Source: Phormidesmis sp. (GTDB taxonomy: Bacteria; Cyanobacteriota; Cyanobacteriia; Leptolyngbyales; Leptolyngbyaceae). From it: DNA of 64,000 nt. The notes beneath the pieces are model-generated. The model saw only the letters and a list, made by a program, of their open reading frames with translations, was not told the origin of the DNA and did not search any database. This document shows, in pieces, positions 1-64,000 of the stretch. Made by a program: the position numbers and the translations under genes. The DNA lies in assembly GCA_965248535.1 (NCBI GenBank), contig CBDFJR010000002.1, forward strand, positions 1,216,001 to 1,280,000. The letters are read 5' to 3'. Within the stretch, counting starts at the first letter, position 1, and each line of letters opens with the position of its first letter.

Positions 1-1513
1 CACCAATGGTGAATCAGCCGAGTTGTTTGACGAATGGGACTATCGATCGGTCTTTGTCGTGGGCGATGCCGATCAGTCAATCTACTCATTTCGGATGGCG
101 GATTTCAAGATTCTCATGGGCTTTCAGCAAGACTTTGGCGACAGTCTGCCCGACGATGACACCCGCACCATGGTGAAGCTCGAAGAGAACTATCGATCGA
201 CCGAAAACATTTTGCAACTCGCCAATCATCTGATCGAAAACAACACCGAGCGGATTGATAAAATTCTCAAACCCACCCGTGGCGAAGGAGCACCCGTCTT
301 CTGCCATCGCGCCGATGATGAGATTGCCGAAGCTGAGTTTGTGGTGCAGCAGATTCGCACCTTGCAGCACCTGAATGCTGAACTGCACTGGGGCAAGTTC
401 GCTATTCTCTATCGAACTAATGCCCAATCTCGTGCCTTTGAAGAATCCCTCGTGCGCTGGGGGGTGCCCTATAAAGTGGTGGGCGGTTTGCGGTTCTACG
501 ATCGTAAAGAAATCAAAGATGTCTTGGGCTATCTGAGAGCGATCGCCAACCCATCCGACACCCTGAGTTTGCTGCGGGTGATTAATGCTCCCCGTCGCGG
601 AGTCGGCAAGACCACGATCGATTCCTTGCAAAAAGCCTCGGTTGAGTTGGGCATTCCGCTCTGGGAGATTTTGAGTGATGAAACCTCGGTTAAAAGTTTA
701 GCGGGTCGCAGTTCAAAAGGGGTGATTAGCTTTGCCCAGATGATTAAAAAGTGGCGATCGCAGATGGATGCGGTGTCTGCCTCTGAGCTAGTGCAAGGCA
801 TTTTAGAAGAGTCGGGCTACTTAACCGACCTCAAATCGCAGGGCACCGATGAGGCCGAAGAACGCTTTCAAAACGTGCAGGAACTCTACAACGCCGTTCT
901 GCAATTTGAGGAAGAAAACGAAGACACGAGCCTGATTGCCTTTCTCGCCGGGGCATCTCTCGCTTCTGATTTAGACGACAAAGACGAAGAAGCTACCAAA
1001 GTTTCTCTGATGACGCTCCACGCCTCTAAAGGGCTAGAATTTCCAGTCGTGTTTTTGGTGGGGTTAGAGCAAGGGCTGTTTCCGAGCTTCCGATCGCTAG
1101 ATGATCCCGCTGCGATCGAAGAAGAACGTCGGCTCTGCTATGTGGGCATCACCCGCGCTCAAGAGCGATTGTTTATCTCCTATGCGCGAGAGCGGCGCTT
1201 ATATGGAAATCGGGAAATGGCCCAACCGTCGGCATTCTTGAAAGAGATGCCCAACGATCTGATGGAGTCAAACATCACCACTACGGTTAGAGCGACTAAA
1301 TCACCTGTGGCTAAACCAGAGCGATCGCAGCCTCAAAGCAGCGTCGAAACCGATTGGAGTGTTGGTGAACTGGTGGTAGATAAACGATTTGGGGTCGGTG
1401 AAGTGACTCACGTTTTCGATTCGGGCAACAAAATCTGTTTAGCCGTTAAATTTCCTGACATCGGACGACGAATTATCGATCCGAGATTAACGCCTTTGCA
1501 GCGAGTGGAGTGA
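1..1513 (+). CDS. pcrA: DNA helicase PcrA/UvrD, 3' part (5' end upstream of window)
   Basis: SF1 motifs VGDADQSIYSFR, LEENYRS, TLHASKGLEF, EEERRLCYVGITRA and a C-terminal Tudor-like domain. The frame is open from position 2. Confidence 0.95.
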   Translation, partial: TNGESAELFDEWDYRSVFVVGDADQSIYSFRMADFKILMGFQQDFGDSLPDDDTRTMVKLEENYRSTENILQLANHLIENNTERIDKILKPTRGEGAPVFCHRADDEIAEAEFVVQQIRTLQHLNAELHWGKFAILYRTNAQSRAFEESLVRWGVPYKVVGGLRFYDRKEIKDVLGYLRAIANPSDTLSLLRVINAPRRGVGKTTIDSLQKASVELGIPLWEILSDETSVKSLAGRSSKGVISFAQMIKKWRSQMDAVSASELVQGILEESGYLTDLKSQGTDEAEERFQNVQELYNAVLQFEEENEDTSLIAFLAGASLASDLDDKDEEATKVSLMTLHASKGLEFPVVFLVGLEQGLFPSFRSLDDPAAIEEERRLCYVGITRAQERLFISYARERRLYGNREMAQPSAFLKEMPNDLMESNITTTVRATKSPVAKPERSQPQSSVETDWSVGELVVDKRFGVGEVTHVFDSGNKICLAVKFPDIGRRIIDPRLTPLQRVE

Positions 1514-1574
1514 GGAATTTATTTGTCCGGGGTAGGGACAGCATACTGGGACTAACGGGATCTAATTCGCGGCT

Positions 1575-2399
1575 CTATTCGTGTTCTACGACAAACACAT
1601 TGGCGTAGAGATTTGCCACAATTTGCTGCCCTTGCTGGGTCAGATTCAAATAGCGCAACGCATCTTGAATATAAGGGTGAACCCCATGCCAGAAAAACTT
1701 GGGATAGTTTTTTCGCAACTCGCCCGGATGGTCATAGCCCAGCGCCTTATTAACGCCCGTCTCTTCAAACTCATAGAACAGCGCATTAATTTTCTTTAAG
1801 TAGCGCGGGTCACTCAGTTGACCAATCAGATCAGCCGCCCGCACCAATCCTGGATAGTGAATGGTGTCTCGGTGGTCTTCAGCCGTGGGCACCGGAAAGC
1901 GCGTCAATTCAATATTGCGCTTGATGATCTCAGCATCGATCAGCTTATGCCCCCCAAATCGCTCTTCGACAAACAGCTTGCCCCGATCGACGTGATAGGG
2001 CGTGAGACTAGCATCGCTCGCGCTAGAGGGCAGTTCAACCATGGTGTCACCCACGCCCGTGGCATAGAAGCCGTGACGATCGTCGCGACACACCCCTTTG
2101 ACATAGCCAATGTCATGACAGTTTAGCGAGATGATGCAGTGCAGCCAGTCTTCGCACGAAACCCCACCATCTCGAATGTGTCTGCCGCGCAGGATTTCTT
2201 GCCCGACTAACGTGACTAGAATGGTGTGCTCTACATCATGATAAAGGGCATCGCTGTTGGCAATATTTTCTAATGCCATGCTGCCAGCCCAGCCCAAAAT
2301 ATCAGCATAGCTAGCTTTTAGGCTGCCATAGGTGCGGTGATAGCCTTCTTGGATCTGGGCAACAAAAGCATTGATAAAAAGTTCGGTAGCGTTGAACAT
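1575..2399 (-). CDS. HD-domain metal-dependent phosphohydrolase (cyanobacterial Npun_R2479-like family)
   Basis: Motifs YHDVEHT, CHDIGY, ADLIGQLSDP. Confidence 0.8.
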   Translation of the reverse strand: MFNATELFINAFVAQIQEGYHRTYGSLKASYADILGWAGSMALENIANSDALYHDVEHTILVTLVGQEILRGRHIRDGGVSCEDWLHCIISLNCHDIGYVKGVCRDDRHGFYATGVGDTMVELPSSASDASLTPYHVDRGKLFVEERFGGHKLIDAEIIKRNIELTRFPVPTAEDHRDTIHYPGLVRAADLIGQLSDPRYLKKINALFYEFEETGVNKALGYDHPGELRKNYPKFFWHGVHPYIQDALRYLNLTQQGQQIVANLYANVFVVEHE

Positions 2400-2543
2400 T
2401 GTGGTAGTGAGCGGTGCTTCTCAGCAGGTTAAGAATCGGAGAGAGGGCAACACATTGACGGTCACCAATCACGTTGAGGGGTCTCAGAACCATTAACGGA
2501 TCTGCCAACATCCATGCTAACCCGGCCTAGACGATGATGGTCT

Positions 2544-2577
2544 TGAGGCAGGTGGGCGATCGTCCTCACCTGCCTCA
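2544..2577. terminator. 11-bp perfect inverted repeat, probable terminator or 3' stabilising hairpin of the 2595-3074 gene
   Basis: TGAGGCAGGTG ... CACCTGCCTCA, with a CGATCG-containing loop. Confidence 0.5.
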
Positions 2578-2594
2578 CAGCTTGAGTCAGCAGG

Positions 2595-3074
2595 TTAGGT
2601 CTCGTGACTGAGACCATTTTTCGATTTTGGTTTGTTGAGTTCTTTACACTTGGCTTCGGCGGCTTGGTGCGCTTTTACATAGTCGTCTCCGCCCAGCATC
2701 ACGTCGCCATAATATCCATAAGGAGCTTTGCCGTAGATGGGCAACGGGTCATCTTCGGGATAGTCTTCTTGAGCGTCTTCGATCGCTTTTTTAAGCTGCT
2801 TGGGGGTGAGCCGATGAGCCGGAAAGTAAAAAAGCTGGTCAGCGCTGCGATTGAGATGAGGAAAATTTGGGTCGATCAAGCGATCGCTCCCTTCTAGCCA
2901 ACTATGCTCGATCGGCGCAAACGGCGCACCCTCGTAGACCAAAAACCCTTGAACATAGGTCACATCATCGGTGACGAGAGCCGCTCTGTGGGCATTTTCA
3001 AACCTGGCTTTTCCTTTGCTTTTGATCTGTTTGGCAACCGTTTGAGATTGTTCAACATCCAATGGCTTATCCAT
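2595..3074 (-). CDS. Conserved hypothetical protein
   Basis: 159-aa ORF with Y-V-Q-G / H-S-W / I-D-P pattern (transglutaminase-like fold is possible but unverified). Confidence 0.7.
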   Translation of the reverse strand: MDKPLDVEQSQTVAKQIKSKGKARFENAHRAALVTDDVTYVQGFLVYEGAPFAPIEHSWLEGSDRLIDPNFPHLNRSADQLFYFPAHRLTPKQLKKAIEDAQEDYPEDDPLPIYGKAPYGYYGDVMLGGDDYVKAHQAAEAKCKELNKPKSKNGLSHET

Positions 3075-3099
3075 TTGCCACCACCACTAACCACTCTTT

Positions 3100-3525
3100 T
3101 TAAGGGTAGTTTACCAGGAGCGATTGTTGATTGAGAAACACGACAAATTCTTGAATCGTCGTCAGGTTTCCTAGACTCAGGCTGTCACCGATATCAACCC
3201 CAAAGCGATCGTAGAAATCATCACAGAGGGTTGATTCCCAGTCAAACCAGCACACGAGCGACAAGCTGAGATCTTCAGTCAAGCGATCGCTGGGCACCAC
3301 CTGGGCAAACGTCAAACCAGAGTAGGATTCCATCTGCTGATAGACAAATTCTGCCACCTCGCTAGACACATTTAGGGGTCGCCAAAAGGTCTGATGCCAT
3401 CGCTCTGGTGAGTGGTGAGGACGATCGCGCAAAGCCTGATTGATACGGCACCTAAGTCGTAGATCAGGACTCAGATCTCCGTAAGTCTTCAAACTTTGAA
3501 TAAGATTAGTTAGCTTTCGCCACAT
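3100..3525 (-). CDS. Hypothetical cyanobacterial protein with ACP-like C-terminus
   Basis: 141-aa ORF; DRLTEDL...FGVDI...TIQEFV pattern. Confidence 0.65.
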   Translation of the reverse strand: MWRKLTNLIQSLKTYGDLSPDLRLRCRINQALRDRPHHSPERWHQTFWRPLNVSSEVAEFVYQQMESYSGLTFAQVVPSDRLTEDLSLSLVCWFDWESTLCDDFYDRFGVDIGDSLSLGNLTTIQEFVVFLNQQSLLVNYP

Positions 3526-3656
3526 GCTAAAAACGCGATTAAACAGAAAGGCTCCTCGCCTGATTTCAGTATTCCCACTGTGAAAATGAACTCTCTATTG
3601 GCAAACAAACTCCACCGCAGCCGATCGCGGGCACCCGTTGGGCATCAAAAATCAGG

Positions 3657-4901
3657 TCACGACATCGCCAACTGAGCGGCTCCATAAGCTGCCTCGGTCT
3701 GCCGCGATCGCTGCACCTGAACCTTAAGGTGACGTTCTCGGATCGTGCACCAGGGTTGATTGACGGCCCCTCCCCCGGCAGTATAGACGCGCTCTAATTT
3801 ATTCGCGCCAGAGGATTGTAGCAGGCGATAGCCTTCCGCTTCAAGCCGAGCGATGCTTTCTAACAACCCATGTAAGAACTCTCGGCGATCGTCAGGGCGG
3901 GGGTCTAACCGGGGCAGCAAATGGGGATCGTTAATGGGAAAGCGATCGCCCGGTTTGAGCAGCGGATAATAGTCTAATAAGCTCTCTTGATGGACGGGAA
4001 TTTGTTGACTGAGATCTGCCAATTCTGCATCACTAAAAAAATGCCGCAGCACGGCTCCACCTGTGTTAGATGCGCCGCCGACTAGCCATAAATCTCCCAA
4101 TCGGTGACTATAAATTCCATAGCGGCTGTCTTCGACGCGAGTTTGGCTAACCAACTTCAGCACCAGCGTAGATCCTAGAGAGGTGACGGCTTCACCGGGG
4201 ATTTTAGCGCCACTGGCTAGAAATGCGGCAATGCTGTCTGTGGTGCCCGCGCAAACGATGCAGTGGTGGGACAGTTTCAGACGATCGGCGATCGTGGCAT
4301 CAACTTCAGCGATCGCCGTCCCCGGTGCCAGAACGCGGGGCAATAATTCTCGAAACGGCAGTGTCTCGATCCAGTCAGGATAGCAAAGTTGCTCAACGTC
4401 ATAGCCCAGCTTCAAACTGTTGTGATAATCGCTGATGCCCAACTGCCCATGCAGCAAAAACGCCAGCCAGTCAGCTTGATGCAAAAAATAGCGTCCTGAC
4501 AAAAAATTAGGCTGTTGACTCGACCAAATCAGTTTGGCAAAGCTAGAAGTTGCGCTTAACACGGTGTGGTTGGGGGGCGCGATCGCTCTAACGTGATCCA
4601 ACACGTCAATGGCACGAGCGTCGTTATAGAGAATCGGTTCGGCAATGGGGTGTCCATCTGCATTGCAAAGCAGCACGGTGGAGGAGGTGCCATCAATAGC
4701 GATCGCGCCGATCAGCGATCGTAGCGGCTGAGGAATCTGTTCGATCAGACTCACTAAAGCGGTTTGCCACTCTCTAAACGCCGCTCCAGATGAGGGATTT
4801 ACAAAGGGATAGCTGGCTTGAAAGTGGATGGTTCCGTCACGATCGAGGATGAGCGATCGTGCTCCCGATGTCCCAAAATCTAACCCTAAATAAAGATTCA
4901 T
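3657..4901 (-). CDS. FGGY-family carbohydrate kinase
   Basis: LGLDFGTSGAR phosphate-1 motif, IDGTSST, GTTDSIAA, TAGGGA. Start reassigned to MNLYLG. Confidence 0.9.
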   Translation of the reverse strand: MNLYLGLDFGTSGARSLILDRDGTIHFQASYPFVNPSSGAAFREWQTALVSLIEQIPQPLRSLIGAIAIDGTSSTVLLCNADGHPIAEPILYNDARAIDVLDHVRAIAPPNHTVLSATSSFAKLIWSSQQPNFLSGRYFLHQADWLAFLLHGQLGISDYHNSLKLGYDVEQLCYPDWIETLPFRELLPRVLAPGTAIAEVDATIADRLKLSHHCIVCAGTTDSIAAFLASGAKIPGEAVTSLGSTLVLKLVSQTRVEDSRYGIYSHRLGDLWLVGGASNTGGAVLRHFFSDAELADLSQQIPVHQESLLDYYPLLKPGDRFPINDPHLLPRLDPRPDDRREFLHGLLESIARLEAEGYRLLQSSGANKLERVYTAGGGAVNQPWCTIRERHLKVQVQRSRQTEAAYGAAQLAMS

Positions 4902-4956
4902 TCTGACTTTTTCAGAGAGTACGAAGGTTATGATTTTACAGCGATCGTTCTTACTC

Positions 4957-5090
4957 AAAACTCGGAGGTTTTCACTAAGAATTCATCGTTTGAAGTATGG
5001 AGTGGCTCAAACCTCTCCGAGTTTTTGGAAATTCGGAATTCATCGTTTGAGGTATGGAGTGGCTCAAACCTCCGAGTTTTTGGAAATTCG
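4957..5090. repeat. Imperfect tandem duplication (4979-5035 / 5036-5090) of a REP-like unit, plus an inverted half-copy at 4957-4971
   Basis: GAATTCATCGTTTGA(A/G)GTATGGAGTGGCTCAAACCT(CT)CCGAGTTTTTGGAAATTCG occurs twice. AAAACTCGGAGGTTT is the reverse complement of AAACCTCCGAGTTTT. Confidence 0.85.
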
Positions 5091-5114
5091 TTCTTTCGAT
5101 AGTTCAAAATTTAA

Positions 5115-5972
5115 ATGATCAACACTAAATTATCTCAGAAGCGATGGCGATCGTTCCTCAAAAGATTTGCGATCGGCTATAGTTTGGTTTGCGTTGCGCT
5201 CTACTTTCAACAACAGCGCGTCATGTTCTTTCCGACCCACAAACTTGAGCATACGCCCTCTTTATATCAACTCAACTATCAAGACGTTTTGATTCCCATT
5301 TCAACACCAAACGGGCAAAGCGAACGATTACAAGGCTGGTGGATTCCGGCTGAAAAGCCCGATGCACCCGTGATGATTTATTTTCATCATAATGCGATCA
5401 ACATTGGGGCAAATGTTAGTCAAGCTCTTCAGTTTCACAAGCTAGGCTACTCAATTTTCTTGTTCGACTATCGGGGGTTTGGTCAAAGTGAAGGAGCCTT
5501 TCCAACTGAATCTCAACTCTATGAAGATGCTCAAGCAGCCTGGAATTATTTAACTCAAACGCGCAAGATTTTGCCCAATCGAATTGTTATCTACGGGCAT
5601 TCAGTAGGGGGCGCGATCGCGATTGATCTCGCTGCCAAACATCCCGAAGCAGCCGCGTTAATTGTGCAGAGTTCGTTTACTAGTATGCGCGACATGACCA
5701 AGCGATTTGGGGTGTATTGGTTGCTGCCGATCGAGCTATTGCTGCGCCAGCACTTTGACTCACTAGAAAAGATGAAATCGATTAAAATGCCAGTTCTGAT
5801 CATCACGGGCACTGAAGATATTCAAATTCCCGTTGAGATGGGAGAACGTTTATATGCGGCGACTTCTGAACCTAAGCAGCTAATGATTATTCCAGGAGGA
5901 GGACACGACAATCATCTATCAGAGCCATATAAGCAGCGCATTAAACAGTTTATTAACCAAGTTATTAAGTAA
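5115..5972 (+). CDS. Alpha/beta hydrolase with N-terminal membrane anchor (ABHD/BEM46-like)
   Basis: DYRGFGQSEG, GHSVGG nucleophile elbow, GTED, GGGHDN. Confidence 0.9.
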   Translation: MINTKLSQKRWRSFLKRFAIGYSLVCVALYFQQQRVMFFPTHKLEHTPSLYQLNYQDVLIPISTPNGQSERLQGWWIPAEKPDAPVMIYFHHNAINIGANVSQALQFHKLGYSIFLFDYRGFGQSEGAFPTESQLYEDAQAAWNYLTQTRKILPNRIVIYGHSVGGAIAIDLAAKHPEAAALIVQSSFTSMRDMTKRFGVYWLLPIELLLRQHFDSLEKMKSIKMPVLIITGTEDIQIPVEMGERLYAATSEPKQLMIIPGGGHDNHLSEPYKQRIKQFINQVIK

Positions 5973-6048
5973 GCAGCGATCGCCCACCCAAAGAACACTC
6001 TGTAGAGTACGACTGGATGGAGTGAGATCACCCAATCTCACTCCGAAT

Positions 6049-6582
6049 TTAGCTTTGACTCTCTTTAGCGGTCGATCGGGGCAACCTCGCAAAATTATCG
6101 CGATAGATTTGGATGGTCTCGTCAGCATCTTCACGAACCGCTAGCGATCGCTGAATTTCACCCAGATAGAGCGGCTCAGAAACGCCGGGTGCTGGATGCA
6201 CATTAGTCCGCAGGCGAATCGTCAGGCGAGGCTCACCCTGAGTCATGCGACCCGGAGAATAAAGATCCACGGCGGCTTGACGCAGCGTTGCTTCTACCTG
6301 TGGCTCAGTCACCGTCGGCGGCACCACAATCACAACCTGCGAAGAAGCCGTATCAAAAATTCTGGAATAGTGGAGCGCACCGGGGATATTAGGGCGCGTG
6401 TAGATAGCCAAACTCAGCGCAAAAATGCCCGCCGTCAAAACCCCCATAAACCCTGTGATGCCCACCAGTCGGAAGCGGAATCCCCACTTGAAGACAAACC
6501 CCAGCACTGCCAGAATAGCCACCACGATCGTCAGAATTCCTGACCATTGAGCATCGGTTAAAAGTTGTGCAGGTTCAAACAT
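6049..6582 (-). CDS. ycf51: Ycf51 family protein (DUF2518)
   Basis: WGFRFRLVGITGF and LRQAAxDLYSPGR signatures. Start reassigned to MFEPAQ. Confidence 0.85.
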   Translation of the reverse strand: MFEPAQLLTDAQWSGILTIVVAILAVLGFVFKWGFRFRLVGITGFMGVLTAGIFALSLAIYTRPNIPGALHYSRIFDTASSQVVIVVPPTVTEPQVEATLRQAAVDLYSPGRMTQGEPRLTIRLRTNVHPAPGVSEPLYLGEIQRSLAVREDADETIQIYRDNFARLPRSTAKESQS

Positions 6583-6616
6583 GGAGGCAAAAAAATAGGG
6601 GATAACGACACGGCGG

Positions 6617-7087
6617 CTATTCGTTGCTGACCACCCCAACGGGCTGCGGCTCAGTTGACGATTCGAGAGCGGCTTTTAGCGTGTGCCACGTTAGCGTCGC
6701 ACATTTAATGCGAACTGGGAACTGAGACACGCCCTGCATCACATTTAGCTTACGCTGCTCTGTCGGAAACTCGGCATTGCCCTGCATCATGCTCTGAAAG
6801 CGCTGCACCATGTCTAGGGCTTCGTTGGTGCTTTTGCCGCGCAGAGCTTCTGCCATCAGATCAGCCGATGCCATGGCGATCGCGCACCCTTCCCCCTCAA
6901 ATTTGACATCTTCAATGCGGTCGCCCGCATCATTGAGTTGAACGGTAAGCTCGATCGTGTCTCCGCAAGAAGGATTATGGCCTCGTTGCAACCGATGCAC
7001 AGGGTTGGTCACGCCTCGGTGTTTTGGCTTTTTATAGCGTTCTAGAATGACCTGTTGATAAAGGTCACGCAGATTGGCCAGCGTCAT
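6617..7087 (-). CDS. sufU: SUF system NifU/SufU Fe-S assembly protein
   Basis: LYQQVILE, NPSCGD, GEGCAI, PVRIKCATL. Confidence 0.92.
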   Translation of the reverse strand: MTLANLRDLYQQVILERYKKPKHRGVTNPVHRLQRGHNPSCGDTIELTVQLNDAGDRIEDVKFEGEGCAIAMASADLMAEALRGKSTNEALDMVQRFQSMMQGNAEFPTEQRKLNVMQGVSQFPVRIKCATLTWHTLKAALESSTEPQPVGVVSNE

Positions 7088-7251
7088 AATTTCGATTGGT
7101 TACAGCTATCTTCATCCTATCAGGGTCACTGGCGATCGGGCAGACCAAATCACCCTCTACAATCCCCTTTCTGTCGTCGGTCACAGAACTTTTCAACCCA
7201 TTGCCGATGCAAATTTGATACCCTATTTCAAAGAGTCTTGGGAGATGAAGC

Positions 7252-8415
7252 GTGGATATTCAAATTGGTAGAGGCAAAACTGCCCGTCGAGCCTACGGGA
7301 TTGATGAGATTGCACTCGCTCCCGGACAGCGAACCCTCGATCCAAAATTGGCCGATACGCGCTGGACGATCGGCGGCATTGAGCGCGAAATTCCCATTCT
7401 GGCCAGTGCGATGGATGGGGTGGTCGATGTCAAAATGGCCGTCTTGCTGTCAGAGCTAGGCGCGATCGGCGTTCTTAACCTCGAAGGCGTGCAAACCCGC
7501 TATGAGAACCCTGATCCGATTCTGGATGAAATCGCCGCCGTCGGGAAAGACGACTTTGTGACACTGATGCAGCGACTCTATTTAGAGCCAATCAAGCCAG
7601 AGTTGATTGAGAAACGAGTCAAAGAAATTAAGCAACAGGGTGGCATTGCAGCGGTTAGCGCGACTCCTGCGGGAGCCATTCAGTTTGGTCAAGTGGTCGC
7701 CAAAGCCGGAGCCGATCTGTTTTTTGTCCAAGCCACGGTCGTCTCGACGGCTCACCTCGCCCCCGACTCAATCACGCCTCTTGATCTGGCGCAATTCTGT
7801 CAAGAGATGCCGATCCCAGTGATTTTAGGCAACTGCGTCACCTATGAAGTCACGTTAAATTTAATGAAAGCAGGGGCAGCCGGGGTGCTAGTGGGCATTG
7901 GCCCCGGTGCAGCCTGCACGTCTCGCGGGGTGTTGGGGGTAGGAGTGCCCCAGGCAACGGCGATCGCTGACTGTGCCGCCGCTCGCGATGACTATCACCG
8001 CGAAACCGGAAACTACGTCCCGATCATTGCCGATGGCGGGTTGATCACAGGCGGAGACATCTGCAAGTGCATTGCCTGCGGAGCCGATGGCGTGATGATT
8101 GGCTCTCCCTTTGCTAGAGCCAAAGAAGCACCCGGACGCGGCTTTCACTGGGGCATGGCAACGCCTAGCCCCGTGTTGCCCAGAGGCACCCGGATTCGAG
8201 TCGGCACCACGGGCACCCTGCAACAGATTTTGCGCGGCCCGGCGCAGCTCGATGACGGCACCCACAACTTTTTGGGGTCACTGCAAACCAGCATGGGCAC
8301 CCTAGGCGCAAAAAACATCAAAGAAATGCAGCAGGTCGAAGTGGTGATTGCCCCATCGCTGCTGACCGAAGGCAAGGTTTATCAAAAAGCTCAACAGTTG
8401 GGCATGGGCAAATAG
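7252..8415 (+). CDS. guaB: GuaB3-type IMP dehydrogenase family protein
   Basis: RRAYGIDEIAL, GIGPGAACTSR, IIADGG; no CBS domain. Confidence 0.93.
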   Translation: MDIQIGRGKTARRAYGIDEIALAPGQRTLDPKLADTRWTIGGIEREIPILASAMDGVVDVKMAVLLSELGAIGVLNLEGVQTRYENPDPILDEIAAVGKDDFVTLMQRLYLEPIKPELIEKRVKEIKQQGGIAAVSATPAGAIQFGQVVAKAGADLFFVQATVVSTAHLAPDSITPLDLAQFCQEMPIPVILGNCVTYEVTLNLMKAGAAGVLVGIGPGAACTSRGVLGVGVPQATAIADCAAARDDYHRETGNYVPIIADGGLITGGDICKCIACGADGVMIGSPFARAKEAPGRGFHWGMATPSPVLPRGTRIRVGTTGTLQQILRGPAQLDDGTHNFLGSLQTSMGTLGAKNIKEMQQVEVVIAPSLLTEGKVYQKAQQLGMGK

Positions 8416-8510
8416 AGCCTAGAGGGGCGATCGTCCGAACAAATTCTTAAGAGTTTCTTAGGCTCTTTGACACCTCTGGTAATTCCAAATCCGTCGTCTA
8501 CAATAGAAAA

Positions 8511-8583
8511 AGCGGAGACGTAAGTTTCCGTTCACTCCTCACACCACACTCCGCCTGAACTTCGGTTTAGGCGGTTCCTTTTT
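8511..8583 (+). ncRNA. yfr1: Yfr1 small RNA
   Basis: Ultraconserved ACTCCTCACAC lies between a 5' hairpin (GCGGAGAC-GTAA-GTTTCCGT) and a terminator hairpin (CCGCCTGAAC-TTCG-GTTTAGGCGG plus T-run). The guaB-trxA position is canonical, and there is a TACAAT -10 at 8499-8504. Confidence 0.93.
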
Positions 8584-8786
8584 GGGAGGCGGTTTCAGAC
8601 TTCCGGATCTGACGGTAGCTGATCCCGATCGCCCCTCAAACGCGATCGCAAATTCCCAGTGCCCAAAATGCTCACACCCTAATAGAGCCATAGATTGTAT
8701 CTAATTATGTCTGCCCTGCGATGAGAGTCTACCGTTTTTGCTATGGTAGAATTTCGTCGAACGAGTATAGGCAAGGATTTTCAGGC

Positions 8787-9110
8787 ATGTCAGCAGCCGC
8801 ACAAGTTACAGATTCTACATTTGATCAGGAAGTACTTGAGAGCGAAGTCCCGGTTTTAGTCGATTTTTGGGCCCCTTGGTGCGGCCCCTGTCGCATGGTG
8901 GCACCCGTCGTCGATGAAATCGCGATTCAGTTTGAGGGCAAGGTCAAGGTCGTTAAGGTCAACACCGATGACAATCCCAGTGTCGCCAGCAAGTATGGAA
9001 TTCGCAGCATTCCAACATTGATGATTTTTAAGGGAGGGCAGCGCGTCGATATGGTGGTCGGTGCTGTGCCTAAAACCACTCTCTCCAACACGCTCGAAAA
9101 GCATCTCTAG
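8787..9110 (+). CDS. trxA: Thioredoxin (m-type)
   Basis: WAPWCGPC. Start reassigned to MSAAAQV. Confidence 0.97.
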
Positions 9111-9261
9111 GTTTCATTCAACTCCGTTACGTCCCTCGGAGCTTTGCAAAGCGAATCGCCACACCAACCGTTTATGGGTTCCTGGTCGCTCACTTTTGAG
9201 GGTGGGCACACTTGACAAGAGGGGACGGATGGCTTGAGTGACGCGTTAGCAGTATGCTAAT

Positions 9262-9295
9262 AACGCCTCCGCTCTGATGCAGGGAGGCGTTTTTT
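9262..9295 (+). terminator. Rho-independent terminator between trxA and the LOG gene
   Basis: AACGCCTCC ... GGAGGCGTT followed by a T-run. Confidence 0.75.
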
Positions 9296-9367
9296 ATTGT
9301 CTATACATCTTCTCTTTGCCTAAAATCTCGCTAAGATAGATAGCCCAGCCCAGTTTGGAGGAGTGTT

Positions 9368-10444
9368 ATGACCCCCGATCGTACAGTTCAGGCAATAGAG
9401 TCGCTTCAGACAACAGTTAATGATTTATTTCACCAGTTGCCCAACTTGCGACACGGAGATTTGATTGCTCAAGCACTCGCGCTGATTGTGCGAATGGCAG
9501 GAGATGATATCGATCGGCTGGATTGGAAGATTCTCAATGCCTCTCTGCAAGACATGGAGCGGGCGTTTACCACGTTTTATCCCTATCGACACGTTCGCAA
9601 AATTGCCATTTTCGGTTCGGCTCGAATTTCGCCCGACACCGAAGAATATCAGATGGCGCGGGAGTTTGCGCGTTGTGTCACGGCTCAGGGCTACATGGTG
9701 ATCACCGGGGCAGGCGGCGGCATCATGCAGGCTGGAAATGAAGGAGCCGGGGCAGATCAATCGTTTGGGCTAAATATTCAGCTTCCGTTTGAGCAGGGCG
9801 CAAATCCCTTTATTGAAGGCGACCCAAAACTGGTGCCGTTTAAGTATTTCTTCACCCGCAAAGTATTCTTCTTAAGAGAAAGTGATGCTCTAGCGCTGTT
9901 TCCGGGTGGGTTTGGCACCCAAGATGAAGCGTTTGAATGTTTGACGCTGACACAGACGGGCAAATCGGCTCCGGTGCCGCTGGTGTTGATTGACAAGCCG
10001 GGCGGCAGCTATTGGCATGACTGGGCTGACTATGTAGATAAACAATTGCTGAAGCGGGGGCTGATCAGCCCAGATGATCCCAGCTTGTACACAATTACTG
10101 AGGATCTGGATGTTGCCTGTGACGCGATTTCTAGCTTTTATCAGGTCTATCACTCTAGTCGCTATGTGGGCGAGCAGTTGGTCATTCGGCTCAAGTCTGA
10201 CTTGACCGATGAAAGTGTCGCCCTGCTGAACGAAAGTTTTGCCGATATTTTGGTGAAAGGGACGATCGAGCGCAGCAAAGCCCTACCCCCAGAAGCTCAA
10301 GACGAAACATTGGAGTTGCCTCGGCTGGTGCTGAATTTTAACCAGAAAGATCTGGGTCGTCTCTATCGCCTGATCGCGACCATTAACCAGTTAGGAACGC
10401 CGACGCTTCCGCAAGAAGTTTCGGCGCACCCAGAGCGAAAATAG
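9368..10444 (+). CDS. LOG-family protein (nucleotide monophosphate nucleosidase-like)
   Basis: IFGSAR, TGAGGGIM, FKYFFTRK, PGGFGTQDE. Confidence 0.9.
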   Translation: MTPDRTVQAIESLQTTVNDLFHQLPNLRHGDLIAQALALIVRMAGDDIDRLDWKILNASLQDMERAFTTFYPYRHVRKIAIFGSARISPDTEEYQMAREFARCVTAQGYMVITGAGGGIMQAGNEGAGADQSFGLNIQLPFEQGANPFIEGDPKLVPFKYFFTRKVFFLRESDALALFPGGFGTQDEAFECLTLTQTGKSAPVPLVLIDKPGGSYWHDWADYVDKQLLKRGLISPDDPSLYTITEDLDVACDAISSFYQVYHSSRYVGEQLVIRLKSDLTDESVALLNESFADILVKGTIERSKALPPEAQDETLELPRLVLNFNQKDLGRLYRLIATINQLGTPTLPQEVSAHPERK

Positions 10445-10449
10445 CCGCA

Positions 10450-10803
10450 TCAAGGGCGGCAGGTTAGCAACAGAGCCTTGGGATAAAGTCGCTGTAACTC
10501 GGATAGGCGATCGGGGTTGGCGCGTCCATAGGGGGTCAAGTCACGAACGATCGAGGGCACGGGCGCAGGCGACAACCGCTCTTGACTCAAATCGTTGAAC
10601 AGGATCACCGTCTGAAGGCGCGAGGTTTGGTAGTGGTGCTCATAGGTTTGGGCGACCTGTTGCCACTGGGTTTGAGAGCAATAGCTGCGATCGATTAACA
10701 CCACGGTGCTAGGAAAACTCTGAGCGATCGCCCATCCTGCTGTCAGAAAAAGCAGCCAACCAGCGCCTAAAATTCGCAGCAAAGAGCGGTTGAGGGCAGC
10801 CAT
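10450..10803 (-). CDS. Small membrane-anchored or secreted protein with VWA-like first strand
   Basis: Start reassigned to MAALNRS; hydrophobic N-terminus followed by VVLIDRSYC. Confidence 0.65.
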   Translation of the reverse strand: MAALNRSLLRILGAGWLLFLTAGWAIAQSFPSTVVLIDRSYCSQTQWQQVAQTYEHHYQTSRLQTVILFNDLSQERLSPAPVPSIVRDLTPYGRANPDRLSELQRLYPKALLLTCRP

Positions 10804-10813
10804 AAAGACACCG

Positions 10814-12559
10814 TTATAGGTTGGTTTGAAAGAGTTCTGTAAACAGAGCTTGCAGCGTTTTGGGATTGCCCGATTTGACGGTGGCTTCTCGCAGTTGGGC
10901 GATCGCCTGTAGCTCTGCCTGATTGACCTCGCCATAGGCGATCGGGTAGAAGCGCACGTCGCTGTGGGCTAACACGTCTTTCACCTGGTCAAATTTTAAG
11001 CCTTGGTTGGTTTCGCCATCAGAAAGCAGCATCAGATAAAATCGACCGTTAGGATCGGCTTTTTTGCGATCCAATAAGTCAGACAAGCCAGAAATCATGC
11101 CGTCATACATTGCGGTGCCGCCATCGGCTCTGAGTTGGTCGGCGGCGGCCAAAAGTCGCTGATGTTGGAGGGAGTCAAACGGAGCTAGAGGCACGATCGC
11201 GGTAGCCCGATCGCTAAACGTCGTCAGTCCCACATAGTTGCCGGGATTGATCGATTGAGCCGCAATCTGCAAGCTGCTTTTCACCGCTTGAATGCGGGGC
11301 CCCTCCATTGAGCCACTCGTGTCGATCACGAGAGATAGATAAACGGTGCGTCCGCCGTCTTTGCGCTGTTTCCAAAATGACTGAGCCGCTTTGAGCACTT
11401 CGCCAGACGGTAGAGGCGGGGCAGGGTTTTGGAGCGAGTTGGCAGGCGCAAAGCCTTGAGCGATCGCCAGTTTTTGCATATCCGCCGATCCTGCAAAGTC
11501 AGCAAATTGCTTCAGAGCCTCCTGCTGAAGGGGACTGTTCCACTCAAAGCTGACTAGCGGACTGTCGTGGGGCACCCCAAACGGCACAAAGGCGACATCC
11601 TCAAATCCGGGCAGTTTTTTGAGGGTTTGATAACTCTGATATTCGAGGGGAAAGGCTTGCAGTTTTTGGCGATCGCGGATGAAGATTTCCTTCAAATCTA
11701 GCGTGGTAGTGGTCGTCACTAACACCTGTTTTTGAAAGGCATCAAACACCGAATTGACCTGCGGAGACTGCAACTCAGCCACGGTGAGGGGCTTGTGATC
11801 CTGCTGGTGCCCGGCGCTGCGCCAAAACAGACTGTAGAGTAAATTCAGCGCTGCCGAACTCGTGTAGGGATTGGGATAGCCAACCGTAATTTTGCCCGAT
11901 ACGATCGCGTCTAAAAGCCGCTCAAAGGTCACCTCTCCATCTTTGGCAAGGGTTTGATAAGCGGTGGACGCGACGACAAATCCGGCTGAGTTGTGGACTA
12001 AGCGAGGGGTGACGATCGTGCTCGATAACCCCTGCTGTTGCAGAAGTTGCAGCCACAGTTGATTAGAGGGTGAAAACCCAGTGGGGCGAACGACTTGAGC
12101 CGCTAGCAGTCGAGCCGCCGTGCCCGATGGAACGTTGCGAATGCCGACTTGAATGGTCTGCCCAGAGGGGGTTGTAGCTCGTTTGGCGTTAAAGGCTTCT
12201 GCCACGTTGACAAGCCAGCGCTCATCTTGTTTTTGCCCGTTTGATTTTTCAGCCGATCCTAAAATTTCGATGTAGGCAGTTTTAGAATCGGTCGAAGGCT
12301 GCGCTCCATAAACAGGAAAATCTTCCAGTTTGGGTAAAGGTTCTGCGACTTTTTGGACGGCATAGCGTTGGGCAACGGCATCGGCGATCGGGGCTTTTTC
12401 GACATTGATTTTGGGCAACAGATCGGCGTGCAGCACCCGATCGGCGCTTTCAAAGGAGTTGACCGCTGGGATGCCCCCACAGGCCCAGAGTGTAGACAGA
12501 CAGACCCCGCAGACGAACCACAGCCCAAACCAGATCCGCAGTTTTTTAAGTAATTTCAT
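10814..12559 (-). CDS. Lipoprotein with substrate-binding-protein domain and C-terminal VWA domain
   Basis: Lipobox LWAC; SBP-like NPYTSSAA; MIDAS VIDTSGSM, GGTAMYDG, LLSDGE. Confidence 0.85.
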   Translation of the reverse strand: MKLLKKLRIWFGLWFVCGVCLSTLWACGGIPAVNSFESADRVLHADLLPKINVEKAPIADAVAQRYAVQKVAEPLPKLEDFPVYGAQPSTDSKTAYIEILGSAEKSNGQKQDERWLVNVAEAFNAKRATTPSGQTIQVGIRNVPSGTAARLLAAQVVRPTGFSPSNQLWLQLLQQQGLSSTIVTPRLVHNSAGFVVASTAYQTLAKDGEVTFERLLDAIVSGKITVGYPNPYTSSAALNLLYSLFWRSAGHQQDHKPLTVAELQSPQVNSVFDAFQKQVLVTTTTTLDLKEIFIRDRQKLQAFPLEYQSYQTLKKLPGFEDVAFVPFGVPHDSPLVSFEWNSPLQQEALKQFADFAGSADMQKLAIAQGFAPANSLQNPAPPLPSGEVLKAAQSFWKQRKDGGRTVYLSLVIDTSGSMEGPRIQAVKSSLQIAAQSINPGNYVGLTTFSDRATAIVPLAPFDSLQHQRLLAAADQLRADGGTAMYDGMISGLSDLLDRKKADPNGRFYLMLLSDGETNQGLKFDQVKDVLAHSDVRFYPIAYGEVNQAELQAIAQLREATVKSGNPKTLQALFTELFQTNL

Positions 12560-12570
12560 TACTGTTCCTA

Positions 12571-13215
12571 TTAATGTTTATCGATCGGGGATCGCAACAC
12601 CGTCCGGTTAGTCTCAATCACTAACCGCAAACTTGCTGGCAAACTAATCTCCGAACGAGTCAGATCAAAGCCAGACAGCAAAATCTGATCCTGCAACTGC
12701 TGCAATTCGTCGTGGGTTTGCGCCAAGCGATCGCAGGTCGCCTGCAACTGCTGTTGGGCTAAAGGACGATAGGTGGCAGATTGGATTTGATCCACCGCTT
12801 GCAGGGCTGCGACCACTTGCCGCATCAACGCGAGAACGGTGTGCAGCGCGTCCAACAATTCTGGAATTAAGGTCGGCTCTCGGCAGGCAATCTGAGTGGC
12901 AAATCTCTGGGTTGCTTCTGCCCAGTCGTAAGCCTGTTTCATCGGGGCTGAAACAACTTGATAATCAAACGTTGCTAAGTGCGCTAAAAAGGTGGCGCGA
13001 TCGAGCAAATTTTCTGACGGTTTGAACATGGTTTTGTGCAGATATCTAAACCAAACGCTGATCATGCCTAGAGCGATCGCGCCGCCGATGATCAGCACGA
13101 GCCAATGGCTTCCTAACGCGATCACAAACCAGAGATAGCCCAGCAGCGTTCCTGCTAAAAGCAAATAAGTTTGAGGGAGGCGAAATTTTGGAAATGAATG
13201 ACGGAGGTTCATCAT
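12571..13215 (-). CDS. Hypothetical protein with two N-terminal TM helices and a helical cytoplasmic domain
   Basis: Hydrophobic residues about 16-57, then Q/L-rich helices; operonic spacing. Confidence 0.7.
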   Translation of the reverse strand: MMNLRHSFPKFRLPQTYLLLAGTLLGYLWFVIALGSHWLVLIIGGAIALGMISVWFRYLHKTMFKPSENLLDRATFLAHLATFDYQVVSAPMKQAYDWAEATQRFATQIACREPTLIPELLDALHTVLALMRQVVAALQAVDQIQSATYRPLAQQQLQATCDRLAQTHDELQQLQDQILLSGFDLTRSEISLPASLRLVIETNRTVLRSPIDKH

Positions 13216-13222
13216 AGTTTCC

Positions 13223-14515
13223 CTACTGAACGGTGTCGGGTAACTGAACCCAGTCAGCGCTTTCTGTGGGTTCTGACTGGCGTTGTTTACCGTCTAACAA
13301 GCAACTGACGGTCATGTCTCCCATGACGTTGATGGCAGTGCGGCAGCGATCGAGAAACCAATCTACTGTCACTAGCAGCGCAATATATTGAGTCGGCAAT
13401 CCCACGGCGGTGAATACGAGCGTCATCGTCACCAACCCTGCTTCGGGAATGCCTGCGGCACCCACTGACGCGAATATAGCCGTTAACACAACAATGAATT
13501 GCTGGGGTAAGCTGAGATCAAGCCCTAAAATCTGAGCGACAAACAACGCTGACATCGCCTCATATAATGCAGTGCCATCATTATTGAAGTTACTGCCTAC
13601 TAAAGCACCTAATGAAGCCGATGATTCTCGTAACCCTACTTTGTCTAACAAAGCTCGGAACGTGACGGGCATCGCCACTGTCGAGGATGCGGTTGAGAAA
13701 GCCGTTAAAAGTGCATCACTGCCACCCTGCAAAAATCGCTTTGGGCTGACCCAAGATCCTAACCGAACTCGGATCACATAATAGATTGCCTGAAGAAACA
13801 GCGCTAATAACACAGCAACAACAAAGGCTGCTAAGGACTTAAACGGTTCAAATCCCTGTAGCGCGATCGTTTTAGCAACAATTCCAAATACTGCGAGTGG
13901 CACCAGCGCGATCACAAACTGCAATAGCTGCACCACTGCATCAAACAGCATTGTGATCGCTTGCTCGATCGGGCGATAATCCTGCTTTCCCTGCTCGATC
14001 TGCTGGGCTTTGAGCGATCGTAAAACAATTCCAAACGACAGCGCCACAAAAATGAGTTGAATCACATTGTTATCGACCAAAGGCTGCACGATCGAGGGCG
14101 GCACCATGTCTTGCAGCAATCCCCACGGGTCAAAACCCTTGCTAGCAGCCACACTAGTCGGAGCCGCCACGCCCCACCAGCGTCCGGGTTTGAGCACATT
14201 GGCAACCAACAGTCCGATTAAGATTGCTGCAACAGTGTTCGTCAACAACAGCCCAAACAATCGCCGCCCCGATCGTCCGGGAATGGTTGCTGTCAAAAAA
14301 ACGTGCAAAACAGCGAGCAAAATTAGCGGAGTCGCCAAAGTGCGTAACGCTTTGAGCACCAAGTTGCAGGGAATGACCAAATTGTTGATCAACGGCACCC
14401 AATCCGGGTGAGGATGCCCTGCCCCTGCGAGTAGCCCGACCCCGATCGCTAACAAAAGCGCGATCACAATCTGACCATAAAGAGGAATCGCTTTGAGAAA
14501 ACTGTGCTGCTTCAT
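13223..14515 (-). CDS. Dicarboxylate/amino acid:cation symporter (DAACS/GltP family)
   Basis: AFSTASS, NNDGTALY, GAAGIP, DWFLDRCRTAINVMGD. Confidence 0.92.
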   Translation of the reverse strand: MKQHSFLKAIPLYGQIVIALLLAIGVGLLAGAGHPHPDWVPLINNLVIPCNLVLKALRTLATPLILLAVLHVFLTATIPGRSGRRLFGLLLTNTVAAILIGLLVANVLKPGRWWGVAAPTSVAASKGFDPWGLLQDMVPPSIVQPLVDNNVIQLIFVALSFGIVLRSLKAQQIEQGKQDYRPIEQAITMLFDAVVQLLQFVIALVPLAVFGIVAKTIALQGFEPFKSLAAFVVAVLLALFLQAIYYVIRVRLGSWVSPKRFLQGGSDALLTAFSTASSTVAMPVTFRALLDKVGLRESSASLGALVGSNFNNDGTALYEAMSALFVAQILGLDLSLPQQFIVVLTAIFASVGAAGIPEAGLVTMTLVFTAVGLPTQYIALLVTVDWFLDRCRTAINVMGDMTVSCLLDGKQRQSEPTESADWVQLPDTVQ

Positions 14516-14641
14516 ACCCTTATCCGCTATGACGTTAGCCACACTTTCTCAGACCGATCGCGGGTCACGCTAGATCAATGGGAGATCACCGAAAACTGCT
14601 CTAAAATTGATCTTGACAAACCTAAAAATTCTTCAGCATTT

Positions 14642-15964
14642 GTGGCAACAATCAGAGCGTCTAGTCAGGGACTTGCCAAAATCAAGCAGGTGCGAAACGA
14701 ACAGGGTTGGACGATCGACGATCCGCGCTGGCTCCTAGAGGCGAGTCAAATTCTTAAGCCAATGGTGTCGTGGAGCGATTTAGAACAGGTTGCCGATGGC
14801 GTTTCTGAAGGCACTTGGAAGCGATTTTTGTCAGGAAAGAGCATTGAGACCTTAGCGTTTAAGGCCTTTTGTCAGGTGTTAAACCTAGATTGGCAAGAAC
14901 TGGTCGATCGTCCGATCCAGTCCGAGTTTCGCGCCGTCAAACCGTCTCAGCAACACGCTGCTGGATTTTTGGATTGGGGAGATGCCCCCGATATTTCTGT
15001 GTTCTACGATCGCTCAGACGTTTTTGACACGCTGACTCAGTGGCTGGTGGTCGATCGCTGTCGGCTAGTGGCTCTGTTGGGCATGGGCGGCATTGGCAAA
15101 ACCGCTCTCGCCGTCAAACTCACCGAACATCTTCGGCCGCAGTTTGAAGGTGTGATTTGGCGATCGCTCCGATCAACTCCAGCGCTATCAGATCTGTTAA
15201 CCGATCTGATCACTGGATTAACTCAAGTCTCAATCTCTACGACGATCGAAGAATTATTATCAACCCTGATTCAACATCTGCGTCAACGCCGAGTTTTGCT
15301 GATTTTAGACGGGTGGGAAAATATTTTGGGCGGCGATCGGGCCGGACAGTGCAAACCCGGCTATGAAGACTATGGCGAATTGCTGCGGCGCATCGGCAGC
15401 GATCGTCATCAAAGCTGCCTGCTGTTGACGAGTCGAGAAAAGCCTGAAGAGTTAACGCTGCTCGAAGATTGCACGCCTCTAGCCAAGTCGCACAAACTAG
15501 CGGGCTTGGGCAGCGCCGCGATCGGGATTTTGCAAGCCAAAGGGCTAGTGTTAGAGCCTCAATCTTGGCATCAATTAATCCAGATTTATCGCGGCAATCC
15601 CCTAGCCTTAAACGTGGTGGCGACTTTGATTCAAGAATTGTTTGATGGCAAAGTTAGCGAAGCCCTCAAAACCAACACGATGTTGGGCATCGATCAAGTC
15701 AATCATGTGCTGACAGAGCGAGTCCGATCGCTGTCACCCCTCGAACAGCAACTCCTCTGTTGTCTAGCCCGCGTCCGCAATCCCATTCCTCGCGAGGCGC
15801 TGCGATCGCAGATGGCGACCCAAGTTTCTTATTCGGAATTTGTGAGCGGATTAACCTCCCTCGATCGGCGATCGCTGCTCGAAAAAAGCTCAGAAAACGG
15901 CAAGATTTTATTCACCCTTCAGCCGATGGTGATGAGATTTGTCACCAAACTGTTTCTCGTTTAG
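14642..15964 (+). CDS. XRE-like HTH plus NB-ARC (STAND) ATPase without C-terminal repeats
   Basis: VSEGTWKRFLSGK HTH, DWGDAPD, GMGGIGKT Walker A, LLILDG Walker B, LLTSRE, GNPLAL. GTG start inferred. Confidence 0.85.
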   Translation: MATIRASSQGLAKIKQVRNEQGWTIDDPRWLLEASQILKPMVSWSDLEQVADGVSEGTWKRFLSGKSIETLAFKAFCQVLNLDWQELVDRPIQSEFRAVKPSQQHAAGFLDWGDAPDISVFYDRSDVFDTLTQWLVVDRCRLVALLGMGGIGKTALAVKLTEHLRPQFEGVIWRSLRSTPALSDLLTDLITGLTQVSISTTIEELLSTLIQHLRQRRVLLILDGWENILGGDRAGQCKPGYEDYGELLRRIGSDRHQSCLLLTSREKPEELTLLEDCTPLAKSHKLAGLGSAAIGILQAKGLVLEPQSWHQLIQIYRGNPLALNVVATLIQELFDGKVSEALKTNTMLGIDQVNHVLTERVRSLSPLEQQLLCCLARVRNPIPREALRSQMATQVSYSEFVSGLTSLDRRSLLEKSSENGKILFTLQPMVMRFVTKLFLV

Positions 15965-16596
15965 ATAAAAATCAGTCCTTGACGAGCACCCAAAATCACG
16001 GCTTCGGTGCGGCTCGACGCATTGAGCTTGCTGAAGATCGAGCTAATGTGAAACTTAACCGTATGGTCAGAAATGGTCAACCGCCGGGCGATCGCTTTGT
16101 TGCCCAACCCTTCGGCCAACATTCCCAAGACTTCCACCTCGCGACTCGTCAAGGCTTGCATCGGAGGTTCGGGTAAGGATCGAGTTGTCGCCGGAAGGAT
16201 AGACAGCAACGACTCGATCGCGTCAGGATGCAAAACCGTAAACCCGGCCGCCGCCGCCGCGATCGCGCTCACCATTTCAGCGGCCGTAGACTCATTAGAG
16301 ATCACTCCCCGCACCCCCGCCCGCAGCAGATCCCCCATTGCGCCTGACAACTCATCGACTAGCACCACGATCGCCGCCTGAAAACTCATATCAGACAGAA
16401 GCGACGGCAACGATTCGTCATCTTGCCCGCTCCAGTCGATCAAAATCACCTCGACAGACGGCGGCGCGATCGCCGAAATCAAGGAGTCCAGATTGGCAGA
16501 CGTGCCGATTACGGCGATCGTGGGATCACTCGTGATCAGCGCTTCCAACCCAGTTCGCAGAACGATCGAGGCCGCCACCACCCAAACTCGAATCAT
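15961..16596 (-). CDS. NarL/LuxR-family response regulator with atypical receiver
   Basis: LTSREVEVL...GLGNKAIA...ISDHTVKFHISSIFSKL HTH; first strand IRVWVVAAS lacks the acidic pair. Confidence 0.9.
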   Translation of the reverse strand: MIRVWVVAASIVLRTGLEALITSDPTIAVIGTSANLDSLISAIAPPSVEVILIDWSGQDDESLPSLLSDMSFQAAIVVLVDELSGAMGDLLRAGVRGVISNESTAAEMVSAIAAAAAGFTVLHPDAIESLLSILPATTRSLPEPPMQALTSREVEVLGMLAEGLGNKAIARRLTISDHTVKFHISSIFSKLNASSRTEAVILGARQGLIFI

Positions 16597-17483
16597 AACC
16601 GGGGCAAATAAAGGATCATGCCTGCGACTCCTTGGGGTTCTCGACCATAGAGAATCACGTCGGCAACACTGCGCTGACCGCCTCGGAGAACATTGAGCGG
16701 CAGTCCGTCGCCTGAGTGAGAGCGCTCTAGAATCTCAAACAACTCATTCGGCGTTTGAAACGATGTGCCGCGCACCCCAATCAACACATCGCCGAGCTGC
16801 AAATGAGCCACCTCAGCCGGACTGTCAGACTCGATTGCTATAATCAACAAGCCGTAGACCGGGCGGCGATCGATCGGCACCATCACAGGCTGAAGCGACA
16901 CCCCTAAATAAGGACGATCGTGCTGATCCCTGAGAAATCGCTGCACAACCCGGCTCGGAATCGCAAACCCGCAGCCGTTCACAATCATGGTGTTGATGCC
17001 AATCACCTGCCCTTGGGCGTTGGCGAGTGCACCGCCAGAGTTGCCCGGAGCCAATCTCACATCAGCCTGAATCCACGGCTGAGTTTGGGTCGAGCCAAGG
17101 GTGTGAATAATTCCCGTGGTGACGGCACCCACCCATCCAAGCGGATTGCCCACCGCTAAGACAAATTCACCGACTCGCAGGCAGTCAGAGTCTCCCACCG
17201 CCGCAGCAGGCAAATCAGTCGCCTGAACTTGCAGCGCCACTAAATCTCGTTGAATATTTCTGGCCGTGACGGTTGCCTTTAAAATCTGTCCGTCCGATCG
17301 CTCTACTTCAGCTTCGGTGCCGCTCACCACATGGGCATTGGTGACAATTACGCCATTTGCGCTCCAGATTACCCCCGATCCGGCTCCCGATTTGCCCGAT
17401 CGCACTTGCACGGTGCAGCGCCGCAATTGATCGGCGATCGTCGTCAACTCCTTCGTCAAAAAACTTGGGTAAATGTCTTGCAT
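16593..17483 (-). CDS. HtrA/DegP-like S1C serine protease with one PDZ domain
   Basis: TNAHVV, RDLVAL and GNSGG triad; PYLGV PDZ; no signal peptide. Confidence 0.9.
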   Translation of the reverse strand: MQDIYPSFLTKELTTIADQLRRCTVQVRSGKSGAGSGVIWSANGVIVTNAHVVSGTEAEVERSDGQILKATVTARNIQRDLVALQVQATDLPAAAVGDSDCLRVGEFVLAVGNPLGWVGAVTTGIIHTLGSTQTQPWIQADVRLAPGNSGGALANAQGQVIGINTMIVNGCGFAIPSRVVQRFLRDQHDRPYLGVSLQPVMVPIDRRPVYGLLIIAIESDSPAEVAHLQLGDVLIGVRGTSFQTPNELFEILERSHSGDGLPLNVLRGGQRSVADVILYGREPQGVAGMILYLPRL

Positions 17484-18410
17484 TTAGTCTTCTCTCCCTG
17501 GTTTTTCGCCAACCGTCAGGGTGATCTCAGCCAACACGCCGCCTCGAATGATTTGCGCTGTCAACGGTTGACCGACTCGATCGGGGTCAAGCAAGCGCTG
17601 CACATCGCCCACATCGGCGATCGCAGTCCCATTTAGCGCAGTGATAATGTCGCCAATCAACACTCCCGCCCGATCGCCCGGTGCATCGGGGGCAATGCTC
17701 ACCACAATCACGCCACTTTCAGTCAGGTTGAGCGATCGCAATAGCGCGTCGGGTAGCTGCACTGCTTGCATTCCCAATCCTAAATAGCCACGGGCAATGC
17801 GTCCGGTTTGCAGCAGTTGATCAACTACGCGATTCACCGTCGCTGATGGAATCGATAAGGTCATGTGCCGCGGCCCAGTGGTGTTGATGCCCACAACCCG
17901 CCCTGCTGCATCCACTAACGGGCTACCCGAAAACCCAGGATAGAGCATCAGAGACGGGCGAATAAATTGATCAATCCGTCCGCCTTGCCAGCCGCGCCAC
18001 GGGCCCCCGATCGTGCTGATTACGCCCATGCTGGCACTGGTTGCGCCTTCTTTTGAGCGGGCGATCGCTAATACAATCTGCCCGATTCTCAATGCTGAAG
18101 ACTCGCTGACCTCAATGGTTGGCAGATCCACATTGTCTAATTTTAGTAATGCTAAATCACTGCTAGAATCACGCCCTGCTAATACAGCAGGCACAGTTTG
18201 CCCATCGGGTAAGGTAACGCTGATCTCTTCGTCTCGGTTAACGGTGTGATCAGCCGTGACAATGACTCCCGATCGCCAATAAACCCCAGTTGAAGACATT
18301 TTTCGGCGAGCATTGACAGCGACGATCGATCGGGCTGATTGCTCTACAATGTCGGCTAGTTGATGGGAAAATTCTAGCAGCACGCTAGATCGATTAGAAG
18401 AGGTTGTCAT
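17484..18410 (-). CDS. HtrA/DegP-like S1C serine protease with one PDZ domain (divergent paralog)
   Basis: TADH, SDLALL, GFSGS; GYLGL PDZ; no signal peptide. Confidence 0.88.
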   Translation of the reverse strand: MTTSSNRSSVLLEFSHQLADIVEQSARSIVAVNARRKMSSTGVYWRSGVIVTADHTVNRDEEISVTLPDGQTVPAVLAGRDSSSDLALLKLDNVDLPTIEVSESSALRIGQIVLAIARSKEGATSASMGVISTIGGPWRGWQGGRIDQFIRPSLMLYPGFSGSPLVDAAGRVVGINTTGPRHMTLSIPSATVNRVVDQLLQTGRIARGYLGLGMQAVQLPDALLRSLNLTESGVIVVSIAPDAPGDRAGVLIGDIITALNGTAIADVGDVQRLLDPDRVGQPLTAQIIRGGVLAEITLTVGEKPGRED

Positions 18411-18720
18411 GCTGATTCCAAGACTGATTCCCTTTAGAATGCCGTAACCTCAGGCTGAACAGCATCAGAAAAATGGGCAGATTACCCCCTAGAAAAATGG
18501 CTAGGAGCGATCTACAAACCGACCCAAATTCTCAGAGCTAGGGTAACAATTCATTCCTTGGCTTGTCGTAGATTAATCCCTAAGCGTACTATTGACGTTA
18601 TAAATAAACGATCCGATCTGATTCACGATTCTGAGTCTAAAGTGCTCTAAATTACATTGGGCTGCTGAATCGTTCAAATATTATGAGACCCTTGACCCTG
18701 CTCAATCCGCATTAAATTTT

Positions 18721-19479
18721 ATGCCTTCTCTGCGTCCCGATCGCTTCCCTGTCTTTCTGCTTTTCTGCACGCTAGCGCTCACTGCCTGCACAAAACCGCT
18801 CGACTCTACCAAAATCGAAACCTCCATTCGAGACAGCGTGGTTAACCAGGGCGGAACGTCTCTCAAGTCGGTGATTTGCCCCACCGATATCAAGCCAGTC
18901 ACAGGGCAGACGTTTGAATGCGTTGGCGTGTTAGACACAGGGGGCGGAGTCGCGATCGCCGTGACCCAGCAAGACGCTCAAGGCACCGTTCAGTGGGATG
19001 TTCCTAGCGTTAAAGGACTGCTAAACCTAGCGGCTCTACAGTCTACGTTTCGTGAAGGACTGCAAAAATCTGGGGAGCCAATCAGCGTTGACTGCGGTAG
19101 CAATTCCTACAAACCTGCCAAGCCTGGAGAAATCTTTGACTGTAAAGTGCTCAAACGACCCACCAAACCAGATGCAAAAGCAAATCAGTCAGCATCCTCT
19201 ACGGCAAAGCCCAATCAGCCCGATCTGATTCAGGTCAAGGTCGATCTCTCTGGTGACATCAGTTGGCAGCCGATCGTGGAAGTAGCTCAAGCCTCCCCAG
19301 TGGCTACCAACCCGAAGACGGCTGATAAAACTGGCTCCGATCCAGCCGCGTCAGTCCCGTCTCAGCCTGAGAAACCTGCCTCTGCAAGCCCTGAGCCTGA
19401 GTTGTCGGCTCCTCCCACTTCTAAAAAATCGGCAGAAGAGTTTTTGAATCAACCCGGCGCGGCTAACGATTTTGAGTAG
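18721..19479 (+). CDS. DUF4333-like lipoprotein
   Basis: Lipobox LTAC; two SVxC...FxC repeats; Pro/Ser-rich tail. Confidence 0.7.
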   Translation: MPSLRPDRFPVFLLFCTLALTACTKPLDSTKIETSIRDSVVNQGGTSLKSVICPTDIKPVTGQTFECVGVLDTGGGVAIAVTQQDAQGTVQWDVPSVKGLLNLAALQSTFREGLQKSGEPISVDCGSNSYKPAKPGEIFDCKVLKRPTKPDAKANQSASSTAKPNQPDLIQVKVDLSGDISWQPIVEVAQASPVATNPKTADKTGSDPAASVPSQPEKPASASPEPELSAPPTSKKSAEEFLNQPGAANDFE

Positions 19480-19482
19480 CTT

Positions 19483-20109
19483 TTAGGCAACCACGATCGG
19501 GGCATCCACCTTTAGCTCTAGCGAGTCTGCACTCAGAGCAGAAATCGGCGTTGTGTCAATCAATCGCTTAAACGGCGAGTCCTCTGGCACTTCTAGGGTG
19601 GCTCCAATCCAACCAAAATTTGCTGAAGCCTTGGCATTAAACCGCAGAAAATCAGCATTCAACAAACTGTAGGCTGGAAACGCGATCGCTTGCCTTAACA
19701 GACTCACCCGCCAGCTAAAACTCAGCGAACACAGCCCCAAACTTCCTTGCCGGACAGTGACTTGCTGCGCGCCCGTCTGCCAGTCAAAGGTCGCTAGCTC
19801 CTTGGGCAATCCCCAAATCTCGCGACCGCCCGCCACCGAATCAGGATTGTCTACATAAATATGAGACACCCAAGCCCCGATCGTGGTTCCTCGCTTCACC
19901 ATGCCCGCCACCACAATCAACTCGTTATAGTCCAAGCTTGAGCCAGCCCCATAGTTTGCCAGGTAGATGCCGCCCAGGGTTTTGCCCGGAGCCGCTGGCA
20001 CGATCGCCAACCCAGGCGGAATAAACGGAGATGCTTTGGCGATGTCAATTAAATGCAGCGTTTGCAGCGCAAATCCTTTCAGTGTCCACGGTGCTTGAGG
20101 ATAGGTCAT
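19483..20109 (-). CDS. Acetoacetate decarboxylase family protein
   Basis: YPQAPW, YNEL, IYVD, GGREIWGLPKELA. Confidence 0.88.
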   Translation of the reverse strand: MTYPQAPWTLKGFALQTLHLIDIAKASPFIPPGLAIVPAAPGKTLGGIYLANYGAGSSLDYNELIVVAGMVKRGTTIGAWVSHIYVDNPDSVAGGREIWGLPKELATFDWQTGAQQVTVRQGSLGLCSLSFSWRVSLLRQAIAFPAYSLLNADFLRFNAKASANFGWIGATLEVPEDSPFKRLIDTTPISALSADSLELKVDAPIVVA

Positions 20110-21433
20110 CGAAAACCTCCGAGAAACCCTGACGCTTCAGCGCAGGGAGGAATAGGAGGGGCGACTGGATCGAGTCGCCCCTCTCTGACGCTTCTCACAG
20201 AATAGACGATATACTGTGAGATATGCAGAAAGCCTTCAAGTACCGCTTTTATCCAACACCTGAGCAAGAAACCTTGCTGAGACGGACGATGGGCTGTACT
20301 CGTTTGGTGTATAACCGTGCCCTCGCCGCTAGGACAGAAGCCTGGTATGAGCGTCAGGAGCGGGTTGGGTACGCTGAAACTTCTGCCATGCTGACCGCGT
20401 GGAAGAAGGTAGAAGACCTGCAATTTCTCAACGACGTGAGCTGCGTTCCCCTGCAACAGGGATTGCGCCATCTTCAGAAAGCGTTTAGCAACTTCTTTGC
20501 AGGACGGTCACAATACCCCAACTTCAAGAAGAAACGCAACGGAGGAAGGGCAGAGTTTACCAAATCTGCATTCAAGTTCAGAGAGGGTCAAGTCTTCCTT
20601 GCCAAGGATGCTGAACCGCTCAACATCCGATGGAGCAGGCAACTTCCACCAGAAACCGAACCCTCCACCGTCACAGTGAAACTTTCCCCTGCTGGCAGAT
20701 GGACGGTTTCTCTGGTGGTGGATATTGAGATAGAGCCACTGCCTGAATCGCTCAACCAAGTTGGGATTGATTTGGGTATCACGAGCCTGGTTGCCCTCAG
20801 TACAGGTGAAAAGGTTGCTAACCCCAAGGGCTTCGCCGCTAAACGCCGCAAACTGCGTCGAGCGCAAAAAGCGTTGAGTCGTAAGCAAAAAGGCTCGAAC
20901 AACCGACATAAAGCCAGGGTCAAAGTCGCTAGGGTCTATGCAGAGATTAGCGACACGAGAAATGATTTTCTTCACAAGTTGACGACTCGATTGGTGCGTG
21001 AAAACCAAACCATCGCCGTTGAGGATTTGTCGGTGAAGAATATGGTCAAGAATCGGAAGCTTGCCAAATCCATCAGCGATGCAGCATGGGGCGAATTGGT
21101 CAGACAGCTTGAATATAAGTGCGACTGGTATGGTCGTAGCTTTGTCAAGATTGACCGATGGTTTCCGAGTTCTAAGCGATGTGGGCATTGCGGTCACATT
21201 GTCGATCAGTTGCCGTTGGAGATTCGGGAATGGGACTGCCCTCAGTGCAGGACGCACCATGACCGGGACATCAACGCTGCTAAGAATATTCTTGCGGCAG
21301 GGCTTGCCGTGAAAGTCTGTGGAGCGAACATAAGACCGGATAAGCATTCGCTTTGAGGGCAGTTGCAATGAAGCAGAAACCTAAGTCGTGAGTCTTAGGA
21401 ATCACCGCTCTTTTAGGACGGTGAGGATGTCAA
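20110..21433 (+). mobile_element. Non-autonomous IS200/IS605-family element (tnpB only, IS1341-like)
   Basis: Left subterminal hairpin 20127-20147 preceded by GAAA. Right hairpin 21403-21423 preceded by GAAT and ending in TCAA (21430-21433). Target tetranucleotide TCAT at 20106-20109. No tnpA. Confidence 0.88.
20223..21356 (+). CDS. tnpB: RNA-guided endonuclease TnpB
   Basis: KAFKYRFYPT N-terminus, GIDLG (RuvC-I), VEDL (RuvC-II), CGHC/CPQC zinc finger, DRDINAAKNI (RuvC-III). Confidence 0.96.
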   Translation: MQKAFKYRFYPTPEQETLLRRTMGCTRLVYNRALAARTEAWYERQERVGYAETSAMLTAWKKVEDLQFLNDVSCVPLQQGLRHLQKAFSNFFAGRSQYPNFKKKRNGGRAEFTKSAFKFREGQVFLAKDAEPLNIRWSRQLPPETEPSTVTVKLSPAGRWTVSLVVDIEIEPLPESLNQVGIDLGITSLVALSTGEKVANPKGFAAKRRKLRRAQKALSRKQKGSNNRHKARVKVARVYAEISDTRNDFLHKLTTRLVRENQTIAVEDLSVKNMVKNRKLAKSISDAAWGELVRQLEYKCDWYGRSFVKIDRWFPSSKRCGHCGHIVDQLPLEIREWDCPQCRTHHDRDINAAKNILAAGLAVKVCGANIRPDKHSL

Positions 21434-21453
21434 CTCATCGGCTCCTGATCAGG
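21280..21453 (+). ncRNA. Putative TnpB omegaRNA/reRNA scaffold plus flanking guide (5' boundary approximate)
   Basis: Established architecture: the RNA overlaps the tnpB 3' end and right end, and the guide is the flank after TCAA. Not directly observed. Confidence 0.55.
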
Positions 21454-21862
21454 GGACAAACTCAACCTAGACGAGCGGCCCGATCGTGCCCTCCTCAAAG
21501 AGACAGAAATTCAGAACTAGGGCCGCGATCGTCCCTTGCAAAAAATGGTTTAGCGTTCAAAATTCGTGTTAAGAAACATGATCCCCTTGATAGAATGAGC
21601 TTAAATAGGTCTTAACCCTCTCAAAAGTGGGTTAGAAGTTTTAGTCTTTAGCAACCTCTCGATCGAGCTTCTGTAGGATTGTGATCAATCCTACAAACTT
21701 GCAATATTTCTAATTTTTATCAATTTTGTTCTCTGGCAGCCCGTTTCTCTGCTAGACCCGTCGCCTATTCAGCCCGCGATTGGTATACGTAAATACACGA
21801 TTGCAGTAGAATCAATCGTTATCTCTCAGTTCCTGCCCCGCCAACCCTCCGAGCTAGACAGC

Positions 21863-24136
21863 ATGAACGTAGCCGCTTCTACCCCCACCCCAGAGATCAC
21901 GCTTCCTGACTGGTTGCGCGATTGCTTGATTGAGCGATCGCATCCAGACAACCCCACCGCTTCCAAAGACAACGATCTGATTTGTCGAGCCTTTGAGTTT
22001 GCCTATCAGCTTCACGAAGGGCAATATAGAGCTTCAGGAGAACCCTACATTGCTCATCCAGTGGCGGTGGCGGGCTTGCTGCGAGATTTGGGCGGCAGCA
22101 GCGTCATGATCGCAGCGGGCTTCTTGCATGATGTGGTTGAAGACACTGAAATCACCTGCGACGAAATTGAGCAGCGATTTGGGATAGAAGTGCGATGTCT
22201 GGTCGAGGGAGTCACCAAGCTTTCTAAGTTCAACTTCTCTAGTAAGACAGAGCGGCAGGCCGAAAACTTTCGCCGGATGTTTTTGGCGATGGCCCAAGAT
22301 ATTCGGGTGATCATTGTCAAGCTAGCCGATCGCCTCCACAATATGCGAACTCTAGAGCATCTGCCTAACGAAAAACAGTGCCGCATTGCCCTAGAAACGC
22401 GAGAAATTTTTGCCCCCCTCGCCAATCGTTTAGGCATTGGCAATCTCAAATGGGAGCTAGAAGACCTCGCGTTTAAATATCTCGAAACTGACGCTTATCA
22501 AGATATTAAACAACGAGTCGCCGAAAAGCGGGGCGATCGCGAAAGCCAGCTTACCCAAGTCGCTCAAACATTTAAAGAGCGCATGACTCAACTAGGCGTT
22601 GACTGCATTGAGGTGAGCGGTCGCCCCAAACATCTCTACGGCATTTATCAAAAAATGCAGCGTCAGCAAAAAGATTATGAACAGATCTATGACGTGGCGG
22701 CTATTCGCATTATTGTCAACACCAACGACGAATGCTATCGAGCCTTAGCCGTTGTTCATGATATGTTTCGCCCCATTCCTGGACGCTTTAAAGATTACAT
22801 TGGGCTGCCTAAATCCAATCGCTATCAGTCGCTGCATACCGTGGTGATTGGCAGCACGGGTCGCCCCCTAGAAGTGCAGATTCGCACCCTAGAAATGCAC
22901 CACGTTGCTGAATATGGCATTGCGGCTCACTGGAAATATAAAGAAGCCGGAAGTTCTAGCACGCAGCAGATGACCACCACCGATGAAAAGTTCACCTGGT
23001 TGCGGCAGCTACTCGACTGGCAAAATGACCTCAAAGATGCTCAAGAATATTTAGAGAGCATCAAAGACAATCTGTTTGATGGCGATGTTTTCGTGTTTAC
23101 GCCCCGCGGCGAAGTGGTGTCTCTTGGCTCTCGATCGACCCCCGTTGATTTTGCCTATCGCATTCACACTGAGGTGGGCAATCGCTGTGCAGGCGCTAAA
23201 GTCAATGGGCGAATGGTCACGCTCGATACGACATTGCACAACGGTGACATTATTGAAATTCTGACCCAAAAAAATGCTCGCCCCAGCTTAGACTGGCTCA
23301 ATTTTGTCGTCACCTCCGGGGCACGGAACCGAATTAGACAGTGGTATAAGCGATCGCACCGCAGCGAAAACGTCTTGCGTGGGCGCGAAATGCTAGAAAA
23401 AGAACTGGGCAAAAATGGCTTTGAAGCGCTGCTCAAGTCTTCGCCCATGCAAGCCGCCGCCGAACGATGTAACTATCACAGCGTCGAAGATTTATTAGCG
23501 GCGATCGGGTATGGCGAGATGACCCTCAATCTGGCCCTCAATCGAATTCGAGAAGCGGTCAAAGCCCAGCAGCCCCTTGCCAAAGTCTCTGACGCTGACA
23601 GTATTTCGGCTGATCCCCAGCTTTTATTGCCCTCTGCTCCGATGCTGCGATCCTTGCCGCCCGCGACGACGACAAAATCCCCGATCGCCGGGGTCGAGGG
23701 ATTGCTCTATCACCTCGCAGGCTGCTGCAACCCGGTGCCCGGTGAAGCGATTATTGGGGTCGTCACCCGCAGCAATCGCGGCATCTCCATTCATCGTCAA
23801 GGCTGTAGCAACTTAGAGCAAGTTGACGGCGATCGCTTAGTGCCCGTGAGTTGGAACCCCACCAGCCGACAGGGTGGCAGACCTCAAACCTATCCAGTCT
23901 GCATTCAGATCGATGTCATCGATCGCGTCGGGGTGCTCAAAGATATTCTGTCTCGCTTGACCGACAACACGATCAACGTTCGCAATGCTCAAGTCAAAAC
24001 CTTTCCCGATCAGACTGCTGTCATCGATTTGGGCATTGACATTTGCGACCATGCACAGCTAGAGCGCACGTTTGCCCAAGTCAGAAAAATGACCGACGTG
24101 TTAAATTTGCGCCGCGTCAATCAGGTCGAAGAATAG
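21863..24136 (+). CDS. rel: Bifunctional (p)ppGpp synthetase/hydrolase
   Basis: HEGQYRASGEPY, LHDVVEDT, KLADRLHNMRTL, YQSLHT, EVQIRT; TGS, CC and ACT domains. Confidence 0.97.
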   Translation: MNVAASTPTPEITLPDWLRDCLIERSHPDNPTASKDNDLICRAFEFAYQLHEGQYRASGEPYIAHPVAVAGLLRDLGGSSVMIAAGFLHDVVEDTEITCDEIEQRFGIEVRCLVEGVTKLSKFNFSSKTERQAENFRRMFLAMAQDIRVIIVKLADRLHNMRTLEHLPNEKQCRIALETREIFAPLANRLGIGNLKWELEDLAFKYLETDAYQDIKQRVAEKRGDRESQLTQVAQTFKERMTQLGVDCIEVSGRPKHLYGIYQKMQRQQKDYEQIYDVAAIRIIVNTNDECYRALAVVHDMFRPIPGRFKDYIGLPKSNRYQSLHTVVIGSTGRPLEVQIRTLEMHHVAEYGIAAHWKYKEAGSSSTQQMTTTDEKFTWLRQLLDWQNDLKDAQEYLESIKDNLFDGDVFVFTPRGEVVSLGSRSTPVDFAYRIHTEVGNRCAGAKVNGRMVTLDTTLHNGDIIEILTQKNARPSLDWLNFVVTSGARNRIRQWYKRSHRSENVLRGREMLEKELGKNGFEALLKSSPMQAAAERCNYHSVEDLLAAIGYGEMTLNLALNRIREAVKAQQPLAKVSDADSISADPQLLLPSAPMLRSLPPATTTKSPIAGVEGLLYHLAGCCNPVPGEAIIGVVTRSNRGISIHRQGCSNLEQVDGDRLVPVSWNPTSRQGGRPQTYPVCIQIDVIDRVGVLKDILSRLTDNTINVRNAQVKTFPDQTAVIDLGIDICDHAQLERTFAQVRKMTDVLNLRRVNQVEE

Positions 24137-24217
24137 TCAACTCGCCCTTCCCTCAATTCAGCCCGCCTAAATGCTCCTGATTTGAGCGCTGAAAGCGGAA
24201 TATGACTCCTATCGGCT

Positions 24218-24231
24218 GTATCAAGAAATAC
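24218..24231. promoter_or_regulatory. Candidate NtcA site
   Basis: GTA-TCAAGAAA-TAC matches GTAN8TAC; no canonically spaced -10 seen. Confidence 0.3.
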
Positions 24232-24726
24232 GCCGTTCTCAGTTCAGACCACGGCGTGCTGAACGTAACGTTCGTTTGACAAACGTCGCTGGCTCTGGCT
24301 AGAAATTCGGGAAGCCCTTGGGAACGAGTCCAAAAAACTCGTCGAACTGGCGTTAAAGTAACTTAAGCGATCGCATCCACGATCGAGCCTACAATGCTGT
24401 GGGAACAAACTGGAGTTAGACATTCGTCAATCACCAAAGTTACGGATCTAGTAGAGAAAAACATAAAGCTGTGATGGGCAGTTTGAAGTGGCTGTATTTA
24501 GTTTTGATTAAGTGACTCCAATTACACCGAGAAGATCCCTAGCTCAGTTAAGATTGGCGATAACTATGACCTCTTCAGACGTGAGGTTATGTATTTATAC
24601 TCGGTTGATGGAAGGATTTAAATCGTATGCAAACCATTGCCCCATCTCTATTTTTCAAGGAACGCCCGACGATCACGAGAGCGCGCTTGTTAAACTCCAA
24701 CCCTTGCGTATAGGAGTTCCCCACAG

Positions 24727-26037
24727 ATGAGCACCTGGACAACCTATCGCAATCGTGACATCACTCAAGAAGAACAAAGACTCTATAATCATTTCCTCGA
24801 TCGAGTGCAGTGTGAGTCGCCCCGGCAGTTAATCGATCGCTTCCGATCTCTGTTTATCGAGGGCACCAGCTATGACCCGCAAGTTCTGACAGACTTAGAT
24901 AAAGTCGTCGCGTCAAAAGTTGCTGACCAAGAATTTAAGTTTGTGCTCAACCGCTGCTGCCACATTTTGATCAACCGTTGGCAAGCTCGACCCCAGTCAC
25001 AGCGGGCGATCGTTGAGTTAGTGGCGCTGCTGTCATCGCTGCCCACCCGCCCCGTGATGGAATATTCTCGCACCCGCACCGTTAAGCAACTGCGAGAGCT
25101 TGTCAAGCAGTTTCTAGAGACCGAGCAATATCTGACGCTGCGCCGCCTATCTCAACTGATGATTCAGGGAGCCGAGACCCACAGCGCCGAAACCTCGCCT
25201 CTAGGAACGCTGATCCGTCGCTATCCCTATCTCTATGAGCACTGTCTGGTGAGTGAGGGCAGCCCCGATGAGCACCAAGAATCGATCAGAAAAATTCAAA
25301 CTCAGGTGCAGAGACAGTATGAGATTGACCTATCTCAATATGTGACTTATCAGGTCAGACGATCGTTTGAGCGTCATGAAACGTCTTTGGTCTCACCCAT
25401 CATCACGTCTGCTCAGATTTCCCCTCGCTTGATTACCCCTGTTAAGAACCCAACATTGCTTGAAGATTGTGAGCTAAGGTTTGCCTTGCAGCAGTTTGCA
25501 GGCAAAATTGAGGGGGCCTACACCCATCGAGACATTGCCCAGCGCTTTCTGAGTCACGCGAGCGACACAAAATCATTTAGAGCCTTTAAAGACGATCTCT
25601 ACCAATACATCACCGCTTCGATCGACGCTGACTATGGCAAGCGGCAGTTTAACAACCAGCTTTATGCTCACCTGCAAGCCACCTTGCCTGAATGTGATTT
25701 TCAGCCATTAAATGATTTTCTGATTGTTAGAACCTGTAGCCAACTCCTAAACTTCTTAGTCGTCGAAAGCTCGCAGCAGCCTCAGCACTTTGTTTTTGTC
25801 GATCTGCTGTTAAACCTAGGCCCAACTTTGACGACAAGCCTGTTGCTCAAGATTGTGCTGCTCTGTCGCAAGGTTAAGCCCTACCTCGAAAAGCGCTTTT
25901 CAATTTTGTTTAGCCATTATGAGTCTCACGCCCGCAACTGCGTCCACTGGCTGATCGCAGCGATGGAAAATTTGCACATTGCCCTGAGCACAAACTTCAG
26001 CACCCTTAATCTCTGTTTTCTTAATCAGCTAGGTTAG
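24727..26037 (+). CDS. Conserved hypothetical cyanobacterial protein
   Basis: 436-aa ORF; LNRCCHILINRW and LIRRYPYLYEH blocks; AGGAG upstream. Confidence 0.75.
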   Translation: MSTWTTYRNRDITQEEQRLYNHFLDRVQCESPRQLIDRFRSLFIEGTSYDPQVLTDLDKVVASKVADQEFKFVLNRCCHILINRWQARPQSQRAIVELVALLSSLPTRPVMEYSRTRTVKQLRELVKQFLETEQYLTLRRLSQLMIQGAETHSAETSPLGTLIRRYPYLYEHCLVSEGSPDEHQESIRKIQTQVQRQYEIDLSQYVTYQVRRSFERHETSLVSPIITSAQISPRLITPVKNPTLLEDCELRFALQQFAGKIEGAYTHRDIAQRFLSHASDTKSFRAFKDDLYQYITASIDADYGKRQFNNQLYAHLQATLPECDFQPLNDFLIVRTCSQLLNFLVVESSQQPQHFVFVDLLLNLGPTLTTSLLLKIVLLCRKVKPYLEKRFSILFSHYESHARNCVHWLIAAMENLHIALSTNFSTLNLCFLNQLG

Positions 26038-26222
26038 AGCTTAAGCGATCACTCAGACTTAAGCCATGACTGCTGTGAGCGTTTGCCTACCGATTTGCAG
26101 TCTAGGGGCTTCGTTTAGAATAAGAGTGTGGTTAGTCTAAAAGATGGCACAGATCTGTAGTGCCTTCTAACCTGCCTACAGTCTATACTATTTAACGAAA
26201 AGTTTGAGGAACACTCTGGACA

Positions 26223-26402
26223 ATGACTCAAGTAGTTCTCGGTGAAAACGAAGGTATCGACTCAGCGTTACGCCGATTTAAGCGGCAAGTCTCTAAGGCA
26301 GGGATTCTAGCAGACGTGAGATCCCATCGCCACTTTGAAACTCCGATCGAGAAACGCAAGCGCAAGGAAGTGATCGCCCGTCGCACTCAGCGCTATCGTT
26401 AA
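26223..26402 (+). CDS. rpsU: 30S ribosomal protein S21 (not in ORF track)
   Basis: [48 protein letters not shown]. Confidence 0.96.
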
Positions 26403-26511
26403 ATCGGCTGTTAGGATCAAGAGAGAAGGAGTGGCGGTCTGAGTTTTTTGGCTCGTGCACTGCATTTTGTTGATGTCGCTCTTGTTCTTGCTGCCCTAAT
26501 TTTCACAACCG

Positions 26512-28008
26512 ATGTCAAACCCAGCCGCAGATTCAGGTGATTTGTCCTCTGTCTTCTATCAAACCGGGCTGAGTCAGGGCTTAGACGAGGCCATTCTCAG
26601 CTTTGATGAGATTCAGACAGAACTCAACTATAAACAAGCTCAGACTGCCCTGCGCGATCTGGTCGAAAATTTAGATTTGACCCCCCAAGAGCGATCGGGG
26701 TTAGAGCCAGAGATCAACGGTCTAGAAACCATGTTGGATAAACTGGATCGGCTGGTCGTGCATATTGCAGCGTTTGGCATGGTAGGGCGAGGCAAATCGT
26801 CGATCTTAAATGCGCTTTTGGGGCAACAGGTGTTTGAAACCGGCCCGATTCATGGGGTGACTCAAAGCCAGCAGTCAGCCAGTTGGAGCCTGACTCGTGA
26901 AGCGATCGTGGGCAGCGATCGTGAGATTTTGCGCGTTTCTCTCCCCGGCATTCATCACTCTCAGGTTGAACTCATTGACACACCGGGGATCGATGAAGTG
27001 GACGGAGAAGCGCGAGAAGCTTTGGCCCGCCAGGTGGCAAAGCACGTAGACTTGCTGCTGTTCATCATTTCGGGCGACATGACAAAGGTCGAGTTTCAAG
27101 CGCTCTCAGAGTTGCGAGAAGTCGGCAAGCCAATGATTTTGGTCTTAAACAAAATTGATCAATATCCCGATGCCGATCGGGTGAGTGTCTATGAAAAAAT
27201 TCGAGACGAGCGGGTGAAAGAACTGCTCTCGCCTGACGAAATTGTGATGGCGGCCGCCTCTCCGCTCATGGCCAGAGCGGTGAAGAGTCCCGATGGTCGC
27301 ACGTCGGTGCAGTTGAGCACAGGCGAACCGCAGGTAGAAGACCTAAAGCTAAAAATTCTAGAAATCTTGCATCGCGAAGGAAAATCGCTGGTGGCGCTCA
27401 ACACCATGCTCTACGCCGATGATGTCAATGAGCAGTTGGTGCAGCGCAAAATGATGATTCGGGAGCAAACCGCCAATCGCATCATTTGGAATGGGGTGAT
27501 CACAAAAGCGGTGGCGATCGCCCTCAACCCGATCACGGTGCTAGACATTCTCAGCAGCGCGGCGATCGATGTGGCGATGATTCTCGCGATGTCAAAACTC
27601 TATGGGATTAGCATGACGCAGCAGGGCGCGATCGGGCTGTTAAAAAAAATCGCGATCACAATGGGTGGGATCACCGCTAGTGAGCTATTAGCAACGCTAG
27701 GGCTGAGTTCTCTCAAAGGTTTGTTGGGTTTAGCAACCCCTGCAACAGGCGGACTCGCGCTTGCACCTTACTTTTCGGTGGCGTTGACGCAGGCAGGAGT
27801 CGCAGGCGTTTCATCTTATGGAATCGGGCAAGTGACCAAAGCCTATCTCGCTAACGGTGCATCTTGGGGACCAGATGGGCCTAAAGCCGTGGTAAATCGG
27901 ATTTTGTCTTCTTTGGATGAAGCATCGATTCTTAATCGCATCAAAGGTGAGTTACGAGCCAAACTCGATCTACAGGGGCGACGAACGGATGCGAAGGGCG
28001 AAAGTTAG
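26512..28008 (+). CDS. Era-like GTP-binding protein with DUF697 domain
   Basis: GMVGRGKS, DTPG, NKID; hydrophobic C-terminal region. Confidence 0.88.
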   Translation: MSNPAADSGDLSSVFYQTGLSQGLDEAILSFDEIQTELNYKQAQTALRDLVENLDLTPQERSGLEPEINGLETMLDKLDRLVVHIAAFGMVGRGKSSILNALLGQQVFETGPIHGVTQSQQSASWSLTREAIVGSDREILRVSLPGIHHSQVELIDTPGIDEVDGEAREALARQVAKHVDLLLFIISGDMTKVEFQALSELREVGKPMILVLNKIDQYPDADRVSVYEKIRDERVKELLSPDEIVMAAASPLMARAVKSPDGRTSVQLSTGEPQVEDLKLKILEILHREGKSLVALNTMLYADDVNEQLVQRKMMIREQTANRIIWNGVITKAVAIALNPITVLDILSSAAIDVAMILAMSKLYGISMTQQGAIGLLKKIAITMGGITASELLATLGLSSLKGLLGLATPATGGLALAPYFSVALTQAGVAGVSSYGIGQVTKAYLANGASWGPDGPKAVVNRILSSLDEASILNRIKGELRAKLDLQGRRTDAKGES

Positions 28009-28101
28009 CTAAAACAGTTGGTTCACTAAGTTTATTGTGTTGCTGCTCAGGGCCTGACGGCGGATTTATCCTGTTGCTCTCTAGCTGCAAAGGCAAGGAA
28101 G

Positions 28102-28308
28102 TTACGCAGCTAAAAGAGGCACTCCTAGTGCTTGTAAATTAATAGTTTCTACATTGCGGGAATAGTTATCTAAGGTAATCGCAACAACTTTGCCATCACT
28201 GTCATAGTCCAGAATCAAATCATCGGTAATGGCATCTGTTGCAGCGACTGGTTCTGTGGTTAGCTCGATCGCTAGAGTGTCTGTTTCAGGAAAATACTGG
28301 ATTTTTAT
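28102..28308 (-). pseudogene. DUF2283-like putative antitoxin with ATA in place of ATG
   Basis: (I)KIQYFPETDTLAIEL...LILDYDSDGKVVAITL...LLAA*; an in-frame stop lies 4 codons upstream. Confidence 0.7.
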
Positions 28309-28352
28309 TGGGGTTCTTCACCTCGCTGCTGTCGCTTGTAGAAGTTACGGTC
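28305..28352 (-). pseudogene. C-terminal remnant of the putative partner toxin of the DUF2283 gene
   Basis: DRNFYKRQQRGEEPQ*, whose stop overlaps the DUF2283 start in ATAA. Confidence 0.4.
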
Positions 28353-28377
28353 ATCGTCTAGGTTGAAGCCGTAAGTC

Positions 28378-28632
28378 TCAAGCGGTTTGTGGAATAGATT
28401 GTCTGAGATTATAAAGAAATTCTGGGGCAAAATCTGCGCCATTTGACCATTCGATCGTGTTAGTTTCTGGATTTAGGAAAACTTGTTTGAATAGCTCTAT
28501 ATCTTTGAGGGGTTCAAAGATTTCGCCATAGAGTTCTTCTGCTAGATCAATCTCTTGAGTAACGCGATCGCTGAAGGTAAGTCTAAGTTTGTAGGCTTCT
28601 AAATATTCAAGCTTTTCTACACGAAGAAACAT
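28378..28632 (-). CDS. DUF2442-family putative antitoxin
   Basis: YKLRLTFSD...GEIFEPLKD...TIEWSNGADFAPEFLY. Confidence 0.85.
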   Translation of the reverse strand: MFLRVEKLEYLEAYKLRLTFSDRVTQEIDLAEELYGEIFEPLKDIELFKQVFLNPETNTIEWSNGADFAPEFLYNLRQSIPQTA

Positions 28633-28644
28633 AATGACCTCTAG

Positions 28645-28761
28645 TTATTGCAACGGTTGAATATCGCGTAGCGCTCTGCGTTGTCTAGCAAGCTCCCAAT
28701 TATCCATGAGTTCTGCTTGATGCAAATCTAACCATTCAAGCACCATCCTTAATGTTTTTTT
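28645..28761 (-). pseudogene. C-terminal remnant of a DUF4160-family toxin
   Basis: KKTLRMVLEWLDLHQAELMDNWELARQRRALRDIQPLQ* directly upstream of DUF2442; N-terminal HxPPH part missing. Confidence 0.75.
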
Positions 28762-28763
28762 AT

Positions 28764-29030
28764 TTAGGGAAAGTAGCGGTACATTTCTTTGCGATGAAGG
28801 ACTCTCACAAAAACGATTCCAGTTTCATTCAAGACTAAACCGATGCGGTAGTTGCCTACGCGAATGCGATAGTAGTTGCCATCGGCTTTGAGTTTTTTAA
28901 GATTGTTGACCTCTATTAGGTTGACCGCTGCTTCTGCTTCTTCAATGACGGCTTGAATTTTTTGTAACAAGTTGGCATCACGGAGTTTGCTAAGGTCTTT
29001 CTCAAAGCTTTTTCTAAACGTGATGATCAC
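28764..29030 (-). CDS. RelE/StbE-family toxin
   Basis: FRKSFEKDLSKL, KKLK...YYRIRVGNYRIG, VLHRKEMYR. Confidence 0.9.
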   Translation of the reverse strand: MIITFRKSFEKDLSKLRDANLLQKIQAVIEEAEAAVNLIEVNNLKKLKADGNYYRIRVGNYRIGLVLNETGIVFVRVLHRKEMYRYFP

Positions 29031-29236
29031 GCTTTTGGCTCCAGAATTTGAAAGATGGTGTCGCGGCTGACAAGTTCGCTGGTGTTGCCTTCTGCGATCG
29101 CTCGTTCCATTGCAATATCTTCGATGACTTCTGCAAGTAGCTCAGAAAATTCTTCTCGGTTGTCTCTCAATAGTTCAACGATCGCGCTTTTTAAGAGTTC
29201 CTTTAGTTGCTCTGGGTTGAGCGTGATTTCAGACAT
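29027..29236 (-). CDS. Acidic antitoxin partner of RelE
   Basis: 69-aa acidic ORF overlapping relE by 4 nt; GGAGG RBS. Confidence 0.8.
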   Translation of the reverse strand: MSEITLNPEQLKELLKSAIVELLRDNREEFSELLAEVIEDIAMERAIAEGNTSELVSRDTIFQILEPKA

Positions 29237-29278
29237 TGTGCCTCCGTGCGTGATGATGGGTCAGATTTTAGGGGGTGC

Positions 29279-32077
29279 CTAGGGGCCAACGATCGCTTCC
29301 CCATTTTTCTCTTTTTCTGCTAATTCTAAGTTTAACGTCAGCAGTTTTTCGAGCAGGTCATCGTCTGGTTTGAAGCGGTAGGCTTGAAGGACGATCGTAT
29401 CGAGTTTGGCGTGGAGCTTAAAGAGTTGACTGGTCGGCTCGTGGAAATATTCGTTGTAGAGTTTGGTGATGCCCCACTGTTTTTTCTCCATTTGGGCGCT
29501 GCGGTAGTCGTGGAGTTCTTGGGCAGTGGCGCGGATGGTGGTGATCAGGTTAAGGGCTGGGGTTTGGGGGAAGGGGAAGGTTTCAAAGCAGGTGTTGTGA
29601 GTGTAGCGAGTATCGCCTTTCAGCGTAGAACTTTGTGCTTTTACCCAGGTTCGATGAACGTTTGAGGTGAGAATGCCAAGAATGTAGAAATCATCGGATG
29701 TAACAGGATGAGCATTATTTCCAGCCAGCCAGTTTTTAGGAAATGGAATAAACATAAACCACTTTGAAACTTCTGGAACTGCAAAGCATTGAGACAGTAA
29801 AGCAAGCTCTTTCCTCATTGCTGGTCTTTTTTCACCGTACTTCCACCAATTAAGTTTGGTCACTTCTCTACGATTCAGATCTCGCTCTGGTTTAACGTTG
29901 ATTTTCACATGAGTGAAAGGGAGTTTATACTCACTAGCCTCTTCGATAGCCATATCGTTGAAGTCAATAATCCAACGTTCTGGTAATCCATTAGGATTTT
30001 GGGCTAAATTAGCACCCATTGAAAACAGTTTGAGAACTTCTTGATTCTTTGAGTCTGCTTTAATCCATTGAATTGCTTGCTGTTCGTTAATAATGAAACC
30101 TTTACCGATAGGAATAACACCTTGAAAACATTTATTAAGATTGACTTTGAGACGAACGGCTTGGGAAACATCGATTTCTGCTTTTAGCGAGGAGTTGATA
30201 TACAAAACGGGTTGGCTATCAAGATATAGCTTTGACTTGCTGTTAAGCATAGCCTGAGCTAAAAGCCCACCACTACCGCAAGCAGGATCAAGCATTTTCA
30301 AATTAGGGTCGAGCGAGCTAATATTCAGCTTAATCCAGTTGACAATACTGACATGAACCTTTGCTTCTCCTGACCATACCTGAGATGAAACTGCTTCATG
30401 AATAATGCCGCCTTTTTGAGTCACATAATCTAGTGCAGCAGTTCGGCTTTTTCCTTGACTAATTGAGTTTGTTGCAACTAATCCTGCTCGTCCAAAACTA
30501 CTGAGATTATCTTGTGTTAGACGGAACCAATAGGCGCAGAAATCAACCGAATCTTTGACATCAGGAAAGCGCTTAAACACTCGATCGATATACTCATCAC
30601 CAAGAGTCATCCGCAAATGTTTGCCACCCAAAAACGGCGGATTACCAATAATCGCATCTGCCTTCACCCACTCCGTAAACAGTGCATCTTTACAGATAAT
30701 ATTTTCATCCAGCGTGTCCAACGGCAGAGCAGGCTGGTCGTGAATATCGCAAAGGTCGATCGCCACTTTGCGGGCAATCATCAGCGTCACTCGCGCCAAC
30801 TCCACCGCAAACGCATTCGTGTCCATGCCATAAAACTGCTGCGGCGTGACAAAGCCAATGCTCATCTGACCCTGCCCACTTTCCGACCTGCGACGGGCAT
30901 CGATCTTGTCTTGCAGCACACGCTCCAGCCGTTTTAGCTCCAGATACGCCATGTAGAGAAAATTGCCCGACCCACACGCCGGATCAAGCACCTTATATTG
31001 GCGCAACTCCGTCTGCAAAGTGAAGAGTTCAGCCAATGTAGTTGCCTGCGCGATCTTGTCTTCCCAATAGCGCGTAATCGTCGGGCGCACAATCTTGAGA
31101 ATGTCTTCTTCAGACGTGAAATGAATGCCGTGGGCGTGGCGCTCACTGCGGTTGCTTTTGCCGATCGCCGACTCAAAGATATTGCCAAAGATCGATGGGC
31201 GCACCGCCTTCCAGTCTTGTGATGCTGCTGCCTCCAACAGTTCCAGTTCTTTCTCGGTCAGTTCGAGGGGATGCACCTCCCGAAACAAGCCCCCGTTAAA
31301 ATAATCTACGCCCTGATAGCGTCCTGCGGTCGCAATGCCCGGTCGATTCATCTCCTGAAACAAGTTGCCTAAAATGTCGTAGGTGTTCGATGGTTTGCCC
31401 TGGCGCGATCGCTCCAAACACTCGCGCACCGCACTAATAAACAGATCCTCTGGCAATAATTTTCGATCTTCCGCAAACATTGCCAATACGCATTGCAGCA
31501 CAAACCGCTGGGCAGTCTTCGGGTCAACGGCATCCCGCTTCCGCTGAGTCAGCATCGTCAGCAATTCGCCCATGCGTCCCGCCGCTTTCTCCGTCACCGA
31601 CACCAGATTATTGTTGAAGACAGGCGCACGATCCAACTCTGGATTCATAAACGTGAACGCCCCAATTCGTTCGGGCAACCGTTCTAACGAAATCTTCTCG
31701 ATCGGTTCTTCAGACTGCTTTTTAAAGTCATAGATCCAAAACTCATCGAAGTTGCACAGCATCACATAGCTAGGACACTGCAACTGCATCCAATAGGTGA
31801 CGGCTTGCGCGTAATGTTTATTGAGGTCTTCGCCCCGCTTCTTCATCTCAATCAGCAAATGGGGCTGCCAGGCAAGATCGGCAAAGCCCGTATTACCTTT
31901 TTTACTGCCCTTTTTTACCCGTTGCTCTAGCGTTGCCCCGGCTTCGATCGCGCCTTCATGCCCAAACGCTTGAAAGAAGCGATCGAGAAAGTTTTGCGAC
32001 TCGCCTTTCTCGTCACCTTTAAGATGCTGCTGGCAATATTTGACAAATTTCTCAAGGCTTGCGGGTGTAGCTGGCAT
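29279..32077 (-). CDS. MmeI-like (type IIL/IIG) fused restriction endonuclease and N6-adenine methyltransferase
   Basis: ADL...IEMK PD-(D/E)xK; SIFGNIFE, GIHFTS, LDPACGSGNFL motif I, GNPPFLGG motif IV; C-terminal TRD ending CFETFPFP. Confidence 0.9.
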   Translation of the reverse strand: MPATPASLEKFVKYCQQHLKGDEKGESQNFLDRFFQAFGHEGAIEAGATLEQRVKKGSKKGNTGFADLAWQPHLLIEMKKRGEDLNKHYAQAVTYWMQLQCPSYVMLCNFDEFWIYDFKKQSEEPIEKISLERLPERIGAFTFMNPELDRAPVFNNNLVSVTEKAAGRMGELLTMLTQRKRDAVDPKTAQRFVLQCVLAMFAEDRKLLPEDLFISAVRECLERSRQGKPSNTYDILGNLFQEMNRPGIATAGRYQGVDYFNGGLFREVHPLELTEKELELLEAAASQDWKAVRPSIFGNIFESAIGKSNRSERHAHGIHFTSEEDILKIVRPTITRYWEDKIAQATTLAELFTLQTELRQYKVLDPACGSGNFLYMAYLELKRLERVLQDKIDARRRSESGQGQMSIGFVTPQQFYGMDTNAFAVELARVTLMIARKVAIDLCDIHDQPALPLDTLDENIICKDALFTEWVKADAIIGNPPFLGGKHLRMTLGDEYIDRVFKRFPDVKDSVDFCAYWFRLTQDNLSSFGRAGLVATNSISQGKSRTAALDYVTQKGGIIHEAVSSQVWSGEAKVHVSIVNWIKLNISSLDPNLKMLDPACGSGGLLAQAMLNSKSKLYLDSQPVLYINSSLKAEIDVSQAVRLKVNLNKCFQGVIPIGKGFIINEQQAIQWIKADSKNQEVLKLFSMGANLAQNPNGLPERWIIDFNDMAIEEASEYKLPFTHVKINVKPERDLNRREVTKLNWWKYGEKRPAMRKELALLSQCFAVPEVSKWFMFIPFPKNWLAGNNAHPVTSDDFYILGILTSNVHRTWVKAQSSTLKGDTRYTHNTCFETFPFPQTPALNLITTIRATAQELHDYRSAQMEKKQWGITKLYNEYFHEPTSQLFKLHAKLDTIVLQAYRFKPDDDLLEKLLTLNLELAEKEKNGEAIVGP

Positions 32078-32204
32078 AGTCAGAATTCAGCGAGGGAGCA
32101 AAGGAAAAGCGCGAATCGATAACCATAGGGTTAGCGCTCAGTATTCCCACCTTAACCCTACCGATTGAGCTTAAATCTCGGCAGCTTCGCTTCACTGCGT
32201 GTTC

Positions 32205-32362
32205 GTTGCTGTTCTAAACTCGGATTGTCGAGCTTCTTGCTCCGATGTTGCTGTTCCCAACTCGAAGCACCGAGCTTTCTGCTCTAATGCCGCTGCTCTG
32301 AACTCGGAATGTCGAGCTTTTTGCTTCGATGTTGCCGTTCCGAACTCGGATCGTCGAGCAAT
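32205..32362. repeat. Degenerate 42-nt tandem repeat (about 3.7 units)
   Basis: AACTCG...CGAGC recurs at 42-nt period; translates as ARxSEFxTATSEQK-like units on the minus strand. Confidence 0.7.
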
Positions 32363-32446
32363 TTGCCCCATCATCCAAGCTCTGAGCTTCAATTTGGACT
32401 TTAGAGGTGTATACATAGGGCTTTGTCGCTGCGTTCTAGTCTTTCA

Positions 32447-32527
32447 GCCCCCTAAATCCCCCATTCTGGTGGACTTTGAATCGGAGTTTTGAGCTTAAAG
32501 TCCCCCATTTTGGGGGATTTAGGGAGC
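32447..32527. repeat. Cyanobacterial dispersed palindromic repeat pair (inverted)
   Basis: CCCCCTAAATCCCCCATTCTGGTGGACTTT ... AAAGTCCCCCATTTTGGGGGATTTAGGG. Confidence 0.8.
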
Positions 32528-32597
32528 GAAGATCTCGGCAATGACGAATCGAAAACCCCATCGAACTGACGTGATCTTAAGGCCCTGCTCTGGTCAC

Positions 32598-32634
32598 AAA
32601 AAAAGGGTGCGTCACCCTCATCAGCAACGCACCC
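32598..32634 (-). terminator. Rho-independent terminator of the 32659-34311 gene
   Basis: GGGTGCGT ... ACGCACCC stem with A7 on the plus strand. Confidence 0.7.
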
Positions 32635-32658
32635 GATCGATTAAAAATTCAAAAAAGG

Positions 32659-34311
32659 TTAGCGTTTAAACTCTTTCAGCCATTCGCGCAACTGTTCAGC
32701 CGCGACTTCACGGCCGCCCAAGCCAAAGGAAAGCGCAATAGCCACTGCGATCGCGCCTAACAGCAACCCAAACGCTAGGTTAACAATATTTGGAGCGATG
32801 CCCATTTGCTGAAGAGCCATCGCCGCCACGAGTGCAATAATTGACACCCGCGCCGTTTGACCTAACAGATTAGCCTGACGACTTCCAGAACTGTTGATTA
32901 GGCTATAGGCAAGATTGGCGAGATATAAGCCAACTGCAAACACCACTAATCCGACTAGAATTCGTCCAAAGACAATGAGCAAGCCTGCCACAATTTGCTT
33001 CAGCGCCTCAAATTGCAGCACATCGATCGCCGCAACCGTAGCCAGCAACATCACACCAACTAGCACCACTACGCCGACAATTTCAGAGGGCGTGCGAACC
33101 GACGGGCTAGCAGGTGGCTCATGCAGCGTTTCACCCGTTTGAAACTCAGCGCTATAGGGAACCTGAGGCGCAGGAGACGGAAGACCCAGCCACTGAAAAA
33201 CATTGTTGAACCCAATGCCCGCCAAAAGGTTTGTGACTAAATCGGCAATAAATTTGCCCACCACATAAGCGATCGCCAAAATCAATGCGGCCGTAAAAAT
33301 CTTGGGCAGCGCGTTGAGAATCTGATTCAGCATCGAGGTGGCTGGGTTAGAAATAGCAGGAATTGCTAAAGCATCCAGGGCCGCCGTTGCTGCGGGAATC
33401 AAAATCAAAACATAGACGATCGTGCCCACCAGCCATGAGAGCGATTGCCCGCCTCTGGCTCGACTTAGCCCAAATCTGGCTCCGATCTGGTCGGCTCCAC
33501 TGGCAGACAGCAAATTGGTAACAATGCCCCGCACAATCCGTGCTACAAACCAGCCCACCACTCCAATCAAAACCGCTTTGATGATGTTGGGCAGAGCACC
33601 CAAAATCTGGTCTAGCAAGTTTTGCACGGGCTGAAGCGGGCCCTGTAGATCCAGCACCCCTAGAACCAAGGGTAGGAAAAACAAAAAGACAAACCAATAC
33701 AGCGCATTGCCGAGGGTTTCACTTAGCAAAAACGGACTGGGAGACAGGGGATCAGAAGGAGCTTGGTCTGCCAGACGCTCGTCAAGGGAGAAGGACTGAG
33801 CCGTGCGAATGACGATCGCTTTCACCACGGTTGCCACGACCCAGGCGATCGCAATCAACACCGCCGCCGAGCCAAGACGCGGCAAAAACCCAAAAATCTG
33901 ACTGAGGAATGTGTTGAGCGGAGTTGAGACGGTCTGTAGGTTGAGGGCGTTTAGCGCCGCCACCACCGCCAGGATCATAATGATCCAGAACACGATCGCG
34001 CCGATTAAATTCTCTACCTTTAGATCTGACTGACTGCGCCCAGTTGAAATCATCCCCGCTAGGCGGTTATCAACATCTGTACGTTTGAGCAGACTGCGAA
34101 CAGCACCTGAAACGATCGCGCCCACTAGCCAGCCAATCAACAAGATCGCTACTGCCCCCAGCAACCGCGCCACGATATTGGTGAGATTGTTGGGATCGAT
34201 GCCTTGGAAAACGGTGATTGGGGCAGCGGGAGCTTGTGCTAATACGATCGCCAGCGGGCTGAGTATCTGCCCCCCAACTGGCTCACTAAGACTTTGCCAA
34301 ACTTGATTCAT
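32659..34311 (-). CDS. Multi-TM 'TM helix repeat' protein (CmpX / mechanosensitive channel-like)
   Basis: Repeated LPxI..A..I..G..VA units; ALSFGLGGRE end motif. Confidence 0.8.
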   Translation of the reverse strand: MNQVWQSLSEPVGGQILSPLAIVLAQAPAAPITVFQGIDPNNLTNIVARLLGAVAILLIGWLVGAIVSGAVRSLLKRTDVDNRLAGMISTGRSQSDLKVENLIGAIVFWIIMILAVVAALNALNLQTVSTPLNTFLSQIFGFLPRLGSAAVLIAIAWVVATVVKAIVIRTAQSFSLDERLADQAPSDPLSPSPFLLSETLGNALYWFVFLFFLPLVLGVLDLQGPLQPVQNLLDQILGALPNIIKAVLIGVVGWFVARIVRGIVTNLLSASGADQIGARFGLSRARGGQSLSWLVGTIVYVLILIPAATAALDALAIPAISNPATSMLNQILNALPKIFTAALILAIAYVVGKFIADLVTNLLAGIGFNNVFQWLGLPSPAPQVPYSAEFQTGETLHEPPASPSVRTPSEIVGVVVLVGVMLLATVAAIDVLQFEALKQIVAGLLIVFGRILVGLVVFAVGLYLANLAYSLINSSGSRQANLLGQTARVSIIALVAAMALQQMGIAPNIVNLAFGLLLGAIAVAIALSFGLGGREVAAEQLREWLKEFKR

Positions 34312-34757
34312 GGTTATCTAGTAATCTCTTTTTCGGTCGGTCAAAACGCGCCACCGCCACTGCGAGAAGAGCAGCGATTTAGAACTAAGTTGGGAAGCAG
34401 TCTGTTTTTATACAATTCGGCTTACGAGTCCTTACTTAGAGCGCCAGAAATTCTTGTGAGGAGCGTTAAAATACGGGTGCATCATCAGGGTACAGGCATC
34501 TCTCAAAAGAGAAAAGACTTTAGAAATACTATTTCAAGTTTTGATGAATTATCATAGAGACCTCAATAAGTTTCTGACCCACGGCTAATGATGAGAAGAT
34601 TTTATCGACTCGTCAGAGAGGTGTCGTCAATAAAGTAGTCAACCCTGCACCTGATCGGCAGAATGCCATTTAGCCGGGCCCCAAAGCCTCGGTCTAGAGG
34701 TATATTTTTGACACAAGAAACTATTCAGCCCTCGAATCTCAGAGATCATCCGTTAAA

Positions 34758-35213
34758 ATGCCTCCTCAGATTTTTGAGCAATCTATTCAGATTAATGCCA
34801 GTGCCACGATCGTAGAACGCTGTTTTACCAATCAAAGCCTGATGCACCGCTGGCTCAATCCGGCATTGCGCTGTGAGCCAATCGGCAAGTGGTCTACCGA
34901 GGTCGGCAGCCTTAGCCGTTTTGTGATTCAAGTTCCGCTGCTTCAACCCGCCCTGAGAAGTGTGGTCGCCGAGCGCGAACCGGGGTTAGTGGTTTGGGAG
35001 TTTCAAGGATTTTTTAAGGGGCGCGATCGCTGGGAATGCACCCCTGAAGGCAACGGCACTCGGTTGCTCAATCGCTTTGAGTTTGAGATTCCTAACCCGA
35101 TCGTGCGATTTGGGTTCAACACTTTTGCCTCTGAGTGGACACAGGCAGATATGACGGCCCAACTCCGACGGCTCAAGCGAGTGGCTGAAGAAGTTTATCA
35201 GAGGGTGAGCTAG
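34758..35213 (+). CDS. SRPBCC/polyketide cyclase family protein
   Basis: FEQSIQINAS, MHRWLNP, GFFKGRDRWEC. Confidence 0.8.
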   Translation: MPPQIFEQSIQINASATIVERCFTNQSLMHRWLNPALRCEPIGKWSTEVGSLSRFVIQVPLLQPALRSVVAEREPGLVVWEFQGFFKGRDRWECTPEGNGTRLLNRFEFEIPNPIVRFGFNTFASEWTQADMTAQLRRLKRVAEEVYQRVS

Positions 35214-36763
35214 CTGGTTGCTGCTTTCTCTAATATCAGTTTCGATCGCTTTAACGGCTCAGGCACCGCGATCGGATAGTCACCCGTAAAGCAAGCCGAG
35301 CAGAACTCTTGGGTGTTTTCACGAGTGGCGGTCAACATCCCATCTAGGCTGAGATATTGCAGAGAATCGACTCCGATTTGCTCGGCGATTTCTGCAACCG
35401 ATTTGGTCGCGGCGATCAGGTGATCCTGACTATCCGTGTCAATGCCATAAAAACAAGGGTGAGTCACCGGGGGCGATGAGATTCTCATGTGCACCTCGAT
35501 CGCGCCTGCATCGCGGAGGGCTTTGACAATTTTGCGGCTGGTGGTGCCGCGCACGATCGAGTCATCGACGATCACAACCCGCTTGCCTGCCAGCACATCT
35601 TTAAGCGGATTCAGCTTCATTTTGATGCCCGATTCGCGCATCGCTTGAGTAGGTTGAATGAAGGTGCGACCCACATAGCGGTTTTTGATCAAGCCTTCTG
35701 CATAGGGAATGCCCGACGCTTGAGAAAACCCGATCGCCGCAGGCACCCCCGAATCGGGCACTGCGATCACGATATCTGCATCAACTGCCGATTCTGCCGC
35801 AAGCTGGCGACCAATTCGCAGCCGATAGCTATATAAACTCTCGTCATGCACAACGCTATCAGGGCGTGCAAAATAAATCATTTCAAAGATGCAGAGTTTG
35901 CGCTGTGACTGCTCTGCCCAGCGACTCGACGCTAACCCAGCATCGGTGATCCACACCAGTTCGCCCGGTGCCACGTCGCGCAAATAATCGGCTCCAATAA
36001 TGTCTAACCCACAGGTCTCAGAGGCCAGCACATAGCGAGGGGCATCGTCAGGCGAGGCTTGGGGCAGAGTGCCGATCACCAGAGGACGGATGCCATTGGG
36101 GTCACGAGCGCCGATCATGCCATCGGGGGTGCCGATGACTAAACTAAAGGCTCCTTGACATCGCTTAAAGGCTTGAGTGGCAGCCTCTACCCAAGCGTTT
36201 CCGGCGTTGACGGCTTCGGCGATCGCCCACGCGATCGCTTCTGAATCGGTAGTGGTGAGAAAATTGTGATTTTGCTCTAACAGTTCTTCTCGGAGAATTT
36301 GAGTATTGACGAGGTTGCCATTGTGAGCCAGCGCAATTTTGCCTAAGCGGGTTTGCACCACAGCAGGTTGTGCATTGACAACGCGACTAGACCCGGTTGT
36401 GGAGTAGCGAGTATGCCCGATCGCCAGATCCCCCAACAGTTCACTGAGAATCGTCTCATTGAAAACTTGAGACACCAGCCCCATCTCTTTATGGAGGTGA
36501 ACGGTGTCACCTTCAAAGGTGGCAATGCCAGCCGATTCTTGCCCCCGATGCTGAAGTGCATATAGCCCAAAATAGGCAAGATTGGCGACTTTTTCGCCGG
36601 GGGCATAGACCCCAAAGACTCCGCAGGATTCTTCTGGTTTGTCACCGCAAGATTCTTCTGGTTTGTCAGCGCAAGATTCTTCTGGTTTGTTACCAAACAT
36701 GAGCGGGTCTACCCATTCATCACAGTGCTCAAGCGAATCGGATAACGTGTCATCAGGCAACAT
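35210..36763 (-). CDS. purF: Amidophosphoribosyltransferase
   Basis: CGVFG, LQHRGQESAG, GHTRYST, HNGNL, VDDSIVRGTTS. Confidence 0.97.
   Translation of the reverse strand: MLPDDTLSDSLEHCDEWVDPLMFGNKPEESCADKPEESCGDKPEESCGVFGVYAPGEKVANLAYFGLYALQHRGQESAGIATFEGDTVHLHKEMGLVSQVFNETILSELLGDLAIGHTRYSTTGSSRVVNAQPAVVQTRLGKIALAHNGNLVNTQILREELLEQNHNFLTTTDSEAIAWAIAEAVNAGNAWVEAATQAFKRCQGAFSLVIGTPDGMIGARDPNGIRPLVIGTLPQASPDDAPRYVLASETCGLDIIGADYLRDVAPGELVWITDAGLASSRWAEQSQRKLCIFEMIYFARPDSVVHDESLYSYRLRIGRQLAAESAVDADIVIAVPDSGVPAAIGFSQASGIPYAEGLIKNRYVGRTFIQPTQAMRESGIKMKLNPLKDVLAGKRVVIVDDSIVRGTTSRKIVKALRDAGAIEVHMRISSPPVTHPCFYGIDTDSQDHLIAATKSVAEIAEQIGVDSLQYLSLDGMLTATRENTQEFCSACFTGDYPIAVPEPLKRSKLILEKAATS
36621..36692. 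repeat. 3 x 24-nt in-frame tandem repeat in the purF propeptide
   Basis: (C/G)CGCA(G/A)GATTCTTCTGGTTTGT(C/T)A x3, encoding KPEESC(A/G)D-like units. Confidence 0.95.
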
Positions 36764-36927
36764 AGGTTTAGCTCAGAGCTTACTAGGGATCTTGTGAAGG
36801 AGCGCAGGGCAAGTTGATGAAGGGAAGGCTTAACTTGTCTTAATATTCACTTAATAATCTCACAAATCTGAGGCGATCGCTTCTGAAATGCCAGAAGAGA
36901 GAGATTTCATGCCGACGATCGTCGGCT

Positions 36928-39282
36928 TTAACCTGCTAATCGTCGCTCGATCGCGTCTTGCCAAGAGGCTTGCATCTCTGCGATCGTAGCGTCAATCAAC
37001 CAGAGATGGTTGGCTGTTGAGATCCGCAGCGATCGCCCTGCAACTTGACCAATTTTTTGCCAGTTTTGCCCCAGATGCTGACCTAAATAGACTTCCCAGT
37101 CTGCTTGCTGCTCTCTCGCCACCGACACAATAATCCGGGCACCGCCTTCAGCAAACAGCACCTGATCCCACCGATCAGGCTGTGCGTCGAAGGTGATTTC
37201 GGCTCCCTTTTGACCGCTCAGGCACGACTCGGCTAGGGCGATCGCCAATCCGCCTTCGGCACAATCATGGGCCGATTTAATCCAGCCCTGACGAATGCCA
37301 TCTCGACACACGGCTTGCACAATACGTTCTAGAGCAAAGTCGATCTGAGGAGGTTTTCCGGCGATCGTGCCGTGCAAAGTGGCCAGATATTCCGATGCGC
37401 CCAGCGTGACTGACTCAGAAGTGGTATCCAGTCCCAACCCCAGCAGATAAATCCCGTCGCCTTCGGTTTGCCAGCCCTGACCAGCGATGTGGTTGAGATC
37501 AGGAATCAGCCCCACCATGCCGATCACCGGAGTCGGATAAATGGGGGCAGGTTTGCCGTTACTATCCAGCGTTTCGTTATAAAGCGAGACATTGCCGCCC
37601 GTGACGGGGGTCGAAAACTCGGTGCAGGCTTCGGCGAGACCGCGACAGGCTTCGGCCAGTTGCCAATAGCCGATCGGGTTTTCGGGGCTGCCAAAGTTGA
37701 GATTATCGGTGACCGCGATCGGGTCTGCCCCCACGCAGCTTAGATTGCGGGCAGCTTCGGCCACGGCGGCTTTAGCTCCTTCATAGGGGTGAAGATAGAC
37801 ATAGCGGGCATTGCAGTCTACCGTCGCTGCTACCCCTTTGTGAAGCGCTGCCGGATCGGCCACAAACGCAGACGACGACGCATTGGCTAAGGGCCGAACT
37901 CGCACCACGGCGGCATCGGCTCCACCAGGCAGCATCACGGTGTTGTTTTGAACTTGATGATCATATTGACGATAGACCCAGCGCTTAGAAGCGATCGTGG
38001 GCGTATCCAACAATCTCAACAGCACTTGATTCCAGGTGAGAAACCCGCTATCGAGTTCAATGCCTTTTGCGTGGCAGGGGGGCAAGCGATCGCGGCTCCA
38101 TTCCCAGGCTTTTTTCGCATAGTCTGGTGGCTCTGCGAGTAGCTTGTGGTGATAGATTGGCGTGTTATCTGATAGCGCCGTTGCAGGAATTTCGGCCGCA
38201 ATTTCACCTTTAAAGAGGATTCTGACGATCGGGTCTGCAATCACCGTCCCAGCGACCACTGCCTGAAGTTCCCACCGTTTGAAAATGTCGATTAGTTCCT
38301 GTTCTCGCCCTTTGTGAGCTACAAACAGCATTCGTTCTTGAGATTCAGACAGCAGATATTCGTAGGGCACCATGCCCGTTTCTCGCGCCGGAATCAGATC
38401 CAAATCCAACTCAATGCCCACGCCGCCCTTGGCTGCCATCTCAGCGGTCGAACAGGTCAGCCCGGCCGCCCCCATGTCTTGAGCCGCCACAACTGCGCCC
38501 GTTTTAAACGCTTCTAGACACGCCTCAATTAAGGATTTTTCTAGAAAAGGGTCGCCGACTTGCACGGCCGGGCGATCGTCCATGGATTGATCGCTCAACT
38601 CGGCGCTGGCAAAACTGGCCCCGCCCATGCCGTCGCGTCCCGTTGTCGAGCCGACATAGAGAACCGGGTTGCCAATGCCTTTAGCCCCTGATTTGACGAT
38701 TTCTGTCGTCTCCATCAAGCCCAGCGCCATGACATTCACTAACGGGTTGCCAGAATAAGCAGGATCAAAATAAACTTCGCCGCCCACCGTGGGAACGCCG
38801 ACACAGTTGCCATAGTGAGAAATGCCAGCCACCACGCCTGTGAAGATGCGGCGGGTTTTGGCATCGTCTAGAGAGCCAAAGCGCAAGGAGTTGAGGAGAG
38901 CGATCGGGCGGGCCCCCATCGTAAAAATATCGCGCAGAATTCCGCCAACGCCTGTAGCAGCACCCTGAAAGGGTTCGACGGCTGAGGGGTGATTGTGCGA
39001 CTCGATCTTAAACGCAAGCTGCAACCCGTCGCCTAAATCGATAACTCCGGCATTTTCGCCCGGCCCAACAAGAATCTTTTCACCCTCGGTAGGAAACTGC
39101 TTGAGCAACGGACGCGAATTTTTATAGCAGCAGTGTTCTGACCACATGACCCCAAACATCCCTAGCTCGGCTTTGTTGGGGTGACGACCGAGCCGTTGCA
39201 CGATGTCTTGATATTCTTCAGGCTTAATGCCCTCAGCAGCAATCTCTTCGGCCGAAAAAGGAGCGGAGGCAATCACTGACAT
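36928..39282 (-). CDS. purL: Phosphoribosylformylglycinamidine synthase subunit PurL
   Basis: [31 protein letters not shown]. Confidence 0.97.
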
Positions 39283-39475
39283 AGAATCCTGCACGATCGA
39301 GACAGGAGTTCATTCTATCGGTAATTTTGTTTGACTTTTGGTTAGAGCCACAATTTCTCTGGCGATCTGGTCACACTGTCCCATCACTTTACGCGATTGT
39401 TCTAGAAACATTGCTCAGTTAACATAGAGCATGATGTATTCTCAGGACATCTATAAAATTCTCCACCAAAAAATT

Positions 39476-39691
39476 ATGCTGGATGAAGCAACCCTTGAAC
39501 GTCGTTTGACAACGCTTGAACAAGAGGTCAACAAGCTGAAACGTCAAGCTGATGGAAACGTTCCTTCTAGCTACTGGCTCGACAAATTGATTGGCTCAAT
39601 CTCCGACGAATCTGCTTTTCTTGAAGCGTTGGAGTATGGACGCTCCTTCCGTGAAGCAGATAGACCCGTTGATGACTATGACGAAGCGTGA
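39476..39691 (+). CDS. Putative VapB-like antitoxin
   Basis: Small acidic ORF overlapping vapC by 4 nt; start at MLDEAT inferred. Confidence 0.75.
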   Translation: MLDEATLERRLTTLEQEVNKLKRQADGNVPSSYWLDKLIGSISDESAFLEALEYGRSFREADRPVDDYDEA

Positions 39692-40116
39692 AATACTTGC
39701 TCGACACTGACCACCTTAGTTTTCTACAACGACGCTCAAGCTTGGAGTTTTCAACCTTAACGGCTCGGATTTCCCAACACTCACCCGCAGATTTTGCTTT
39801 GTCTATAGTTAGCTTTCACGAGCAAGTTTTGGGTGCTCACACCTTTATTAGCCGTGCCCAAACAAAAGCTGACATCATGCGTGGATACAAATTACTACTA
39901 GAGACACTTCAGGGCTTTTCGATGGCTCCAGTGCTTCCTTTAACTGCTGAAGCGCTCGCAATTTTTGATGAATTCCGAGTTCAAAAGATTCGCGTATCGA
40001 CGATGGATTTACGAATAGCCGCGATCGCCCTCTCACAAAATTTAGTGCTGTTAACTCGAAACGTTAGCGATTTCAGCAAAGTGCCAGGACTAGCAACAGA
40101 GGATTGGACAATTTAA
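39688..40116 (+). CDS. vapC: VapC PIN-domain toxin
   Basis: YLLDTDH, SFHEQ, MDLRIAAIAL, LTRNVSDFSKV. Confidence 0.92.
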   Translation: MKYLLDTDHLSFLQRRSSLEFSTLTARISQHSPADFALSIVSFHEQVLGAHTFISRAQTKADIMRGYKLLLETLQGFSMAPVLPLTAEALAIFDEFRVQKIRVSTMDLRIAAIALSQNLVLLTRNVSDFSKVPGLATEDWTI

Positions 40117-40140
40117 TGTGATGAGCATTAAAAAAACTCA

Positions 40141-40806
40141 TCAGATGTTGAGCGATCGCTGATCTTGAATCCAACTCCGAAACACCGTCAGCGCTTGTGC
40201 CAACCCGATCTGATCGCTCTGAGCTAAAAACTCTACCACTCGTTTTGCAGGCAGCCAGGGAAACGTTGGACTCGTCAGACACTCCACATATTCGCCGTTT
40301 TGCAACTGATAAATCAGCAGATTGCCCTTGAGAACGTTGTCGCCGATCGTTGTCCAATATTGCCAAACTTCGGGCAATCCCAACGCCGCATAAATGCCCA
40401 ACTTATTTAAGGAACTCCTGGTAATCGCCACTTCCACGGCGAGATCGGGCGGAGGCGTTTGACTCAAGTCGAGTTCTGCTCGCTGAGAGAGCCGGATTTT
40501 CTCCGTCAGATAATAAGCTGAGTCGGGTTGAGCCACACACTCTAAATCAGCACGTTTGAGCAAAACTGACCCGATCGGGTTAATCTCCACCGCCATTTCA
40601 TCAGCCACTAAAAGAATCAGCGACTCGATCAACCGACTACAGCGATCGTGCTCTTCGAGGGGAGTCATCATCTCAAGCCTGCCCCGATCGTAGGTAAGCC
40701 GAGCCGTGCGCGTTTGCCCCAACTCATCTAGCAACGTCTCAAACTGCTGCCAACTGACTTTGGGTAACACAATTCTTTTTTCAGTTGGGGCAGGTTTTTT
40801 GGCCAT
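40141..40806 (-). CDS. Uma2-family endonuclease
   Basis: VSWQQFE, RLTYDRGRLEMMTP, QPDSAYY, PPDLAVEV, GLPEVW. Confidence 0.9.
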   Translation of the reverse strand: MAKKPAPTEKRIVLPKVSWQQFETLLDELGQTRTARLTYDRGRLEMMTPLEEHDRCSRLIESLILLVADEMAVEINPIGSVLLKRADLECVAQPDSAYYLTEKIRLSQRAELDLSQTPPPDLAVEVAITRSSLNKLGIYAALGLPEVWQYWTTIGDNVLKGNLLIYQLQNGEYVECLTSPTFPWLPAKRVVEFLAQSDQIGLAQALTVFRSWIQDQRSLNI

Positions 40807-40942
40807 CGAATCATCCGGTTACGGCTGCGTTTCTCATTTTACTGGGGTTAATCGCTTTCTAGAGTGTGAAGTTTTTCTAGCAGTAGACGCGATGGAGAGC
40901 GATCGCCCCGATAGGGTGATGGCAGCGTTTGATCTGTTCGTG

Positions 40943-41677
40943 ATGAGCCAAAACTTGCCTAAACAACCGTCTATTTTTTTGAAGCGAACTTGGCGAACCT
41001 TTTTCGCTCCTATTCTGATCGCCACAACGTTGCTAGGAGTTGGCTACTTTACGCCGCGAAGATGGGGAATGCCATCGCAAAATTGCCAAACTCAGCCCTT
41101 TAAAATCTATGTCGAAAGCGACTCAATGCACGTTAATCTGATTCTCCCGGTGCAGAATCAAGCCTTTGACTGGAGCCAGTTTCTAGACCTTGATCAGATT
41201 GGCAAAGACACCCAACAAAGCTATCGATATCTTAAATTTGGGTGGGGCGATCGTGACTTTTATATGAATACGCCAAGCTGGTCAGAGGTGAAACTTTCTA
41301 GCGTTCTCAGAAGCTTGTTTTTGCCCGGAAATCCTGCCGCTTTGTATGTAGAAGGCGATGCCCAATTGCCCCACGATCAGACCGCTGACCTGAAATGTGT
41401 GAGGGTTAGCCAAGACGATTATCTAAAATTGGTCGGCTTTATCAAGGCATCGTTTCAGCAAACGAGTCAGGGGCAGCCGATTCGCATTCAAGACTCAACG
41501 ATCGCCACGAGTGGATTTTATGAAGCCACCGGGCACTACTCCATTCTGCGAACCTGCAACACTTGGGCAGCCGATGGCTTAGACAGCGCCCACATTCAAA
41601 CTCCTCTCTGGTCAGGTCTCGCCTCTGCCGTGATCAGGCAGATCCCCAACCATTGCGAATGTAACACCATTCAGTAA
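40943..41677 (+). CDS. DUF2459 / TIGR02117 family protein
   Basis: HVNLILP, FGWGDRDFY, YSILRTCNTW; start reassigned. Confidence 0.8.
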   Translation: MSQNLPKQPSIFLKRTWRTFFAPILIATTLLGVGYFTPRRWGMPSQNCQTQPFKIYVESDSMHVNLILPVQNQAFDWSQFLDLDQIGKDTQQSYRYLKFGWGDRDFYMNTPSWSEVKLSSVLRSLFLPGNPAALYVEGDAQLPHDQTADLKCVRVSQDDYLKLVGFIKASFQQTSQGQPIRIQDSTIATSGFYEATGHYSILRTCNTWAADGLDSAHIQTPLWSGLASAVIRQIPNHCECNTIQ

Positions 41678-41780
41678 CAATGCCGGACTGCAATATAAGG
41701 TATGTTGAAAAACGGCACGGTATCTTTCAGCCAGCCTCAGAAGGATCTATTCTTCTGACTATCGACTCTACACATCGCCA

Positions 41781-43133
41781 ATGCGTTTCTCGAAAATTTT
41801 GATTGCCAATCGGGGGGAGATTGCCCTAAGAATTCTTCGCACCTGTGAAGAAATGGGGATCGCCACCGTTGCGGTTCACTCCACGATCGATCGCCACTCT
41901 CTCCATGTGCAGCTAGCCGACGAAGCGGTTTGCATTGGCGAACCTGTGAGCAGCAAGAGCTATCTCAACATTCCCAATATCATTGCGGCTGCGCTGACCC
42001 GCAACGCGATCGCCATTCATCCTGGCTATGGCTTTTTGGCAGAAAATGCGCGATTTGCAGAGATTTGCGCCGATCATCAAATCGTTTTTATTGGCCCGTC
42101 TCCTGACTCGATTCGCTCAATGGGTGACAAATCGACCGCTAAAAAAACCATGCAGCGGGTGGGCGTGCCCACGGTTCCCGGCAGTCAGGGCTTAGTGCAA
42201 GATGAAGACGAAGCGAGAGCGATCGCCCGATCGATGGGCTACCCCGTGATTATTAAAGCAACCGCTGGGGGCGGCGGGCGAGGAATGCGGCTGGTGACGG
42301 CCGACGAAGATCTCGGCAAACTCTACATGGCAGCCCAAGGAGAAGCCGAAGCTGCCTTTGGCAATGGTGGGGTCTACGTCGAGAAATATGTTCAAAATCC
42401 GCGTCACATTGAGTTTCAGATTTTGGCAGACAGCTACGGCAACGTGATTCATTTGGGTGAACGAGAGTGTTCGATTCAGCGTCGTCACCAAAAGCTGTTA
42501 GAAGAAGCGCCGAGTTCTGCCCTGACTCCAGAGTTGCGAGAAAAAATGGGCAGTGCCGCCGTGCTGGCCGCCAAGTCGATCAATTATGTCGGGGCAGGCA
42601 CCGTGGAATTTTTGCTGGATCAGTCCGGTGATTTCTACTTTATGGAGATGAACACTCGCATTCAGGTCGAGCACCCCGTGACCGAAATGATTACGGGCAT
42701 TGATCTAATCGCCGAGCAGATTCGCATTGCTCAGGGCGAAGCACTCAGCTTGACTCAAGATCAAGTCGTGTTGCGGGGGCACTCGATCGAGTGTCGCGTC
42801 AACGCCGAAGACCCCGATTTCAACTTCCGCCCCAGCCCCGGACGGATTAGCGGCTATCTGCCGCCGAGCGGCCCCGGTGTGCGAATGGATTCCCACGTCT
42901 ACACGGATTATGAAATCCCGCCTTATTATGACTCGCTGATCGGCAAACTGATTGTCTGGGCCAGCGATCGCCCCTCAGCCATCCGCCGCATGAAGCGGGC
43001 ACTACGAGAATGCGCCATTACAGGGTTGCCGACAACGATCGCATTTCACCAGCGCATTCTCGATACGCCGGAGTTTCTCAGAGGCGAAATCTACACAAAC
43101 TTTGTCGAAAAAGTGATGATGCCCAAAAACTAG
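41781..43133 (+). CDS. accC: Acetyl-CoA carboxylase biotin carboxylase
   Basis: [45 protein letters not shown]. Confidence 0.97.
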
Positions 43134-43417
43134 TTGAGCATCATCGTCAATAGCCCTTGTTGCCCCAGCAAAATCTCGCGGGCTAGGCTAAATAGCCCGA
43201 CCCAAACGATCGGGGTAATATCGACTCCACCCACGGGGGCAATCAGCTTTCTCGTCACGACCAAAAAAGGCTCCGTCGGAATCGCCACCAGACTAAAGGG
43301 AAATTTGTTGAGCGCCACTTGGGGATACCAGGTGAGCACGATGCGAATGATAAACAGAAAAATCATTAGACCGAGCAAGATGCTCAATGTCAACGAGACA
43401 ACTGGAGGAGAAATCAT
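43130..43417 (-). CDS. YggT family protein
   Basis: [21 protein letters not shown]. Confidence 0.9.
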
Positions 43418-43612
43418 GAGGCGTTCGATTAAAAGTTTGAAGCTTTGTAAATAAATGCTAGCTAATCCTCATTTTAGCGGTCACAGGCTCTCAATTGAAC
43501 GGCAAAATTTTGGGCGATCGCGATTCCCTATCTCCAGCATCTATGCAACTGTGTGACAAACCCTTAAAATTATGAACACATCGCTTGTTGTAGATAGAGG
43601 ACTTTGAGACTC

Positions 43613-43732
43613 ATGACACCTTCTTTAACAAATTTCTTGTTGAGCTTGCTGGCAGGTGCTGTGGTTGTGCTAGTTCCGGCCACGATCGGGCTGGTCTTCA
43701 TTAGCCAAAAAGATAAAATTCAGCGCTCTTAA
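43613..43732 (+). CDS. psbX: Photosystem II protein PsbX (not in ORF track)
   Basis: [39 protein letters not shown]; yggT-psbX-ycf66 synteny. Confidence 0.95.
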
Positions 43733-43989
43733 GGGCAGGCATTCATTGCCCAACCCTTTTGGGGTCACCGCAAAGTGCCCGCAATTTTCTAAAACCTTGG
43801 TTCTAGCAAAGCAGTGGCTAATATTGGGTCACGATCGCCGCTAAAACTAAGGTTTTTGACTGGATGGGCAAAATCTAGGCTTCAATAAAGCATGAGCAAG
43901 CAATTAAGTCAGTTGGGGCAGTTTGTGCTGGTTAGAATGGAGATCTTAGGCATAACTCGCTACCATAGGACTTACCTAGGAGACAGGGA

Positions 43990-44751
43990 ATGGTTAACTT
44001 TCAGTTCAATCTAGCGAGTATTTCCGGGATTATTCTGGCGGTCGGCGGGGCCGGGCTTTATGCCGTCCGATCGTTCCGTCCTGAGTTATCTAGAGATTCC
44101 GATATTTTCTTTTCGGCCGTCGGGCTGCTGTGCGGCTTAATTCTAATTTTTTATGGCTGGCGCTTTGACCCGATTATGCAGTTTGGTCAAGTGCTGCTGA
44201 CCAGCGCTTCGATCTTTTTCGTGCTCGAAAACTTGCGCCTTCGCAAAGTCTCAACCGAGCAGGCCAAACGCAACACCCCGATCGTAGATTCCGATCGTCC
44301 GGTTAGCTCTCGCTATCGTCAAAGCGCTGAGTTTGAAGACCAAGACGTGATCGAAGATCGGGTGCGTCGTCCTCGCATTCAGGGCACGAGAGATGCGCGG
44401 CAACCTCGCGATGACTATGACGATCGCTCCGGTCGTCGCCCGGCAAGTCGGACTCGCGACGAGCGGCTAAACCCGGCAGATAAAACCCGCAAACCTCGGT
44501 CTCGTCCCGACTATCCAGTGATTGACGCGACGGTTGACTCTGATGAGTTTGACGATCGCGCCCGCAACCGCAATGCAGCGCCACGATCGGGCAATCCCTC
44601 TCAAGGGTCTTCTAGACCGAGACGACCTCGCCCCACTGATGAAGAAGCCACCAACCGCCGCAGAAATGCTGAAGAGCCGCCCTCTGATTATGTTGACTAT
44701 CGTCCGGTTGAGCCAAATGACAACGAGAATGATAACTGGGGGGAGTCTTAA
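43990..44751 (+). CDS. ycf66: Ycf66 family protein
   Basis: RPELSRDSDIFF, GWRFDPIMQFGQ; R/D-rich tail. Confidence 0.92.
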   Translation: MVNFQFNLASISGIILAVGGAGLYAVRSFRPELSRDSDIFFSAVGLLCGLILIFYGWRFDPIMQFGQVLLTSASIFFVLENLRLRKVSTEQAKRNTPIVDSDRPVSSRYRQSAEFEDQDVIEDRVRRPRIQGTRDARQPRDDYDDRSGRRPASRTRDERLNPADKTRKPRSRPDYPVIDATVDSDEFDDRARNRNAAPRSGNPSQGSSRPRRPRPTDEEATNRRRNAEEPPSDYVDYRPVEPNDNENDNWGES

Positions 44752-44818
44752 CCTTCTGGTTTGAGCTAGATCGCGGCGATCGTAGATCTCACCTGTCTTA
44801 ATCCCTCCAGGACTTCTT

Positions 44819-45433
44819 GTGATCAGAGAAGTGGGAGGGATTTGTTATGAAATGGCTTTAAAAAAGAGCAGAGACAATGTGAAAAGTGTGGCGGGTTCGA
44901 GGATTAATTTAATGACTCGGCTGGTACTAGTAGGTTCGTTAGCAGCGTGCAGTCCGACCGGAGTTCCGATGGGGTCAACCTCGCTCAACAGTCGCCAAAA
45001 CGACGAGCAACCTGCTCTAAGTGGCGATGGGCGCATTTTGGCATTTGTGTCGAGCCGTGAAGGAAGCCGCAACATTTTGCTCTATAACTTAGAACAGCAA
45101 CAGTTTATTAACCTCGAACGTCTCAATCGCCCCAATGCGATCGCTGAAAATCCCAGTCTTAGCTATACGGGACGCTATCTGGCTTATGTCGCCAGCGATC
45201 GCGGCATTCCTGAAATTAGGCTTTACGATCGGGCCACTCAGCAGTCGCAGGTGTTAATGTCTGCCTACCAGGGTTGGCTGCGCCGCCCCAGCATCAGCCC
45301 CGACGGGCGCTATGTCACTTTTGAAAGCAGCACTCGCGGACAGTGGGATATCGAAGTGCTCGATCGCGGTGCTTTTGTGGAGCTAGACATTCCCAACGAT
45401 CGTCCCAATCTCTCGCCCACTACTGCCCCTTGA
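44819..45433 (+). CDS. Small TolB/PD40-repeat lipoprotein (true start probably downstream, e.g. 44912)
   Basis: LAAC lipobox; PALSGDGR, PSLSYTGR, PSISPDGR repeats. Confidence 0.8.
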   Translation: MIREVGGICYEMALKKSRDNVKSVAGSRINLMTRLVLVGSLAACSPTGVPMGSTSLNSRQNDEQPALSGDGRILAFVSSREGSRNILLYNLEQQQFINLERLNRPNAIAENPSLSYTGRYLAYVASDRGIPEIRLYDRATQQSQVLMSAYQGWLRRPSISPDGRYVTFESSTRGQWDIEVLDRGAFVELDIPNDRPNLSPTTAP

Positions 45434-45442
45434 TGAGTTTTT

Positions 45443-45967
45443 GTGTCTAAGCGCGTTGTTTTTTTTGGGTGGGTTACGATCGCCGCACTGCTGAATAGCT
45501 GCGGGGGCCCAACGTTGCTGCCGTTTCCCTTTGATCCCGGTGGGCGCAGTCTCAACAGTCCCTTTTCAGACCTATCACCGCGCATGGCAGGGCGATTTAT
45601 TGTGTTTGCGTCCGATCGCCGCGGCACTCAAGATATCTATCTCTACGACACGGTTGAGCAGCGTTTGTTAAATCTGCCGGGACTCAATTCTCTAGATCTG
45701 ATGGCCTCCAGTCCAGGGGTATCAGACGACGGGCGATTTATCGTGTTTGCAGGCAGTCGCCAGGGAATCACCGGAATTTATTTGTACGATCGTGACTTTC
45801 GTCAGTTGCGTAACCTGACCGAAAATATCCGAGCAGAAGTCAGAAACCCCACCATCAGCGCCAACGGAGCCACGATCGCCTTTGAGTCAAACGCCAGAGG
45901 GCAATGGGATATCTTGCTCTATAGCCGAGCCGGACAGCCGCTAGCCATACCAACCGATCCCCGCTAG
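45443..45967 (+). CDS. Small TolB/PD40-repeat lipoprotein (paralog)
   Basis: LNSC lipobox; GRFIVFASDR, PGVSDDGR, PTISANG repeats. Confidence 0.8.
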   Translation: MSKRVVFFGWVTIAALLNSCGGPTLLPFPFDPGGRSLNSPFSDLSPRMAGRFIVFASDRRGTQDIYLYDTVEQRLLNLPGLNSLDLMASSPGVSDDGRFIVFAGSRQGITGIYLYDRDFRQLRNLTENIRAEVRNPTISANGATIAFESNARGQWDILLYSRAGQPLAIPTDPR

Positions 45968-45972
45968 GAGGG

Positions 45973-46086
45973 GCATGGCATCGCCGTGCCCCGTATCCAT
46001 GCCAACAACCGACACTATTTAATCGCCTTCGGAGGTGGCTTTTTTTGCATGGCATCGCCGTGCCCCGCATCCATGCCAGCAACCGA
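45973..46086. repeat. Two 40-bp direct copies (45973-46012, 46047-46086) of a REP-like palindromic repeat flanking a terminator-like hairpin
   Basis: GCATGGCATCGCCGTGCCCCG(T/C)ATCCATGCCA(A/G)CAACCGA; between them TCGCCTTCGGAGGTGG plus T7. Confidence 0.85.
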
Positions 46087-46103
46087 GATCATATCTCCGC
46101 TCT

Positions 46104-46289
46104 CTAGCGCAGCCCCAGCCAGCTAAAGAAGTCTTGACGAGTAAAAAATTCTAACGCCAACAAACTGACAAAGCCAATCATGGCAAAGCGCCCGTTGACT
46201 TGCTCTGCATAAGCCGTCCATCCAAAACCAGGTTGGGGCTGATTTGAGGGTTCTACGATCGTTTCTGGGGTGGGAGGTTGAGAAGTCAT
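46104..46289 (-). CDS. hli: High-light-inducible protein (HLIP)
   Basis: [19 protein letters not shown] chlorophyll-binding motif. Confidence 0.93.
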
Positions 46290-46340
46290 GATGAGTCGTT
46301 AAAAACGTTAACTGAGCAAAAGTCTGGGCAAGCAATGCCC

Positions 46341-47333
46341 TTAATGAGAAGACTGGACGGATTCGATCAGCGATCGTACCTGCTTTGTCCCTTCAGACGG
46401 CTCGAATTTTGTCGGAAACTTGCCGCGACCGAGCATTCGCACGCCCAATGGCACCAAGCTCATCAGTCCCCTCACATCTTTAAGGCTGTTGCCCACCACC
46501 TGCAAGCCAAACTGCCGCTCATCGATCCAGCCACCTTGTTTGACTAAATCAATCAGGGTTTTACGGTGACGAATCGATCGGCTTATGGGTTGATCATTAC
46601 GCGCTAGAATCTGGCTCTTGATTTTGCCAATTTGATCCATCGGCGCAACTTCCATCGGGCACACACTGTTGCAAAAATAGCAGCGAGTGCAGCCCCAAAC
46701 CCCCTCAGTGCCTTGATTATATTTTTCAAGGCGGGCATCGGTCTGGTCATCGCGAGAGTCTGCCACCATGCGATAAGCCTTGGCTAGGGCGTGGGGGCCG
46801 ACAAACTCAGGGTTGACCTCACGAGCATTGCACTCAGAATAACAAGCCCCGCACATGATGCAGTTTCCAGTTTGGTTAAGCTGCGATCGCTCGGCTGGCG
46901 TTTGCAAAAACTCTCGCTCTGGCACCTGTCGCGCCGCCGTGCTCACATAGGGATCGACCGCTTTAAGATTGGCCCAAAAGCCCTTCATATCGACGACCAA
47001 ATCTTTAATCACAGGCATATTGCCCATCGGCGCGATCGTGATTTCTGGAGCGTGATCGGGCGCTGAAAGCGTTGAACTTGCCGAAAACCGAGCGATTTCG
47101 CTGCCTACATTTTCTTTGCAAGCTAGCGTCGATCGACCATTAATTCGCATTGAGCAACTGCCGCAAATAGTGTTGCGACAATTTTTCCTAAAGGCCAGCG
47201 TGCCGTCTTGCTGCCATTTAATTTGATTGAGACAATCTAGAATCGTAGCGCTTGATTCTACGTCGAGCCGATAAGACTCAATTTTTGGTGAAGAGTTTTG
47301 GTCTTGACGAACAATCTTAAAAACAACTTGCAT
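46341..47333 (-). CDS. sdhB: Succinate dehydrogenase iron-sulfur subunit
   Basis: CRNTICGSC, CIMCGACYSEC, CTRCYFCNSVCP. Confidence 0.95.
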   Translation of the reverse strand: MQVVFKIVRQDQNSSPKIESYRLDVESSATILDCLNQIKWQQDGTLAFRKNCRNTICGSCSMRINGRSTLACKENVGSEIARFSASSTLSAPDHAPEITIAPMGNMPVIKDLVVDMKGFWANLKAVDPYVSTAARQVPEREFLQTPAERSQLNQTGNCIMCGACYSECNAREVNPEFVGPHALAKAYRMVADSRDDQTDARLEKYNQGTEGVWGCTRCYFCNSVCPMEVAPMDQIGKIKSQILARNDQPISRSIRHRKTLIDLVKQGGWIDERQFGLQVVGNSLKDVRGLMSLVPLGVRMLGRGKFPTKFEPSEGTKQVRSLIESVQSSH

Positions 47334-47824
47334 TCTAGAAACCAAAAAACTGCAACTTTAAGGGTCTGAGCAATGGAGAGCTAGGGCAACTTTAACGCCA
47401 AGAAAACCCCATTTGAAGAATCAGCAACTTTTAAGGTGAATAGTTTGTTACAAAAAGAGTTGGCTCTCGACGGGCAATCTCTGCATCGATCTTGACCCAA
47501 AAATAGCGCTCACCCCAGACTTTAGTCTAGCATTTTGCTCAAATTGTTCTGAGCAATTTGAACAAGTCAGACGGGATGCTGCTGACAGATGCACACAATT
47601 AAGCGTTAGCAGCGAGGGGCTTGAGCCATTTTTTTGCAAGCGTTGATGAAATATCAGCCAATCTCATCAGGCTTGATCGAGAAAAGATGATTGAAGTGAT
47701 GAATAGTGAATTATTTAAACAAAAATGTTGTGCAGATAGAGCAGATTAGAGATATATTTTATTAGGTCAAACATTCAACATTGACTCTTTACCATTTCAG
47801 AAATCTAGGGATATTCTGTAGCAG

Positions 47825-48238
47825 ATGACTGAAACTGCAACTGCCCCTTTAACCGGGAAGGCGTTACTTCAAAAAGTAAAAGAGCTGTCACATTTGCCGC
47901 GCCGAGAAACTGCAAAGCGATGTGGCTATTACACCGTCACTAAGAATAGTCAAACTCGCGTTAACCTGACAGATTTCTATGATGCTTTGCTGGTCGCCAG
48001 AGGGGTTCCTCTCAGTCCAGAGGGGTCAAAAGATGGTCGTGGGCGAGAACCGACCTATCGAGTCAGTGTGCATCAAAATGGTCAGATTGTGATTGGGGCA
48101 GCCTACACTAAAGCGATGGGCTTAAAGCCTGGAGATGAGTTTGAAATTAAGCTGGGTTACAAACATATTCACTTGATTCAGATAGATGCTGATAAGAGTG
48201 ATCAAAACGGTTCCAACGCAGACGAAGTAGAGGAATAA
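47825..48238 (+). CDS. Cyanobacterial AbrB-like regulator (cyAbrB)
   Basis: LTGKALLQKV, GRGREPTYRVSV, GDEFEIKLGYKHIHL. Confidence 0.93.
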   Translation: MTETATAPLTGKALLQKVKELSHLPRRETAKRCGYYTVTKNSQTRVNLTDFYDALLVARGVPLSPEGSKDGRGREPTYRVSVHQNGQIVIGAAYTKAMGLKPGDEFEIKLGYKHIHLIQIDADKSDQNGSNADEVEE

Positions 48239-48295
48239 CCTCTCTAAAAAGGCGATCGCCATCGCTGGAAAAGACTTCATTTTCTAATTTGTTTT

Positions 48296-49138
48296 ATGCC
48301 TATTTTTGATCGTGCCCACCCGTTTTTTGCATTTTTTGCGGAAGCTTCGGTGCCGATCAAGATAGGCATCTTTTTTGCTGTCTGGGTGACGATTTGGCTC
48401 CCGATCGCGGTTCCGTTAGCGATCTCCCTTCAGTGGCATCCCTTAAAGCCCCTAGAAATTCGTCAAAAACTGCCCCTCGTTGCCTCACTCTATCTGCTAG
48501 CCCCGATCGTGCTCTGGGCAGCCGCCTGGGTGCAAAACCTTCCCTTCAGCAGCTATGGGCTATCTGGCAGCTTGGCTGATTTAGCATCTCTAGGTCGCGG
48601 GTTGGTCGTGGGTACGATCGGGCTAGTCGTTTTGTTTGGAGTTCAGATTCTAGTAGGCTGGGTCAACTGGAGGTCAGACCACTTGCCGCAGTTGCGATCG
48701 GTGCTGCTGCCAACCTTGTTTTTAGGGCTGTGGATCGCAGTCACCGAAGAACTGATTTTTAGAGGATTTTTGCTGGGGCAGCTTGAGCAAGCCTATGGCG
48801 TATGGAGCGGCGCGATCGTCTCCAGTCTGATTTTTGCCCTGCTGCACCTAGTCTGGGAAGGTTCAGAAAATATTCCCCAGCTACCAGGGCTATGGCTAAT
48901 GGGCATGGTGCTTTGTCTAGCGCAGAGCATTGATCACCATCGTCTAGGGCTAGCCTGGGGTCTTCATGCAGGATGGGTTTGGGGCATGGCCAGCCTTGAC
49001 TCTGCCCATCTGATCGGCTATACGGGGCGTGCTTCAGACTGGCTAACAGGTTTAAAAGAAAAGCCCCTAGCAGGGGCGATGGGGCTGCTGTTTTTGCTGA
49101 CCACGGCGGGCGGGCTGTGGGCCATCAGCAGTCAATAA
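48296..49138 (+). CDS. CPBP/CAAX intramembrane metalloprotease
   Basis: EELIFRG, FALLH, WGLHAGW. Confidence 0.88.
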   Translation: MPIFDRAHPFFAFFAEASVPIKIGIFFAVWVTIWLPIAVPLAISLQWHPLKPLEIRQKLPLVASLYLLAPIVLWAAAWVQNLPFSSYGLSGSLADLASLGRGLVVGTIGLVVLFGVQILVGWVNWRSDHLPQLRSVLLPTLFLGLWIAVTEELIFRGFLLGQLEQAYGVWSGAIVSSLIFALLHLVWEGSENIPQLPGLWLMGMVLCLAQSIDHHRLGLAWGLHAGWVWGMASLDSAHLIGYTGRASDWLTGLKEKPLAGAMGLLFLLTTAGGLWAISSQ

Positions 49139-49140
49139 TC

Positions 49141-49917
49141 TCAAAACTTGAAGGCCGCCCAATCTGACTCGCGATAATAGTCAGCCATGTTGTCAAACTT
49201 GTGAAGCTCTGCCCGATCGACGCAAAACGCTTGGGGTTGACCACCGAGCCACTGCTGATTGAGATCATCTAAAGTTTGACCCAAACGATCGGAGGCGGCC
49301 GAAAGAGCGCCAAAATAGCCCAAGGTCACATGGGGCGTAAAGTAATACTGCTGCTCAATGCCGATCGCAATCACATCGGGATTTTGATAGATCGCCCGGC
49401 GCAGCTTCAGCACTCGCTCATAGGATTCTTCATCGGTGGGGGCCAGACACAGCCCGATCGCACGGGGCATCACCATCAACCCCAAAGCCTGAAAGCAAAT
49501 CGGCTTACTTTGAGAGAGCGTCTGACTCTGGTTAAAACTGTGGGCAATGCGATCGCGCAACTGAGTTTCAAACTCAGGATTTTCGCTAGCATGACGATAA
49601 GCGCTATCCCAGATCAGATCAGCCACCGTCATGTGAAAGCTCTTGGGCGGCACTGGCAGCAGCAAATTTTCGCCTAGCTGCTGCACTAACTGAGCTTGAA
49701 ACTGGGTCAAGCGATCGTAGAGCGCCCCGTTTTCTCGATCGGCGGCTCCACACGGAGTCACCACGGCATAACCGGGAAACTCGGCGACTTGCCACCCGTG
49801 ATCAGGGTGATGTTGAAACTTAGGCGACTCTTGAATGTGCTGCACCTGCGACCTGTAGGTGTCTGGGAGCGTCATCCGCATCACCCGATTGAGGTAGGTC
49901 TGATAGTTTTCGTCCAA
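49141..49917 (-). CDS. DUF1868 / 2H-phosphoesterase family protein
   Basis: SFHMT and PHVTLGYF HxT motifs; TTG start inferred. Confidence 0.8.
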   Translation of the reverse strand: MDENYQTYLNRVMRMTLPDTYRSQVQHIQESPKFQHHPDHGWQVAEFPGYAVVTPCGAADRENGALYDRLTQFQAQLVQQLGENLLLPVPPKSFHMTVADLIWDSAYRHASENPEFETQLRDRIAHSFNQSQTLSQSKPICFQALGLMVMPRAIGLCLAPTDEESYERVLKLRRAIYQNPDVIAIGIEQQYYFTPHVTLGYFGALSAASDRLGQTLDDLNQQWLGGQPQAFCVDRAELHKFDNMADYYRESDWAAFKF

Positions 49918-50123
49918 TCTCGATCGCCTCGCGCTGTAAATCAATAGTTTAAAAGTCCACCCTTAATCTAACGGCAAAGTGCCGCTTTGCTCTGGGAGAT
50001 CTCAGCATTCCCACCCCAACCCAAGGCAGTGGGGATCATCTTAAGAAATCTTTAAGAATTGGGTCGCTGGACGCTGGACTCTGTTCAGTCTACAGTCTAA
50101 AGTTCTCTGTCTAAAACTGGTGT

Positions 50124-51107
50124 ATGGCAATTTACCTCTATTGGGGAGAAGATAGCTTCGCGATCGCCCAAGCCGTCAAAGCGCTTCAGAAAAAAACTCT
50201 TGATCCCACTTGGGAGAGCTTTAATGTAGACAAAATTTCTCCCGATCAGCCTGACGCAATTATTCAAGGACTCAATCAAGCGATGACTCCGCCCTTTGGT
50301 GCTGGCGATCGCTTTGTCTGGCTAGTCGAGACGACTCTGGTTCAACGCTGCTCAGAAAGCCTGCTGGCAGAGCTAGAACGAACGCTGCCAGCCATTCTCA
50401 AGACCACGACTCTGCTGCTAACCAGTTTGAGCAAACCTGACGGGCGGCTAAAATCGACCAAACTGCTGCAAAAATATGCCTCAATCCAAGAGTTTTCGCC
50501 GATTCCGCCGTGGAAGACTGACCTATTGATCAAACAAGTGCAGCAGGTCGCGAGAGAACTGGAGGTCAAGCTAACCGCCGACAGTGCCGAGTTTTTAGCG
50601 GAAGCGATCGGCAACAACACCCAGCAACTCTATCGCGATCTCGAAAAGATCCGGCTCTTGGGCAGCGACTCAAAAACTCCCTTGACCGTCGAAGCGATCG
50701 CGCCCCTGATCACGGCCAGCACTCAAAACAGCTTGCAGTTAGTCACTGCCATTCTCGAAGGAAAAACCGATCGAGCGCTGGAACTGGTCACAGAATTGCT
50801 GCGTCAAAATGAACCAGCCCTCAAAATTCTGGCAACCCTAGTGGGGCAGTTTCGGCAGCGACTGTGGATCAAAATCATGGTGGAGTCAGGCGAACGTGAC
50901 GATCGGGCGATCGCCCAAGCCGCCGAACTCAACAATCCCAAAAAGCTTTATTTTTTGCAAAAAGAACTCGCCAAAATTTCAGCCACCCAACTGCAACAGA
51001 CCTTGCCCCTGCTGCTGGAATTAGAGTTTAGTCTCAAGCGGGGAGCCGAAGAAACTTCGACCTTGCAGACCAAAGCGATCGAACTTTGTCAACTCTTCAA
51101 GACCTAA
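50124..51107 (+). CDS. holA: DNA polymerase III subunit delta
   Basis: IYLYWGED, AMTPPFG, KPDGRLKSTK, LELEFSLKRG. Confidence 0.92.
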   Translation: MAIYLYWGEDSFAIAQAVKALQKKTLDPTWESFNVDKISPDQPDAIIQGLNQAMTPPFGAGDRFVWLVETTLVQRCSESLLAELERTLPAILKTTTLLLTSLSKPDGRLKSTKLLQKYASIQEFSPIPPWKTDLLIKQVQQVARELEVKLTADSAEFLAEAIGNNTQQLYRDLEKIRLLGSDSKTPLTVEAIAPLITASTQNSLQLVTAILEGKTDRALELVTELLRQNEPALKILATLVGQFRQRLWIKIMVESGERDDRAIAQAAELNNPKKLYFLQKELAKISATQLQQTLPLLLELEFSLKRGAEETSTLQTKAIELCQLFKT

Positions 51108-51187
51108 ATCACGCTGATTTAAAGTCCTGTAGTGATTAAAATCAAAACCTGATTATTTTCTGGAACTTCTTGCCCATAAAATAACTC

Positions 51188-51733
51188 ATGATTATTAAAG
51201 CAACCTCGTGTGCTAGTTTTCGGAATGTCACACTCCCTATGATGAACCGCGCCTTTCATTTACCCTCTCGCTTAAACAAAATGTTCGCTCGATCACTGAC
51301 GTTAGGCACTCTCTCAGTTCTGAGTCTCGGCTTGGGTCTGACTCCCAAGCTCTCTTTCCAGACGGCTCATCTGTTTGATTCGGCTGCTTATGCTCAGTCT
51401 CAAGAGCCGACCTTTACCCGCTATGTCAGAGCCGCCTACGAGCTAGAAATCACCCGCAGACCCCTCGATGAAGAGGTCAAAAAGCTAACGGGCGGCAACG
51501 CACCCAGCAATGTTTGCAGCAATGTTGACCAAGTTCAAGCCGATGTTCGCGATCGCGTCAGAGATATCTGTGCTGGGTTTGCCACTCAAAGACGCACGAT
51601 CGTCTACGACAAATACAAACTCAGTCAAGAAGAGTTCAATAGCTTTCAACGACAGATGCTTGATGCGTCAACCCGCGCTGACATGGAAGGCAAAGTCAAC
51701 GCCGAGCTAAAGCGGCTAGGTCTGATCAAATAA
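51188..51733 (+). CDS. DUF4168-like exported protein (start uncertain)
   Basis: AYAQ signal end; YVRAAYELE...C...C...FNSF pattern. Confidence 0.65.
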
Positions 51734-51753
51734 ACCGATCGAGGCAGTGGCTT

Positions 51754-52443
51754 ATGGGACGTTATGTAGACGCAGATCCCTATCCCTATCCCTTTAACGG
51801 AGATTTGCGCCCAGAGAATACGGTGATTTTGGTGATCGATATGCAAACCGATTTTTGTGGAATCGGGGGCTATGTCGATCGCATGGGCTACGATCTGTCG
51901 CTGACGCGGGCCCCGATCGAGCCGATCAAAACTCTGCTCTCGGTGGCTCGTGCCAAGGGCTTTCACATCATGCACACCCGCGAGGGGCATCGCCCTGACC
52001 TGTCTGACCTGCCCGAAAACAAACAGTGGCGCAGTCGGCAAATCGGCGCGGGCATTGGCGATCTCGGCCCCTGCGGCAGAATTTTGGTGCGGGGTGAGCC
52101 GGGTTGGGAGATCATTTCCGATCTGGCCCCGTTGCCGGGAGAAGCCGTGATCGACAAGCCGGGCAAGGGTTCGTTTTATGCCACTGATCTAGATTTATTG
52201 TTAAAGCGGCAGGGCATTCAAAACATCGTGCTGACGGGCATCACGACTGATGTTTGTGTGCATACGACGATGCGAGATGCCAACGATCGGGGCTATGAAT
52301 GTCTCTTATTATCTGACTGCACGGGCGCAACTGACTATGACAACCATCTCGCTGCTTTAAAGATGGTCAAAATGCAGGGTGGCGTGTTTGGTGCGGTTGC
52401 TGATTCGGCAGCTTTGATCAAAGCGCTACAAGCTGAGTGCTGA
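51754..52443 (+). CDS. biuH: Cysteine hydrolase, probable biuret hydrolase
   Basis: [49 protein letters not shown]. Confidence 0.8.
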
Positions 52444-52804
52444 AATTTGGGTTATCAGATTACTCAAGAAATTTCTATTAAACTTTGAATTCATATTAGA
52501 AAAAATCCTCAAACTGTAAAAAAGATTGATTGCAGCATTGGCTCAAAGACTTTAGTAGTCAGGAATACTGTATAGAGTTGTCATCAGGTTTGATTAATTC
52601 ATTGGTTTGTGTAGTGATCCCGATCGCTTTGTCAACAGACACGTTGTAAAACTCATCTCCAAATGTTTGATCTGCTCTTCTTTAAGTGTTTGAAATAACA
52701 TCAACACGTTAAAACATTCTTAGAAAACTCAGCCAATCCTACTATCTTCGCTACGAATTGGGTAACCGCAATTCTGCAAAATCCTGAACGGATAGGAGAT
52801 ACGA

Positions 52805-54250
52805 ATGGATTTTTTGTCTGATACCGTTACGCTGTCGCGGATGCAGTTTGCGCTGACTGCCATTTTTCACATTATTTTTCCCATTCTCACGACGGGCATG
52901 GGAATTTATCTCGTCATTATCGAGGGGCTATGGCTCAAAACTCGCAATCCTGACTACTACCTCCATGCGCGGTTTTGGGCAAAGTTCTACGTGCTCAACT
53001 TTGGGGTTGGGGTCGCCACTGGCATTCCCTTAGAATTTCAGTTTGGAACCAATTGGGCACCCTTCTCAGATGCTGTCGGCAACTTTTTTGGCAGCGTTTT
53101 AGGGTTTGAGGCCTCTTGGGCGTTTATGCTCGAAGCCGCATTTTTAGGAATCATGCTGTTTGGCTGGGAGCGCGTCAACCCTGCCATTCACTATATGGCT
53201 ACGATTTTGGTGGCGATCGGGGCAAACCTCTCGGTCGTCTTCATTTTGACGGCTAACTCTTGGATGGTGACTCCGGCGGGCGGCGATCTGGTAGACGGCA
53301 AATTTATGGTGACTGACTACTTTCAGGCCCTGTTCAATCCATCGGCGGCAACGAGCATTTTGCATATGTTTTTCGCCACCTTTGAGACTTCGCTGTTTGT
53401 GATCGGCGGCATTAGCGCCTGGTATATTTTGCACGATCGCCATGCCGCTTTTTTTGCCAAAACCCTCAAGCTCGTCTTGGCCATCACGCTCATTGTGGCT
53501 CCGCTGCAAATCTACGTTGGGCACGTCAGCGCCGAACTGGTCTATCGCTATCAGCCCGCCAAACTCGCCGCCATGGAAGCCCAGTGGGAAACTTCGCCCG
53601 CCGGAAAACCTGCCGACTGGACTCTGCTTGCCCTGCCCAACAAACTCACTGAGAAAAATGATTGGGAAATCAGTGTCCCTGGGGCGTTGGGCTACATTTT
53701 GGAATTTAAGAAAAATCTGTCTGAACCTGTTCTGGGCTTAAAAGAATGGCCGCCAGAAAACCGTCCCCAAGCGCTAGGGCTGATCTACTACTGCTTTCGG
53801 ATCATGATTGGGATCGGGTTCTTTTTAGCCGCCATGACGCTAGTCACCGCCGTGCAGTGGTTACGCGGCAAGCTCTCGGATGACACGATCGCCCAACAGC
53901 GATGGCTGATGCGCGCCTGGATATTTTCCGCTCCGCTTGGCTATCTTGCAGTCGAGACCGGGTGGATTGTTCGCTGCACGGGTCGTCAGCCGTGGACGCT
54001 CTACAACAAAATTCGCACCGTAGATTCTGCATCGCTGCTGCCCGCCAGCAATGTGCTCACGTCGCTGATTTGTTTTGCTGCCGTCTATGGGCTGCTGTTA
54101 GTGTCTTATCTCTACTTTGGCAGTCGCATTGTTCTCAAGGGGCCCAATTTAGACTTGCCGATTCCGGGAGTGGAGGTCAACCAGCCCGCGATCGCCACCA
54201 CTCCCGGCGAGTTTGTGCCCGATGAGCGCCCCGTAGAAGCCCAACAGTAG
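52805..54250 (+). CDS. cydA: Cytochrome bd quinol oxidase subunit I
   Basis: SRMQFALTAIFH, EFQFGTNW, QPAKLAAME, GRQPW. Confidence 0.96.
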   Translation: MDFLSDTVTLSRMQFALTAIFHIIFPILTTGMGIYLVIIEGLWLKTRNPDYYLHARFWAKFYVLNFGVGVATGIPLEFQFGTNWAPFSDAVGNFFGSVLGFEASWAFMLEAAFLGIMLFGWERVNPAIHYMATILVAIGANLSVVFILTANSWMVTPAGGDLVDGKFMVTDYFQALFNPSAATSILHMFFATFETSLFVIGGISAWYILHDRHAAFFAKTLKLVLAITLIVAPLQIYVGHVSAELVYRYQPAKLAAMEAQWETSPAGKPADWTLLALPNKLTEKNDWEISVPGALGYILEFKKNLSEPVLGLKEWPPENRPQALGLIYYCFRIMIGIGFFLAAMTLVTAVQWLRGKLSDDTIAQQRWLMRAWIFSAPLGYLAVETGWIVRCTGRQPWTLYNKIRTVDSASLLPASNVLTSLICFAAVYGLLLVSYLYFGSRIVLKGPNLDLPIPGVEVNQPAIATTPGEFVPDERPVEAQQ

Positions 54251-54259
54251 GAACCGTGC

Positions 54260-55270
54260 ATGGAAACGCTGAAATATTTTTTGCCCCAAGTCTGGTTTGG
54301 CGTGTTGGGTCTGTTTCTCTTTCTCTACGTCATGCTCGACGGCTTTGATCTAGGAGTCGGCATCTTGTCATTAACCTCCGATGACGAAGAACGACGCGGG
54401 CTGTTGATGACCAGCCTCAGCAATATCTGGGATGCCAATGAAACCTGGCTCGTGCTGATGGGCGGTGGTTTGTTTGGGGCCTTTCCCCGCGCTTATGGAA
54501 CGATTTTGAGCGCCCTCTACATCCCAATTTTTGTAATGGTGTTTGGCTTTGTATTTCGGGGCGTGGCCTTTGAGTTTCGCGAACAGTCCACCCGCAAATT
54601 CTTTTGGAACTTTGCCTTTGGCGCAGGCAGTTTTGCGGCGGCTCTCGGTCAGGGGTTTGCGCTCGGTGCCGTGCTGTTTGGCATTAAAGTCGATGCCAAA
54701 GGCTACTTCATTGGCGGCACTTGGGATTGGCTCACCTGGCAATCGGTGCTGGTGGCGCTGACGCTGATTCAGGCTTATGTGCTGATTGGCTCAACCTATC
54801 TGATCTGGAAAACTGAAGGAGAGTTGCAGACCACTCACTATCAAAGCGCTCGGCTTTCGGCCTGGACAACCCTAGTCGGGGCGATTTTTATCACCGTGAG
54901 CACGCCGATTTTTTATGAAAGTGCGCGAACTAAATTGTTTGAGCCACCCCTGCTGTATGTGTTTGCGGTGATTCCCTTTTTGGGGATTTTCTTGATCTGG
55001 CGACTGTTGAAGAGTCTCGATCGCAAACAAGAACGCGCCCCCTTTATCTGGACGATTCTCTTATTCGTTCTCACATTTATCGGGTTAGCGTTAGTGGTGT
55101 TTCCCTATATCATTCCCACTCAGATTACGATCTATGAGGCATCGGCTGATCCGAGTTCGTTAGTGATCATGATCATTTTTGTGGGCGTTCTGATTCCCAT
55201 TATGTTATTTTACAATCTCTATTCCTACATCGTGTTTCGCGGCAAAGTAGCAGGCGGCTCTTATGATTAG
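54260..55270 (+). CDS. cydB: Cytochrome bd quinol oxidase subunit II
   Basis: LDGFDLGVG, WDANETWLV, RGVAFEFR. Confidence 0.96.
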   Translation: METLKYFLPQVWFGVLGLFLFLYVMLDGFDLGVGILSLTSDDEERRGLLMTSLSNIWDANETWLVLMGGGLFGAFPRAYGTILSALYIPIFVMVFGFVFRGVAFEFREQSTRKFFWNFAFGAGSFAAALGQGFALGAVLFGIKVDAKGYFIGGTWDWLTWQSVLVALTLIQAYVLIGSTYLIWKTEGELQTTHYQSARLSAWTTLVGAIFITVSTPIFYESARTKLFEPPLLYVFAVIPFLGIFLIWRLLKSLDRKQERAPFIWTILLFVLTFIGLALVVFPYIIPTQITIYEASADPSSLVIMIIFVGVLIPIMLFYNLYSYIVFRGKVAGGSYD

Positions 55271-55293
55271 ATCACACTTCTAGGCTGCGCCAG

Positions 55294-55348
55294 AGAGACG
55301 ATCGGGCAAGCAGGGTTAAACAACAGTTTCCTCTGCCCGATCGTCTCT
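55294..55348. terminator. 15-bp perfect inverted repeat between convergent genes
   Basis: AGAGACGATCGGGCA ... TGCCCGATCGTCTCT. Confidence 0.55.
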
Positions 55349-55390
55349 TGATCTGCAAAATCAGTCCCCTGATAGGAGATCAGCCTCCCG

Positions 55391-56254
55391 CTATACCGAG
55401 ATCAATTCCTTCTCGACCACCGACACGTTTTCATAAAGCTGAGTCAGCGTGTTGCGCCCCTGTCGGGTCACCTTGAGATAGTGAATGCCCTCTCGGATAT
55501 AAGGGTAGACCACATTGCGATAAAAACTTGGGTAGCTCGATCGCAAGTCTCTCGGATGGTGATAACCCAATGCCTGACTAGTGCCGACTTCTTCTAACTC
55601 ACTAAACAGGTCAGGCAGTTTAGACAAATAACACGGATCACTCAACTGCCCAATCAAATCAGCCGCTCGCACCAAGCCCGGAAAATTTGACGTGTTTTGA
55701 TAAAGCGAGTCATTAGGAAACGGAAACCGCGTCACCTCAACATTGAGCTTGACCGCCTCAACGTCAATCAAGGGATGACCCCCCAAATTTTCTTCGATAA
55801 ATTGCTTACCGCGATCGACGTGATAGGGAGCAAGACTCGCATCAGTGGCGTTGGGCGGCAGGCAAACCGTCTGACTGCCGATGCCCGTTGCATAGCAACA
55901 GCAGCGATCGCCGATGCGATCCTGTTCACACACGCCTCTCACATAGCCAATGTCGTGACACACCAGCGCCAAAATCACCTGCACCCACTCTTGGCAAGAA
56001 ATGTTTCCTTCGAGAAGATATTTTCCGCGCAACATCTCTTGCCCAGTTGTCGTCACCAAAATCGTGTGTTCAAGGTTGTGATAGGGCATATCACCTAGCG
56101 CGATCGTGTTAAGCGCCAAGGTCGCCGTCTGACCGATCAAATCGAGATAACCTGACTGACAGCCGTCATAAATATCGTGACAGACGGCTTGCAAATGCTC
56201 GACACAATACCGGATTGTTGCAGCTTGAGAGTTAACCATGATTGACTCATCCAA
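55391..56254 (-). CDS. HD-domain phosphohydrolase, paralog of 1575-2399
   Basis: YHNLEHT, CHDIGY, PYHVDRGK, ADLIGQLSDP. Confidence 0.8.
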   Translation of the reverse strand: MDESIMVNSQAATIRYCVEHLQAVCHDIYDGCQSGYLDLIGQTATLALNTIALGDMPYHNLEHTILVTTTGQEMLRGKYLLEGNISCQEWVQVILALVCHDIGYVRGVCEQDRIGDRCCCYATGIGSQTVCLPPNATDASLAPYHVDRGKQFIEENLGGHPLIDVEAVKLNVEVTRFPFPNDSLYQNTSNFPGLVRAADLIGQLSDPCYLSKLPDLFSELEEVGTSQALGYHHPRDLRSSYPSFYRNVVYPYIREGIHYLKVTRQGRNTLTQLYENVSVVEKELISV

Positions 56255-56612
56255 TAACTTGCTTGCACGGAGGGGCTTTAATCAACAGAAACCACGAGAG
56301 AGCGTTTGATTCAACGGTTTTCGATTGATCATCACGATCGAGCACCGGGCAGAGACCTTGCACTTAAGTCACAATCAGGGCAGATTGCAGCTTAGAGAAA
56401 CCTGAGAGGCAAGTCCGTTTTAAAGGAGATAGTTCCCTTCAACGGGTTGTAGATTCATTGAGGAACCCCGAACATTACTTAACTCACCAGTAACAAAAGT
56501 AACTTACACCTTAACTTAGGGTTAAAACATGCAGAACTTGTGGAGTGATGCAAATTATACGTACCATTTCATGCAAAAATTGCATCCGTCTCAAGACATA
56601 AATTATTATTCG

Positions 56613-58220
56613 TCAAGTTAAAAGAACGCGATCGCCGCTTTCTGTCTTTGCCTGCTCAAGATCACGGGCTGCCGATCGATAGAGCGTTTGCAGGTCAGAC
56701 CCCTCTTGAGGATATTCAGCTACACCTGCCCTAAAAGATACTTTAAACGAGCCAGTGCCCGTCTCAGCCAACTCTTGCTCGTGAAAAACTTTTAACACAT
56801 GGCTTAGTCGTTTAATCGCGACGCATCGGGAAGTGTTTCCCATCCCGATCGCAAAAGTTGCCTCGCCCCAATAGCCAATCACATCGTCTGCTCTAAAGTG
56901 GGCGCGAAGCAGTGCGCCACAGTGCTCAATAACTTGACGCTTGATCTGAGGAGACTGACGCTCAAGCGTTTGCTGACGGCCCTCTAAATTTAGGATCGCT
57001 AAAGAGAACGATCGCGTCTCTTGTTGAGCACGTTCTAAAGCCCTGCCCAGATCTTGAAGCGATTGAGCACGATCAACCACCCCTGATGCCCGATCGTCTG
57101 CATCTAAACCAGTCTGGTCTGGAGAAAACCCAGAGTCTTGAGCACGATCGCCCTCAACATCATCGGCTAACAGAGCCGGAGGCTGCTGAGCATCCATTAA
57201 GCACAGTTCTTGTCTGAGTGCCTGCACCAGTTGGCAAAATAGTTGAATCTGGTTAGAAGGCACCCCCGACTCAAGCAGACCTTCAATCTGTTGCGCCAAT
57301 CGAGAGCCTTCACCCGAACCAAACATCCCCAACGATCCAGAGAGCTTGTGAGCATTTTGCTCGGCCAGCAATCGCAGCGCTTGGCTCAGTTGGTCGGTTT
57401 GCAGCGCCTGGCTAGCTTGCTCGATCACGGCTGCATTTTGGCTAAGTTGAGCACGAATGTCTCGCCAAACCTCATCGGCCCCAGCTTCAACAAGAGTCAC
57501 AAACGGCTGAGAACCCGTTGATAACGTCGGGGGTGGCATCAGGTCTTTAGCTTTGCGGAGACGATAACCAATGCCATAGACGGTCTCGATCGGGTCATCT
57601 TTGACACCCGCGAGTTTGATCTTGTGGCGCAGACCCTTGACATGAGAGCGAATCGTTTCTTCGGCTGGCGGCGTTTCTAGCGACCAGAGATGATCGATTA
57701 GAGCACTCAAACTGTAGATGCGTTGAGGGTTGCGAAGCAGCAGTTCGAGAAGGCTATATTCTTTAGGCGTTAAGCGCAGCGGTTGAGACTCACAGGTGAC
57801 TTCACAAGTGCTGGGGTTGAGATGCAGGGTGCCCCAGGTTAACAGTGGCGGCAGCGCCGATGCTCCACGGCGCAGCAGCGCCCGAATGCGGGCTAGTAGC
57901 TCTTGCAAATCAAAGGGTTTAGCCACATAGTCATCGGCTCCCGCGTCTAACCCTTTAACCCGGTGATTGCTGGTGTCTTGAGCGGTCAGCAGCAAAATCA
58001 GCGTCTGGTTGCCCTGGGATCGTAAGCGATGACACAGACTAATGCCGTCTAATTTGGGCAGCAGAATGTCAAGCAAAATCAGGTCATAGCTAAAGGATTC
58101 TGCCAGTTCCCAACCCCTCAGACCATCGCTGGCGCGATCGACGACATAGTGCTGATTGCTTAGAGCTTTAGCAAGGGGGGTTGCAATAAGCTGATCGTCT
58201 TCGATTAAGAGAATCCGCAT
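56613..58220 (-). CDS. Response regulator REC-wHTH-Hpt with degenerate GGDEF domain
   Basis: ILLIEDD, LLDILLP, KPF; IETVYGIGY; AHKLSGSLG Hpt; GYWGEATF in place of RxGGEEF. Confidence 0.85.
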   Translation of the reverse strand: MRILLIEDDQLIATPLAKALSNQHYVVDRASDGLRGWELAESFSYDLILLDILLPKLDGISLCHRLRSQGNQTLILLLTAQDTSNHRVKGLDAGADDYVAKPFDLQELLARIRALLRRGASALPPLLTWGTLHLNPSTCEVTCESQPLRLTPKEYSLLELLLRNPQRIYSLSALIDHLWSLETPPAEETIRSHVKGLRHKIKLAGVKDDPIETVYGIGYRLRKAKDLMPPPTLSTGSQPFVTLVEAGADEVWRDIRAQLSQNAAVIEQASQALQTDQLSQALRLLAEQNAHKLSGSLGMFGSGEGSRLAQQIEGLLESGVPSNQIQLFCQLVQALRQELCLMDAQQPPALLADDVEGDRAQDSGFSPDQTGLDADDRASGVVDRAQSLQDLGRALERAQQETRSFSLAILNLEGRQQTLERQSPQIKRQVIEHCGALLRAHFRADDVIGYWGEATFAIGMGNTSRCVAIKRLSHVLKVFHEQELAETGTGSFKVSFRAGVAEYPQEGSDLQTLYRSAARDLEQAKTESGDRVLLT

Positions 58221-58350
58221 GACGTGAATGACTCTTTAAGAAGGTGGGTTTACAGCCGGAGACCCCTGAGATGGATGTGTCTAAAAAGCAACTTACAGGA
58301 ACGCTAGTCACCAGTGTAAGGGAAATTACGGATTAATTAAAAAATCAGCG

Positions 58351-59697
58351 TCAGATCAGCAGCCTGGCTAGACTTGGCAGGGCCTCGCCATAGGTGGGGT
58401 GAATGTGAACAGATTGTTCTAGCAATTGCCACGTTGCGCCCGCTTCCATCAGATCGAGAAACACATGGACAATTTCAGCCGCTTCATAGCCAACGAGGGT
58501 GGCTCCTAAGATTTTGTCAGTGTTGTTGTCAATCACCAGTTGATAAAAGCCTAGCTCGTGCCCCCACTCGATCGCCCGTGCGATCTGAGACATGGGCAGC
58601 TTCACCGATCGGGCGTTGAGTCCCTTTTGTTGGGCCTGCTCAAGGGTCATGCCCACGCGCCCCACTTGAGGCTCAGTGTAGACGGCATAGCCCAAGGTGC
58701 GATCGCTGCGGGTGCGATCGCACCCTGACAAAATCGCCTTTAAGCGGCGATAGTCTTCCCAGGAGACATGGGTAAACGCAGGTTGGTTGGCCGCATCGCC
58801 GATCGCATAAACCCCTTCACAGGTCGAATGGAAGCGATCGTCGATTTTGATGTAGCCGCGATCGTCTAGCTCAACCGATGAGGCGGCAGCATTGAGGGCT
58901 TGAGTGTTGGGTTTGCGCCCGACCACGACTAATAAAGCCTCTCCTTCAAGCTGTTCACCATTGCTTAACGTCAGCGTGAACCGATCGTTTGCATACCTTA
59001 CCTGCTCAACCGTCACGTTGAAATGCAGATGAACGCCATCTTGCTCTAATGCTGTGGTCAAAACCTCGCTCACGTCCGCCTCTTCACGATCGAGCAGACG
59101 ATCGCCCCGCACAATCAGATGAGTCTGGCTGCCCAACCGCGCTAATCCTTGCCCTAGTTCTAAACCGATATATCCACCGCCAATCACCAACAGACGCGGC
59201 GGCAAGGTTTGCAGGTCAAAAAAATTGCGATTTGTCAGATAAGGCGTGTTAGCCAACCCCGGAATATCGGGAATCAGGGCAGACGTGCCCGTGTTGATCA
59301 CCACGATCGGGGCTTGCACTACACGATCGCCGCCCTTGACCGTTCGTTGAGCAATAAATGAGGCTTCGGACTCAACGATCGTCACCCCAGCCGACTCTAA
59401 CCGAGTTTTAACGCCCTGATGAAAGCTATCTCGAACGCTGCGAACTCGCTGCATCACCGCTAAAAAATCAACCGTAACTTGAGCATGAATGCCGAGCTTT
59501 TTTGCCTGTCTCGCTCGGCCCGCCGCATGAGCCGCCGCCAAAAATGCCTTAGAGGGCGTGCAGCCATAGTTAATGCAGCTTCCGCCTAAAGCATCGCGCT
59601 CAAACATCACGACCTTGCGCCCGTCGGCGGCATAATCGCTGGCGAGGGGAATGCCGCCCTGACCACTGCCGATCACAATCAAATCTGCGGTTTCCAT
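58351..59697 (-). CDS. Pyridine nucleotide-disulfide oxidoreductase (RclA/MerA-like, no C-terminal Cys pair)
   Basis: IGSGQGG, GGSCINYGCTPSK, GGGYIGLE, HPTYGE. Confidence 0.88.
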   Translation of the reverse strand: METADLIVIGSGQGGIPLASDYAADGRKVVMFERDALGGSCINYGCTPSKAFLAAAHAAGRARQAKKLGIHAQVTVDFLAVMQRVRSVRDSFHQGVKTRLESAGVTIVESEASFIAQRTVKGGDRVVQAPIVVINTGTSALIPDIPGLANTPYLTNRNFFDLQTLPPRLLVIGGGYIGLELGQGLARLGSQTHLIVRGDRLLDREEADVSEVLTTALEQDGVHLHFNVTVEQVRYANDRFTLTLSNGEQLEGEALLVVVGRKPNTQALNAAASSVELDDRGYIKIDDRFHSTCEGVYAIGDAANQPAFTHVSWEDYRRLKAILSGCDRTRSDRTLGYAVYTEPQVGRVGMTLEQAQQKGLNARSVKLPMSQIARAIEWGHELGFYQLVIDNNTDKILGATLVGYEAAEIVHVFLDLMEAGATWQLLEQSVHIHPTYGEALPSLARLLI

Positions 59698-59753
59698 GGG
59701 GCGCGTGACCTCTCTAAAGTGGGTTAAAAGATGGCTGAAATTGTCTCGATCGC

Positions 59754-60170
59754 CTATGCCGCGATCGCTCCTAATTCTTGCAGCACTGGCATCCAGCCCA
59801 CTGCATTACGAGTTTCTAAAATCTGCCCATCCGCAACGCGATAAATGCTGATGCCCTCTAGCTTGAGCGACTTGCCCGTTGCCGGAACGCCCATAAAATC
59901 TCCTGTGTGGGTCAACGCTCCTGTCCAGCGCACGATCACCTGATCGCCACTGGCAATGAGATCGTCGATCGTAAAGTGAGTGTCGCTAAACACCGACCCA
60001 ATGCCGCGAAAGTCTTGCTTGGCACCTTCGCGGCCTTTTCCGGGTGGATTATGACCATAATCGACATACTCAGGAGACACGATTTCGTCGATCACTTCTT
60101 CTCGTCGCTGGTTGAACACCTGTTCATAAAATCGGCGCACAACAGCTTTATTTTCTGCTTCGGTGGACAT
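59754..60170 (-). CDS. SnoaL-like ester cyclase (NTF2 fold)
   Basis: NKAVVRRF, THTGDFMGVPATGK. Confidence 0.88.
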   Translation of the reverse strand: MSTEAENKAVVRRFYEQVFNQRREEVIDEIVSPEYVDYGHNPPGKGREGAKQDFRGIGSVFSDTHFTIDDLIASGDQVIVRWTGALTHTGDFMGVPATGKSLKLEGISIYRVADGQILETRNAVGWMPVLQELGAIAA

Positions 60171-60235
60171 AATTAATCTCTTGAATTACTTGCCAGATTG
60201 CATCCTAGGGAGATTGACTGCCCTAGTCATCCTTC

Positions 60236-62029
60236 TTAAGAAATAATTGGGACAGCATCCGATCTCGTCCCCAATTGCAGTGCATAGAGATTGGCGTAGG
60301 TTCCCTGTTGGGCAATCAGTTCTGCATGGGTGCCCTGCTCTATGATTTCGCCTTGCTGAATCACCAACACCTGATCGGCTTGGGTCACGGTGCTAAGACG
60401 GTGAGCAATCACAAAACTGGTGCGCCCTTGCAGGAGTCGAGCGATCGCCGATTGGACTAATGCTTCTGTGCGGGTGTCAATGCTGCTAGTCGCCTCGTCA
60501 AGAATCAGAATTCGAGGATTGATCAACACCGCCCGCGCAATGCTAATCAACTGTCGCTGACCCTGACTGAGAGCCGCCCCGCGCTCACCCAACAGCGTTG
60601 CATAGCCCTGAGGAAGCGTAATGATAAACTCGTGCACGTTGGCCACTTGTGCTGCCGCTTCAATGTCAGCTTGGGTCGCTTGCGGGTTGCCAAACGCAAT
60701 GTTTTCGGCAACGCTGCCGCTAAACAACACAGTGTCTTGCAGCACGATGCCAATCTGACGGCGCAAACTGGCTTGAGTCACTTGACGAATGTCTAGCCCA
60801 TCGATTTTGACGGCCCCTCCGGTCACATCATAAAAGCGCAAAATCAGGTTAATGATCGTGCTTTTTCCGGCTCCGGTTGGCCCGACGAGGGCGATCATCT
60901 GTCCGGGTTTGGCATGGAGAGACACGCCATTAAGAACTCGCTGATTAGCCGTGTAGCCGAAGGTGACATTCTCAAAGGTCACGTCTCCGCGCATGGGCGG
61001 CATCTCGATCGCGGCGATCGCATCTTCAAGCTGAGACGGCTCATCGAGTAATAGAAAAATCCGTTCTAACCCCGCAAACGCTGACTGAGCTTGAGTGTAG
61101 AACTGACTGAGAATCTGAATCGGTCGAAAAAATTGCTGCACATAGAGCAAAAATGCCGTAACAACTCCGACAGTGGCGGCTCCGGTGACGGCAAGATAGC
61201 CACCATAGGCTAACACTCCCGCAGTTGCTAGAGTGTTTAGAAAATCGATCGACGGCAGAAACGCTGCGGTGATTGCTACGGCTTGAATATTTGCATCCCG
61301 ATTGGCAGCATTGAGATATTCAAATTCTTCAATGTTAAGAGAAACGCGATTGAAGGCCTGAGCTTCTCGAACGCTACTAATATCTTCTTCTAGCTTAGTA
61401 GACAGATCTCCGATCGTCTGTCGCGTGACTCGAAATCGATTTCTGGCCCACTTTGCAAACATCCCGGTTGTGAAAATCATTAATGGCACAACTAAGTTAC
61501 TTAATAGCCCCAGTTGCAGATTAATAAACAACATGGCAATCACAATGCCAACCAAACTAAACAAGTTGCCTAACATCTGAGCGATCGTTTGCCCAAACGC
61601 TTGATTAACCGTGCTGACATCGTTGAGCAAACGGCTCATCAAATCTCCGGCTTCGCTTTGGTCAAAGAAGCTCAACGGCAAACTTTGAATTTTGACAAAA
61701 ATATCTTGCCGCAGTTGAGCCAACAGCCGCTGCATAATCCAGCCGACGCGCATGATCTGCCCGCGAATTGCCTGCACGCCCAGCACATAGATCAACGCCA
61801 AAATGCCCAGCATTAGCAGCAGCCCGCTTAGGTTGCCTTGAACGATTAAATGATCGATCGACCAGCCGATTAAAAAAGGCCCGATCGCTTGGGTCGCGGC
61901 CCCGATCGAGACCAACCCTAGCGCGATCGGAATCTCTTGGCGATAGGGTTGCAAATAGTCCAAAAAGCGTTGCAGCGTTGAGCGTTGCCGATGGGCTTTT
62001 GCATCAGGTGCGGCAATAGAACCTCGCAT
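60236..62029 (-). CDS. ABC exporter, fused TMD-NBD
   Basis: GPTGAGKS, LSQGQRQ, ILILDEATS, IAHRL. Confidence 0.93.
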   Translation of the reverse strand: MRGSIAAPDAKAHRQRSTLQRFLDYLQPYRQEIPIALGLVSIGAATQAIGPFLIGWSIDHLIVQGNLSGLLLMLGILALIYVLGVQAIRGQIMRVGWIMQRLLAQLRQDIFVKIQSLPLSFFDQSEAGDLMSRLLNDVSTVNQAFGQTIAQMLGNLFSLVGIVIAMLFINLQLGLLSNLVVPLMIFTTGMFAKWARNRFRVTRQTIGDLSTKLEEDISSVREAQAFNRVSLNIEEFEYLNAANRDANIQAVAITAAFLPSIDFLNTLATAGVLAYGGYLAVTGAATVGVVTAFLLYVQQFFRPIQILSQFYTQAQSAFAGLERIFLLLDEPSQLEDAIAAIEMPPMRGDVTFENVTFGYTANQRVLNGVSLHAKPGQMIALVGPTGAGKSTIINLILRFYDVTGGAVKIDGLDIRQVTQASLRRQIGIVLQDTVLFSGSVAENIAFGNPQATQADIEAAAQVANVHEFIITLPQGYATLLGERGAALSQGQRQLISIARAVLINPRILILDEATSSIDTRTEALVQSAIARLLQGRTSFVIAHRLSTVTQADQVLVIQQGEIIEQGTHAELIAQQGTYANLYALQLGTRSDAVPIIS

Positions 62030-62156
62030 GGAATTTCCTCGATCGGGCGTTTCTTTAAGGATAATTCTGATTGGGCAGGAAAAAGCAGTTTCTCAGAGAC
62101 GCGATCGCAGGCTCTAAGCTGGTTAAAATCTGGAGGTCGTTGCTCAACCAAAGCCC

Positions 62157-62843
62157 ATGCGCCGCTCTCAAATTTGCGCCTTCTGGATTGTCACCCTACT
62201 AGCGAGCAGTTTTCTCAGCCCAAAATCTCTGCTGGCGCTCACCTCGGTGCAATATCGAGAACGCGGTCTGCAATATCGAGATCAAGGGCGATTTGGGGAA
62301 GCGATCGCGTCCTTTCAAAAGGCGGTTGAGCTTGAGCCAGCTAATATCAAAGGCCGCGTGAGCTTGGGCTGGACGCTGCATTTGGCAAAGCAAGACCCAT
62401 TAGCCGCAAAAACTCTAGAACAAGCAACGTCACTCAACCCCTTTGAGGTCGAGACGTTTAACGCTTTGGGCATTGTCTATCTGGTCAGCGATCGCTTGAC
62501 CGATGCGGTGGTGGTGCACACTTGGGCAACGCTGCTGGCACCAGAAAATGAGATTGCTCACTACAACCTGAGTCTGGCTTTTTGGCGATTGTCCACCTAC
62601 GATTCGGCGATCGGGGCGGCCAAGTGGGCGGCAAAACTAGAGCCGAACAATCCGCACCCGTGGGTGGCTCTGGCGATCGCCCATTGGAGCAACAAAGAAC
62701 CAGCGTTAGCTAAACAGGCTTATCAACAAGCGATCGCGCAGGATGGCAGATATCACGATCGGGCTTTTTTAGATAATTTAGACGAAGCGGGATTTAGTTT
62801 GAGTCAGATTAAAGTTTCTCAGCAAGTTCTTGAAGCATTGTAG
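62157..62843 (+). CDS. Exported tetratricopeptide-repeat protein
   Basis: Signal-like N-terminus; AIASFQKAVELEP-type TPR units. Confidence 0.85.
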   Translation: MRRSQICAFWIVTLLASSFLSPKSLLALTSVQYRERGLQYRDQGRFGEAIASFQKAVELEPANIKGRVSLGWTLHLAKQDPLAAKTLEQATSLNPFEVETFNALGIVYLVSDRLTDAVVVHTWATLLAPENEIAHYNLSLAFWRLSTYDSAIGAAKWAAKLEPNNPHPWVALAIAHWSNKEPALAKQAYQQAIAQDGRYHDRAFLDNLDEAGFSLSQIKVSQQVLEAL

Positions 62844-62879
62844 TTTAACTAGCCAGATTGGGGCATCTCAAGCGACTTG

Positions 62880-63188
62880 TTAAACTGCTGCTACCCGACT
62901 ACTCAACCATTGCTGAAACGATTTCTGACTTTCTCCTGATGGTTGCCCCAGGATTAGATTCTTGATGCTAATGTCTTCATCAAGCTGATTCCAATGGATT
63001 CCGCTACCGCCACCAATGAAGCGATAGTCACTGCGTTCTTCACTTGAGCCATGCAAAAGGCGAGGATACCAGGCTAATGGGGCAGATATAGTGCGCCCAT
63101 CAGATAAATCCGCAGCAAGCGTGTCATCTGTGATCGTCACTTGCTGAACGAGGGGCATTCCGGGCAGTTCAATCGTTAAAGAAGTCAT
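62880..63188 (-). CDS. DUF2442-family putative antitoxin
   Basis: LSDGRTISAPLAWYPRL, GIHWNQLDEDISI. Confidence 0.88.
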   Translation of the reverse strand: MTSLTIELPGMPLVQQVTITDDTLAADLSDGRTISAPLAWYPRLLHGSSEERSDYRFIGGGSGIHWNQLDEDISIKNLILGQPSGESQKSFQQWLSSRVAAV

Positions 63189-63405
63189 TCCAACCTGCTA
63201 GCAATTGCTCTTGATGTTCTTCAACCAGTTTCTGAATGCGGTTAATTTCTGGGCGGCTAAATCCTCGATTGCTTTGGATGCGGATTGGATCGAGCCAAAA
63301 CTTGGCTTCATTGTTGTCTCGATCGATATGTGCATGAGGTGGCTCATCTCGATCGCCTGCGTAGCAGAAGAATCGATACGGCCCAACAGTTAACAGAGTA
63401 GGCAT
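63169..63405 (-). CDS. DUF4160-family putative toxin
   Basis: GPYRFFCY, EPPHAHI, EAKFWL. Confidence 0.88.
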   Translation of the reverse strand: MPTLLTVGPYRFFCYAGDRDEPPHAHIDRDNNEAKFWLDPIRIQSNRGFSRPEINRIQKLVEEHQEQLLAGWNDFFND

Positions 63406-63788
63406 TCAGATCAAACGAATCTTTGTATTAACTACACTTTCTGTTTTCCTCATTTTAATCTAATGCAAGCTGTCGTTGTGGCTCATTTTTAGGTAGCACT
63501 GGCGATCGGGCTTTTTTAGATAATCTAGACGAAGCCGGATTTAGTTTGAGTCAAATTAAGGTGTCAGGGCGAGTTCTTGAAGCATTGTAGTGAGGCGATC
63601 GCTTCGAGTTGTTTGCAAGAGATCGTATCTAGAATTTAACGCTGGCGATCGTGAAGTTTGCGGCGACAGTTCGAGTTATCCGCAAGGAGTCGCTGGTTTC
63701 AGAGCTTGTGTTAGGTTTCGCAATGCTACACCAACCTGCCAGATCGGCGATCGCTCACAGCGTCTTTAAATAGGCTCGTCGAGATTTG

Positions 63789-64000
63789 TCAAGTCGGTTT
63801 TTTCACCACACATTGAATTGAACTGGGTACAGGAGATGAAAATTCTGAATACATGAAGACTTCGTTAGATATACGTCCAGACGTACTAGTGGTCACGAAG
63901 ATGGAATTATTACAGATTAGAGCTTTACGCTCATAAAGATAATCTGAGAAGTTTTTGCCAGGAGGCTTTCCTGTTTCTCCAATTCTGAGGATTAACCGAT
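63789..64000 (-). CDS. 3' end of a possible hypothetical protein entering from beyond the window
   Basis: Open frame of 69 codons (RLILRIGETG...CVVKKPT*). Confidence 0.4.
   Translation of the reverse strand, partial: RLILRIGETGKPPGKNFSDYLYERKALICNNSIFVTTSTSGRISNEVFMYSEFSSPVPSSIQCVVKKPT

Follow-up and report, generated by a model that had tools for sequence, protein, structure and literature searches.

A TnpB-only element separates an ADC-family gene from its native ribosome-binding site

What becomes of a gene when a transposable element settles directly against its start codon, and what brings the element there? The question is raised by a stretch of 64,000 nucleotides from a Phormidesmis sp. 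genome (contig CBDFJR010000002.1; hereafter, the window), in which the ATG of an acetoacetate decarboxylase (ADC)-family gene (20109-20107) abuts the left end of an IS200/IS605 element. The original prediction held that the element had inserted exactly at this start codon and had supplied a replacement Shine-Dalgarno (SD) sequence from its left end. The guides, the hairpins, TCAT, TCAA, GGAGG, AGGAG, and a promoter-like hexamer that it described are all present in the sequence, and its coordinates are correct. The features of the locus are as follows.

19483-20109, minus strand: ADC-family gene, 208 amino acids (Pfam ADC, E = 5e-22)
20106-20109, plus strand: target TCAT, cleavage site C_L, and presumed TnpB TAM; the reverse complement of ATGA
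20110-21433, plus strand: TnpB-only IS200/IS605 (IS1341-type) element, 1324 bp, delimited by homology breaks and empty alleles
20116-20120, minus strand: GGAGG, SD-like core from the left end, 6 nt upstream of the ADC ATG
20123-20126, plus strand: left guide G_L, GAAA, adjoining the hairpin foot on its 5' side (guide-target covariation)
20127-20147, plus strand: left imperfect palindrome IP_L with one bulged A (DNA fold)
20156-20183, plus strand: second hairpin, perfect, 11 bp, and GC rich, between IP_L and the tnpB promoter (DNA fold)
20193-20221, plus strand: predicted tnpB promoter region, with a -10-like TATACT at 20210-20215, 7 nt before the ATG
20223-21356, plus strand: tnpB, RNA-guided nuclease gene, 377 amino acids (Pfam domains and match to the ISDra2 TnpB structure)
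21316-21433, plus strand: presumed omega-RNA scaffold, from within the 3' end of tnpB to the right end (by analogy with the family)
21399-21402, plus strand: right guide G_R, GAAT, directly 5' of IP_R
21403-21423, plus strand: right imperfect palindrome IP_R with one bulged C (DNA fold)
21430-21433, plus strand: right cleavage site TCAA, ending 10 nt 3' of the IP_R foot
21434-21453, plus strand: flank, presumed omega-RNA guide under the TnpB model, antisense to the native ADC 5' untranslated region

The segment at 20110-21433 is a non-autonomous, TnpB-only IS200/IS605 (IS1341-type) element with IS608-like ends and is, by itself, an ordinary member of a well-known family. Subterminal imperfect palindromes are present at both ends, and terminal inverted repeats are absent. 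The hairpins at 20127-20147 and 21403-21423 have DNA-fold z scores of -4.15 and -2.73, respectively. Compensatory changes at 7 of the 8 predicted pairs of IP_R preserve its pairing among 20 sequences, and GGAATC is invariant in all 20 aligned right ends. The second hairpin (20156-20183) is seen in close copies but not family-wide and is possibly an insulator or terminator. Several diverged copies of the element and one MITE-like derivative occur in the Phormidesmis genome. Homology among these copies stops precisely after TCAT on the left and after TCAA on the right; all four of the genome's left ends directly follow TCAT, and five of five family right ends terminate in GGATGTCAA.

The TCAT at 20106-20109 comprises the first codon plus one base of the ADC open reading frame (ORF) on the minus strand. 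Judged by alignment, the ADC start codon is real, because the orthologs at all 14 loci examined begin with M-x-Y-P-x-A-P-W from aligned residue 1 despite unrelated upstream sequences.

The product of tnpB contains the OrfB_IS605, Cas12f1-like TNB, and HTH_OrfB_IS605 domains (PF01385, E = 1e-33; PF07282, E = 2e-25; PF12323, E = 6e-22), and residues 2-362 align with the ISDra2 TnpB structures 8BF8 and 8EXA (E = 1e-76). Because the contexts of the RuvC D/E/D catalytic motif are intact, we rejected the possibility that the protein is a nuclease-dead, TldR-like repressor. Upstream of tnpB, the TATACT box is flanked by the inverted repeat TCTCACAG/CTGTGAGA in a region that also contains AGAATA; the inverted repeat and a TATAAT-like box recur in most family members. 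In the TnpB model, the omega-RNA derives from the 3' end of the element and the TAM equals the transposon target. A RAGATH-18 match at 21316-21379 scored below threshold (24.3 bits versus a gathering score of 44.9), and the presumed scaffold contains conserved stems.

No Y1 transposase is encoded inside the element. Elsewhere in the genome there are 11 Y1_Tnp matches, including at least 5 open frames above the cutoff; five of the matches span nearly the whole profile in open frames of 134-183 amino acids. The right-end-like motif expression used to seek a cognate TnpA element was too loose, returning 260 matches.

The insertion is recent and its empty allele is found in congeners

In all seven same-genus genomes, the ATG of the ADC ortholog is joined directly to the right flank of the window insertion (junction 20109/21434). 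Most of these junctions read gatgag/ATGAGC, as predicted from removal of the element, and a native SD-like GGAG or GGGA is kept in the congeners. In the occupied allele, the native SD, AGGAG (21446-21442, minus strand), is stranded in the flank at 21434-21453. Contigs in two public sequencing runs likewise join 20109 to 21434, skipping 1324 bases. The same two runs contain the occupied form, with the empty allele alongside it at similar depth (24.4 versus 33.4 and 12.4 versus 7.4). The empty form in run X2 carries 21 differences in 622 bases and probably comes from a separate strain, ∼3.4% diverged, rather than from the same cells. The empty allele equals the left flank plus the right flank with no base gained or lost, demonstrating insertion without target duplication, and no alternative empty junction was found in the congeners or public runs. 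The predictions of an empty allele and of a native SD returned to its spacing were both borne out, and the homology breaks, congener empty sites, and run contigs agree with both predicted boundaries. The predicted element type is also supported.

None of the congeners carries the insertion, and the public runs show it to be polymorphic, so it is recent. The genome's other two insertions, at a glyoxalase-family gene and an SMR gene, are likewise private to it. The glyoxalase-gene site is empty in seven of seven congeners; for the SMR gene, the query used gave no DNA match in the seven congeners.

Guide and target covary across cyanobacterial elements

The guide-target rule of IS608 (AAAG with TTAC and GAAT with TCAA) predicts the target TCAT from the guide GAAA. 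The prediction holds for the window copy, and TCAT precedes all four of the genome's own left ends. Across cyanobacterial left ends, the guides GAAA and GAGA occur together with TCAT, and AAAA and AAGA with TTAT. Among 67 left ends assigned by a guide-motif expression that preferred rule-consistent candidates, with most loci having a single candidate, 64 show C at the second target position when the guide begins with G and T when it begins with A. The same covariation was seen in further left-end sets. In the Phormidesmis genome, all left ends follow TCAT; in the wider family, the target is TCAT or TTAT, depending on the guide. The 72 plus 34 flanks compared showed no base preference outside T(C/T)AT, so a longer target was rejected.

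TCAT insertions are overrepresented at start codons

Since TCAT is complementary to ATGA, any ATG followed by A on the opposite strand is a legal target. The excess of start-codon insertions that had been anticipated was indeed found. The 90 evaluable unique TCAT insertions comprised 20 start-like, 50 non-coding, and 20 intragenic sites, compared with 124, 881, and 2066, respectively, among 3071 control ATGA sites drawn from the same flanks. Start-like sites, a class defined by ORF rules and not by annotation, make up about one-fifth of the TCAT insertions versus 4% of the controls. With the window copy and one nested copy removed, the counts were 18, 50, and 20 (start-like versus all sites, p = 1.3e-8). 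We used a three-class split since a mask-based non-coding baseline is confounded by upstream GTG and TTG starts. In this comparison, the odds ratio for occupancy of start-like sites was 15 against intragenic sites (p = 1e-12) and 2.56 against non-coding sites (p = 0.0019). Start-codon copies occurred in all three independently fetched sets (11/41, 3/19, and 6/30), and the excess over non-coding sites is modest and set dependent (3/19 in the metagenome set).

Start-codon occupancy so far exceeds intragenic occupancy that insertions at starts must be far better tolerated, or more often made, than those inside genes. The target sequence and the loss of intragenic insertions together account for most of the one-fifth share, leaving a residual 2.6-fold excess over other non-coding sites. 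Because the non-coding control class surely contains constrained sites, start codons may merely be as well tolerated as truly neutral DNA.

The positions of insertions relative to starts were also uneven. On the left-end side, 20 insertions lay at distance 0 from a start-like ATG and 3 lay 1-100 nt upstream of one (expected share at distance 0, estimated from one genome, 0.53; excess, p = 0.0007). TCAT elements occupied the 1-100 nt interval in 3 of 89 cases versus 7 of 41 for TTAT elements (p = 0.011). On the right-end side, non-coding insertions within 100 nt of gene starts numbered 17 of 89 for TCAT and 8 of 41 for TTAT elements.

Pfam shows all the start-codon ORFs examined to be full length, with domains that are complete and begin near residue 1. 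Their products include LigT, MPG, PRTase, CorA, permease, glyoxalase, and SMR proteins, and the genes are mostly accessory looking. One start-codon insertion is represented by two copies, L164 and L264; these have 3 differences in 1032 bases, all of them synonymous. Each of the three full-length copies in the Phormidesmis genome occupies the start codon of a real gene. The MITE and G002 copies, from the same subfamily, lie elsewhere. Within the ADC-family gene, we counted 9 lineage-specific changes at otherwise invariant positions versus 0-7 in congeners, and within the glyoxalase-family gene there were 7 versus 0-3; a neighboring RelA control had 3 versus 1-3. From these counts there are hints of what relaxed constraint would resemble in the two genes.

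The left-end GGAGG is restricted to one subfamily

In the occupied allele, the minus-strand sequence is GGAGG (20120-20116) followed by TTTTCG and ATG. The GGAGG proposed as a replacement SD is present and well spaced. GGAGG-TTTTCG is kept in all three full-length copies of the genome, and GGAGG is also present in the G002 copy. Conservation ends there: CCTCC at +7 to +11 is confined to the subfamily of the window copy, and a GGAG, GAGG, or AGGA core at -16 to -4 occurs in only 18 of 65 family left ends. Start codons were occupied by 5 of 18 left ends with a core and 11 of 47 without (odds ratio, 1.26; p = 0.75). By the standard set with the original prediction, this lack of a link counts against a selected replacement SD. 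In the Phormidesmis genome, only 22% of start-like ATGs have an SD-like core. We regard GGAGG as a probable side product of the left-end sequence in this subfamily rather than as a conserved adaptation.

The original prediction also included a possible outward promoter. Its hexamer is present, AGAATA at 20199-20204 being TATTCT on the minus strand, and the conserved promoter palindrome has recurrent TAnnnT hexamers (TATTCT, TATTTT, and TATCTT) on its minus strand. However, a consensus scan of 19900-21700, which covers promoters with a -35 element, found no outward sigma-70-type promoter in the left end. Two strong minus-strand hairpins are predicted by DNA folding between any internal promoter and the ADC ATG, and read-through from the native promoter would meet a terminator-like hairpin at 21399-21380. 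The predicted accessibility of the start region (-20 to +13) is 0.52 in occupied and 0.51 in empty alleles (n = 19; p = 0.96).

Discussion

We consider it fairly probable that the window holds an ordinary element whose TCAT target mirrors ATGA, that starts are tolerated or preferred as sites, and that GGAGG is a by-product. A Y1 transposase encoded elsewhere and presumably acting in trans would excise the top strand of the element as a single-stranded circle, which would reinsert 3' of a tetranucleotide able to pair with the 4-nt guide that adjoins the left hairpin on its 5' side. The window copy would in this way have landed between the native SD and the ATG of the ADC-family gene. The likeliest cause of tolerance would be that the coding sequence remains whole. 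Moreover, the left end would place a U-rich, equally unstructured, and possibly translation-competent leader before the ATG, with a well-spaced GGAGG in the subfamily. TnpB and its omega-RNA, with TCAT as the TAM and the right flank as the guide, would cut empty alleles, and such putative homing would favor retention.

Alternatively, docking might switch the gene off by cutting it from its promoter and native SD, with copies persisting only where they are young, polymorphic, or in dispensable genes. This explanation is possible but doubtful. It would fit the presence of empty and occupied alleles together at similar depth in two runs, the absence of the insertion from every congener, the excess singleton changes in the ADC-family and glyoxalase-family genes of the Phormidesmis genome, the hairpins and terminator-like sites on the minus strand, and the mostly accessory look of the target genes; empty alleles may, in addition, mask the loss in polyploid cyanobacteria or mixed populations. 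However, silencing predicts that starts would be occupied like intragenic sites, and per-site occupancy is ∼15-fold higher. The intact start-codon ORFs, the purely synonymous differences between L164 and L264, and the probable origin of the X2 empty form in a diverged strain also speak against it. A different possibility is that DNA at starts, selected to be unstructured and lying near AT-rich promoters, exposes TCAT in the single-stranded, unpaired form that integration would require, so that TCAT at starts is hit more often than elsewhere. Such a bias could account for the right-end-side enrichment in non-coding DNA near gene starts, and it is compatible with the tetranucleotide being the sole sequence preference and with a mean unpaired probability of ∼0.5 around occupied starts. 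We nevertheless judge it improbable as the explanation: it leaves the rarity of TCAT relative to TTAT elements at 1-100 nt on the left-end side unexplained, and purifying selection equally predicts depletion inside genes.

The evidence on the left end itself bears on whether it evolved as a portable translation-initiation region, perhaps with an outward promoter, that rewires the genes at which it docks. The ideally spaced GGAGG-TTTTCG-ATG in every full-length copy of the genome, all on real gene starts, would be expected if so, as would the ∼15-fold per-site occupancy of starts over intragenic sites and a start region whose predicted accessibility matches that of the empty allele. The scarcity of TCAT elements at 1-100 nt upstream would fit a left end that makes any adjacent ATG a start, and TAnnnT hexamers are recurrent on the minus strand of the promoter palindrome. 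Yet the SD-like core is found in a minority of left ends and is unrelated to start occupancy, few start-like ATGs in the Phormidesmis genome are preceded by one, the consensus scan detected no outward promoter, and the hexamers sit in a palindrome that is accounted for by the tnpB promoter/operator. The MITE and G002 copies of the subfamily are off start codons, and there are the hints of relaxed constraint in the ADC-family and glyoxalase-family genes. On balance, we doubt strongly that the left end was selected for this role. It is similarly unlikely that the left end acts as a portable 5' leader (U rich and unstructured, carrying GGAGG in certain sublineages and perhaps transcribed divergently from the palindromic tnpB promoter), such that docking swaps the native promoter and ribosome-binding site; if it does, these elements would be natural swappers of expression signals, which would explain why starts are the best-populated site class.

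With guide and target covarying across ∼100 copies, the family provides a clean natural demonstration of programmable target choice, and a target that mirrors ATGA puts about one-fifth of surviving copies on start codons, far above the intragenic rate. If the genes stay on, a selfish element would have a simple route to rewiring expression across many unrelated genes. If the genes are instead silent, starts would be a blind spot, because annotation pipelines would take the knockouts for harmless intergenic insertions. In both cases, these TnpB nucleases would have TCAT as their TAM, a point of relevance to their use as editors. In the openly accessible literature searched, including PMC11448079, we found neither start-codon docking by IS200/IS605 elements nor TCAT described as a target or TAM; within that literature, the pattern appears to be undescribed.

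Comparison with known systems

The window element resembles IS608 of Helicobacter pylori in its subterminal imperfect hairpins with 4-nt guides directly 5' of each foot, its insertion 3' of a tetranucleotide without duplication, its right guide GAAT, and its right cleavage site TCAA. It differs in lacking tnpA, in its cyanobacterial host, and in the target of its family, which is TCAT, or TTAT in sister lineages, rather than TTAC. According to PMC3201880, TCAA lies 10 nt 3' of the right foot in IS608, as in the window element, and the IS608 target lies 19 nt from the left foot, whereas TCAT lies 17 nt 5' of the IP_L foot in the window element. There is no difference in kind from IS1341-type elements, which share a single tnpB ORF between IS605-type ends, diverged copies together with a MITE-like derivative, and transposases encoded elsewhere.

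ISDra2 of Deinococcus radiodurans carries tnpA and targets the pentanucleotide TTGAT. Its TnpB (PDB 8BF8, 8EXA, and 8H1J) aligns with that of the window element, in which the catalytic motif contexts are kept; the window element differs in having a tetranucleotide target, and its TAM and omega-RNA are predicted. IStrons differ in being self-splicing and in lying in sense orientation. We found no group I intron match at E ≤ 1 in 19000-22500, and because the ADC gene is antisense to tnpB, splicing cannot rescue it, which excludes an IStron-type rescue. IS10, with its pOUT promoter, and ISAba1 are DDE elements with mapped outward promoters, in which an end of the insertion sequence drives the adjacent gene. 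The idea of an element end that gives a neighboring gene its expression signals is common to those systems and to this locus; unlike them, the window element supplies, if anything, a leader or SD sequence abutting the native ATG.

A precise insertion at the start codon of an acetoacetate-decarboxylase-family gene

The element occupies 20110-21433, and its left end adjoins the ATG of an acetoacetate-decarboxylase-family gene (ADC gene; 19483-20109, minus strand) whose ORF starts at 20109 and encodes 208 aa. ADC orthologs were present in 19 of 41 genomes searched, this genome (G000) included, and in all seven congeners of the same genus. In these seven, the sequence before the ATG matched the window's right flank from 21434 on and was joined directly to the ATG, in most cases as gatgag/ATGAGC. 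Contigs of two public sequencing runs likewise joined 20109 to 21434, skipping 1324 nt; depths were 24.4 and 12.4 for the empty-junction contigs and 33.4 and 7.4 for the occupied left-junction contigs. The predicted empty allele thus exists with exactly the expected junction, and removal of the element yields AGGAG-ccgatgag-ATG, the native Shine-Dalgarno spacing originally proposed. In one public run (X2), the empty form is probably that of a sister strain, since 21 of 622 bases differ in a contig that covers 19483-20104. The congener and run junctions show that the insertion is precise, without target duplication, and recent. Whatever the upstream sequence, aligned residue 1 was the start of M-x-Y-P-x-A-P-W in 14/14 orthologous loci.

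The native site holds two ATGA motifs three bases apart (gATGAgATGA; window 21434-21439 and congener loci L022-L028), so that a second TCAT lies one base past the right end. This second motif is ancestral rather than a target duplication. A RelA/SpoT-family gene (21863-24136), divergent from the ADC gene, is syntenic in 7/7 congeners, and the element lies within the 430-bp divergent promoter region common to both genes. tnpB is codirectional with relA, and a promoter-like site is found at 21569-21596.

Organization of the element and its copies

The window lies on contig C2 of this 5.03-Mb cyanobacterial genome. The features and the two incomplete copies are as follows.

Features of the element and incomplete copies in the same genome
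20110-21433: element, 1324 bp, one ORF only
20127-20147: left imperfect hairpin, one bulged base, DNA fold z = -4.15
20223-21356, plus strand: tnpB ORF, 377 aa
21403-21423: right imperfect hairpin, one bulged base, DNA fold z = -2.73
G000 C5:249865-250867 (L004/L005): internally deleted, decayed copy, no recognisable left end, right end 97% identical to the window's
G000 C5:1507597-1508017 (L006/L018): MITE-like copy, ~420 bp, family left and right ends without tnpB

Pfam recognises the three TnpB domains (HTH_OrfB_IS605, OrfB_IS605, and a Cas12f1-like TNB) in the tnpB ORF, and residues 2-362 aligned with the solved structure of ISDra2 TnpB (E=1e-76). This alignment included the contexts of the GIDLG, VEDL, and HDRD motifs, whose residues presumably have their roles in the element's TnpB as well. 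Inspection of ORFs revealed no transposase gene within 20110-21433. Elsewhere in the genome there are eleven Y1_Tnp matches, five of which lie in open frames of 134-183 aa and cover almost the full profile. As originally read from the hairpins and ends, the four bases before the hairpins (the guides) are GAAA (left) and GAAT (right). TCAT lies 17 nt from the left hairpin foot, on its 5' side, and the last base of the terminal TCAA lies 10 nt 3' of the right hairpin foot.

Several further features were observed. A -10-like box, TATACT (20210-20215), ends 7 nt before the tnpB ATG within the inverted repeat TCTCACAG/CTGTGAGA; the arrangement recurs in most family members and points to a leaderless mRNA for tnpB and to an operator. 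A perfect, GC-rich 11-bp hairpin (20156-20183), present in close copies and not family-wide, follows the left transposase-binding hairpin and precedes the promoter of tnpB; this second hairpin may shield tnpB from outside transcription or stop outward transcripts. In the presumed omega-RNA scaffold, 21316-21379 matched Rfam RAGATH-18 below threshold (24.3 bits, E=0.21; gathering score 44.9). One published study links RNAs derived from RAGATH-18 to IS607 TnpBs (PMC11061315).

Two further full-length copies are 88% and 80% identical to the element. Homology among the genome's own copies broke exactly after TCAT at 4/4 left ends and exactly after ...GGATGTCAA at 5/5 right ends. The MITE-like copy has TCAT, guide, and hairpin on the left and ..GGATGTCAA on the right, with TCTCC where CCTCC would be expected from the window copy. 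Right-end-like sequences (hairpin and ..TATGTCAA) at C2:1750643 and C5:377473 of this genome come from an IS605-type family that is more distantly related.

The guide predicts the target

Relatives were collected by TnpB searches of genome_contigs and metagenome_contigs and by a genome search with a 67%-identical relative, taking 80 cyanobacterial loci each. Guides GAAA/GAGA accompanied TCAT, and AAAA/AAGA accompanied TTAT. In line with the prediction that GAAA specifies TCAT, 4/4 own left ends followed TCAT. In the first genome set, where 16/80 loci could not be assigned, the rule was obeyed in 64/67 assigned left ends (3 mismatches), by a regex that favours rule-consistent candidates, with a single candidate at most loci. 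The pattern was repeated in the metagenome and second genome sets. No base preference beyond the tetranucleotide was detected in 72 TCAT and 34 TTAT flanks. Among 20 right-end sequences, GGAATC, the hairpin, and ...GTCAA were always kept, with compensatory changes in 7/8 hairpin pairs. Loci L215, L219, L223/L289, L312, and L382 have guide GAAA/GAGA and TTAT or TAAT flanks, against the rule; these may be mutated copies that can no longer move, or may reflect some tolerance at target position 2.

Insertions are enriched at start codons

In the two other full-length copies, the outward ORFs from ATGA encode a 121-aa glyoxalase-family protein and a 113-aa SMR/EamA-like membrane protein, with domains starting at residues 8 and 15, respectively; that of the MITE-like copy is just 11 aa. 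In 7/7 congeners the site at the glyoxalase gene is empty, and the start there is ATGG, not ATGA.

We rebuilt the empty site of each insertion in silico and called an ATGA start-like if >=100 codons were open downstream and <=25 upstream, with no in-frame ATG upstream. Duplicates, flanks of <304 nt (left) or <80 nt (right), and loci with an unrecognised right end were left out. The 90 evaluable unique TCAT insertions comprised 20 start-like (11/41, 3/19, and 6/30 by set), 50 noncoding, and 20 intragenic sites. Among 3071 control ATGA sites in the fetched flanks, 124 were start-like (4.0%), 881 noncoding, and 2066 intragenic; genome-wide in G000, 1426/36158 were start-like (3.9%). The predicted start-codon excess is real. 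Statistics omitted the window copy, the source of the hypothesis, and L281 (18/50/20). On this split, start-like sites were overrepresented against all sites (p=1.3e-8), noncoding sites (OR 2.56, p=0.0019), and intragenic sites (OR 15, p=1e-12); noncoding against intragenic occupancy gave OR 5.9. L281, on a metagenome contig, is a family member nested in a second, decayed tnpB gene at an internal ATGA, and was excluded by hand because the nested insertion meets the ORF-based rule.

Pfam matches near the N terminus confirmed that the start-codon ORFs are real genes, including LigT, methylpurine glycosylase, a Tat-signal binding protein, CorA, phosphoribosyltransferase, a transglutaminase-like protein, DUF4350, an amino-acid permease, and DUF3172. 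Internal hits were L167 (Uma2) and L217.

Of the TCAT insertions that lie, on the left-end side, no more than 100 nt upstream of a start-like ATG, 20 had a distance of 0 and 3 a distance of 1-100 nt, against a share of 0.53 at distance 0 expected from the window's genome (p=0.0007; 18/21 version, p=0.0019). The 1-100 nt interval held 7/41 TTAT elements versus 3/89 TCAT elements (p=0.011).

Translation and transcription signals in the left end

The element had been proposed to supply a replacement Shine-Dalgarno. GGAGG-TTTTCG-ATG is indeed present in the occupied allele and is kept in three full-length own copies, with one spacer base changed in one. The single copy in congener G002 has a similar GGAGG-TTCCCG-ATG, off a start codon (12-aa ORF). 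Family-wide, however, GGAG/GAGG/AGGA occurred at -16 to -4 in just 18/65 unique TCAT left ends, most of the 65 reading ...CACCCACATTTTCG/ATG. Of the start-like ATGs of G000, just 786/3529 (22%) have such a core. Start-codon occupancy was unlinked to the core (5/18 with, 11/47 without; OR 1.26, p=0.75). Only as a subfamily coincidence does the idea hold. The general left-end feature is a U-rich stretch directly before the ATG; predicted accessibility from -20 to +13 was 0.52 in occupied versus 0.51 in empty sites (19 sites, p=0.96).

An outward promoter was unsupported: a promoter scan of the left end gave no outward sigma-70-type site, and the TATTCT hexamer lies in the conserved palindrome that surrounds the -10 box of tnpB. 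The scan placed a terminator-like hairpin at 21399-21380 (minus strand), and two strong hairpins separate the tnpB promoter region from the ADC ATG.

Interpretation and comparison with known elements

Continued function of the genes behind insertions would be consistent with the 15-fold higher occupancy per site of start codons than of intragenic sites, with full-length, intact start-codon ORFs, and with two copies of one such insertion in which 3/3 differences are synonymous, a tiny sample. Intactness proves little, because the insertion is young and polymorphic. Private changes at congener-invariant positions appear to count against continued function: G000 has 9 in ADC (others 0-7) and 7 in the glyoxalase gene (others 0-3), versus just 3 over 301 residues of the neighbouring RelA (others 1-3).

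Most of the start-codon excess arises because the target is the complement of ATGA and intragenic copies are lost. Left over are a 2.6-fold excess over other noncoding sites and the near-lack of copies in the stretch immediately before starts. In the openly accessible literature, we found no earlier description of start-codon docking or a TCAT target.

The element adds an ordinary example to the TnpB-only IS200/IS605 group. In IS608, the corresponding distances are 10 and 19 nt, with guides directly 5' of the hairpin foot (PMC3201880). The right distance is equal (10 nt), the left is 19 nt in IS608 and 17 nt here, and the guide position is common to both.
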